Assembly (NCBI RefSeq): GCF_009914755.1
Contig: NC_060934.1
DNA from: the human T2T-CHM13v2.0 reference genome, Homo sapiens
DNA: 64,000 bases
Strand: one strand, 5' to 3'
In this document: positions 1 to 64,000 of the stretch, in pieces
How positions within the stretch are numbered: position 1 is the first letter of the stretch
How the letters are laid out: each line of letters opens with the position of its first letter
Notes under the pieces: model-generated
The model's input: only the letters and a program-made list of their open reading frames with translations
Databases searched by the model: none
What the model was told of the DNA's origin: nothing
Program-made: the position numbers and the translations under genes

Positions 1-150
1 AGACTACAATATAGTATAAATATAACTTTTATATGCACTAGGATACCAAAAATTTTGTGATTTGCTTTATTACGATATTTGCTTTATTGCACTATTTGCT
101 TCATTGCAGTGGTCTGGAACTGAGCCCACAATATCTCCAAGGTATGCCTG
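1..150 (+). mobile_element. Tigger1 (TcMar-Tigger) terminal fragment
   Basis: Ends ...gtggtctggaactgagcccacaatatctccaaggtatgcctg, matching the Tigger1 terminal inverted-repeat end. Confidence 0.8.
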
Positions 151-530
151 AATTATATAGCTTAAAAAGGAAGGAAATTCTAACATGTGCTACAACACAG
201 ATGAACCTTGAGGACGTTATGCTTAGTGAAATAAGTGAGTCACAAAAAGAAACACTACTATATGATTCCACTTCTTTGAGGTACCTAGCCTAGTGTTAAG
301 TCAAATTCATAAAGACATAAAGTAGAATAGCAGTTGCCAGGCACTAGGAAGAGGAGGGAATGAAGAGTTGCTGTTTAATGCATAGAGTTTTAGTATCCTC
401 AAGATGAAAAGAGTTCTGGAGATTGGTTACATAATAACGTGAATATGCTTAATGCTACTTAAAAAATGGTTACGTCTGTAAATTTTATGTTGTGTATATT
501 TTACCACAATTTAAAATAGAAAACAAAAAA
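151..530 (+). mobile_element. L1 (L1MB-like) 3' end
   Basis: L1M 3' motifs: atgaaccttgaggacgttatgcttagtgaaataag, agtagaatagcagttgccagg, gagttctggagattggtt. Confidence 0.8.
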
Positions 531-793
531 CCTCCCTCCCACTGGTATGTAGCCATCTTCTAGTTCCCATATGACCCACTCTCTGTAAGTAACTTTTACT
601 TATCCAGAATTTCCTTATGCATTTACAAGTAAATATAAGCAAATCAAACAACCATATACATTGTTCTATATTTTGCTGTTTTCACTTAACAATGTATCTT
701 GGAATTCTTTCGCAGAAATCTTCATGATTTAAGAGCAACATTTTAACAAGAACTTCAATATATGAAGGAAAGCTTTAATATGACAGAACTTAC

Positions 794-954
794 CAATATC
801 TGGTAGACACTGCCCATTATAGGGGTACCAATTTCCTTTTACAGTAAAGGGACTTTTCCTGTTGCTTGTTGAACCGGTTCCCAGCTGCCCATTACCACCA
901 AGCCCAAAAGAGTAAATTCGTCCTGATGAAGGAACAAAAGCAGAAGTGTGCTGC
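794..954 (-). CDS. HERC4: HERC4 coding exon 7 (exon 9), QHTSAFVPSSGRIYSFGLGGNGQLGTGSTSNRKSPFTVKGNWYPYNGQCLPDI
   Basis: Acceptor ttttactctAG, donor TTG|GTAAGT; 161 nt, phase 2 to 1; cumulative CDS 1069 nt; the gene continues beyond the left edge. Confidence 0.96.
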
Positions 955-1744
955 CTAGAGTAAAATGATAGAAAACTTCAGACTTAATGTTACCTTCCAA
1001 CAATTTACAATGACAAAAGCAGAGAAAATATCAAAAGAGGTAATTTTTCTTTTCAAAAAATTAATAAAACCAATTGTAGTTCCAAAGCTTCTGTACAAAT
1101 ATTCATTAACAGACTTAATCTATAGAATGAATTCTGCATCACATAGACAGGCTGCACGAGCATGGTCCAGAAAATTTCCACTAATGTTTAAATTTTAAAC
1201 AGCCTGGGTCTATACTGAAATCCCTTACAATAAACGATTCAGCACCAGAGTAGCATCTACCTATGCTGTTCAAGGAAGTCCCCACTACTCCCCTTGTCAA
1301 GTTCTAGTCCAGAGCTGTGGTCTATGAAAGTCCTCCACTTGGGTATCACCGAGAAGTTTTAGGCTAAGAAATGGGAAGTAATCTAGTACCAATCAGAAGA
1401 TTGTTATATACACTTATGCATGACAGAAACAATGTTTCCTTTCTTCTGAGGAAAGTAATCTCTATATGTACGCACCAAAACTCCTCTGGAGGTACTACAG
1501 TGAAAGCAAACCTAAGAAACCACAGATCTGAAGCTAAGGATGACCCACCAATCCACTCTCAGTAAACCTATCCAACTCCTCAGAAAAAGTCTCCTTAGGC
1601 AAGCAGGGAAGTATTTCATTGTGTACCCTATCCATGAGATGGTTTTACTGAGGGGACATGGCATCTCCAGGTCTCACCCTTGTTTCTATCAGGTCTTAGA
1701 TCTTGTCTCTTGCCCTAAACCTCTTTGCCATTTGTGGCATATTG

Positions 1745-2232
1745 TTTATAAAAGTGGCTGAAATTATCCCTCTAACCATACCCATATCTTATGCAATATG
1801 ACTATTACAGTTGTTCCCAGCAAGACTGGAAATCTCTTTCTCCATGTCTTAAATCCAAGTCCTAATCTATAGCTTGCTTTGGCCAGCAGAAACAACAGTG
1901 TCTCAGTTCCGAGCCTTTGCCTCACAAGTGGCTTTATACACTCTTTCCCTAACTATCTTTAGGAATTCTGCTCTACCATCGTAAGAATAAACCAAGGTTA
2001 GCAGCTAAAGGATGATCTACAATCTGGAACAGACAAACTGTCCCAGCTGAGGCCATCCTAGACTTCCAGCTCCTAGCCAGATCATCAACTGATCATCTAA
2101 GTCAGCTAAGATGAGAGCAGCCCAGTTAAGCCCGGCCAAAATTACTAAAACAAAGAACTATTAGCTAAATAATTATTTTAGGTCACTAGGTTTTGGAGTC
2201 GTTCTGTTTAGCGACATAAGCTAACTAATACA
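1745..2232 (+). mobile_element. MLT1 (ERVL-MaLR) LTR
   Basis: ttgctttggccagcagaa core; 3' end ttttaggtcactaggttttggag...agctaactaataca. Confidence 0.7.
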
Positions 2233-2519
2233 TTACCCAGATTGGCAAATTCTTTCAGGGTAGCTCCAAAGTCAATTCAAACTAACACCTTTGGTTTTCA
2301 AATTTCTTTTGTTTTTGCCAGGTGGAGTTCTCTTTACAACCTGGCAAACTCACACATGCTATTTTAAAGGGGTTTTGATTCAAGAGTTTTCAAGTTAGCT
2401 AGTCTGCTAGATTACTACCCTCCCTCAGGAAGCAGCCATCTCAAAGGAATGTATTAATAGTTTGAAAATTACTGCAATACTATTTTATTAAAACTCCTCC
2501 TCACACTGGACTAATAAAG

Positions 2520-2580
2520 CACTGGTTCTTAACCCTGGCTGCATATTTGAATCATCTTGGGGTGAATCTAGGTAAAAATA
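2520..2580. mobile_element. MER5-type hAT-Charlie fragment interrupted by an Alu
   Basis: cactggttcttaaccctggctgcatatttgaatcatcttgggg resembles the MER5 end. Confidence 0.55.
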
Positions 2581-2588
2581 TATATTTT

Positions 2589-6118
<3,530 letters not shown>

Positions 6119-7251
6119 TAGAAGAAGTTATTATGGTGTCTATATAGTGTTTAGTGGCACAGGGGCAGGCATATAGATTGAAAAATTAGAGATCACAGAA
6201 AGAGATCCATGTACATACAACAGCTTATGGCAACAGTGACACCATACAGTAGGAGGGTGAAGAATTTTCAAAAATGGAGCTAGACAGGGGGATTCTTGGA
6301 AAATCGTGGAATAAGAAGCACCGAGAATCTGTTTCCCACCTAGACAACAATTACACTGACAGAATCTGTCTGAGAGAACCATTCTGCAACTCTGGAGTCT
6401 ATGCACGGTTTGTTATTTCCAAGAGAAGAGTTGGATGGCAAATTCTGGTTAATTTCAACTTCGGATCTTAGCATGGTAGCAGTTACCCACTCCTTACTCC
6501 TGTGTAATGCAGCCATGAACAGCTTCCAGGAGCAGCCTGTATGCAACTTGTAGAAGCCAGGGTGGGCAATAACGACTTTGTCTGTTTTAGGAACTGGTGC
6601 CCTGATCAATGATTGGTGCTTCTGATCACCAAGGTGCAGAAAGGCAGGCAATCACTGTTGTATACTCTCCCATTCTGGCTAAAGAGACTTCCAAGGAATT
6701 CAAAGGGCTGATGCCTTTCTCTTTTTTTCTTCTACTCTCCTTCCACCCCCACCTTTCATTTTTTCCTTGTTTCTTTGGGGAGCCAGGCATTTAAGGTCTA
6801 CAACATTAAAAAGCAACCACATTTATGGGTGAATTTAGAATGTCACTGTGCATTAGCAGGGAAAGGTATAGGCTAAGAAAAGACCTCATTTTTATACCTC
6901 AGGGTGACTCCTGACACAGATAAAACCTACAATGATCAAAAACCAAAAATCAGCAAACTCTGGCAAAGGGGGAGAATCTGATTTCCAGTTACCATATTAT
7001 TAAATGTCCAGTTTTCAAAAAACATCACAAGACATACAAAGTAGTAGGAAAGGGTGGCCCATTCAAAGAAAATATAAGCCAACAATAGAAACTATCCCTG
7101 AGAAAGGTCAAATGGCAGACCTAAAAGACAAAGACTAAATCAAACATCCTAAAGATGCTCAAAGAACTAGAGTAAGACGTGTAAAAAGAAAAAAAAAATG
7201 TATGAACAAAACGGAAATATCAATCAAAAAGAAAAACTAAAAAAAAAGTTT

Positions 7252-7616
<365 letters not shown>

Positions 7617-8206
7617 TCAGCAAGCAGAAGAAAAATCAGCAAACGTAAAGATAGGACAGTTGCAATTATTGAGTCTGTGGAACAGAAAATCTTAAAAAAA
7701 GTGCAGAGAGCCTAGGGGAACCATAGGATACCATTAAGCAGACCAACATAAGCACTGTAGAATTCTCAGAAGAATAGAGCAAGAGAGAGACTATTTGAAG
7801 AAGTAATAGCCAAAAACTCCCCAAATATGGGGAAAGACATGAATCTAAACATCCATAAGCCCCAATGAATTCTACGCAGGATAAACTCAGAGACCAGAGA
7901 CACACAGTTCAATCAAAATGCTGAAAGACAAAGAATCTTGAAAGCAGCATGAAAGAAGCAGGTTGTCATACACAAAGGATTCTCAATAAAATACTTAAGA
8001 ACTGAATTCAGCAGCACACTAAAAGGGTTACATACTATGACCACGACCAAGTGAGAGTTATTCCTAGAATGCAAACCTGGTTCAACATATGAAAATTAAT
8101 ATATGTAATCAATGTAATATATCAAATTAACAGATTGAAGGAGGAAAAGACACGCACAATCATCTGAATTGATGCAGAAAAAGCACTTGCTTTTCCTGTA
8201 AGATCA

Positions 8207-9338
<1,132 letters not shown>

Positions 9339-12321
9339 CTAAATGTAAAAGGTAAAACTATAAAACTCTAAGAAGCAAACAGGGAAATGCTTCATGACAT
9401 TGGATTTGGCAATGATTTCTTAGATATGACACCAAATGCATAGCCAACAAAAGAAAAAATAAACAAACTGGACTTTATACAATTTTAAAGCTTCATGCAT
9501 CAAAAGACACTATCTATAGAATACAACCCACAGAATGAAAGAAAATATCTGCAAATATCTGATAAGGGATTAGTATCTAGAATATATAGAGAACTCTGAA
9601 AACTCAACAACAACAAAACAGCCAGATTCAAAAATGGGAAAAACACTTTAATTGACATTTCTCCTAAAGATGTACAAATGGTCAACAAGTATATAAAAAT
9701 ATGCTCAGCTCACTAATCATTGGGAAAATGCAAATCAAAACCACAGGAGATAACATGTTACACGTATTAAAATAGGTATTATAAAAAAAAAAAGAAAAAG
9801 GCAAAATGAGAAAATAACAGTGTTGGTGAGGATGTAGAGAAACTGAAACCCTGTACACTTTTGGTGGAAATATAAAACAGGGCAGTTACTATGAGAAACA
9901 GTATGGCAGTTCCTACAAAAATTAAAAACAGAATTGCCATATGAACCACCAATTCCACTTCTGGGTATATGCCCAAAAGAACTGAAAGTGGGGTCCTGAA
10001 GGGATGTTTTTATATTCATGTTCATAGCAACAATATTCACAATAAGATAAAACACAAAAGTAACCCAAGTGTCCATCAAAAGATGAATGCACAAGCAAAA
10101 TTAGCATATACACACAATGGAATGCTGTTCAGCCTTTTAAAGGGAGGAAATTCTGACATATATAGAAGGAAATTCTACAACATGGGTGAACCTTGATGAC
10201 ACTACGCTGAGTGAGATAAGTCAGTCACCAAAAGACAAACACTGTAAGAGTCTACCTATATGAGATACCTACAGGAGTTAAATTCACAGAGACAGGAAGT
10301 AGAATGGTGGTTGCCACAAGAGAGTATGGAGAATAGGGAGTCATTGTTTAATGGGTATAGAGCTTCAGTTTTGCAAGATAAAAAGAATTCTAGAGATGAA
10401 TGGTGATGATGGTTTCACAACAATATTAATGTACTTAATACCATGGACTGTATACTTAAAAATAGTTAAGGTGGTAAATTTTGTTGTATGTATTTCCCAC
10501 AAAAACTTTTAATGGTGCTAGGGTAATTGACTATTTATATTTTTAAAAAGTTGATTCCTTACTTGAACATTATACTGTCCTCCACAAAATAAATCAACTT
10601 CAGATAACTTACAGACCTCCATGTAAAAGGCAACACTATGTTTTTGAAGATAACAGAGATGATTACTTTTATGCCTTCAGGTAGGAAAATATTTCTTAGA
10701 AAATAAATGGCACTATTAAGTAAAATATTAATAAATTCATCTACATTAATATCTAAAACTTCTGTTCATTGAAAGACAACAGAATGAAAATGACAAGGTA
10801 AGGCAAAACATGGAAAGACATCTGTAAAACATATGCCCAATAAAGAACTTTTATCCCTGTATTGAGAAACATTATGAACTTGTATCTACACTATATAAAT
10901 AACTACTATGAATCAATTTTTATATCCTGAGGAAATGTAAGTGGCCAATAAACATATGAAAAGGTACTCAAGTAAGTCATGGAAATGTATATTCAAATTA
11001 TGAAATAACAATAAATATCCAAGAAATTAGCAAAAAGTCTGACAATACTAACTGGTGATAAGTACAAGAGCATCAGGAATTCTCATACACTGCTAATGGG
11101 AATACAAACTGGTAAAACCACATGGGAAATATGGTTTAACCTACAAAATTCAAATTAAGTGTCCTCTATAACCCAGTAATTCCATTCTGGGTATATATGA
11201 AGGTTAACATATACCATATAATAAAAGTGCAAAGCAACATTATTCATAATTGCCAAAACTGGCAACATGCAAATGTCCATCAGCAATAGAATGAGTATAT
11301 TATATATGTATAAAATTGAATAAAAAACATTAATGAGGCCTAATGATGGAGAACCATAACTACATAAAAATCATAAAAGTCTGATGTTAAGAGGAAAAAA
11401 AGAATCACCAAAGAATACTTACAGTGTGATTACATGCATTTGAAGCTAATAGTTGATAAAACTAAACTATTGTATAGCTATACATACAAGGTAGAAAAAC
11501 ATTAAGCAAGGTGATCAAAATTAAGTTATGTGGTCAAAAAAGGTACATTTTGCTACTTGGGAGTCTGCTCAATTTAATTCCCCCAAAGATGAAGCTCAAC
11601 TCAAAGACTCTTCTATTTATTCCCAAGACCTAAGAATCAACAGATGAAGCTCAATGTCAAAGACTCTTCTGTTTACTCCCAAGAACTCAGAATAAGGAGA
11701 ATTAGGAGATTATTGGTTTAATTATGCCAATCAAACTTTCATCACATTAATTCTGTCTTAATTAACTGGTCGATCTCTTCACCCTTTAAGGAAAAAAGGT
11801 AAGCCTGGGCAACATAATGAGACCTTGTTGCTACTAAAAATTAAAAAAATAAAATTAGCTGGGCATGGTAGTGCATGCCTGCAGTCCCAGCTACTCAAAA
11901 GCCTGAGGCAAGAGGATCACTTGAGCCCAGGAGATTGAGGCTGCAATAAGCCATAATTGTGGTACTCCAGACTGGGTGACAGAGCAAGACTCTATCACCC
12001 CAAAAAGGAAAGAAAAGAAAAGAAAAAAAGGTGGAAAAGAGAAAGAAAGAAGCCTTTCGAGTGTGATATCAACTACAATAAATATAATATTACATATACA
12101 CTATTAACATCTTGCCTCAGCTAAATCTGTTCAAGTAAAAATAAATAAAATAACAGTAAAAAAGATGTTTCTCCTGTTACTATGACTCCTCAGTGGCAAA
12201 ATAGGTATTTGGGGGCAGAATGTGTTTCCTCAGATTATTAGGATCTCTGAAACAATTCAATAAGCAATCCCTAAACAACTGCAGTTTAGAGACCAAAATG
12301 CTCTTTTACATAACACCTTAC

Positions 12322-12452
12322 CGTCCACAAGCAATCTCAGTGACAATGCTTCCCATAAGTTCAAAAACTTTCCTTGGGTTTATTTCATGACTGGTAGAAT
12401 TATGGCCCAACTGACCATACCCTCCAGCTCCAAAAGTAAACACTCCACCTTC
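12322..12452 (-). CDS. HERC4: HERC4 coding exon 6 (exon 8), EGGVFTFGAGGYGQLGHNSTSHEINPRKVFELMGSIVTEIACG(R)
   Basis: Acceptor tctttttttttAG, donor ACG|GTAAGG; 131 nt, phase 0 to 2. Confidence 0.96.
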
Positions 12453-12999
12453 CTAAAAAAAAGACAAAACCCCTTATCATTAGAAGGCATGATAAAAGAA
12501 AATAACTGATCTCCAGAAAAATAAGTCCAAATCTTTAATATAAACTCAGTTTTTTCTCTTCTAAGAACTGTCTTCACAATTTAACAGACAGATGGCTCTT
12601 TCAAAGTAAAATGTCATAAAACTATGAGAATTCCAGGTAATGATGTTTTCACCGTTATAAAATATTTAGACACTGAAGAGATACAAATAATTATTTATTT
12701 GCATTGCCTTTCATTATCATTATACTGTCTTGCTGAATTCCACATACATATATATAATTTCACGAAACCTAAAAACGGTATCATCTTCACTTTTCAAGGT
12801 AGTTACTGCCTTACATAAATGCGCTGCAAAAAGAGTACATGTAACCAGAGTGCATAAATAGAGCAATTTTTATTTACTTATTAATTTTTTCAGACAGGGT
12901 CTTGCTCTATCACCCAGGCTTGAGTGCCGTGGCATGATCATGGCTCACTGCAGCCTCAACCTCGTGGGCTCAGGTGATCCTCCCACCTCAGCCTCCTAA

Positions 13000-13185
<186 letters not shown>

Positions 13186-13432
13186 TAGCATACAGCTGCT
13201 ATAATATACAGATGTTTTTAAAAAAAACTCCCTATAAAAACATATAACTGAAGCAGGTGGATCACTTGAGCTCAAGAGTTTGAGACTAGCCTGGCCAACA
13301 TGGTGAAACTCTGTCTCTACTTAAAACACAAAAATTAGGGCCAGATGTGGTGGCTCACGCCTGTAATCCCAGCACTTTGGGAGGCCGAGGCAGGTGGATC
13401 ACGAGGTCAGGAGATCGAGACCATCCTGGCTA

Positions 13433-13826
<394 letters not shown>

Positions 13827-15965
13827 TTATAACTAAATTAGAAGTTCTGTATTGGAAAAAATCTGTGATAACACAATCACAATTAGTATTCTTCAGTTCA
13901 ACTGCTTTTCTTCATAACTGTAGCTATATATGCAACTTTATATCCTGCTTTCATCATTTAATAGCGTTACTACATACTGTTATATGAGAACATTCATTTT
14001 TCTTTTTTTATCACAGAAAATTTCAAGCAAATACACAAGGTAAAGAGAAAATATAGTAAATCACCATATAACCATCACTCAGTTTCAATAACTGGCAAAA
14101 GGTTGGTTATTTTGTTTCACTGGTGTCTCCCTTTCCCTTTTGGGGGTATTTTCAAACAAAACAAAAAGAACTTGAGTACTTTAAAGCAAATTGTGGTCAT
14201 CAAATCATTTCACCCACAAATGTGTATCTTCAACAGCATATATCTGTAACCGACAAAAGTATATAACCACCATACTATACCACGTTCACAAAATCAATAC
14301 TAATTTCTTAATATCAGCTAATAACTAGGCCATGTTTAAATCTTCCTGATTATTTTATTGCATCATGTCACAAAGCATATGTCTGCTTTGTTAGTGAAGT
14401 TAAAAATAACTAAGTCGGGTGGGGCACGGTGGCTCACGCCTATAATCCCAGCACTTTGGGAGGCTGAGGCGGGTGGATCATTTGAGGACAGGAGATCAAG
14501 GCCATCCTGGCCAACATGCTGACACTTCGTCTCTACTAAAAATACAAAAATTAGCTGGGCGTAGTGGTGTGTGCCTGTAATCCCAGCTACTCGGGAGGCT
14601 GAGGCAGGAGAATCACTTGAATCCAGGAGATGGAAGCCTGAAGTGAGCCAAGATCACACCACTGCACTCCAGCCTGGGCAACACAGTGAGACTCCATCTC
14701 AAAAAGAAAAAAATTATATATATATATCACATATTTTTATTATATATATATTTATTATATTTTTAATTATATATATATATATATAATAAAAATAAGTCAA
14801 AGTGTGTCAGCCTGATACATCCCCATTAGGTTTAATGGTCTTTGCCTAGATCCATTATTTCATCAGGGAGTGTAAAATGGTGATTTTTCTAGTTGCATTA
14901 TTTTTCCTAGAGTTATGAGCTGGAATTCTTCTATAAATAACTTAACTCATTAACTATTAAATTACCTAAAATACAATTTGCAAATGAAAGGCAGAATACT
15001 TGATTCTTTCCCATTATTGACCAGTTAAAAAAAAAAAAATGAGTGTTGTCCTAGCAACTTCCAAAGGTAAGCAATAAGTTTTGCTTATATTGATTTGCAA
15101 GAAGAGAAGATCACTACAAAAATTCATGGATTTTTTTATAGATCTGATGTTTTCCATTTTTTGCAGTCATTATTTCTTCTCGATATCCAGTGAAAGCTCC
15201 TTCAAGTTGTTCTTCTGAGAGGACCGTAGTAATCTTTGCTTTTTTGTAACACAAAATGCCCAAAGGTATTCTTATACATATTTTTTGCCCTAGACATGGG
15301 ATCAGACTCTTCTCTAAGAAGCCCTGGTTCCTTTTAGTGGAGAATCTACAACAATCAAGGGATTATCATTGTGTCCAGATTATACATGGTTCATCACTTC
15401 TAGGACCTTTCACTCGTTATGGCAAAACAAAAACAAAAACAAAACAAAAAGCATATTCTTGGAGAAAAATAAATGAGTTCATACTAACACTTGCGATTCA
15501 AAGTAAAGATCACAAGGTTTTAATTCCTATAGTTTTAGATCTCTTTTCTCTTAAGCTGAAAATCATAGTTTATAATACAGTAAAATAACTACTTCTTTGC
15601 TTTCTCCTATTTATATGTAATATATTGGAATTTATTTGCTATTAGCAAATTTACTTCTAGCAGTAAGACTACAGAATGCACACTTGTAATTCCAGCATTT
15701 TGGGGGGCTGAGGTGGGAGGCTCGCTTAAAACCAGGAGTACCAGACCAGCCTAGGCAATAAAGCGAGACACCATCTCTACAAAAAATAAAAAATAAAAAA
15801 ATTAGCCAGGCACAGTGGCGCCCGTAGCTCCAGCTACTCAGGAGACTGAGGTGGGAGGACTGCTTAAGCCCAAGAATTCGGTCATAGCTTCAGTGCACTA
15901 TGACTGTGCCACTGCACTCCAACTTGAGCAAGAGTGAGACCCCCATCTCAGAAAAAAAAAAGTTA

Positions 15966-16115
<150 letters not shown>

Positions 16116-16493
16116 TTAGCCAGGTGTGGTGATGCATGCCTGTAGTCCCAGGTACTCAGGAGGCTGAGGCAGGAGAATCACTTGAACCCAAGAGGTGGAC
16201 GTTACAGTGGGCCGAGATCGCACCACTGTACTCCAGACTGGGTGACAGAACAAGACTCCATCTCAAAAAAAAAAGAAAAAGAATGCAATTTAAGATTTCT
16301 TTGTGGATTTAGTTTATCCTTAGTGTATTTCCCCCTAGTGATATACAGCAAAATGCTGTATTTTAAAATCACCTAAAATAATTATTTCTGGTGTAGTTGT
16401 GCCACTAACTTGTTAGTTTTCAATTTTTAAGGACGAATATTTATATAATTTTTATATATTATATATATTTTTATTTATATAATTTACATATAA

Positions 16494-16791
<298 letters not shown>

Positions 16792-17011
16792 TGAGCCACT
16801 GTGCCCAGCCATAATTTTGCTTTTTAATCACATGTAACAGTTTCTAGATTCCAAAGTCAAAAATTGTAAGGCAAGGCACATTTGTTCTGGCTATTAATTT
16901 TAAATTTACTGTATTTTTAAAAACATATAAGGCCGGGTGCAGGATTACACACCTGTAATCCCAGCATTCTGGGAGGCAGAGGCGGGCAGATCACTTGAGG
17001 TCAGGAGTTCA

Positions 17012-17260
<249 letters not shown>

Positions 17261-18245
17261 TCATATTTTGGTCCCTTTCTTACAGAAAGCTGTTCCATAC
17301 ACCTTGCTCTTTTCACTTAGCAATATATCCTAGAAATCATTCCACAGCATAAATACCTCATTCTGTTTTACACTTCACTGTACTTCATTACAGGGATGTA
17401 CCACAATTTATTTAACTCATGGACATTTGGATTTCTTCTAGTCTTTTGCCATTAAAAGGTCACAGTAAATGGTCTTGTGCACACACAATTTCAAATCTTT
17501 GGGGTAGATTCCTAAAAGTGGGACTGCTACATCAAAATGTGTATTTGTATGTGATTTACAGAATACATCTGCAAATAAACTTGAAAAAAATGTGACATCT
17601 TTATGGAAGTATCCTCATATCTATAAACATGGTATGTCTTTCCATTTATTCTGTTTTTAAAAGTTGGTTTTAAAATCTTTCCTAATGCAGTTTTCCTAAG
17701 GTAGGTTTTGTACAGAAAACTGCTTCATAAAGCAATCTTAATCTATTTACTATTTCCAAGAAATTCTTCCAGAAAAGCAAGACATATGGATATGGAACAG
17801 GTATTTTAACTTAAATAAAGGGAAAATAAAATATTTTACTTTGGGGATATTAACAACTATCTAATTTTGTTAAAAATAATGTACACCCAAAATTCCAATA
17901 AACAAATATCACTAGCTACTATCTTCTGAGAGAAGAATACAAAAGATTAAGAGAATTAGCATTTCTTAAAACTAAATAGACATAAAAAGTTACTTATCCT
18001 AGAACATTAGGATGAATGGTTATCTGAAAGGCTGAATTTGAAAAGCATTAACATTGTTAGTCTTTCTGCCATAAAATTAGTTTTTGGAATGACACCACAC
18101 ATGATATTTTTTATATTTTGATAAATTTCTTCCAAATACCAATAACGAAAAAGGACGAGTAAAATTTAAGACTTGCCAACAGGAATAAATAAGACTTCAG
18201 TGATTACATTTGTTATCTGAATGCCAAAATCAATAAAATATGATA

Positions 18246-18320
18246 TTAGGTTGGTGCAAAATTAATTGCAGTTTTTACCATTAATGGCAAAAAAATGAAA
18301 TTACTTTTGCGCCAACCTAA
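18246..18320. mobile_element. MADE1 (Hsmar1-derived MITE)
   Basis: TA-ttaggttggtgcaaaa...ttttgcgccaacctaa-TA: terminal inverted repeats with TA target duplication, 75 bp. Confidence 0.93.
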
Positions 18321-18527
18321 TAATAAGATTGGCAGGTATAATAATCCTTCCTTACTAAAAGGCAAGTACTACAAAATACTTTAAAATTAACTTTCATAAT
18401 TGGTCATTATATTTTTAAAAGTGCCTTGAGTTCACTATATTTGACAATAACGAAGAATAATTATTGTCCTGCTAAAATTCCCAAGTAGAAATATAATGTA
18501 GAATTTTAAAGCCTGATTAGAAGTTAA

Positions 18528-18882
<355 letters not shown>

Positions 18883-19550
18883 TAACCAGTTTCTAATTTG
18901 ACCAATGAAAAACTTTACATTAACATGACTGCAATAAATAATTATCTGGTAAACGTTAACTGAATGCTTTCATTTTCATCTAACTTCTAGTCACTCAAGA
19001 ACTAAACAGTACTGATACTCAATTGGCACATACCCAAGACAGTGAGAGGTCAGAGTTAAAGCCATTGATAAGACTGTGATCACTGTAACTGCTTGCACAA
19101 TACTTGGCCTATGAATAACAGAGAAATTCATCTCCTCTATTGCTTGTATGAAGTATTTATAAGCCAAATGGAAACTACATTCAAATTAGGCTGAGCTACA
19201 CGATATAAATGGGTTTGATGCATATATCATGGCAAGCTTAATGAACTAAAACGGAATAATTTTATTCAAAGTATGACCTTAAGCAGTATTTCATATAAAG
19301 CTGAGAAATTCAGCAATATACTATCATCACATATAATAGTATATCAGAATTCACATTTAATAACATAAAACAACATTGAAAAATAAGGTAAATTTTTTTC
19401 AAGAATAATCTAAGTCTTTTTTCCCAGATAAATTATTTTTGAAATACCAATAACACTCAAGTTAAAACTTGAGAAAATACCATGAGAACATTCATTAATT
19501 ATGAAAGAACTATGATGAGTAATAATAAAGAAGTTTTAGAAGTACAATAC

Positions 19551-19642
19551 CTTGGTTAGAGCAGCAGTATGATCTTCTCCACAACAAATATAAACTATTT
19601 TCTGAGATCTTAGTGACTTTAGTAAATTAGGAACATACCTAT
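19551..19642 (-). CDS. HERC4: HERC4 coding exon 5 (exon 7), (D)RYVPNLLKSLRSQKIVYICCGEDHTAALTK
   Basis: Acceptor aattttcAG, donor AAG|GTATTG; 92 nt, phase 1 to 0. Confidence 0.96.
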
Positions 19643-20737
19643 CTGAAAATTCCAACAAGAGATGTTAATAGTATTTTAAAAATCAAAACTCATCTAGATG
19701 TGTTTCCTCTACAGCTTGCCAAGCTCAGTAGATAGTTGTGACTAAATAATTTTAACTATGATTCGATGATTTTGTAGTACAAGCTTACTAAGTCAGGTTC
19801 CCAGGCCTATCCATACTATTGTGATAAAGGAGGGACTTAAGAGTTAAGTGCTAAACAGCCAATATGCCAGTATGCAAAGGACTCAGAAATCAAGAAATTT
19901 CAAAATTATCTAACTGCTTCTAATTTTCCACACATACATCATTCTTTATATTCACTTCATGATAGTTATACCCACAGGAGCCTACTTAAAAGCCTGGAAA
20001 AAAAAATGTACTTTAGGCTGTTTTGTAGCAGAAAAGATACATGATATCCTAATATGACATATTTTTCTTATGCAAAACAAGGTATTCTTTAATTCTTTCT
20101 GAAAGTATTGTTTGCTTATCATTACTAGTTGTTACTAGATTAATAACTCACTTTTGTCCATTTCAGTCATTACAATTATACTGAACTATAAGAAATTAGC
20201 TTTTGTAAGTCAAATACTGGCATTCAACTCAATGTAATCATGAAAAATAAGTTCCAAGATCCCAACTTGTTTCAGTTACAATTTTTTCAAATTCAAAATG
20301 TTTAAGACTTTAGCATCAATGTTAAAAGTGAAGCCCAACCAAAGATTAATTTAACAGCCCAAATCATTTAAATATTTCCTTGAAAAACTCAAAGATTAAC
20401 ACTTCATGTTACTTCCCCAGAATAATTTTACAGCTTTTTTCCACTAACAGTGGCCAATAATGGATTAACAATTTGAAGTAATGTTTTTCAATTGTCTTTT
20501 AATAAACATCCAATACTAAACATTTTGTCCAGATATACTTTTTATAGTTCTTTAATGAATAAAGGATATTTTGTATCTTCCCACTGCATTCCCCAAATGG
20601 AATTTTTAAATAACATCTCATCCCCACCTCTATACCAGGGAAGATACATTTCTCTCTTATACTAAGAATCACTGATCTAACTCAAAAGACCATCTCTTTC
20701 AAAAAGTACACTTAAACTATACATAATGAGAACCTAC

Positions 20738-20959
20738 CATTTTCATCATTAAGACCTAGCTGACCAAACTTGTTGCGTCCCCATCCAAAGATAGCTCCAG
20801 AAAGGGTGAGTACAAAACTATGGGCTCCTCCTGCTGCAACTTGCATGAAAGGGATTCCAAGCAAAGACTTAAGCAGCTGCGGTGAAGTTTGCTTTTTACA
20901 GTCAGTACCTAAACCCAATTGGCCATATTTATTCTGTCCCCAACAGAAGACTTCACTTG
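20738..20959 (-). CDS. HERC4: HERC4 coding exon 4 (exon 6), (A)SEVFCWGQNKYGQLGLG...GRNKFGQLGLNDEN
   Basis: Acceptor ctgttttacAG, donor ATG|GTAGGT; 222 nt, phase 1 to 1; overlaps track ORF 20712..20918. Confidence 0.97.
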
Positions 20960-21249
20960 CTGTAAAACAGTAATGGAAAAATTAACCATTTTTCTCACAT
21001 GCAAAAAATTTAATTTGAAAATAATCATTTCATTTCAAATTTCATATAAAGAATATTATTTTGGGACATTCTGCCTATCATCAAAAGAATATAAATATTA
21101 TTTTTAGCAATTATACTTATTTCTTATATGAACATATACTACTACCTAGAAGAACATTCAGTATTAGTACACTTTAAGTTTGATTGACTACACAGATGAA
21201 CCGGTGAATCACATAACAAGGAGTAATCTCATTTCCTTATGCCCCTCAA

Positions 21250-24086
<2,837 letters not shown>

Positions 24087-24669
24087 TGAACTCCTGAACT
24101 CAGGTGATCTGCCCATCTCGGCCTCCCAAAGTGCTGGGATTACAGGCGTGAGCCACTGCGCCCAGCAAACCTATTTATTTTAATGGTAAAAAACATACAT
24201 ATGGCAGATTCTTTACTAGCCCATGTTCCAATCCTTAGCTAGGATACTAGTAAGTTAAACTGGTAAGAGAGGAATGCAAACAAAGCTAATAAATATGATG
24301 TTTAGCCTTCTTTATTTCTATGCATAGAAAGTTCATCTATGAGATTAAATGAGATTGGGGAAGCAATCTTCCCCAGTTGCAGCTATGAAGAGTTTTTAAC
24401 TGTTTAATAAACAGACACAAAAATCAATTTCATGTCTATATAATAAACAAAAAATGACACCATTCACAACAACAAAAAATCAAATACCTAGGGGAAAGTC
24501 TAATCGAAGGTGTATAAGACCTGTCCAGGGAAAACAAAATGCTAATGGAAAAAATTAAAGGGAGACTTAAATGGACAAATATACCGTGTTCTAGAATTGA
24601 AAGGTTCAATACTGTAAAGATTTTCCTTGAATTGATTTATAGAGACAACAAAATCCCAAATTCCTAGCA

Positions 24670-24703
24670 GTGTGTGTGTGTGTTTGTGTGTGTATGTGTG
24701 TGT
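24670..24703 (+). repeat. Interrupted (TG)n microsatellite within an L1 fragment
   Basis: gtgtgtgtgtgtgtttgtgtgtgtatgtgtgtgt. Confidence 0.85.
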
Positions 24704-24864
24704 ACAGACTGACAAGCTAATTCTAAAAGTTATATGGAAATGAAAAGGATCAAGAACCAGGGCAATCTTGCAGAAAGATGAGCAAAGCTGGAGAACTATA
24801 TGCACAATCAAAAAAGTATCAAGTAATAAAACTGAAGAGAAATAAAATAAAAACTAATGCTTAC

Positions 24865-24941
24865 CTTTAGAAAGTGCAAGTGAATGATAGTAACCACAAG
24901 CAACCTGTACAATCTGGATATCTGACAAACTTTTAATATTT
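24865..24941 (-). CDS. HERC4: HERC4 coding exon 3 (exon 5), NIKSLSDIQIVQVACGYYHSLALSK
   Basis: Acceptor cttcttttctAG, donor AAG|GTAAGC; 77 nt, phase 2 to 1; RCC1 motif VACGxxHSLAL. Confidence 0.96.
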
Positions 24942-25943
24942 CTAGAAAAGAAGAAGACAGATCAAGACCAGTTAATTCCATTTAACAAATTGATCTTGAA
25001 TGCTATTTATGTTATTTATTGATGGCCTACTATATGCACATAGGTCATATTATTTTTTTTCATACAAGCTCAATTTTAGCGTACCAAAAATTTATGCTAA
25101 AATCAGTAAACAAGAGCTAGATACAAAAAAAAAAAATTAAAGGGGTGAAAAGAACACATCTTGGAAAGACAGTATTTAAGCAAAGTGAGCTATACTCATA
25201 CCTCAAGTACTCCTCAGAGTGCTCTTATAATTCAGATATTTTCTTTCATTATAAAAACGTGTTTTTAAATCATCAGCTTACAGTTAGAAACTTGGCAATA
25301 CATCTGGAAAGCAAATGTACATTATCTAATTTGTCTAAAATTGGTGTTTTGCCTAGTTTAATGCACGTTCTCCTTTATCGGGTTTCTTAAGAACCAACAG
25401 GGATTCTTGTATGTTCTACCAACTCTCAAATTATGAAACCTATTCCTTACAAGCTATCCTTTTGCTTTACGTCTAAATCAGGGACATTCAATTTTTTTAC
25501 TCAGGAAATTTACTCAATTCACAGTTATAACAATCATTACTAATATGTTAAGTCTTATTTTCTTCTGTCTTGTATTTTGTCCTTATACTTTCGTAATTTC
25601 CTTCCCCCCTTTCCTGAGTTTTGTTTTACCACAACGCAACTTTAAAGGCTCATTTTTAAAACATTACAAAACTCAATTAACTTTGTATGTACATCAACCA
25701 TCCCAGCATCTCCATTGGTTCTTTCCCTTTGCCTGGTCATGTTACTGTTTTTCCTGAATGAATGTTTTCAAGAAAAAAAGGGGGGATGCCAGATGCGGAT
25801 TACAGGTGGGTTACTGTAATCCCAGCACTTTTGGAGACCAAGGTAGGCGGATCACTTGAGGTCAGTCAGGAGTTTGAGACCAGACTGGCCAACCTGGTGA
25901 AACACTGTCTCTACTGAAAATACAAAAAAAAAAAAAAAAATTA

Positions 25944-26153
<210 letters not shown>

Positions 26154-26185
26154 TTATTTCCCTTTACCTGATACTGTCACCTGAC

Positions 26186-26257
26186 CTGATTCTGCCATAA
26201 GAGAGTCCGGAGCAAATTCTGACCAGAGAGTCGACACACATGATTTTCGGGAAGCAG
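26186..26257 (-). CDS. HERC4: Candidate in-frame 72-nt cassette exon of HERC4 (SCFPKIMCVDSLVRICSGLSYGRI)
   Basis: Branch-like TAAC, pyrimidine tract, ttgctgaAG acceptor; donor CAG|GTCAGG (alternatives at 26181 and 26168); open in the phase-2 frame; retains CpGs in an AT-rich intron. Confidence 0.55.
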
Positions 26258-27033
26258 CTTCAGCAAATCAAAGTTTGAGCAGGAAAAAGGAGAGTTACTC
26301 TGATTCCATATTATTGTATTAAAAATATTTTTATTTAGTGAAGTTATGCTCTTAACTACAAAACCTGAGAGCTGTACTGCTACAATTTAGCAGAATCCAA
26401 CAAATTAGCAGGATCCAATGCACCTTCAAATTTTCAAACTCAACAAAATGCCATTTCTTTGAAATAGCAAAATCAAACACTGGCAATGCAAACAGAGTAA
26501 GGAATAAAAAATACATGAACATACCCAACTGTGCTCAAATTACTAAACATTTACTGTTATTGTTTATGCATACTAGGCAGATGATACATTGACCTGTTCA
26601 GCATATTAAGTATTTTAGGAAAAAAAAACACTATTCTGAGTATCAAGTACAATTTTGCAAATGAAACATTTCAAAATACTACATTCTCACAGTACTGTAT
26701 GTTTTTTCCTTCAGAGCATTTATCGCTACTAACCACAGGTACCTATTCATTTAATATTTGTCTCCTCTGCTAAACAGTAAGTTCTGTGAAGGCAGACTAT
26801 GTGTTTTATACCCATGATAATGCCTGGCACCTACTATAGTGCCTAATTAATAGTACGTAATGAATATACTGTTAAAGGATAACTACATTTGTAAGGTCTT
26901 GGAGGCTTTAGTATTAGTCATAAAATTTGCCAAAAATTTTCTAAATTTGCATAGCAATTTATACTCAGTTACTCTCCTTTCCAAAATACTAACCTAAGGC
27001 TTGTAACACACATTAAATGCTAATATCTTTTAC

Positions 27034-27078
27034 CATTATATGCTACAGAGACCAGAAGTATATTCTTCTGCGTCATTA
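27034..27078 (-). other. Candidate 45-nt poison exon (in-frame TAA)
   Basis: Acceptor ttttttctttaacacAG, donor ATG|GTAAAA; in phase 2 reads SNDAEEYTSGLCSI*. Confidence 0.35.
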
Positions 27079-27456
27079 CTGTGTTAAAGAAAAAACTATC
27101 CCCTTTCATCTTCATATAAATGTATTAATACCCTAAAGAATGGGGGATATTGGCTTTGTTTTCTTTGTTTTAGCTTTTAGAAATTAAAAAATACTGTGAA
27201 TGGTAAAACAAGGCTTCCCATGTTCCATTTTTTCTAAAGAGATAAATTAGAAAATAATTAAATAAATTTGTTAGAACTCATCAAAAGTAATCCCCTTTGT
27301 CACATAAAAAAGATAATGTGTTTAATCATTTCTAATTTTTGAATATTCAAATACACTGAACAGAAAAGCAAAAGAAAGGCTGGGCGTGGTGGCTCAAGCC
27401 TGCAATCCCAGCATTTTGGGAGGCCAAGGCGAGCAGATCATAAGGTAAGGAGTTCA

Positions 27457-27798
<342 letters not shown>

Positions 27799-30428
27799 TT
27801 ATGGAATATGTATACTGTTGTATTCTTCTGTTTTCCCAACTTAATGTGTAGCGGCAATATAGGCAGAAATCAGGCATTGTTAGTTATGTTTCTGAAGACA
27901 AAATTCCAACCACTAATGTTAACAATTAGTAAAAAGTTTATATTATGTAATTAAACATTTGAGGAGCTAAAGTATTAAATATTTTGCAATTAAACACAAT
28001 TACCAATTTTCTATTTTCCAGTTAAGCCACAACTTTCCTAGTAATTTAAGAAAAATCTTAACACCAACTCATTTCAATTTTGAAAAATTTATCTCAGAAT
28101 AGGGGAGTAGATTTTTAAAAAAATGAAAAATTTAGACTAAAAACTGACCTACTCTATACCATTAAAAACTACTCTTTAATTTTTCTTTTTAATCTATAAT
28201 GTTCCAAATTTTCAGATGCTAAAATTAGGCAGGAATTGTAATATATCTTAAAATGAATAACAAGAAAATAAATTGTATTTTTGACCAAGCTAATAATTCA
28301 AATATGTTTAGTTTGTATAGTCCAGAAATTGCTGTACTCACAAAAATAATAATCTTATACTATCTTGCCATAATTTTTTAATGTATATGTCCAAGAAGCA
28401 GAACTTTTAAAAGATAAACTACATCTTTATTGCCAACAATTATTTTTCTGAAGTCTGTGTGCAAAGTTATGTGTTTCCACTTATATTAAACTACGATAAT
28501 AAAATTTGGGTCAATTTTTTAAATAAAATGGTGTAATATATATTCTATATTAACATCTAGCCAGAAATGCAGGTCTACAGACACTATTTAAAATACTTGG
28601 TCTTTCCCAAAGTAGTGACTTCAAAACAAAACAAAATTAGAAGTAGGAAACAATTCATTATCAAACTGTTTCAGTTATATCCTATTGTTAATTTCACATT
28701 CTTCTTTAATATTATCCATCCACTGGCATTAAAAATGGGTTTTGTTGTCACAAAAGTATAACCTAATGCGAATCTTCACTTTTCTGATTACTCTTTTTTT
28801 TTATTTTTTGAGATGGAGTCTCGCTCTGTCGCTTAGGCTGGAGTGCAGTGGTGCAATCTCGGCTCACTGCAACCTCCGCCTCCCAGGTTCAAGCAATTCT
28901 CTGCCTCAGCCTCCTGAGTAGCTGGGATTACAGGCGCCTGCCTGGCTAATTTTTTGTATTTTTAGAAAAGACAGGGTTTCACCTTCTTGGCCAGGCTGGT
29001 ATTGAACTCCTGACCTTGTGATTCACCCACCTCGGCCTCCCAAAGTGCTGGGATTACAGGCGTGAGCCACTATGCCCAGCCTATTCTGATTACTCTTACG
29101 AAAATCTATAAACACTAGGCAGGACACAGTGGCTTACGCCTGTAATCTCAACACTTTGGGAGGCCAAAGCCGGTGAATCCCTTGAGTCCAGGAATTTAAG
29201 ACCAGCTGGGCAACATGGTGAAACTCTGTCTCTACAAAAAATACAAAATTGGCCAAGCATAGTGGTGCACGCCTATAGTCGCACCTACTAGGGAGGCTGT
29301 GGTGGGAGGATGGCTTGAGCCCAGGAGGTCGAGGCTGCAGTGAGCTGTGAGCATGCCACTGCACACCAGCCTGGGTGACAGAGTGAGACTTTGTCTCAAG
29401 AAACAAACAAACAAAAATCTATAAACACCAATTTTTAGAAATCTGTTTATAGATACTATATGTAAAATTTACAAAGCTGGCTGACATCTCTAAGCCACCT
29501 AGAAAAAGCCTTACATCTGAAAAATGATTTGGTACTGAAATTAAAACCAAAACTCTCTTGGCACTCTTCCTTTTATAAAAAAACATTTCCACTGAAATAC
29601 TAAATGGCCCTTTAAAAGCTGGTAATATCAGTAAAAACTATGTATACGTTACAACAAATCAGATCAAGCCATAAAATTTTGAAAAACTGAGAAGGATGAA
29701 AAGCAGAAATACCTTAACATACAGCTTAAAGTTAATACAGATGTTGAGCACATACAAAAATAAAGATGTTGAAACCAAAGAACTCAAGTAAATTCTCTTT
29801 CAGGTCCCCATCCAGGTTCATAGTTGTTATTATTGGACAACCCTCATATAAATTTTATACATAATAAAATTCTCTCCTTATAATTAACTTTCTTTCCATT
29901 TATTATTTACCTATGTATTACTGACTAAAGTCCCTTAAAAGTGAACAGCAACAAAAGTTTAAGTATGAGAATCATCAGACTGGTAGAGTAAAAATAAAGG
30001 AAACTAGAAAGTTTTGCCATGAATCATGGTTTTGAGAATACTGACTCAGAAGATCTAACATGCAAATCTCTTTTCATCCTAAACACAGTTTTTTAAAAAT
30101 CTTAAATTTAAAATCCTGTTCTATAAGAATTACTATTACTAGGAAAAAGAACAAAAGAGTTTAAAGAGGTCAGAATTTGTGTAAATTTTAAAACTAAGTA
30201 TGAGTTAATGTATTATTTATGTATCTGAAATAAACTGAATACTGAAATCTGTATATTTTTACCTATGTAATTCATGCTGTTAGAGTTTTTAATATTAAAA
30301 CAATGATTAGCCAGGCACAGTGCTTCACGCCTATAATCATGAGTACTTTGGGAGGCCAAAGTGGGCAGATCTTGAGGTCAGGAGTTCGAGACCAGCCTGG
30401 CCAACATGGTGAACCCCCATCTCTACTA

Positions 30429-30620
<192 letters not shown>

Positions 30621-31178
30621 CTATGTAACTGTGTAAGACTAAAACATTGATGAGGCACTGCTTATTTTTTAATTGTGAAATAATTATATGATGAATTAAT
30701 TAAATTGGGCTCACTGCTATGTACAAAGTGGAAAGTGACTAAATTCTTTTTACAGTAAGCATGTTGGACTTCTATATTCAACAGAAACAATAAAGACTAA
30801 AAAAAGGACAAGTTAGTGAAAAACATTCAACAAACCAATATTTAATAAATATTTCAATAGCAGGAATACTCAAGATAGTAGTAGTTTAAATTAGTATAAC
30901 CCACTAAAAAAATTTGTAATGAAGCAAGTATTCCCTATGCTTTTTTTACAGACATAAATTCTATTGATTATAGAGAAAATATAGAGTATATAAAAATAGC
31001 AAATCAATCAATAGCTCAATCAACATCATAAGCAAGAACCAAACTCTTATCAAAGGACTCAAAGGGGAGAAATAATGAGATGTCAACTCTTACAGGCCCA
31101 AAGATAAGCAGAACAATTTAGATTAACAAATTTATTTTAAAAGATTGTTAAGGACCTCTTTCTGGTCACCTTTGTTAC

Positions 31179-31338
31179 CTGGGTACTCTGATGCATTCCT
31201 CTGATCCTACCAGGCCAAGCTGTCCATCAGAATCGAGACCCCAAGCATACACCTGGCCTTTGTCATTTAGCGCTAACGTATGAGCTTCTCCACATGAAAC
31301 AGCTACAATATTTTGGGCATCCAGGGCAACAACCTGCT
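31179..31338 (-). CDS. HERC4: HERC4 coding exon 2 (exon 4), (E)QVVALDAQNIVAVSCGEAHTLALNDKGQVYAWGLDSDGQLGLVGSEECIRVP(R)
   Basis: Acceptor tttctgtAG, donor CAG|GTAACA; 160 nt, phase 1 to 2; continues the RCC1 repeats in frame. Confidence 0.96.
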
Positions 31339-31949
31339 CTACAGAAATCAAGAAGAGAAATATTGCATTCTAGTACAGAAATCAAGGAAAAAGATATTGC
31401 ATTCTAGTTTTGAACTTCCAATAAGAACAAAACACATTCTTCATTTTATACAAACAAGCTAAAGAAATGCTTAAACACACACTAGATATAACCAGTTATT
31501 TTGAACTATTCAACAAATATGTTCCAAACGTAATTCTCATTGTGGTAAACCACAGATAAATATATCATAGGGCATAATCAACTCAGAATATCAAGTGACC
31601 TGAACATTTTGGGAAGAAGTTAAGGGTTTATAAAGATTCTCTCAGAATGTACCTTCTATTCAAATCTATTACTAATAAAAGAGTCCAGGTGAAAAAAAAA
31701 AGAAGAAATCATTTAAATAACCTGGGCTGCTTGATTTTAACAATAAGATCATAACTGACACATATATTACAATGTATATGCTGCCATGAAGTGATTCTGA
31801 AATTAAGGAAACAGGCACGGTGTGCTGGCTCACGCCCATAATACCAGCATTTTGGGAGGCCAAGGAGGGCGGATCGCTTTAGGTCAGGAGTTCAAGACCA
31901 GCCTGGCCAAAACGGTGAAACCCCATCTCTACTAAAAGTACAAAAATTA

Positions 31950-32099
<150 letters not shown>

Positions 32100-33452
32100 T
32101 CAAGATAAAAAAAGGAAATTAAGGAAATAATCTGAATTAGCAATTTCTGAATGGAAAACAAATTTTTTAAAGATCTCATAAATAAAGCATCTATTAGATA
32201 TGGTGAGTAGAGAACTGAAAGGCAGTAAACCATGACTGACAGGGTTTCCATTTGTGGACTGCCAACTTAATATCAAAAGATACATGTAGTTAAAATATGT
32301 TCAATTTTTAAAACAGAAATTAACTTAAAATATTGGCCCTTAAAATACTGGCCCTACTACCAGTAGCCATCAATTGACAAATCAATAAGGAAAGTGAATT
32401 TGTTTCTCTTAGTCCTCAAGATGTGTTTGTCAGGTTTTTTTACTAGTATCACAAGTTTTTTAAAAGATACCATTTAAAATTAACTTTCTTTCAGCTTAAT
32501 AAGAAAGCTATAATCATTGTCTTCAACAAACTAAAAGTCTTATGTTGAAAGTGGTTAAAACTGGATCAATCAGGGTTTCTTCAGAGGCATAGTTTAGCTC
32601 AATTTACAAATGCAGCTGTTCAATAATGAAACAGACTGAACCAAAGAGGCTGAAATTCCTATCTATACAGAAATTCAAATTGTATCTAGATTACTATCTT
32701 GCATTTTGGAGAGGGAGGTTAGCCCTATATAGCCTCTAGGAACCTGCACAACTCTAATGATGTATTAAGTACTTACCTACTCCTGAAGCTTCCAGTACAT
32801 GAAGTTTATTACACTAATATCTCATTTTTTGTATAGCTTTTAAAAAAGTATTTTACAGAAACATACAAAAACAAAAAAGGCAAGCAAGATATGACACACA
32901 CTGTTCCAAAAAAAAAAAAGAAAAAATACTTAGAAGCATCATTTGTTTATATCAAAACATTCCCATAAATCTTAATTATGAAGAAGTAAATGTTTAAAAG
33001 ATCTGTTATCTCAGAGGCTCCAGAAAAAGTCAAGTTCTCTCCAGAACAATCCTCAAAGGAAGTAGCAGAAAATGATAGGATGACAAGACAGGTAAGTAAG
33101 ACTGCTTGGTTGGTTCAACAATAACAAATTAATAGCATCAGCTATAAAGATAGCAATGTAAAGTCAAAGGTACCAAAGGTACCAAATGTCAATGTAAAGT
33201 CAAAGATAGCAATGTAAAGTCAAAGGTACCAAAATCCACGAAACAAAGAAGCAATCATTTATATTAAACAGTTGTATTGTACACTTCTTGTGCTCCAAGC
33301 ACTGGAGAGAGAGAGAGAATAAAATAAGCGTCCTAGCCCTCAATGAGTTTACAGCCTATGGAAAAGGAGGTGAGATAAAGATTGTGACTAAATGCTAAGA
33401 TAAACATATACAAAAGGCATTAAAGGAATATGAGCTATTTATGTAAATCTTA

Positions 33453-33596
<144 letters not shown>

Positions 33597-33869
33597 TTAG
33601 CCAAGCGTGGTGGCACACATCTGTGGGGAGACAGAGTGGGGAGAATCACTCGAGCCCAAGCAGTTGAAGCTACAGTGAGCTGTGATCACGCCACTGTATT
33701 CCTTCATGGGCTATAGAGGGAGACTGTGTCTCCAGAAAAACAAACAAACAAACAAACAAAAAAAAAATGAAGAATTTTGGAAGACAGTGAAAACTAGCTA
33801 AGTCCTGAGCTGAGGTAAGAGAAGGAGTCCATGTATCCATTTGAGGAAATTTGAATTACTTGTTATAGC

Positions 33870-36130
<2,261 letters not shown>

Positions 36131-38113
36131 CATTTTTAAAACTTTGGAAAGATAAGTCGGGCACAGTGGCTCACATCTGTAATCCCAGGACTTTGGGAGG
36201 CTGAGGTGGACAGATCTTAAGGCCAGGAGTTAGAGACCAGCCTAGGTGGTGGGTGTCTGTAATCTCACTATGAGAACTGCCTGAATCCAGGAGGCAGAGG
36301 TTGCAGTGAGCCAAATTCACACCACTGCACTCCAGCCTGGGTGACAGAGTGAGACACTGCCACAAAAAAAAAAAAAAAAAAAAAAAAAAACACTTTGGAA
36401 ACTAACAAACGAACAGGCACAGTGGCTCATGCCACCTAGCACTTTGGGAGGCTGAGGCGGGAGGATGGCTTGAATCCAGGAGTTCGAAACCAGCCTCGGC
36501 AACATAATGAGACCCTGTCTCTACAAAAAAATTAAAAATTAGCCAGGCATGGGGGCAAATGCTTGTAGTTTCCACTACTCAGGGAATTGAGGTGGGAGGA
36601 TCTCTTAAGCCTATGAGGTCAGGGCTACAGTGAGCCGTGATTGTGCCACTGCACTCAAGCCTGGGAGATAGTAAGACGGTCTCAAAACAAAAAACAAACA
36701 AGGCCAGACGCAGTGGCTTATGCCTGTAATCCCAGTACTTTGGAAGGCTGAGGCAGGCAGATTGTTGAGTCCAGGAGTTCAGGACCAGCCTGGACAACAA
36801 AAACCCCATCTCCACTAAAAAAACAAAACATTAGCCATGCACACCTATAATCCCAGCTACTCAGGAGGCTGAGGTAGGAGAATCACCTGATCCTGGGAGC
36901 CTGTGGCTGCAGTGACCAAGACTGCATCACTGCACTCCAGCCTGGGCAACCAAAGTGAGACCCTTTCTCAAAAACAAAAAAACAACTAACAAGCGTAGTT
37001 ACTTAGAAGGGATATAGGCAGAGGGAACAATAGCGTGGTCAAATGTAAGAGCCAAGCTTCTCAATGTATATTTAAATTGCTTTGATGTTTGAACCATGTG
37101 AATATATATTGTCTTTTCAAAACAAACAATAAATAAAATATAACTTAAAAAATATAAAAGAAACAGACGCTTAGAGTAAGTAGTTAAAGCAATGTATTAA
37201 AACCATTGTTTTCATTTTAAAACTAATCTGAGCTCTTTAATCTTTTTCAACATACTAAATACTGAAGATAATTTTTGTTCTTTCAGAATTTTAGCCCCAT
37301 CAAATTATTGGGATACTAACTTTGAAAATGGATAATGACTTCAGCAATACATTATTATAAAAACACACAACTTGAGAATAATATTTAATAGCTGACTTTT
37401 TAGACATCAAATACACAAAACTGATAACTTCACTATAATTTTTAAAAAGTTATCTATTTTTTTCCAAATGGCTCATCAAAGTGAATAATCTCAACCATTT
37501 TTCCCCAGTATCCTAGAAAGTCATATCAATGGTTTGTTGAGACATTTTACATCCAAGTCAAATTCTGGTTGAATACTCAAATCAAGATGGCCTAAAAAGG
37601 GAGATAATGACAAGCAAGAATGAAGAGAAATAAATGAATCCAGCAAAACAAACAAAAAAATTCACTTACAAAGCCTGGCCCAGTAATGTTCCGTGTAAGA
37701 AAGGGATGCAAAAAAAACTCATGCCAAATCTAACAGCTAACATTTATTATTTACTATGTTCCAGGTACTATCACCAAAGTACATTTACCTTTAAAGGCCA
37801 ATAACACAATTAGAAAACGGAGAGTTAAGGGGGGATTAAACCACATCAATTGATGATCAGTAGAAAAACCCAAAGACCAAAAAAAAAAAAAAACAAAGAA
37901 AAAACTTGCCACACAAGTCCATTAAAAAAACTATTGAATCCTTTGATAAATAAGGGCTACAAAATGTTGAAATTACAAATGTTTGATGCTAAACTTGTTG
38001 GAAAGGTTTAATAACAGCATATAATCATTATAGTCAACAGTAATTCTGAAATAAAAAGGTATGTTATTTAAAAATATAAATACACACAGACAAAACATAT
38101 GGCAAAATGTTAA

Positions 38114-38305
<192 letters not shown>

Positions 38306-38959
38306 TAGTAGAGACAGAGTTTCACCATGTTAGCCAGGATGGTCTTAATCTCCTGACCTCGTGATCCGCCCGCCTCGGCCTCCCAAAGTGCTGGGATTAC
38401 AGGCGTGAGCCACCATGCCCGGCCAATGTTAACACTATTCTTTCAACTTTTCTTTTCTTTTTTTTTTTTTTTTGAGACAGGATCTCACTCTGTTGCCCAG
38501 GCTGGAGTGCAGTGGCGTGATCTCGGCTCACTGCAACCCCGCCTCCGAGGCTCAAGTGATCCTCCCACCTCAGGCTCCTGAGTAGCTGAGACTACAGGCT
38601 AATTATTTGTATTTTTTAGAGGTGGGGTTTCACTATGTTGCCCAGGGTGATCTCGAACTCGTGAGCTCAAGCAACACGCCCGCCTCAGCCTCCCAAAGTG
38701 TTGAGATTACAGGCATGAGCCACCGCGCCCAGCCTCAACTTTTCTTTATGCTTCAAACTGTTCATATAAAAAGGGTGAAAAAAAAGTATCATTGTGTTCC
38801 TATCAGTATTTATGAGTCACAGTATTTCTCTTCAAGAAAAAAAAAGAGACATTTAATTTTTGGAGGCACAAAAAGGAAAACACAAGTGGAAAAAATTGCC
38901 TTTTGAATTCATTTTTCAGAGACATAGGCAAAACCTGAAAAGATAAAGTGCTAGACAGA

Positions 38960-39700
38960 TGAAACATATCCACTTTGTAGATAACGACTTCGAATACATC
39001 TCTAATAGGTCCTTGTTCATCATTACTTCTGGTTCTTCTTACACTTCTATAATTAATCATACTTTTGAAAACACTAATGGCGCATCATTTTACCGAGGAG
39101 AAAGAGGGCATCCTTCTTTGCTTCTTAAAGAAAGACTTTCATTTTTAGGCTTATTTTTAAAACAGTTAAAATGATCAACCTAATGAAAATTTTCATTTCT
39201 ACATCATCTGTGTCCTTCCAATCACCTTTGTAGGCAAATCCAACTTCAGTGTTTGTTTGCTTACGAACTACATCAAGTACATTTTTCTGCACAAATATCA
39301 TTAAAAAAAAGAATACTGTCTCACATACAGGATAGACAGGTCCAGGTTCTTGTTGCAAAATATTACATAACAAAGTACTTCCTGTTGAATGAGTAACTGG
39401 GTAAAAATATCCTATGTCCTCTGGGACCTCAGAAATATTATCAATTAAGCTTGTGAAAATTCATATAGAGTATCATCAACTCCAATTCATTGTGTAAGAG
39501 TTCACTTATATGATCAATTTCACCATCATAAAGTGCTGCTCTCTCTGATAACGTCTGAATTGTGAAACATCTCCCTCTTGTCAATTTTCTTCTCTTTGCC
39601 ATTATGAACACAGAGTGAAAAATTCTATATTCTTAATTGTGGAAAACGAAAGCTACAAAAAGAGAAAAATAAAAGCTACAAAGATAGAGACTCCAGACTT
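38960..39700 (-). mobile_element. piggyBac-family DNA transposon fossil (Looper-type) with disrupted transposase N-terminal half
   Basis: Minus-strand fragments MAKRRKLT (ATG 39602), NILQQEPGP, YKGDWKDTDDVEMKIFIRLII, RTRSNDEQGPIRDVFE resemble piggyBac transposase blocks; frameshifts and stops. Confidence 0.75.
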
Positions 39701-39861
39701 GTTTTATACCTTCTTAAAAAATGACACAATACTCTGTACAATGCACGAAGAAACAGAAGGATGCTATATACTGATAGTTTATTTCACTACTGCATCATCC
39801 TTCTAAGAAACCACATCATTCTTCCACTTATTAGTCTTTTTATTCTAGTCTAGCTGGGAAT

Positions 39862-40570
39862 AATCAATTCTCACTATCTGCAGTAGTTATGTCCTATAAA
39901 ATCACCATGAACATTGACTTAGCAAATATTGAATCATTGCCCCCGAAGAAAATACAAGGTAAGGTTCCTGCAAGCCTCTGGTCAGAACATTTTTGTCAAC
40001 TGATAAATACATAATCTCGTTTTAGGGATGCTTCTGTTTTAAAACATCTTATTTAATATGTATTTAAGCACTACACTTTTTTTTTTTTTTAGACCAGGTC
40101 TCTCTGTCGCCCAGGATGGAGTGCAGTGATGAAATTACAGCTCACTGCAGCAGCAACCTCCCAGGCTCAGGTGATCCTCCTGCTTCAGCCTCCTGAGTAG
40201 CTGGGACCACGGACATGAGCTACCACACCCCATTAATTTTTTAATTATTTGTAGAGATGTGGTCTCCCTATTTTGCCCAGGCTAGTCTTGAACTCCTGGA
40301 CTCACGTAATCCTCCCAAAGTGCTGGGATTATAGGTTTGAGCCACAGCACCCGGCCTGGGGACCATTTTAAACAGCAAAATCACCAATAAGATGGGCAAA
40401 ATATACAAAAAATGTGGCATTAAATATATCACAAAAAGGCCACTTGTTTGTAATGACAGCTAGAACAAAAAGGCAGAGCACTGCCTTGAACCTCCCCTGA
40501 TAAAGTGCACATCTGCTGACTCAAGTATTTGGCAGTTCTGTGAATGCCCATGTCCAGGAATGACCACAAA
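39862..40570 (+). mobile_element. MER82 (TcMar-Tigger), internally deleted, with an AluJ-like insertion (40077-40355, -)
   Basis: gtagttatgtcctataaaatcaccatgaacattgacttagcaaatattgaatcattgc and gaccattttaaacagcaaaatcacc match the MER82 consensus. Confidence 0.8.
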
Positions 40571-41084
40571 CTAAAACATTGATCATTTTATATAGAGAAC
40601 AAAAATCTCTGTTGATGTTTTGTGTTCACGTTAACAGGATCTAGAATCAATAGCTTTATGAAGAGCGACAAGTATATCCACACTGAAAAATTTTAATACT
40701 GAGGTCAGAAGGAATATACGTTGTCAAATACCTATTTTAAAGAGATCATTTCAACTCTTTAGTACATGTTTAAAACCACCAGAGATTAAGTTTCAAAATC
40801 CTCTGTCCTACCATGCCTCATTAGTTGTTAAAAATACAGATTTCCCCTTCTCTTCTCTCTGAACAACTCAAAACTCTAAACTAGGGCAATGCAGAGTATA
40901 CCTAAAATCCATGCCTAAAAATTTAACTTTACAGTTCTCAAGATACCATACTATAAAATAAAAAAGATACTGTAGAGCTCCATTCTTACACATGTATGCA
41001 GAGAAAAGATTGGGAAAATGATTACCAAATTTAACACTGGTTTTTTATAATTTTTTTTTCTTTTCTTCTTCTTTGTTTTATTAA

Positions 41085-41288
<204 letters not shown>

Positions 41289-42505
41289 TAGTAGAGATGA
41301 GGTTTCACCATGTTGGCCAGGCTTGTCTCAAACTCCTGACCTCAAGTGATCCACCCACCTCAGCCTCACAAAGTGTTGGGATTACAGGCATGAGACATAT
41401 ATCTGTCCCATTTTATGATTCTGACTTTTTAAAGATAAAGATATTAATCACTTGGGATTAGTGAATAACATCAATGAGTAATTCAGATTTAAATATAACT
41501 TTAATATTTAATTATTTAAATAACTTTAAATAATTACATTGCTATTTTGTTGCAGAGAAAAATAACCAAAGGCTACTTCACTCAAGGCATAAACTTCCCT
41601 ATTACTGAAAAATAACAGTGAAATTATTGTTTAAATAAAACAAAGTGCAACTATTGTTTACTAATACTTTTATATTTATTTTTATTTTTTTATGTTGTTT
41701 TTATTTTTGAGAGAGTCTCGCTCTGTTGCCCAGGCTGGAGTGCAGTGGCACGATCTCGGCTCACTGCAACCTCCAGCTCCTGGGCTCAAGCGATTCTCCT
41801 GACTCAGGCTCCTGAGTAGCTGGGATTACACAAGTGTGCCGCCATACCTGGCTATTTTTGTATTTTTATTAGGGACGGGGTTTCACCATGTTGCCCAGGC
41901 TGATGGTAACTGATACTTTTAAAAGGATCTCTAACATGATGGACTTAACAATCATCACAAACTTTAAGACAAATTCAGAATTAAAGAAACAAACAAAACT
42001 AAAACATCAATAAATTAAAATTTTTATTCCCTCTAATTATTACTAATAATTACCAGTAGCAATTTGGAATGGTACAATCCATAGCCAAGAAAGTATTTTA
42101 GTGGGTTCCCTGATAAAATCTAAAGTTAATATACACTAACTTATGTGTCTTAGTTGACAGCAAACAATAAAATGTTTATATGAAGAAACATCTAACAAGA
42201 TTAAGAAATTATTTGTAATGCATATGTTGACAAGTTCATACCCCTTTTATATATTTATACAGAGGAATACAATTAACGTATATAAAGAGCTTATGTGCCT
42301 GGCACTAAGCTTAGCACTTTAATTACTTAATCTTATTTAATCCTCATAACACCATGAGGAAGTTATCCTTAAGCTTCACAGATAAAGGCACTAAGTTATA
42401 AACATTTCTGTATTTATTGAACCACTGTCCTTTTGTTAATATTCAAATATAACATAGTTATGTTTCAATAATTTACTTCCAAAATATAGTTTTATTTTTA
42501 CTTAG

Positions 42506-42847
<342 letters not shown>

Positions 42848-44172
42848 TGAACTGCTAAAATTAGTTGCTTTGAAGAGGAAAGAAGGGGTAAAGGTGAAAT
42901 ATAAAGACTCCAACATAATACAATACAGTCATATAGTTGCTTTAGTTCAATTTCTTTCAAAGACAAGCCAAGAATGAACCCTCAGAATATATTAGTAGAG
43001 TTTTAAATTTTAAATTTTTCGCTCTAATGTAGCTGATGGTGATCAAGTTCATTAAAACAAGAGTCTATGATCTTCCTTTCCTAAGACACAACCAATAAAA
43101 TACATTGATCATGTGTTCATTCAACAACCCTGCCCTGAGTTCCTTCTATGTGCACCATAGTATTTCACTGTGGTTTTAGCAAAGACATGTAAGACAAGGT
43201 TTTCCACCATCCAGGAGATGACATGGTAGGGAAGATCATTGTAATGGGAAGACAGCGATGCAATTTATTAAGTTATTGAATTCCATGGGCTGTACTTGGT
43301 AGTACACAAAATGTGTGACTTGAATTCTTATAAGAGTGACCAAGGAGTAATGATGGAGATGGTACTTTAGCTGGGCAAATTTCAAGACAGAGAAACTGAA
43401 ATATACCTTGGAAAGATTAACCTGGAATTAATAAGAATGAACTGGAGCAGGGAGATCAGTTAAAGAGCTACTGGCCACAGTTCTCATGTACACCAGTAAT
43501 AGTCCAGAATGAAAACAAAGAATTTTAGATTGAGAGAGGAGGAAACTAAGGACCCAATAGTTTAAAGTAATTAACTCAAAACGACACAGTTAGCTATTTG
43601 CAAAGGAAATTAAAAAACAAGACAGTCACTGAGAAAAATAACCAAAATCTGGCAACTGGGTCAATGTTGGTGCTACGGGAAAGGAAAAGATCCTAAAGTG
43701 AATTTAAGGTCTGAACCTAAGTAAGTGCAAGCATTAACAAACAAGGAAAAGGAGTTGTTTTTGCATTTTGTTTTGACAGATAAAGATAGCTAACTGCAAT
43801 GGCTTCCATTTTAAATGTTCCTTTTTTTGTTCTCCACAACTTAACAGTTTTATACAATTTCAAACATCCATGTAATATATATATATATTTGTCCTTGATT
43901 TTCTTGACATATAAATTTCTCTCACAGTCAAGCACTGTATAACAGTGGGTACACAGCTTATCAACAACACACTAAGCCAAAATATTATTCAGATTGGTGT
44001 GAAAATAACAGCAAATGCAAAATAAGAGTACAGAAGTATGATCAAACCATGCATTCTACATTTTAAGGTCAGCTCATCATTTTGGGAAGGGCAGGGCTGG
44101 TTTTAAAAGTATAACTAACGGTGGCTCATGCCTGTAATCCCAGCACTTTGGGAGGCCAAAGCGGGTGAATCA

Positions 44173-44424
<252 letters not shown>

Positions 44425-44631
44425 TCAAGTGCCTATGATCCTCAAAATATCAGTAAACAAACTACACCTTATTATTTTTTTTTTCTTTTAAGACAGAGTC
44501 TTGTTCTGTTGCCCAGGATAGAGTGCAGTGGTGCAATCACTGCAACCACCACCTTCTGGGTTCAAGCAATTCTCATGCCTCAGCCTCCTGAGTAGCTGGG
44601 ATTACAAGCGTGCATCACCACACCCAGCTAA

Positions 44632-44778
<147 letters not shown>

Positions 44779-45330
44779 TAATCATTAAATAACCTTTTTA
44801 AAATCAATGATCAATCTAACTTCCATCACGTATGTGCTTCTCACAAGAAAAAAAAAGGCATCTTTAATTCTTTTCTTTTTTGGTCACATTATTGTATCTT
44901 TAAAGTCTGAAGGTAAAGGAATCCAATCCATTTTATATCGCTCCAATAAAGCATTACCTCTAAGTACCATAAACAAATAATTTTTTAAAATTTTGGCATA
45001 GTCTTTGAATAAGAGCTCTAGTAAGGTTAATTGAAGACTAAAGGCAAAGAAGTACTTCCATGCCTAGCACAATATCAAGGGCACAGCAGGAAGACAACTG
45101 TCTGTTGAATAAATGTCTGAACTTCAGGCATAAATGAAAAGATCTGTATTGTATATCTGGAGGTAATTATGAAAGCAATATAGTTTCCCTACAGGACAAT
45201 ATACAGTCATTAGGCAAATATGAAACAGCATAATACCACATTACCGTAAGGCAGACCTAAATTTAAATTCCCACTCTAATATTGGTTTTTCTTCTAGGCA
45301 AACACTTATTGAATACTCACCATACGCTAG

Positions 45331-45519
<189 letters not shown>

Positions 45520-45619
45520 TAGGCACAGAAAGGTTAAGCAATGTGACCAAGAAAACAGATCTAGCAACAGAGCCAGGATTTTTATGTAAGCACTCTAATT
45601 CCAAAAAAAAAAAAAATTG

Positions 45620-46820
45620 AATGGGTAACATATTTACATTGTTTTTTAAAAGGTATGCAGTGAGAGTCTACTATGTATGTTCTCCATCAATCTAACTCTC
45701 ACCACTTCTTTTCCCACCTCTACACCAACAGTTACCAATGTTATTACTTGTATATATCCTTCCAGGGTTTTTTGTGTATCTATAAAGCAAATGCAAGTGT
45801 GTACTTTTCCTTGTTTAAAAAACCCAAAATGTAGCTCTCTATACATTACTCTCTACACCTTGCTCATTTTACTTAATGTATATTAGAAACTGTCTTTAAA
45901 AAAAGTTAATACGTATTACTGTGTTTTTAGAATTTTCCTAGCTTTTTCTTTTTCCATATGAACTTGAGTATATATTTGTCTACTTCCCTCAAAAGCCATT
46001 TGACATTTTCATTGAGATCATACTAAATTTACAAATTAGAGAAAATTGACGGGTTGATGTGGTTGAGTGTCCCTATCCATAAATGTGGTTTTCATTTGCT
46101 CAAGTTTTTTGTGCTCCTCAGTAATGCTTTCAAGTCTTCATCATATAGGTCTTGCACATTTCTTACTACTTTATTCCTGGGTTGTTTTGTTTCTCTCGCT
46201 ATTATAATAATATTATATATTATAATAATATTATATATTATAATATTATATATTATAATATTATATATAACATTATATATTATAATATTATATATCATAA
46301 TAATATTATATATCATATTATATATCATAATATATATCATATTATATATCATAATATTATATATCATATTATATATCATAATATTATATATCATAATAAT
46401 ATTATATATCATAATATTATATATTATATTATATATCATAATAATATTATATATTATATTATATATCATATTATATATTATAATATTATATATCATATTA
46501 TATATTATAATATTATATATCATAATATTATAATATTATAATATTATATATCATAATATTATATATTATAATATTATATATCATAATATTATATATTATA
46601 ATATTATATATCATAATATTATATATTATAATATTATATATCATAATATATATTATAATAATATTATATATCATAATAATATTATATATCATAATATTAT
46701 ATATTATAATAATATTATATATCATAATATTATATATTATAATAATATTATATTATATTTTGTTTCTCTTGCTATTATAATAATTTGGTTTCTTTTCTTC
46801 CATTGTTCTAATTGGCTCTT
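45620..46820 (-). mobile_element. L1ME-like fragment hosting the AT-rich array
   Basis: Antisense L1 ORF2-like sequence (ttcaagtcttcatcatataggtcttgcacatttctt). Confidence 0.6.
46200..46760. repeat. AT-rich minisatellite built from TATTATATATCATAA / TATTATATATTATAA units
   Basis: About 560 bp almost entirely A/T with sporadic C; units contain the palindrome ATAATATTAT. Confidence 0.95.
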
Positions 46821-47008
46821 GTTCCTACTCAGCTTTAATTTCAACTTTGGCAGAATTACTTAATCTTCTGGAGTCTGACTGTTCTCACCAAAACACATAC
46901 TTTTGCAGGACAGATACAAGACTTTTGGATAATGAATAAAGGATTCAGCACAGTACCTGGCACATAATGGAGGTTTACTGTTATTATTTTTTTAAATCAG
47001 CATTATAA

Positions 47009-47278
<270 letters not shown>

Positions 47279-48148
47279 TGATCCACCCGCCTCGACCTCC
47301 CAAAGTTCTGGGAATACAGGCGTGAGCCACCGCGTCCAGCCATAAATAATACATTCTAAATATTTCAACACTAAATTTCTCTCCAATTATATGGTTTATG
47401 TGTTTCTTCACCCTATACAATGCAGTACCAACTTATAATGTGTTCTCTTTTCCCCTTATTCTCAGTTGCAGAGGCTCATTCAACTTCCTAACTGAAAATA
47501 TGAATAGTTCTATGTTCTGGTACAGGTAACATCAACCACTCAGGCTTCTACCTAGTAACTCTTCAAAATATAAGGTTCATTCCTATTAGAGAGCCTAGTT
47601 ATGAAATCTATAGCTAAGCAATACTTGGATTAGAAATTACACATATGCTGATTGATCAACTGTACTTTGTATCAATTGTGGGAAGCAATCTAAGATCTAC
47701 TTTATCCTCGTTATGCCATCCTAAAAAAAAAAAAGTCACAAATGTCTTCTAATAATGTATAGGTAAAGTAGCTAAACTTTCTTCCAGTTGCTTTTCAGAT
47801 ACTCCTAATTCTGCTCTTTAGGACCGCTTTTAGCCTCACCTCTTTCTTCCCCACACCGTTTCCCTTTCACAGAACCAACAGCATTATCGCAAAAGGTGTA
47901 TTTCCCAATAGCTCTTGCCTACATTGCCCGCATATATACAACTTATAGTTAAAACTACTTCAGCTACTAGTGGAACCAAAAGCAACTTATACCTATGTCA
48001 TTGCACCTTCTGACTGCAAAAGCTTTGTTTCCAGTAAGACCTGGAGGGAAGTCCTGAAGTCAAACACAGTAATTAAGAATAGGTTTGACACTTTGGGAGG
48101 CCAAGGCGGGTGAATCATCAGGTCAGGAGGTCGATACCATCCTGGCTA

Positions 48149-48430
<282 letters not shown>

Positions 48431-48468
48431 CTAGCACTTTGGGAGGGAGAGACGGGCAGATCACTTCA

Positions 48469-48731
<263 letters not shown>

Positions 48732-49457
48732 TCAGGTTTACAAAACAGATAGAGGTGGCAACCATTTAGATTACTTTAAATTTACAACGGTATTATATCA
48801 CCATGTGCCTTAAGCAGTCTTCCAAAAGCACAAAGTTAAGTATTGTTAATGAATTATTAATTACTTAACAGGTTAGAACTGGGAGAAGTCTACAGTTGGA
48901 ATGTCAGCCTATCTGAACTGAAAATAAAACAAAATCGAAAATAAACACTTCACACATTTAGCCCTGATCTTTCTCCCCACTTACAATACTACATTTCTTA
49001 CTGCTCACTTAATATTATTAAGTTTACCACAAAATTCACCTTACCAGAATCTTTTAACTTGCCTCTTAAAAGAGAATATTTCTCTTCTTCCTGGATTCCT
49101 TATTTCTATACTAATGAATATACTAATCTATAGCTAATGATTCTACCTAGGATCATACCTGGCTCTTTCCGTTACATTTACTATTTATTTCCATCTGGTT
49201 ACCAAAGCCTGTCCATTCTTTCTGCCTCTCTAAGTCTCCATCATCTACCTGCTCCTTTCTTGCTTTAAAGGACTACCATCGGCCGGGCACGGTGGCTCAC
49301 GCCTGTAATCCCAGCACTTTGGGAGCCAAGGCGGGCAGATCACGAGGTCAGGAGTTCGAGACCAGTATGGTCAACACAGTGAAACCCTGTCTCTACTAAA
49401 AATACAAAAAAAAAAAAATTAGCCGGGTGTGGTGGTGGGTGCCTGTAATCCCAGCTA

Positions 49458-49596
<139 letters not shown>

Positions 49597-50038
49597 CTAC
49601 CATCACAGCCTAACTATTTCTTTACCTCCAATTTCTCTCCCTTTCAACCTTTCCTTTATAAATCCATGGTAATTCCCATTACAAACTATGAGTGAATAGA
49701 TATTCACCAAATTAAATTCAAGCTCCTTAATTTATTTCTACAATCTGACCTCAATTTTGCCTAACCTTCCTGCTCACTATTCTCAAGACATCTCAATTAC
49801 ATGGACTACTCTTCCCTTAGTAAGCCTCAAACTTGCCTGTTGCCATCTGCTTAGTATACTATCTCTACACAGCACTCTTGTTTATACATCCTGTAACACT
49901 TAGCATATTTTAATTGCCTTTCTATTATTTGTGCATTTGTTTTCTATTCCCTACTAGATCATTAAATGATATTCATCATGTTGTAATAGAAAGCTTGTCA
50001 TACATTTTATTTATTTACTTTATTATTTATTTTTTTAG

Positions 50039-50252
<214 letters not shown>

Positions 50253-50640
50253 TGATCCACTTGTGTCAGCCTCCCAAAGTGCTGTGATTACAGGCATGAG
50301 CCACCGCACTCAGCCTTGTCATACATTTTAAAAACTTTCATTTACAAATATCTTATGTGTATAAACTTCATAAAATGAGACACAACTGTGCTTAAAAAAT
50401 AAATTCAGTTCTCACTCCTTAAAATTAAAGATGTTCTTTTTCCTAAATAAATAAACAGAGGTAGGTCAGGCGTGGTGGCTCACACCTGTAAACCCAGCAC
50501 TTTGGGAGGCCAAGGCGGACAGATTACCTGAGGCCAGGAGTTTGAGACCAGCCTGGTCAACATGGCAAAACCCCGTCTCTACTAAAAATACAAAAAATTA
50601 GCAGGGCATGTTGACGGGCATCTGTAATCCCAGCTACTCA

Positions 50641-50745
<105 letters not shown>

Positions 50746-51066
50746 TCAAATAATAATTAAGAAACAGAGGCTGGGCATGGTAGCTCATGCCTGTAATCTC
50801 AGCACTTTGGGAGGGCGAAGTGGGCAGATCACTTGAGGCCAGGAGTTCTAGAACAGCCTGGTCAACATGGCAAAACTCCACCTCTACTAAAAATACAAAA
50901 ATTAGCCAGGGATGGTGGCACACGCCTGTAATCCTAGCTACTCTGGAGGCTGAGGGGAATCGCTTGAGCCCAGGAAGCAGAGGTTGCCGTGAGCCGAGAT
51001 CATGCCACTGCACTCCAGCCTGGGCGACAGAACAAAACCCTGTCCCCAAAACATAAAAAATAATTA

Positions 51067-51366
<300 letters not shown>

Positions 51367-54300
51367 TCAAAAAAAAAAAAAAAAAAGAGAGAGAGAGAAA
51401 AAAAGAAAAAGAAAAAAAGACATAAAAACTAAATTGATATATATATGTTCATTGCAGTATTACTTATAACAAAAATCTGGAAATAAATTCCAAAAAATAG
51501 GCTGGGCATGGTGGCTCACACCTGTAATCCCAGCACTTTGGGAGGCTGAGGCAGGTGGATCACAAGGTCAGGAGTTTGAGACCACCCTGGCCAAAATGGT
51601 GAAACCTTGTTTCTACTAAAAATACAAAAAATTAGCTGGGAGTGGTGGCACACGTCTGTAATCCCAGCTACTCAGGAGGCTGAGACAGGAGAATCGCTTG
51701 AATCCAGGAGGCAGAGGCTAGGGTGAGTGGAGATCGCGCCATGCACTCCAGCTTGGGTGACAGAGCAAGGCTCCATCTCAAAAAAAAAAAAAAATCCAAA
51801 AAATAGAATACTTAAATAAATTTTGGTACATCTAAATGATGAAATGTTAATTATATTCCTAAATATTCCCAATATTCCTAAAACTTTAAAACATGGGAAA
51901 ATGCTAAATTATTATCGGGGGAAAAAAGTTGAGATACAAGAACACATTCCCAGTTTGTAATCAGAAACATATATGAATATAGAAAAGGTCTCAGGTGACA
52001 ATACTATTTACCTATGCATGATGGCATTATAGTTTTTACTTTCCTATGTATTAGTAATTCTCTACCAAGAACATGTAATACTTTTATAATAGAAAACAAT
52101 TATGAAAAACTAAAAATATGTTATTTCAGAATAGTATAACACCTAGCAAAGGAATAAAATGAGGCAAAACTTAGATATGAATAAAAAAGTAATTAATATA
52201 TTTTCAAATAATTTGTGAAAAGCCCATTCTAAAGGATTCCAGAATGTCTTATGGCCAAGAAAGGCTAAACCAAAATTCTGCCATGCTAGAAATGAACACA
52301 AAAGAGTAAATCTAGGCAAATAAAACTTATGGTTTAAAGAATAAGCCACCGAAATGCAAGAAATTTCCCATTAAAACAAAAACAAACAAACTCTAATAAG
52401 GCCTGGCGTGGTGGTTCATGCCTATAATCCCAGCACTTTGGGAGTCTGAGGTGCGAGGATCACTTCGAGACCAGCTTGGGCAAAAGAGTGGAACCCTGTC
52501 TCTATAAAAAATACAAAAATATGCTGGGCATGGTGGCATGCACATGTGGTCCCAGCTACTCAGCAGGCTGAGATAAGAGGATTCCTGAACCCAGGGAAGT
52601 CGAGGCTGCATTGAGCCACGATTTAACCACTGTACTCCAGTGACAACAAGATCCTGTCTAAAAAAACAAAACAAAACTCCAATAAAATGTCTGTATAATT
52701 ACACACAGCATAGGTTTTTCTCGCATATAAGGTAATTATCATAACTCATTACAATTTAAAATTAATTATTGCCTTTTAAATTTCATCAAAATGAAAAAAA
52801 AAAATCCAGGGGAACAGAAAGAAGGTCAACCATGAGCTCATTAATATAGTTTCCTCATTAGTGTTACCCATTTTTCTACTAACATTATCCAAGCCCAAAT
52901 AAACTCTTATATAAACATTTGAGTACACCTCCTCTATTAGATTCTTTCATACATATCCCAAGCACTTGATATACTTTATAGCCTAGGAATACAGAAGTAA
53001 CTTTTGTGTCTTCAAAGCAGTTTTAAAAATACATGCCTTTGTGAGAAATGAGCTTTAAAAACAGTGCTACATTTGTATGATATATTGGGAATACAGAACC
53101 TAAGAATCTTTACTAAGGAGATAATGGTAACTAGACTACCTAGACTGCCATCTGCAACAAGAATCTGCTAAGTACCCAAATTGTAAAACCAAATCTACCA
53201 CACTGCTGATCTTTTAAGGAAAGTATGTGGCTCACTTCTAATCATGTAAAAACACTAACATACCCAAGAGAAAATCACTGGTTCCAAGTACTTTGAAGAA
53301 GTTTCCCTTTGTTAGACTGCTCAGATTAGGCATCTACTGCTATTTTTGTCTTCTGTGTAGGTTTTAAGAGTTTTATAAAGCATCCACCAAACCAATGCAT
53401 CTTAGAGAGAGATGCATGTATCTACATGGCGGACTTTATACAACATAACTAATCCAAGTTCCAAGGTTAGCCACCAAATCAATTCTGCAAGTCAGTTACT
53501 ATGGACCTTGGCTTGTAGTACAGCATAGCAGTTAGACAAGGGGATATATACAATATATAACAGAAAAGAGAAAAGACTGGGCATTACCATAGTTAAGTTT
53601 CTGTTCGTTTGTTCAAATATTCTTCATACCACACAGAGTTATACTGAAGTATCAAAGTGGTATCAGAATGTAAGCATCTTGGTAAAATAATGATTTAACA
53701 GGCCATCAAATCGAATGGCAGGGAAACAATCTGTGCACTAGTATTTGACCTGCCTCAAACAGAAGATATTACTGTAAATAATTCTAAACATAAGCACAAT
53801 TTAGTGAATAAGGTAGGAGACTGGTAGACTCTAACTTTCAGATTCAACTTATAGCTGTTCACCAGTCATCTGCTATTTTGACAAGTTACTTACCAACGTG
53901 TGCTGCCATTTCTCCGTAAATTTATCCCCTAAGATGAGGATAATTCTTGCAAATTGTGTCACAAGCATTTTGAAAGGAACCATGAGTTATTGTGTAATGC
54001 TCTTGAAATTCCTCAGATGTAGGGTCCTACACAAAGTAAAGTATTATTATACATTTCTCTAACAGTAGTCATCTGTTTGCATTATGATTTTTTTTCCTAC
54101 CCTTGACACTGTGATTCTTGGGCACTAACCTTTCTCAAAGTAAAGCGTTCAAAGCAAGCCTCCACTCCTGACCCAAGTAATTACTTTTTTCAAATCTATC
54201 ATCCACATCTTTCTCTTCCTTAGAAGGTATTGTGAAAACCGGGAGTTATAAAACGCAATGAGCTTCTTTGGTTTAAATGTTCTGGTTCAGTAAGAAATGT

Positions 54301-54514
54301 GTGGGATAATCTGGTATTTTTATTTTTAACCCACCCTTAAGTGAGTAACTTTATTTCCCATAGTTATATTTTCCTATATTACTTTTTAAATTTCAACTAT
54401 ATTTTAAGGAGCAGCTCGTTTATAAATTTGTTTTATGAACAGAGAGAACAGGTCAGAAAAATGAAGAAGCAAGAAAGGCAAGCCAAGTAATCACTACTAT
54501 GTGACCAAAATGCT

Positions 54515-54520
54515 TTTATT
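54515..54520 (-). terminator. Candidate intronic poly(A) signal AATAAA
   Basis: AATAAA on the minus strand followed ~30-75 nt downstream by a U/pyrimidine-rich tract (54485-54440); other AATAAA at 56910-56905 and 55837-55832. Confidence 0.35.
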
Positions 54521-54827
54521 GGAATGACTCAACAGTAGAAATTACCATTCGAGGATATGGAAAACAAAGAATCAATGCTCATCATCTTTAAAAAGAGTTC
54601 AACATAAACCACAATAAATTTTATCATACTATTAAAACTATTACCTATAAACTCTGCCAATCGAGTTAGTCTTCCATTCAGTAATACACTATACATATTT
54701 GAATTTTTTAGCTTTTGTTGGTACAATATTACATCTTGAAAATAGAACTCTCGATCTTCTTATCAGTTCTTAAAATGATTTTTAAGTTTGTGTACAAGGG
54801 GGAAGACAATAAAATATGCTGTCTTCA

Positions 54828-55493
<666 letters not shown>

Positions 55494-55629
55494 TCAGAAT
55501 TACAATAAAATACTGATGGAAACCAGCTTCCTCAAAGGTGAACAAATATTCTTTTACCTTCTAAATGTAGCAAAGGAAAAGATTTGTGAGATTAAGGATA
55601 AAAACCACAAGATTTAGGGTGGTCTCAAG

Positions 55630-55780
55630 ATGTGCTAGCCAAGTGACCCTATTAGTCTCTTAATCTCTTTTAACCTCAGTGTCCTCATCTGTAAAATGCG
55701 GACCATGATACCTGCCTTAGCTACATACAACTGTTGTGAGAATTAAATGAGATACTCCATTTGAAAGAATGTTGTAAAAC
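55630..55780 (+). mobile_element. MIR
   Basis: cctcagtgtcctcatctgtaaaatg...gttgtgagaattaaatgaga core. Other MIR-like pieces at ~42290-42400, 45290-45600, 46840-46980 and 53810-54050. Confidence 0.8.
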
Positions 55781-56662
55781 ACAAAAAACTGTTTTTTAGA
55801 TAACAGGGCTTGTTTTTAAACAGAACACCACTTTATTTACAAATTATGGTCACAGAACAGTTTAGTACTGTTTCTAACATGAAACAAATGGAAATCAATG
55901 TGCAAAACATAACCATGGTCACCAAATTATACCTATGATTAGATACACAGTAAGAAAAGGATCTTGTAAAGAAAAGTATACTTCCCATACTTAAAATCTT
56001 CAGAACTGAATTTGAAAGTATAAAAAAACAACAATTCATTTAAATGGATTGGTCTAGCGCACTGAAGATTAAATATATTTGTTAGCTATAAATTTAAAAA
56101 TTGAGACATTAGCTTAAAAAGTATTTTAAAGTTCTTATGAAGAAAAAAACATGAAAGTGAAACAGACATTCACTTCTCTGGAAATAATTCAGAAAAGCCA
56201 GTAGTGATAGAAAAGGACATACATATACAAGACAACAGAGATGAACATGAACATAATCTGCACCTTTAGTATAATAAAGGAATTCAGTTAAATCTTTCTG
56301 TGTGGTCCCTAAAAAGTCCAGAACAGAAACACCTCTTTTCAATAGGCCACAGGTTAAATCTATTCACTACATTGTCAGGCCAAGTCCTCCAGTAGGTTAT
56401 TATGAATCTCGAGAATAATTTATCCTTAATAAGGCTACCTCTTTCTCTTTCATTCCTTATTAGTTATGGAATATGTATATTTATAAAGCCAACCTATGTA
56501 AAGAAACAATTCTTAGTTCCCTCCATTCCATGTGCTTTCTGACACAAGTTTAAAGTTCTTGTGAAGTCAGCTGGGCACGGTGGCTCACGCCTGTAATCCC
56601 AGCACTCTGGGAGGCCAAGGCGGGCAGATCACAAGGTCAGGATATCAAGACCATCCTGGCTA

Positions 56663-56939
<277 letters not shown>

Positions 56940-57116
56940 TCAATTACCAGAAGACTTTAAAATAAATAAGATCCAACAACTTTTTATCTTTTAATCCAGT
57001 CCTCAAATTCACAAATTTAAAAAGGGGTTGGGGAAATGACACAAATCATTAACGAATTATTCCAAATATAAATAACTTTAGTTAAAAACATTCTTAAAAT
57101 TTAGTTAAAAACATTA

Positions 57117-57488
<372 letters not shown>

Positions 57489-59690
57489 CTATCACAGCAA
57501 CTACTACTTTTTGAACTTGTTTCTCTTCCCTCTGAAACCTAGGTTCACTTCAATATATCATCGAACCAGAACTTCTGATAATAAAAAGCTTTTCTCAGGA
57601 TCAGGACCCCCCCCTTCTACAAAACTATTTCAGCTCCAGACTTATTTCCTAGCTGTTTATGTGATCACCAATAGAATTAAATGTAAGCCTTCATTTTCTC
57701 CCAGAAATCTTACTTTAATTCTATCCCATAATATTTCCCATCATTTAAATGTCCTAGGCTCAAAGTGCATGGCACATCATGTCTAATTTCCAGTTCTCTC
57801 CAGTTGTTCATGTATACCTTAACTCCCAACCCAGACTCTAAATTTCTCAAGACAAAGCTAATGCCTGTCACTTTTCTCTTCCACAGGCTGTGGTGTAATC
57901 GGGACAACAATGAGGCAATCCTAAAGAGGTATCCCAAATTAGGGAAACCCACTGCCCCAACTTTACATTACCAAATAATGGTTCCAGGATGAATCAAGAT
58001 GATATAGATGTCACAGTGCAATCATCACAATGTCAACATGACCACAAAGAAGCCTATTCTAGCTAGTTAAGTTTCTCAGAATCTCATCTATACAGTTGGA
58101 GGCTGTTCCTGGCACTATAATCATTATACTACTAGTACACAGTGTCTACCTCTAACACTTAAACATTTTAAACCTCAGTAGACCTAAGTAACTATACTGG
58201 CAATTTCTATGTGCTGGCTTTTTACTTTCTACTTGCCCTATGGCCTTTCAGAAATTATTAAAGTAATACAGAGAGATGTTCAGTTATTTCTATGGGGCAT
58301 GCTAAAGTACAAAGAACAGCAGTAGCCTCCGTACCATGAAAATCTCAACCTGAGGCAGCATTCCAAGCTAAGCAAAAATAGTAAAGGGCCCATTTGTCTC
58401 TGGAGCAGAGACAATCATCAAATGCGTATCAGTAAATTACCATTCATTTCTACCAATATGACCACCTCAATGCCTGAGATCATGAAAATCTGGTAGGAAT
58501 CCATAAAATGTTCTTAGACAGGTAGAGTACAAGAAAGCTGCCATTTACTTTGAGTTCTGCAAGAATTAAAAATCTATTTTATGAATGTCACTATCATTTA
58601 TCCAATAAAAAATAAATTACAAATTAAGGCAGAAGAAAATACACTAAGACCTTAACCACAAAGAAAGGATGAAAACGATACAGTATTTGCAAGTTAGAAA
58701 AGTGAGATTTGGCATGGTCGTGAGATGATGTGAAGGATGAATCGTGCCTTAATTTAATGCCTGAATATCTTAGATTACATTAATCTCTCAAAAGCTGAGT
58801 AACAACAGAAACCACCTAATTAATAAACTGATAAAATAACTGCCACAGAAAATACTGAAGTGCCATTATTGTTACAGTTAAAATAAACAGTAAGTCAGTA
58901 TAGCTGCAGTCTCATCTGAATTTACCACCTGAAATCATTAACTTTTAGTTATCATAATTGAAAGCAAAACTCACATAACAATGATACTCCTAAATGTAGA
59001 AATATTTGATTTTAAAATACAATATCCAGGAACAGAACATGAAATGTGACCAAATTCCTCAAAATTCTCATTACCCTACAAATTATTTAATTTGCTTGTA
59101 CAACTACTACAAAATCAGGACACTTCATAGTCACAAAATCTTTAATAGCTAGCAATGCTACAGAAAGTAGAAGATGAGAGGAATAAAAGATATTTCTAAC
59201 TAAATCAAATAAAATTACATATTTAAAATACTATGACAGAGGGATAAAAAGAATAAAAATATATTTTAGGCAAGCAAGTCAAAGTAAAAAGCTTCCGTCT
59301 TGTTTTCCTCCCCCCTCCCAAAGTAAGGTAAACACAGAGTAAATTATGCATTTAAAATCTATCCAGGGTGGCTGAACAGAATTTATTAAAGAGGACCTGC
59401 ACACTACACACTCTGTACCAAAGATTTATATACTGCAGGCTGATTTTCTTTATTGTTTTATATCGTCATACAAAATAAGGTTTTATAATACTAGTAGTAA
59501 AAAAAAAGAAACCACAACATAAAGTACTTAGAACCATACAAATATACACATATAATGGAAATACATAACTTCTACTTTGCTTTTAAAGCTTGATAAACAT
59601 ATAGTTACAACTAGAGAAATTATACGATGATTCAAATTTAAAATGATATAATTATTAAAAATAGCAAATTTTAAAAACATTTCAACTTAC

Positions 59691-59916
59691 CTGGTTTCTT
59701 TCTGGATTTTTCATGACCTAGCTGTCCTAGATCATTACATCCACATGTGTACACTGTTCCATCATCCAGAACAAACACAGTATGTCTGAGTCCACATCCT
59801 ACATCTCGGACCCTTTTATTTATAAAGAAGTCACTTTTTCTGGGCTCTAGTACAATTTCTTCATCAATTCCACCCAAACCTAGCTGCCCAAAGGATGCAT
59901 TTCCCCAGCACAACAT
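59691..59916 (-). CDS. HERC4: HERC4 first coding exon (exon spans 59691-59994 incl. 78 nt 5'UTR), aa 1-75 MLCWGNASFGQLGLGG...EKSRKKP
   Basis: ATG at 59916-59914; RCC1-repeat motifs (WGxxxxGQLG, VGCGLRHTV); acceptor ttctttctatttcctcAG at 59996-59995; donor CAG|GTAAGT at 59690; 226 coding nt, phase 1. Protein recognised as the HERC4 N-terminus. Confidence 0.97.
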
Positions 59917-60464
59917 GCTTGTAATTATTTTGGTCTTCCAGTTTCAATAAAAAATTCTCTTCTGAAACCCCGGAAAGTTGGAGGTACCCTATGTCTGAGG
60001 AAATAGAAAGAAGTTAATATGACTTCAAAGAAAAAAGGATGTATAATTGCTCTTTCAAGTGCTAGGCTACAATAATTGCTACATGGTAAACATTAAATAT
60101 ACTTTATAACATGCTACATAAGTATCATTCAGTTTCAAAAACCAATCAGTTGTATTTTTTAAAATGTATCATACAGAAATTTTTAGGGAAAATATGACAC
60201 TTTCTATGATCCTTTGCAAAATTTAAAACATATTAACTAGTTTTGACTTCTGGTTATCTTGTGATAGACTAAACTAATAGGAATAAGTACCTTGATGAAA
60301 TTAATCACAATTTTTTCTACTTTTTGCTTTAAATAATTTCAATGGGAACAAGAAATAAGACATCTTTCCTCTGCCCAAAAAGCAAATATACACAGTGAAA
60401 AATTTAGCCAACTGCAGAAACATAACCTTGCAATCCTAGTATAATTAAGCTTTCTAATACCTAC

Positions 60465-60494
60465 CTCCACATCAACAGAAAATGGAGTTCTTAT
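60465..60494 (-). other. HERC4: Candidate 30-nt 5'UTR microexon of HERC4 (exon 2)
   Basis: Acceptor ggttttatttctgttacAG (60496-60495), donor GAG|GTAGGT (60464); second donor TAG|GTATTA 4 nt further (60460). Confidence 0.65.
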
Positions 60495-61299
60495 CTGTAA
60501 CAGAAATAAAACCAATAATGGAAATTTAAAGCAATTTTCCACAATTTAAACGACTCTCCCAATTACTCTTTAGCCCAGAGAGAAAATGAAGATTCTCTTA
60601 CCAAACCATAATCTTAAATCACCTCCAAAGATCCCAGATTTCAAATCAAAATACTAACATTCCAACCTCACTAATTTTAAAACTAAATCAATGTGCATAA
60701 TTATAATACAGAAAAAAAAACATGCAATTTAAATATCAATTCTCTCCAAAATTCAACCTCTTTTATTACAAGTGGTAACCGGGATTAAAAAAATCACCCG
60801 TGGGCAATCTATATCTATCTATATCTCTGAGACAATTATTTAAAGATTGGCGGGGGGGAATTGCAAATAACTCCAGCACTGCAGATTTTTCAAGAATAGG
60901 AATGGATAGTCTGATGGCGAAATCTGTAGAACTTTCCAGCACACTGACTGAATATTTCCTCACTTGTAAAGAAAGACACAAATAACAGAGTCCACTTCAT
61001 CTATACATACGTAGACTTTTAAACACATCGCGTTACTAAATATCATAATTACAGGAAGTCAGCCTTATTCTGTAGCAGTCATCCACATTCTTACAGAGCC
61101 TGCGAAGTTTCAACTCCAATTTTCCTATGTTCCTGTTAGCAAGTGCCCAAGGTGTCCCATTCCACGACCCATCATCCCATTAACAGAAGTTTGATTTCAT
61201 TCTTTTGGGGTATCAGAACTCGATAATTCCCAAGAGTTCTGCATTGTCTTCCCATATTTAAAAACAAAATAAGAGTAATACAGGAAAATACCCCGACTT

Positions 61300-62340
61300 C
61301 AGCGCGCGAGGTTTAACCACCCTTTTCTTTAAAACACAGAGGCGTCCTCTCGCCAGCAACAGGTAGGGAAATGAGAAGCAGTTTAGTCCCGTCTTTCCCT
61401 GAACGTGCACCCAGATCAGCTCATGGGGACTGGGAAAGAGAAATCATCTGCACACACCCAACCTCGCAGCCAAGCAGACGACTACCGCAACCGGCCGCTC
61501 GCAACGGCTTCAGAGGCCGGCGGCCGAGGCTTGGCAGTGCGCGGCCTCAACCTGAGAGAAGCCCATCCCCAGGCAGATGAGACATTCCAGCCCCGGGGCC
61601 AGGGAGCCACAGCCCTGCCCTCGCCCCACGCCCCTCACCCCCAGGAAGCGCGGAGAAAGCGCCCTATGCCGGGCCGGCCTGCATCCGCCCAGCCCGGCCT
61701 GCCCCTCCCTAACGCCGTCACACGCCCCCGAACCCGCTGGGGCCACAACTCGCCCAAGCCCTTCAGGGTAGGGGAAGCCCAAGGTGACGGGGGGCGGCCC
61801 CTGCCCAGAGAGCAAGGCAGCGCGGTCGCTGAAGCACGTCTCCGGCTCCTGGGACCCTCCTCTGTCAGCCAGTGGCGACGATCACCAGGGCACCTCCGGC
61901 GTCTGTGCCGCTGCTCCGCTGCTCCCCTCCCCGGCCCCTGGGAAACTTTACCGGGTTCCTTAGAGAAAAGCGGACGCCACTGCTGTCCAGTCCAGAGACA
62001 GCCGTCAGCGACCCGGATGGAGCGGGCGGGGAAGAACGGGAGGCAAGCGGGGCGGAGAGCACCAGGGGTGGGGAGAGTTGGGGAAGAGACTGGGTAGGAG
62101 AAGGCAGAGGGGGAGGTGGCCACGCGAGGGAGGCGGGGGAGGGGCTGGCCGGAAGTGAACCGCAGAGCACGCGCGCGAGCCCGCCCACTTCCCGGCCCCG
62201 GCACCGGCGCCTGCGCCGAATCTTCCGGGGGGGGGGGGGGGGGGGGGGTGCCTGGCCACAGGCGCCTGCGCAGTGTGCCGCTTTGCGTTGCTTTAAGAGG
62301 GAAAAGCCAAATACAGAAAGTTGGAGTTTGCGAAGACAAA
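61300..62340. promoter_or_regulatory. CpG island / TATA-less HERC4 promoter
   Basis: Very GC- and CpG-rich against AT-rich flanks; ETS/GABP CCGGAAGTG 62149-62157; GC boxes (e.g. CCCGCCC 62180-62186); NRF1-like GCGCCTGCGC at 62207-62216 and 62262-62271; G22 run 62227-62248. Confidence 0.9.
61952..62100 (-). other. HERC4: HERC4 non-coding exon 1 (5' boundary approximate)
   Basis: Within the CpG island, downstream of ETS/GC-box motifs; donor CCG|GTAAAG at 61951; no ATG in this segment. TSS not determinable from sequence. Confidence 0.7.
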
Positions 62341-62905
62341 CGAAGAAGATGTCAACTGTTTTTGAGAATGCTTCGGCGTGCACAAAGCCTTTTAATGAAG
62401 CAAATCACTTTGTTTTTTGGTTTGGTTGTCTTTGTGCTCATGGATGCTAGCTAGTCTTTTTATTATTTTACTCTCTCTTTTCCCAAGGAGATTTTAAAGT
62501 AGCAGATGAAACATCACAATTATGAACATAAAGACTGGTGAAGAGTTATTTTATCCCATGGCCTCAACTGGAGCCAGTCTGAGGATGTGAGATGTGTTGA
62601 TGGCAATGGCTGAAGCTACTCTACTACCACCACCACCAGTTCAGTTTCCTTGTACAGTGTTGGCTACCATCACTTTCTACACTCTCCCTGAAAGATAGGC
62701 TTGAATTGCAGGGTCTCATTCTATCAGAGAAAATTACACATTGGCTGCAGTCCCTGATTCATAAAAACGAAGTCTGGATCTCCTAGGCCAGCCTTAACTT
62801 CTTAAAAAGCAGGAGAACTTGAAACAATGCACTTTTGAAATTGTAAGTTGGGTATTGCTAGAATGAATATTCAGTACCTAGAAGAAGTTCCACAAATAGG
62901 CCATC

Positions 62906-63268
<363 letters not shown>

Positions 63269-63287
63269 TAGAATATGTTCAAGTGTG

Positions 63288-64000
63288 TGTATTCGTGTCC
63301 TAGGCTTGCCATATAAATTAAAACAGATTCGGTGGCTTAAAACAACAGAAATTTATTGTCTCACAGTTCTGAAGACCAGTTCAAAATCAAGGTGAAAGTA
63401 AGCTTGGTTCTCTCTTGGGGTCTCTGAGAGATAATCTTTTCCAGGCTTCTCTGCTAGCTTCTGGTGGTTGCCAACAATCCTTGGCAATCCTTGTAGAAGC
63501 ATCCCTCTTCACCTTGTTTTCCCTGTGTGTCTGTCCAAATTTCCCTCTTTTATAAGGACACCAGATATTGGATTAGAGCCTACCCTGATCCATTATGACC
63601 TCATCTTAACCTTATTACATCTGCAAAGAACTCATTTCCAATTAAAGGTCACATTTGGCCGGGCACGGTGGCTCACGCCTGTAATCCCAGCACTTTGGGA
63701 GGCTGAGGCGGGTGGATCACCTGAGGTCGGGAGTTCGAGACCAGCCTGACCAACATGCAGAAACCCTGTCTCTACTGAAAAAATACAAAATTAGCCGGGC
63801 GTGGTGGTGCATTCCTGTAATCCCATCTCCTCAGGAGGCTGAGGCAGGAGAATTGCTTGAACCTGGGAGACGGAGGTTTTGCGGTGAGCCTAGAGCGCGC
63901 CATTGCACTCCAGCCTGGGCAACAAGAGCAAAACTCCATCTCAAAAAAAAAAAAAAAGTTCACATTCACAGGTACTGGAGGTTAGGACTTCAGCTTATCT
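63288..64000 (-). mobile_element. MLT1 (MaLR) LTR interrupted by an Alu (63657-63957, +)
   Basis: ggtggcttaaaacaacagaaatttattgtctcacagttctg and ttggattagagcctaccctgatccattatgacctcatcttaac; Alu flanked by aaggtcacatt/aagttcacatt. Confidence 0.85.

What the first reader, a model, noticed from the sequence alone, without database searches (positions are those of the whole stretch)
26168..26300. Hidden in-frame cassette exon inserting 24 aa (3 Cys) into the RCC1 propeller, with a triple donor
Seen: unique-looking, CpG-retaining sequence in AT-rich intron 4. On the minus strand it reads gagTAAC-tctcctttttcctgctc-aaactttgattTGCtgaAG, followed by a frame open in phase 2. Three donors: CAG|GTCAGG (72 nt, in frame, ..VP-SCFPKIMCVDSLVRICSGLSYGRI-RNIK..), CAG|GTGACA (77 nt, frameshift) and CAG|GTAAAG (90 nt, in frame). 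The insertion falls in the 'P+..I..L' linker between RCC1 repeats. Established: UGC motifs between the pyrimidine tract and AG are typical of SRRM4/nSR100-regulated neural exons. Inference: a tissue-regulated loop insertion that alters substrate binding, or an NMD switch. It may match an already predicted isoform.
Basis: partly seen in the sequence, partly recalled or inferred. Interest (0 to 1): 0.7.

Follow-up and report, generated by a model that had tools for sequence, protein, structure and literature searches.

The report
Annotated conserved alternative HERC4 exon
This is a real alternative exon of the human HERC4 ubiquitin-ligase gene that gene catalogues already list and several other mammals share; it adds 24 or 30 amino acids inside the protein's propeller domain, and its purpose is unknown.

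Summary
On the minus strand an AG acceptor (exon start 26257) is followed by a frame open in the needed phase and by three GT donors, giving exons of 72, 77 and 90 nt.

The exon is not hidden. The hub table lists 26186-26257 as a RefSeq exon. The protein database holds 26 HERC4 models with this insert from 14 species: 4 hominids, pig, 6 bats and 3 carnivores.

The 24-aa form appears in 6 species and the 30-aa form in 9. Two of the three donors are therefore supported and shared across mammals. The 77-nt donor has no support and would give a premature stop.

Against human, the 24-aa core is 18-20 of 24 identical in pig, bats and carnivores, and 18 of 24 positions never vary. Two of the three Cys are invariant.

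AlphaFold2 places the insert inside beta-strand 124-130 of the third propeller blade, not in a linker. It models the insert as a low-confidence loop-out with the rest of the propeller intact.

SRRM4 or neural control is untested. The published SRRM3-dependent HERC4 event is called a microexon, probably a separate 24-nt exon.

Verdict: already known, real, conserved, functionally uncharacterised.

The parts
31179..31338 (-). Upstream constitutive HERC4 exon (NM_015601.4 exon 4). It ends ...GTA CCC AG|gtaaca and leaves 2 nt of a codon.
   Evidence: and the hub table. Its 52-aa translation found HERC4 proteins.
26294..26297 (-). Candidate branch point TAAC (A at 26295), 38 nt upstream of the exon start.
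   Evidence: No AG lies between it and the acceptor; the AG-free distance is 38 nt. Branch use is inferred, not shown.
26281..26294 (-). 14-nt pyrimidine run, set back from the acceptor.
   Evidence: The proximal region -23..-4 holds only 12 of 20 pyrimidines, below the 13-17 of the 8 constitutive acceptors in the window.
26279..26281 (-). UGC at -24..-22.
   Evidence: Its role is untested.
26263..26265 (-). UGC at -8..-6, between the pyrimidine run and the AG.
   Evidence: None of the 8 constitutive acceptors has TGC within 25 nt of its AG. Its role is untested.
26258..26259 (-). Acceptor AG, in the weak context AAG|C.
   Evidence: It matches the RefSeq exon boundary 26257 in the hub table.
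26186..26257 (-). Core cassette exon, 72 nt. It encodes 24 aa, SCFPKIMCVDSLVRICSGLSYGRI, whose first codon is shared with the upstream exon.
   Evidence: and the hub table. This form is in models of human, gorilla, chimpanzee, orang-utan, leopard and panda.
26168..26185 (-). 18-nt extension, used when donor 3 is chosen (90-nt exon). It adds RSGDSI in hominids and RSGGSI in the other species.
   Evidence: The 30-aa form is in chimpanzee, pig, 6 bats and jaguar. No human model with it was seen.
26180..26185 (-). Donor 1 intron part, GTCAGG (CAG|GTCAGG).
   Evidence: 7 of 9 consensus positions, U1 duplex -7.4 kcal/mol. The annotated exon end is 26186.
26175..26180 (-). Donor 2 intron part, GTGACA (CAG|GTGACA). 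It gives a 77-nt exon and a frameshift.
   Evidence: 7 of 9 positions, -8.1 kcal/mol; stop at codon 197. No model supports it.
26162..26167 (-). Donor 3 intron part, GTAAAG (CAG|GTAAAG). Its TAA closes the frame if the intron is retained.
   Evidence: 7 of 9 positions, -8.3 kcal/mol..
24865..24941 (-). Downstream constitutive exon (exon 5). It starts A AAT ATT AAA (..R NIK..).
   Evidence: the hub table.

Best explanation
This is a genuine, already annotated alternative coding exon of HERC4. It is shared by at least primates, pig, bats and carnivores. It is spliced between exons 4 and 5 through one weak acceptor and two tandem in-frame donors 18 nt apart.

The exon is 72 or 90 nt long and adds 24 or 30 residues after Pro128. 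That site lies inside the first beta-strand of the third blade of the RCC1-like propeller, two residues before the strand ends.

Shown here: the splice signals, the open frame, the existence of models with both forms in several species, conservation of the peptide, and the position of the insert in the predicted fold.

Inferred: the insert loops out of the strand and leaves the propeller folded. It would place a hydrophobic segment with two invariant Cys on the propeller, changing what the RCC1-like domain binds or how stable it is. Because the acceptor is weak, inclusion probably needs an activator and is therefore restricted in tissue or level.
For: Sequence: searches show the signals and the frame. 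All three donors match 7 of 9 consensus positions. Their U1 pairing energies (-7.4, -8.1, -8.3) fall within the range of this gene's own donors (-5.5 to -11.8). This locus holds the only in-frame open candidates in the intron at that stringency: 4 of 19 pairs, all here.

Annotation: the hub table lists exon 26186-26257.

Protein models:
- 20 of the 120 stored HERC4 proteins carry the insert.
- A search centred on the insert gave 26 proteins at E <= 0.001 among 169 candidates. All 26 carry it, from 14 species.
- They come from more than one annotation source. One is a UniRef-only pig entry, and one is a bat 'hypothetical protein' with a locus tag.
- A 240-aa partial chimpanzee 'isoform 7' also carries it.

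Conservation: identity of the core to human is 18-20 of 24 in pig, bats and carnivores. 18 of 24 positions are invariant over 15 sequences. The changes are mostly conservative: F/L, V/I, S/T, Y/F. The 6-aa extension is 5 of 6 identical.

Structure: AlphaFold2 with the insert gives mean pLDDT 88.9 and pTM 0.82. Only residues 128-150 fall below 50, and all other blades are intact. Without the insert, strand 124-130 has block pLDDT 94-98.
Against: - No read-level or tissue data could be reached, so inclusion level is unknown and could be very low.
- All cross-species evidence is predicted protein models, not DNA. Species in which the exon is broken would be invisible. The database is clustered at 90% identity, so presence and absence by species are both incomplete.
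- No rodent and no non-hominid primate model with the insert was seen.
- The insert cuts a conserved strand at a site that is gap-free in all but 4 of about 40 distant homologues, and AlphaFold2 gives it pLDDT about 30. The included isoform could therefore simply be destabilised.
- The flanking exons are 96-100% identical, so the insert evolves faster than they do.
- Constraint on the protein rather than the RNA could not be separated without orthologous DNA.
Confidence: 0.8

Rival explanations
1. One reading: inclusion is driven by SRRM4/SRRM3 through UGC motifs next to the acceptor, so the exon is neural or neuroendocrine.
For: Two UGC lie at -8..-6 and -24..-22. The pyrimidine run is set back and the AG context is weak. 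None of the 8 constitutive acceptors of the window has TGC within 25 nt of its AG. A preprint uses UGC as the SRRM3 motif and shows that HERC4 has an SRRM3-dependent, brain-specific event (10.1101/2024.06.13.598849; passages seen).
Against: That preprint calls its HERC4 event a microexon. HERC4 has a separate 8-aa (24-nt) exon, DVNHGLTE, between the RCC1-like and HECT domains, which fits better. This exon is 72/90 nt long. Two trinucleotides are weak evidence. No expression data were available, and the preprint's supplements with event ids are closed.
Confidence: 0.15
2. A switch to non-productive splicing: the 77-nt donor shifts the frame, and the transcript is removed by nonsense-mediated decay, lowering HERC4 output.
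For: Donor 2 is as good as the others by consensus and U1 pairing (7 of 9, -8.1). The shifted frame stops at codon 197, in the second exon downstream of the cassette and with many junctions after it.
Against: No annotated exon ends at 26181 (hub table). No truncated protein of this kind was found among shorter proteins: 1 hit among 5 candidates, and that hit is the 24-aa in-frame form. The two supported forms keep the frame. The peptide is conserved, which a pure decay switch does not need.
Confidence: 0.05
3. Splicing noise: a pseudo-exon used at trace level and picked up by automatic gene prediction, with no function of its own.
For: The human support seen here consists of predicted 'X' models. 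The acceptor is weak. The insert breaks a conserved strand and is modelled with very low confidence. No paper in the searched library mentions it.
Against: The same exon, with the same two donors, is modelled in 14 species of four orders. Its identity to human is 75-83%, and 18 of 24 positions are invariant. From recalled neutral divergence between human and these orders, about 0.3 per site, I would expect less than half the residues to be kept and frequent stops. CpG is retained.
Confidence: 0.1
4. Exonised transposable element, for example from the neighbouring antisense Alu.
For: An antisense Alu starts about 45 nt downstream of donor 3.
Against: The 161-nt stretch and the 31-aa peptide each hit only themselves in the 3.1-Gb own genome. 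The exon is shared with pig, bats and carnivores, which lack Alu (recalled). An ancient, decayed repeat cannot be excluded, because no repeat library was on hand.
Confidence: 0.03

Closest known systems
RefSeq/Gnomon predicted HERC4 isoforms with the insert: human X2 (1073 aa), X8 and X9, and the orthologous models in 13 other species
   Same: It is the same exon. The coordinates 26186-26257 match the hub table, and the peptide is identical in P0059, P0024 and P0025.
   Different: Nothing differs structurally. The human models seen here carry only the 72-nt form, while other species also or only carry the 90-nt form. None of the papers found by the searches describes the isoform.
Tandem alternative 5' splice sites that keep the frame
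   Same: Two donors 18 nt apart both follow ATCAG|GT. Both preserve the frame, and both are used in models of several species.
   Different: A third donor lies between them, 5 nt from the first. It would shift the frame and has no support.
SRRM3/SRRM4-dependent neural microexons, including the HERC4 event of preprint 10.1101/2024.06.13.598849
   Same: UGC close to the acceptor, a pyrimidine run set back from it, and a weak AG context.
   Different: The length is 72/90 nt rather than a microexon. Tissue pattern and factor dependence are unknown. The published HERC4 event is most likely the 24-nt exon encoding DVNHGLTE, located elsewhere in the gene (my inference).
Poison (decay-inducing) cassette exons
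   Same: Both are alternative exons conserved inside an intron.
   Different: The two supported forms carry no stop and keep the frame.

Membership tests
Conserved alternative coding cassette exon | Canonical AG acceptor and GT donor, with usable branch point and pyrimidine tract | tested here: met
   The donors match 7 of 9 positions. The acceptor is weak (AAG, 12 of 20 pyrimidines) but has a 14-nt pyrimidine run and a 38-nt AG-free zone.
Conserved alternative coding cassette exon | Length a multiple of 3 and no stop in the phase set by the flanking exons | tested here: met
   for the 72- and 90-nt forms. Not met for the 77-nt form.
Conserved alternative coding cassette exon | Both inclusion and skipping forms exist in transcript models | tested here: met
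   The hub table gives NM_015601.4 as skipping, with other transcripts including the exon; 20 of 120 stored proteins have the insert, 97 lack it and 3 could not be parsed.
Conserved alternative coding cassette exon | Orthologous exon with preserved frame in distant species | tested here: met
   14 species of four orders. This rests on protein models only.
Conserved alternative coding cassette exon | Junction reads or cDNA evidence, and the inclusion level | not testable with these tools
   No RNA-seq resource was available.
SRRM4/SRRM3-regulated neural exon | UGC within about 30 nt upstream of the acceptor | tested here: met
   UGC at -8..-6 and at -24..-22.
SRRM4/SRRM3-regulated neural exon | Microexon length (27 nt or less; wider definitions reach about 51 nt; recalled) | tested here: not met
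   The exon is 72 or 90 nt. Longer targets exist (recalled), so this lowers the claim but does not exclude it.
SRRM4/SRRM3-regulated neural exon | Neural-specific inclusion and dependence on the factor | not testable with these tools
   No expression data were available. The preprint's event ids are in figures and supplements that are not held.
Poison exon / decay switch | Inclusion introduces a premature stop | tested here: not met
   the 72- and 90-nt forms stay open. Only the unsupported 77-nt form stops, at codon 197.
Exonised repeat | Other copies in the genome | tested here: not met
   Searches gave self hits only. Ancient repeats below the sensitivity of these searches are not excluded.

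The most novel reading that the evidence does not exclude
The exon has been kept for at least the age of the common ancestor of primates and Laurasiatheria. In this reading it is a regulated module that opens the first strand of blade 3 and displays a hydrophobic hairpin or loop with two invariant cysteines on the propeller. This would give HERC4 a second, tissue-restricted substrate or partner specificity, or a redox-, metal- or lipid-dependent contact. The 18-nt donor choice would tune the length of the module.
Probability: 0.2. Interest if true: 0.5.

Novelty: already known. Interest (0 to 1): 0.3.

Why it matters
HERC4 is a HECT ubiquitin ligase whose RCC1-like propeller is thought to recruit substrates (recalled). 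A conserved alternative exon that cuts into one blade would be the obvious place to look for isoform-specific substrate choice.

As a scan result it is ordinary. The exon is in the current RefSeq annotation and in predicted proteins of many mammals. Three things are added here. The exon and both in-frame donors are shared beyond primates. The insert sits in a strand rather than a linker. The neural reading has no support yet.

Tried and rejected
- Searching the protein database with the 31-aa peptide failed because the query was too short. A longer reference failed because it held two stops. I dropped that route and used the upstream exon and a stored protein instead.
- I tested whether the insert is a degenerate copy of an RCC1 strand pair (P-K-I-M..L..V.I..G looked like P-R-N-I..L..V.V..G). 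It gave no Pfam match at E <= 10 and no BLASTP alignment to HERC4 at E <= 100, so I rejected the idea.
- I looked for a local RNA structure around the three donors. The fold of 26140-26310 has z +1.93, and 198 of 200 shuffles fold at least as well, so I rejected it.
- I looked for a paralogous exon in other HERC genes. The peptide hits only itself in the own genome.
- Other published HERC4 splicing events turned out to be different exons. The UV-induced alternative last exon is a fourth exon of a 6.3-kb pre-mRNA (PMC5332558, passages). The event sensitive to the exon junction complex is skipping of exon 24 (PMC12630143, passages). PMC4268817 and PMC6224609 do not discuss HERC4 splicing in their main text.
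- The peptide IMCVDSLVR is in no main text of the library.

Full report
**Observation.**
- TAAC, with a candidate branch A at 26295.
- A 14-nt pyrimidine run at 26294-26281.
- A purine-containing spacer holding TGC at 26265-26263, plus a second TGC at 26281-26279.
- The acceptor AAG| with the exon starting at 26257.

Three GT donors follow, each preceded by CAG. Their last exon bases are 26186, 26181 and 26168, giving exons of 72, 77 and 90 nt. The flanking constitutive exons end with ...CCC AG (31179) and begin with A AAT (24941). The stop-to-stop frame at the locus is 31 codons, closed downstream by the TAA inside donor 3.

Splicing the annotated coding exons in silico keeps the frame open through every downstream exon of the window for the skipped, 72-nt and 90-nt forms. 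The 77-nt form runs into a stop at codon 197, window 20911.

**Is it more than chance?** A 24-codon open frame alone is unremarkable, but the whole arrangement is not.
- All three donors match 7 of 9 consensus positions. They pair with the U1 5' end at -7.4, -8.1 and -8.3 kcal/mol, within the -5.5 to -11.8 range of the nine annotated HERC4 donors in the window.
- The acceptor is the weakest part. It has A at -3 and only 12 of 20 pyrimidines at -23..-4, against 13-17 for the 8 constitutive acceptors. It does have a 38-nt AG-free zone back to the candidate branch point.
- I scanned the 6237-nt intron with thresholds set at the candidate's own values, so they are post hoc. This gave 78 acceptor-like sites, 9 donor-like sites and 19 pairs 30-200 nt apart. 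Only 4 pairs are in frame and open, and all 4 lie at this locus.
- The exon has GC 0.49 and CpG o/e 0.71, against 0.35 and 0.27 for the intron.
- The 161-nt stretch and the 31-aa peptide each match only themselves in the 3.1-Gb own genome. It is therefore neither a young repeat nor a copy of a paralogue's exon.

**What it is.** The hub's gene table already lists 26186-26257 as an exon of other HERC4 transcripts. The protein database confirms and extends this.
- A search with the upstream exon's 52 residues returned 667 proteins at E <= 0.001 among 687 candidates, of which the best 120 were kept. Among those 120, 20 carry the insert right after ...IRVP, 97 go straight to RNIK, and 3 could not be parsed.
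- A second search scored only residues 124-168 of a chimpanzee model. It gave 26 proteins at E <= 0.001 among 169 candidates, and all 26 carry the insert.
- The 26 come from 14 species: human, chimpanzee, gorilla and Bornean orang-utan; pig; six bats (Myotis myotis, M. daubentonii, Eptesicus, Pipistrellus, Cnephaeus, Pteropus alecto); jaguar, leopard and giant panda.
- The 24-aa form (donor 1) is modelled in human, gorilla, chimpanzee, orang-utan, leopard and panda.
- The 30-aa form (donor 3) is modelled in chimpanzee, pig, all six bats and jaguar.
- A search among shorter proteins found one more, a 240-aa partial chimpanzee 'isoform 7' with the 24-aa form.

Because the database is clustered at 90% identity, this species list is a lower bound. 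The lack of rodent or monkey models with the insert is not evidence that they lack the exon.

**Conservation.**
- Against the human/chimpanzee sequence, the 24-aa core is 23 of 24 identical in orang-utan and 18-20 of 24 in pig, bats and carnivores.
- The 6-aa extension is 5 of 6 identical (D to G).
- The flanking exons are 50-52 of 52 and 24-25 of 25 identical.
- Variation is confined to six positions (F/L, C/G/S/I, V/I, S/T, I/A/T, Y/F/N). The other 18 never vary in the 15 sequences compared.
- The first and third Cys are invariant and the second is not.

From recalled neutral divergence between human and these orders, roughly 0.3 substitutions per site, I would expect fewer than half of the residues to be kept. 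So the stretch is under constraint. I could not show that the constraint acts on the protein rather than on the RNA, because no orthologous DNA is reachable with these tools. There is also an ascertainment bias, since only species with an open, predicted exon appear.

**Where the insert sits.** AlphaFold2 on the human 1073-aa model used a 65-sequence alignment that includes distant HERC relatives.
- It gave mean pLDDT 88.9 and pTM 0.82. The only long low-confidence segment is 128-150, with block means of 31 and 30.
- The other blades show the usual four strands.
- The same domain without the insert was modelled from a manatee RLD-only isoform that is 98% identical over the query exon. It gave pLDDT 94.4 and a clean strand 124-130 with block pLDDT 94-98.

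Pro128|Arg129 is therefore inside a beta-strand, two residues before its end, as in the other blades (strands 21-27, 72-77, 201-207, 254-259 and 306-311 each hold the Pro). With the insert, only 124-125 and 153-154 remain strand.

In the 65-sequence alignment, the junction after the Pro is gap-free in the distant homologues except four: P0185, P0210, P0219 and P0235. Natural length variation lies before the Pro, not after it.

By the usual propeller topology (recalled), this is the first, inner strand of the blade. The insert would leave it near the face opposite the GQLG loops. That assignment is my inference.

The insert is hydrophobic, with 10 of 24 residues from F, I, M, V, L and Y, which is unusual for a floppy loop. 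The low confidence may reflect the few sequences that cover it. Pfam still recognises the RCC1-like domain and seven RCC1 repeats with the insert present.

**How it most likely works.**
- Shown: splice signals, frame, both in-frame forms in several species, peptide conservation, and position in the fold.
- Inferred: the weak acceptor makes inclusion depend on an activator and therefore restricts it. The included segment loops out of strand 124-130 and changes the surface or stability of the RCC1-like domain, and so partner or substrate binding.
- Confidence: about 0.8 that it is a real conserved alternative coding exon, and well under 0.5 for any particular functional consequence.

**The neural reading.** UGC near the acceptor is the motif used for SRRM3 in a preprint on pancreatic neuroendocrine tumours. 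That preprint also reports an SRRM3-dependent, 'almost exclusively brain specific' HERC4 microexon (10.1101/2024.06.13.598849; passages seen; figures and supplements not held).

HERC4 has a separate 8-aa exon, DVNHGLTE, between the RCC1-like and HECT domains. That 24-nt exon fits 'microexon', whereas the present 72/90-nt exon does not. That the preprint means that exon is my inference.

Two UGC within 25 nt, against none at the 8 constitutive acceptors, is suggestive but thin. I put this reading at about 0.15.

**The decay reading.** This applies only to donor 2. No model, no annotated exon end and no truncated protein supports it (hub table).

**Literature.** Six answered searches found no paper that describes this exon. 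The HERC4 events in print are a UV-induced alternative last exon (PMC5332558, passages), exon 24 skipping (PMC12630143, passages) and the microexon above. Supplementary tables of splicing atlases were not searched and may list the event.

**Verdict.** The feature is already annotated, so it is not novel as an object. The points that go beyond the annotation are its conservation beyond primates, the shared pair of in-frame donors, and its position inside a propeller strand.

Noticed in passing
window 25202-26166 (minus strand): The hub table lists this 965-nt exon of other transcripts. It starts at the T of donor 3's GT, is preceded by GG rather than an AG acceptor, and ends at a donor GAG|GTATGA. 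It looks like an alternative first exon or a 5'-incomplete model, and it contains antisense Alu sequence. I could not tell which transcript owns it.
   Followed up: partly
window about 25830-26125 (minus strand): An antisense Alu, with a poly-T followed by GAGACAGGGTCTTACTCT..., starts about 45 nt downstream of donor 3. It could influence splicing of the cassette in primates only.
   Followed up: no
window 26218 (minus strand): An internal acceptor-like site...CTCTCTGGTCAG|AATTTGC, would give in-frame open exons of 33 or 51 nt with donors 1 and 3. No model supports it.
   Followed up: no
proteins P0124 and P0126 (jaguar, leopard): These models carry 14 further residues (SNSYRDKRELSSET) between ...IRVP and the insert. 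The human intron has a TGA directly upstream of the acceptor, so this part is not shared in that frame.
   Followed up: no
HERC4 protein, after ...QQQAYGM (outside the region of the finding): A separate 8-aa alternative segment, DVNHGLTE, distinguishes the 960/952-aa and 936/928-aa human models. It is probably the brain-specific microexon of the SRRM3 preprint.
   Followed up: partly
window 54498-57407: This exon of other transcripts probably corresponds to the UV-induced alternative last exon of the short HERC4 isoform. PMC5332558 describes a fourth, unique terminal exon, a 6.3-kb pre-mRNA and a 110-aa product. The coordinates were not checked.
   Followed up: no
proteins P0024/P0025 against P0059: The human X8/X9 models combine the insert with loss of 121 residues after ...PQISQQV. 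The cassette is therefore modelled together with other alternative events.
   Followed up: no

What the first reader, a model, noticed from the sequence alone, without database searches (positions are those of the whole stretch)
59925..60494. 5'UTR microexon acting as a uORF on/off and length switch for HERC4 translation
Seen: exon 1 (up to ~62100) and the 78-nt UTR of the ATG exon contain no AUG, but the candidate 30-nt microexon (60494-60465) carries one at 60472-60470. Spliced at GAG|GTAGGT it opens a 25-codon uORF, MWRHRVPPTFRGFRREFFIETGRPK*, whose TAA (59927-59925) ends only 8 nt before the HERC4 AUG. Spliced at the tandem donor 4 nt further (TAG|GTATTA, 34-nt exon) it becomes ATG TGG AGG TAG (MWR*), ending 78 nt upstream. 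Skipping removes the uAUG. Established: long uORFs with short intercistronic gaps repress reinitiation, while very short uORFs with longer gaps permit it. Inference: three splice states give three translational outputs of the same protein. The uAUG context is weak (ttgATGt), so the effect may be partial. An RBFOX-type TGCATG lies upstream at 60726-60721.
Basis: partly seen in the sequence, partly recalled or inferred. Interest (0 to 1): 0.8.

Follow-up and report, generated by a model that had tools for sequence, protein, structure and literature searches.

The report
Known weak uORF in HERC4 leader
The 30-base exon is the ordinary second exon of the main HERC4 messenger RNA, and the short upstream reading frame it opens is already listed as translated, so it is probably a mild constant brake on HERC4 translation, not a three-way splicing switch.

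Summary
Exon 2 (60494-60465, minus strand) holds the only AUG of the canonical 5' leader. Spliced at GAG|GTAGGT, it opens the 25-codon uORF MWRHRVPPTFRGFRREFFIETGRPK*, which ends 8 nt before the HERC4 AUG.

Neither part is new. The exon is exon 2 of the selected RefSeq mRNA NM_015601.4 (hub table). The uORF is GENCODE Ribo-seq ORF c10riboseqorf51, found in Table S1 of Sandmann et al. 2023. That table gives it as ORF structure old within primates and colugos, no peptide-level constraint, and 0 mass-spectrometry studies.

The three-state switch is not supported.
- The "+4 tandem donor" is the GT at +5/+6 of a good donor consensus. It occurs in 4 of 9 selected-transcript donors in this window.
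- It pairs far worse with U1 than the annotated donor, -5.6 against -12.3 kcal/mol.
- Only 1.17% of human UTR GYNNGY donors are alternatively spliced.
- The TGCATG is at chance level.
- I found nothing in print on skipping of exon 2.

Most likely the uORF is a constitutive, weak-context (-3U/+4U), modestly repressive uORF bypassed by leaky scanning. Interest is low.

The parts
61952..62091 (-). HERC4 exon 1 of NM_015601.4. GC-rich 5' leader with no ATG; also none up to 62156.
   Evidence: Hub table.
60465..60494 (-). HERC4 exon 2, a 30-nt 5'UTR exon with acceptor ...TTTCTGTTACAG|ATAAG. It is annotated in the selected transcript.
   Evidence: Hub table. The region is single-copy in the genome.
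60470..60472 (-). The uAUG, start of the uORF, in a weak context (-3 U, +4 U).
   Evidence: Noderer 2014 passages describe -3U without +4G as the classically least efficient context.
60455..60464 (-). Intron 2 donor GTAGGTATTA. The annotated cut is GAG|GTAGGT. The GT at 60460-60459 is the proposed +4 site (TAG|GTATTA).
   Evidence: In one search the U1 duplex is -12.3 kcal/mol with 7 of 9 consensus matches for the annotated site, against -5.6 kcal/mol and 5 of 9 for the +4 site.
59925..59994 (-). Exon-3 part of the uORF (70 nt), with TAA at 59927-59925.
   Evidence: It matches the 8-nt + 70-nt exon structure of c10riboseqorf51.
59914..59916 (-). HERC4 main AUG (context acaagcATGtt, -3 A), 8 nt after the uORF stop. 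An in-frame TGA lies 30 nt upstream.
   Evidence: hub table (coding part 59691-59916).
60721..60726 (-). TGCATG hexamer, 226 nt upstream of the exon 2 acceptor, at chance level.
61292..61937 (-). Alternative annotated first exons (5' ends 61935-61937, donors at 61458 or 61292). They add 3 or 5 further uATGs to the leader.
   Evidence: Hub table.

Best explanation
Exon 2 is a small, strongly defined 5'UTR exon of the main HERC4 mRNA. It carries one weak-context uAUG.

**What is shown**
- The sequence anatomy.
- The annotation of the exon.
- The catalogue entry for the uORF.

**What is inferred**
- Most scanning 43S complexes leak past the uAUG and start at the HERC4 AUG, which has a -3 A.
- A minority start at the uAUG, translate 25 codons and terminate 8 nt before the HERC4 AUG.
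- Those ribosomes are largely lost to HERC4 synthesis. The intercistronic gap is too short to re-acquire ternary complex, and the terminating ribosome covers the main AUG.
- Termination far upstream of exon junctions may also expose some mRNAs to nonsense-mediated decay.
- The net effect is a modest, constitutive dampening of HERC4 output, not a regulated switch.
- The +4 GT is the +5/+6 GT of the donor consensus and is rarely, if ever, used.
For: - The anatomy is verified.
- The exon is in the selected transcript (hub table).
- Its donor is the strongest U1 match of the 15 annotated exon 3' ends scored in the window, at -12.3 kcal/mol; the next is exon 3 at -12.1. It also has a good polypyrimidine tract and AG.
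- The uORF is c10riboseqorf51, biotype uORF, in Table S1 of Sandmann 2023. Its exon pieces are 8 nt + 70 nt, matching the 60465>59994 junction.
- That table gives PhyloCSF -53.74 (primates) and -379.88 (mammals) and 0 MS studies. The act of translation, not the peptide, is therefore the plausible effector.
- The context is -3U/+4U, classically the leakiest.
- Chew 2016 passages: uORFs are generally modestly repressive, more so with a better start context and a shorter distance to the CDS.
- There is no stabilising structure downstream of the uAUG: -7.5 kcal/mol against -11.7 +/- 2.6 for shuffles.
- Against the +4 donor: GT at +5/+6 in 4 of 9 selected-transcript donors; U1 duplex -5.6 against -12.3 kcal/mol; 175 of 14,977 (1.17%) human UTR GYNNGY donors are alternatively spliced; regulated ones have sites of similar strength, and a first GT is preferred.
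Against: - No quantitative data were available here. I had no junction counts, no P-site counts and no reporter data.
- The size of the repression is therefore inferred, and it could be nil.
- Exon-2 skipping could be common in some tissues without my being able to see it.
- The hub table hides 2 of the 14 alternative exons, so an annotated 34-nt form cannot be fully excluded.
- The +4 site keeps an AG|GTA core. It is the best of the 6 +4 sites scored in this window, and its U1 energy (-5.6) equals that of the used exon 1 donor (-5.5). Low-level use is therefore possible.
- ORF-structure conservation to the ancestor of primates and colugos is compatible with some selection on the uAUG.
Confidence: 0.68

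Rival explanations
1. Two-state cassette switch. Exon 2 is skipped in some tissues or conditions, which removes the only uAUG and raises HERC4 translation. This is how the uORF-bearing alternative 5'UTR exons of RBMXL1, ADIPOR1 or DLG1 work.
For: - Skipping yields a 218-nt leader with no uAUG.
- Very short exons are often alternative (recalled).
- The kind is well documented: review PMC13631847, section 4.1 and passages.
- That review also reports that uORFs are enriched in alternative parts of 5'UTRs (Resch 2009, cited).
Against: - The exon has strong splice sites and is in the selected transcript (hub table).
- The searches HERC4+uORF, HERC4+microexon, HERC4+'upstream open reading' and HERC4+'translation efficiency' found nothing on this exon.
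- The published HERC4 cassette events are a coding neural microexon and exon 24, not exon 2.
- The weak uAUG context limits the dynamic range.
Confidence: 0.13
2. Three-state switch. Skipping, the 30-nt form and the 34-nt form together give three translational outputs.
For: The reading frames are as stated. The +4 site has an AG|GTA core and a U1 pairing energy like that of the used exon 1 donor.
Against: - GT at +5/+6 is part of the donor consensus: 4 of 9 selected-transcript donors in the window have it.
- There is a 6.7 kcal/mol gap in U1 pairing between the two sites.
- 1.17% of UTR GYNNGY donors are alternatively spliced. Most of that is described as noise, and regulated ones have two similar sites.
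- No 60461-60494 exon appears among the 12 listed alternative exons (hub table).
- With a weak uAUG, the difference between the MWR* form and the skipped form would be very small.
Confidence: 0.03
3. Neutral by-product. The uAUG is a young, unselected feature whose low-level translation has no measurable effect on HERC4 output.
For: - 54% of shuffles of the 30-nt exon contain an ATG.
- The context is the weakest class.
- The table lists the ORF as 'primatomorpha - young', mode of evolution 'unknown', with negative PhyloCSF and 0 MS studies.
Against: - Translation was detected well enough to enter the catalogue.
- The 8-nt gap makes each uORF translation event costly for the main ORF (rule recalled; genome-wide trend).
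- Translated young ORFs show higher ATG conservation than untranslated controls, 63.3% against 35.8%.
Confidence: 0.14
4. The 25-residue peptide itself is a functional microprotein.
For: It is translated according to the catalogue. It is basic and arginine-rich, and Sandmann 2023 passages report arginine-rich uORF peptides of 3-15 aa that bind the translation machinery.
Against: PhyloCSF is strongly negative and 0 MS studies are listed. No main text names the ORF or the peptide.
Confidence: 0.02

Closest known systems
GENCODE Ribo-seq ORF c10riboseqorf51 (HERC4 uORF), as listed in Table S1 of Sandmann et al. 2023, Mol Cell (PMC10032668)
   Same: It is identical. The peptide is MWRHRVPPTFRGFRREFFIETGRPK*, the gene and strand match, and the two-exon structure of 8 nt + 70 nt equals 60472-60465 + 59994-59925.
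   Different: Nothing differs in sequence. The catalogue entry says nothing about splicing states or about an effect on HERC4 translation.
uORF-bearing alternative 5'UTR exons (RBMXL1, ADIPOR1; also DLG1, ELK1, STN1 intron retention, TRIB3), as reviewed in PMC13631847
   Same: An exon inside the 5'UTR creates a uORF that should lower main-ORF translation.
   Different: In those cases alternative inclusion and a translational effect were shown experimentally. Here alternative use of the exon is not shown, and the uAUG context is weak.
Alternatively spliced GYNNGY (delta-4) tandem 5' splice sites (Wang et al. 2014, NAR, PMC4267661)
   Same: The motif GTAGGT is a GYNNGY, and it lies in a UTR, where such alternative splicing is about twice as frequent as in CDS.
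   Different: Regulated members have two sites of similar strength. Here they differ by 6.7 kcal/mol of U1 pairing and by 7 against 5 of 9 consensus matches. No use of the second site is documented.
Neural SRRM3/SRRM4-dependent microexons, including HERC4's own coding microexon
   Same: The exon is small, 30 nt, at the upper edge of common microexon definitions (recalled).
   Different: - The known HERC4 neural microexon alters the protein between the RCC1 and HECT regions. This exon is non-coding.
- The only TGC in the last 40 nt of the upstream intron is at -39 to -37.
- No RBFOX site lies in the proximal downstream intron; an AGCATG sits about 350 nt downstream.

Membership tests
Translated uORF (GENCODE Ribo-seq ORF class 'uORF') | An AUG in the 5'UTR of an annotated mRNA, with an in-frame stop before the CDS start. 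| tested here: met
   ATG at 60472-60470, TAA at 59927-59925, 8 nt before the main ATG. The exon is in NM_015601.4 (hub table).
Translated uORF (GENCODE Ribo-seq ORF class 'uORF') | Ribosome-profiling evidence of translation. | tested here: met
   By literature only. It is listed as c10riboseqorf51 in Table S1 of PMC10032668. The raw Ribo-seq data were not seen. That the 'riboseqorf' name means replication in more than one data set is recalled, not checked.
uORF-switching alternative 5'UTR cassette exon | The exon is alternatively included and skipped in real transcripts. | not testable with these tools
   No junction data were available. The hub table cannot show skipping. The literature searches found no report for exon 2.
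uORF-switching alternative 5'UTR cassette exon | Inclusion creates a uORF that is absent from the skipped form. | tested here: met
   the skipped form has no uATG.
uORF-switching alternative 5'UTR cassette exon | The isoforms differ in translational output, and the difference depends on the uAUG. | not tested
   This needs reporters or isoform-resolved polysome or Ribo-seq data.
Alternatively spliced GYNNGY tandem donor | A GYNNGY motif at the 5' splice site. | tested here: met
   GTAGGT at 60464-60459. The motif is also present in 4 of 9 selected-transcript donors in the window.
Alternatively spliced GYNNGY tandem donor | Both GY dinucleotides are used in transcripts. | not testable with these tools
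   There is no 60461-60494 exon among the 12 of 14 alternative exons shown by the hub. The supplementary site lists of PMC4267661 and PMC8055015 were not seen.
Alternatively spliced GYNNGY tandem donor (regulated subclass) | The two sites are of similar strength. | tested here: not met
   -12.3 against -5.6 kcal/mol U1 duplex, and 7 against 5 of 9 consensus matches.
Neural (SRRM4/SRRM3/RBFOX) microexon | A very short exon (3-27 or up to 30 nt), usually coding and frame-preserving. | tested here: inconclusive
   The exon is 30 nt and divisible by 3, but non-coding. The size limits are recalled.
Neural (SRRM4/SRRM3/RBFOX) microexon | UGC-containing enhancer close to the 3' splice site, and/or GCAUG in the proximal downstream intron. 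| tested here: not met
   - The only TGC in the last 40 intronic nt is at -39 to -37.
- TGCATG lies 226 nt upstream and is at chance level.
- No GCATG lies within about 300 nt downstream of the donor.
- The definition of the motif positions is recalled.

The most novel reading that the evidence does not exclude
Exon 2 inclusion is regulated by tissue, stress or transcription start site. Because the uORF stop sits 8 nt before the HERC4 AUG, a terminating uORF ribosome and an initiating ribosome on the main AUG exclude each other. Inclusion would then tune both HERC4 translation and mRNA stability, and low-level use of the +4 donor would relieve that effect.
Probability: 0.08. Interest if true: 0.4.

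Novelty: already known. Interest (0 to 1): 0.12.

Why it matters
HERC4 is a HECT E3 ubiquitin ligase, so a real switch on its translation would be of some interest to people studying its targets. What is actually present is an annotated leader exon and a catalogued, young, weak-context uORF. Thousands of human genes have such uORFs. The useful outcome is negative. The apparent tandem donor and the RBFOX motif are expected by-products of the consensus and of base composition. The only open question is an ordinary one, how often exon 2 is skipped, and public junction counts would settle it.

Tried and rejected
- **EJC lead.** An EJC-dependent HERC4 cassette event validated by RT-PCR might have been exon 2. 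A later paper from that line names it as exon 24 skipping, so I rejected the lead. HERC4 was not found in the main text of PMC4268817.
- **HERC4 'microexon' papers.** The PanNET preprint concerns a coding, brain-specific microexon. In Blazquez 2018, HERC4 appears only in the reference list.
- **Processed pseudogene or repeat origin.** Searching the window's own genome with exon 3 and with 301 nt around exon 2 found only the locus itself. There is therefore no retrocopy that could record the splice pattern, and no sign of a multi-copy repeat.
- **RNA structure.** Minimum-free-energy folds of the three leaders are nearly the same per nucleotide (-0.271, -0.274 and -0.277 kcal/mol/nt). No hairpin follows the uAUG.
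- **Rfam scan of 59000-63000.** There was one match, to IS009, at 19.8 bits against a gathering score of 117 and E = 0.12, which is chance.
- **Conservation in other mammals.** No vertebrate genome other than the window's own is held, so I relied on the published table.
- **Text search for the ORF.** Searching for the ORF id or the peptide found 0 papers.

Full report
**1. The observation**

I read the region on the minus strand and rebuilt the mRNA forms from window coordinates.

- Exon 1 (62091-61952, 140 nt) has no ATG. Its longest annotated form, up to 62156, has none either.
- Exon 2 is 60494-60465 (30 nt). Its acceptor is ...TTTCTGTTACAG|ATAAG and its donor is GAG|GTAGGTATTA.
- It has a single ATG at 60472-60470, in the context ctgttgATGtg.
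- Joined to exon 3 at 59994, this ATG opens MWRHRVPPTFRGFRREFFIETGRPK*. The TAA is at 59927-59925, and 8 nt separate it from the HERC4 ATG at 59916-59914.
- Cutting instead at the GT 4 nt further on (60460-60459) gives a 34-nt exon and the uORF MWR*, which ends 78 nt before the main ATG.
- Skipping exon 2 gives a 218-nt leader without ATG.
- An in-frame TGA 30 nt upstream of the main ATG closes the main frame in all three forms.
- TGCATG is at 60726-60721.

**2. Is it more than chance?**

It is not.

- 9% of 10,000 shuffles of the 218-nt ATG-free leader also lack ATG.
- 54% of shuffles of the A/T/G-rich 30-nt exon contain an ATG.
- TGCATG occurs 33 times in the window on both strands, against 38.7 +/- 6.7 in dinucleotide-preserving shuffles. 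84 of 100 shuffles reach 33.
- There are 17 copies on the gene strand, so the chance of at least one within 300 nt is about 0.08. This copy sits 226 nt upstream of the acceptor.
- The 'tandem donor' is the GT at +5/+6 of the donor consensus. It is present in 4 of the 9 donors of the selected transcript in the window (those of the exons starting at 794, 20738, 59691 and 60465). It is present in 6 of 15 distinct annotated exon 3' ends; one of those 15, at 54498, is a polyadenylated end and not a donor.

**3. What it is**

The hub table shows 60465-60494 as exon 2 of the selected RefSeq mRNA NM_015601.4. It is an annotated exon, not a candidate.

The uORF is also on record. Table S1 (mmc2.xlsx) of Sandmann et al. 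2023, Mol Cell (PMC10032668) lists c10riboseqorf51. I read part 1 of that file and the matching passages. The table covers the 7,264 ORFs of the GENCODE Ribo-seq ORF catalogue. The entry reads:

- peptide MWRHRVPPTFRGFRREFFIETGRPK*, gene HERC4, minus strand;
- two exon pieces of 8 nt and 70 nt, biotype uORF;
- conservation 'primatomorpha - young', mode of evolution 'unknown';
- 0 MS studies;
- PhyloCSF -53.74 (primates) and -379.88 (mammals).

The 8 + 70 nt pieces are exactly 60472-60465 plus 59994-59925.

In that paper's methods (passages):

- 'primatomorpha' means that the start codon and at least 70% of an intact ORF are inferred for the ancestor of primates and colugos.
- 'young' means that the amino-acid sequence is not conserved in non-primate mammals.

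I recall, but did not verify, that the 'riboseqorf' names (as opposed to 'norep') mark ORFs found in more than one data set. No main text in the library names the ORF id or the peptide. Four searches pairing HERC4 with uORF, 'upstream open reading', microexon or 'translation efficiency' found nothing on this exon or uORF.

**4. The splice sites**

I scored each site against the recalled 5' end of U1 snRNA.

| Site | U1 duplex (kcal/mol) | MAG\|GTRAGT matches |
|---|---|---|
| Annotated exon 2 donor | -12.3 | 7 of 9 |
| Exon 3 donor | -12.1 | 9 of 9 |
| +4 site, TAG\|GTATTA | -5.6 | 5 of 9 |
| Exon 1 donor (used) | -5.5 | 6 of 9 |

- The annotated exon 2 donor is the strongest of the 15 annotated exon 3' ends scored in the window.
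- The +4 site lacks the +5 G.
- In fairness, the +4 site keeps an AG|GTA core. It is the best of the six +4 sites scored in the window, and its energy equals that of the used exon 1 donor. Occasional use cannot be excluded.

Wang et al. 2014 (PMC4267661, sections 13 and 16 read) give the base rate.

- Of 122,198 human GYNNGY donors, 796 (0.65%) are alternatively spliced.
- In UTRs the figure is 175 of 14,977 (1.17%).
- The authors conclude that this is mostly noise.
- Regulated cases have two sites of similar strength, and a first GT is preferred.

The HERC4 site fails the similarity criterion. No 60461-60494 exon appears among the 12 alternative exons that the hub table shows, out of 14.

**5. 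Skipping**

Nothing available here can show or exclude skipping of exon 2.

- The known HERC4 microexon is a coding, brain-type, SRRM3-dependent one.
- The EJC-dependent HERC4 event is exon 24.
- The exon region is single-copy and no HERC4 retrocopy exists in this genome.

What the annotation does show is other leader diversity.

- Alternative first exons start at 61935-61937, with donors at 61458 or 61292. They add 3 or 5 further uATGs.
- Intron-retaining forms carry 23 or 32 uATGs.

The 'three splice states' picture therefore leaves out most of the annotated leader variation.

**6. Mechanism**

What is shown is the anatomy, the annotation and the catalogue entry. The rest is inferred.

- The uAUG has -3 U and +4 U. 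Noderer et al. 2014 (passages) describe this as the classically least efficient context and the most prone to leaky scanning. The HERC4 AUG has -3 A.
- No hairpin follows the uAUG that could slow scanning: -7.5 kcal/mol against -11.7 +/- 2.6 for shuffles.
- Most 43S complexes should therefore pass the uAUG.
- Those that initiate there finish 8 nt before the main AUG.
- Reinitiation falls with short intercistronic distance and with longer uORFs (Kozak's rules, recalled). Chew et al. 2016 (passages) find genome-wide that a better start context and a shorter uORF-to-CDS distance go with greater repressiveness, and that uORFs are generally modestly repressive.
- By the usual footprint geometry (recalled), the main AUG lies 14 nt downstream of the first base of the P-site codon of a ribosome terminating on the uORF. 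It is then at the leading edge of that ribosome. Termination on the uORF and initiation on the main AUG should exclude each other.
- The uORF stop lies 234 nt upstream of the exon 3 donor. Termination there could mark the mRNA for nonsense-mediated decay (rule recalled).

I conclude that this is a modest, constitutive brake, with the act of translation and not the peptide as the effector. The negative PhyloCSF scores and 0 MS studies support the last point.

**7. Comparison with what is known**

The thing itself is c10riboseqorf51. The proposed kind of mechanism is a 5'UTR exon that brings in a uORF and lowers translation. A 2026 review (PMC13631847; section 4.1 and passages read) documents it for RBMXL1, ADIPOR1, DLG1, ELK1, STN1 and TRIB3. 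Even if exon 2 turned out to be alternative, this would be one more member of a known kind.

**8. Verdict**

The uORF is real and translated, but the switch is not supported.
- Novelty: already known.
- Interest: low.
- The most novel reading not excluded is regulated exon-2 inclusion with mutual exclusion of the terminating and initiating ribosomes. I put its probability at about 0.08.

Noticed in passing
window 62227-62248: There is an uninterrupted run of 22 G on the + strand (22 C on the HERC4 strand). It lies 71 nt upstream of the longest annotated HERC4 start (62156), inside the RefSeq 'silencer' 62099-62271 and the CpG-rich promoter (61400-62400: GC 0.67, CpG observed/expected 0.71). 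It is the only G or C homopolymer of 12 or more in the window and is probably length-polymorphic.
   Followed up: partly
window 54498-57407 (minus strand): This annotated alternative exon looks like an intronic-polyadenylation terminal exon.
- It has AATAAA about 20 nt before its end, and no donor-like sequence follows it.
- Its acceptor and first bases look like an antisense Alu (a T-run, then GAGACAG|AGT...; family recalled).
- Joined to exon 3 it would give a 110-aa protein, 75 HERC4 residues plus a 35-residue Alu-derived tail.
- A paper reports a HERC4 intronic-polyadenylation isoform increased by cisplatin (PMC12548281, one passage). I could not tell whether it is this exon.
   Followed up: partly
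window 53894-54026 (minus strand): This annotated alternative 133-nt exon is not a multiple of 3. Inserted after exon 3, it brings a stop at residue 79, so it looks like a poison exon.
   Followed up: partly
window 61292-61937 (minus strand): Alternative first exons start 15-17 nt downstream of the exon 1 donor. They carry 3 (short form) or 5 (long form) uATGs, two of them in purine -3 contexts (gggcggATGca, gctggaATGtc). These leaders should be more repressive than the canonical one.
   Followed up: partly
window 61991-61989 (CTG in exon 1, minus strand): A CTG in a good context (tctggaCTGga: -3 G, +4 G) opens a 24-codon frame through exon 2. It ends at a TAG at 59991-59989 in exon 3. Without exon 2 it would be 10 codons shorter, because 30 nt keeps the frame. 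It is a possible near-cognate uORF; no evidence was sought.
   Followed up: no
HERC4 exon 24 and the coding neural microexon (outside the window): Published HERC4 splicing events are EJC-dependent skipping of exon 24 and an SRRM3-dependent, brain-type coding microexon that is highly included in pancreatic neuroendocrine tumours. Neither concerns the 5' leader.
   Followed up: yes
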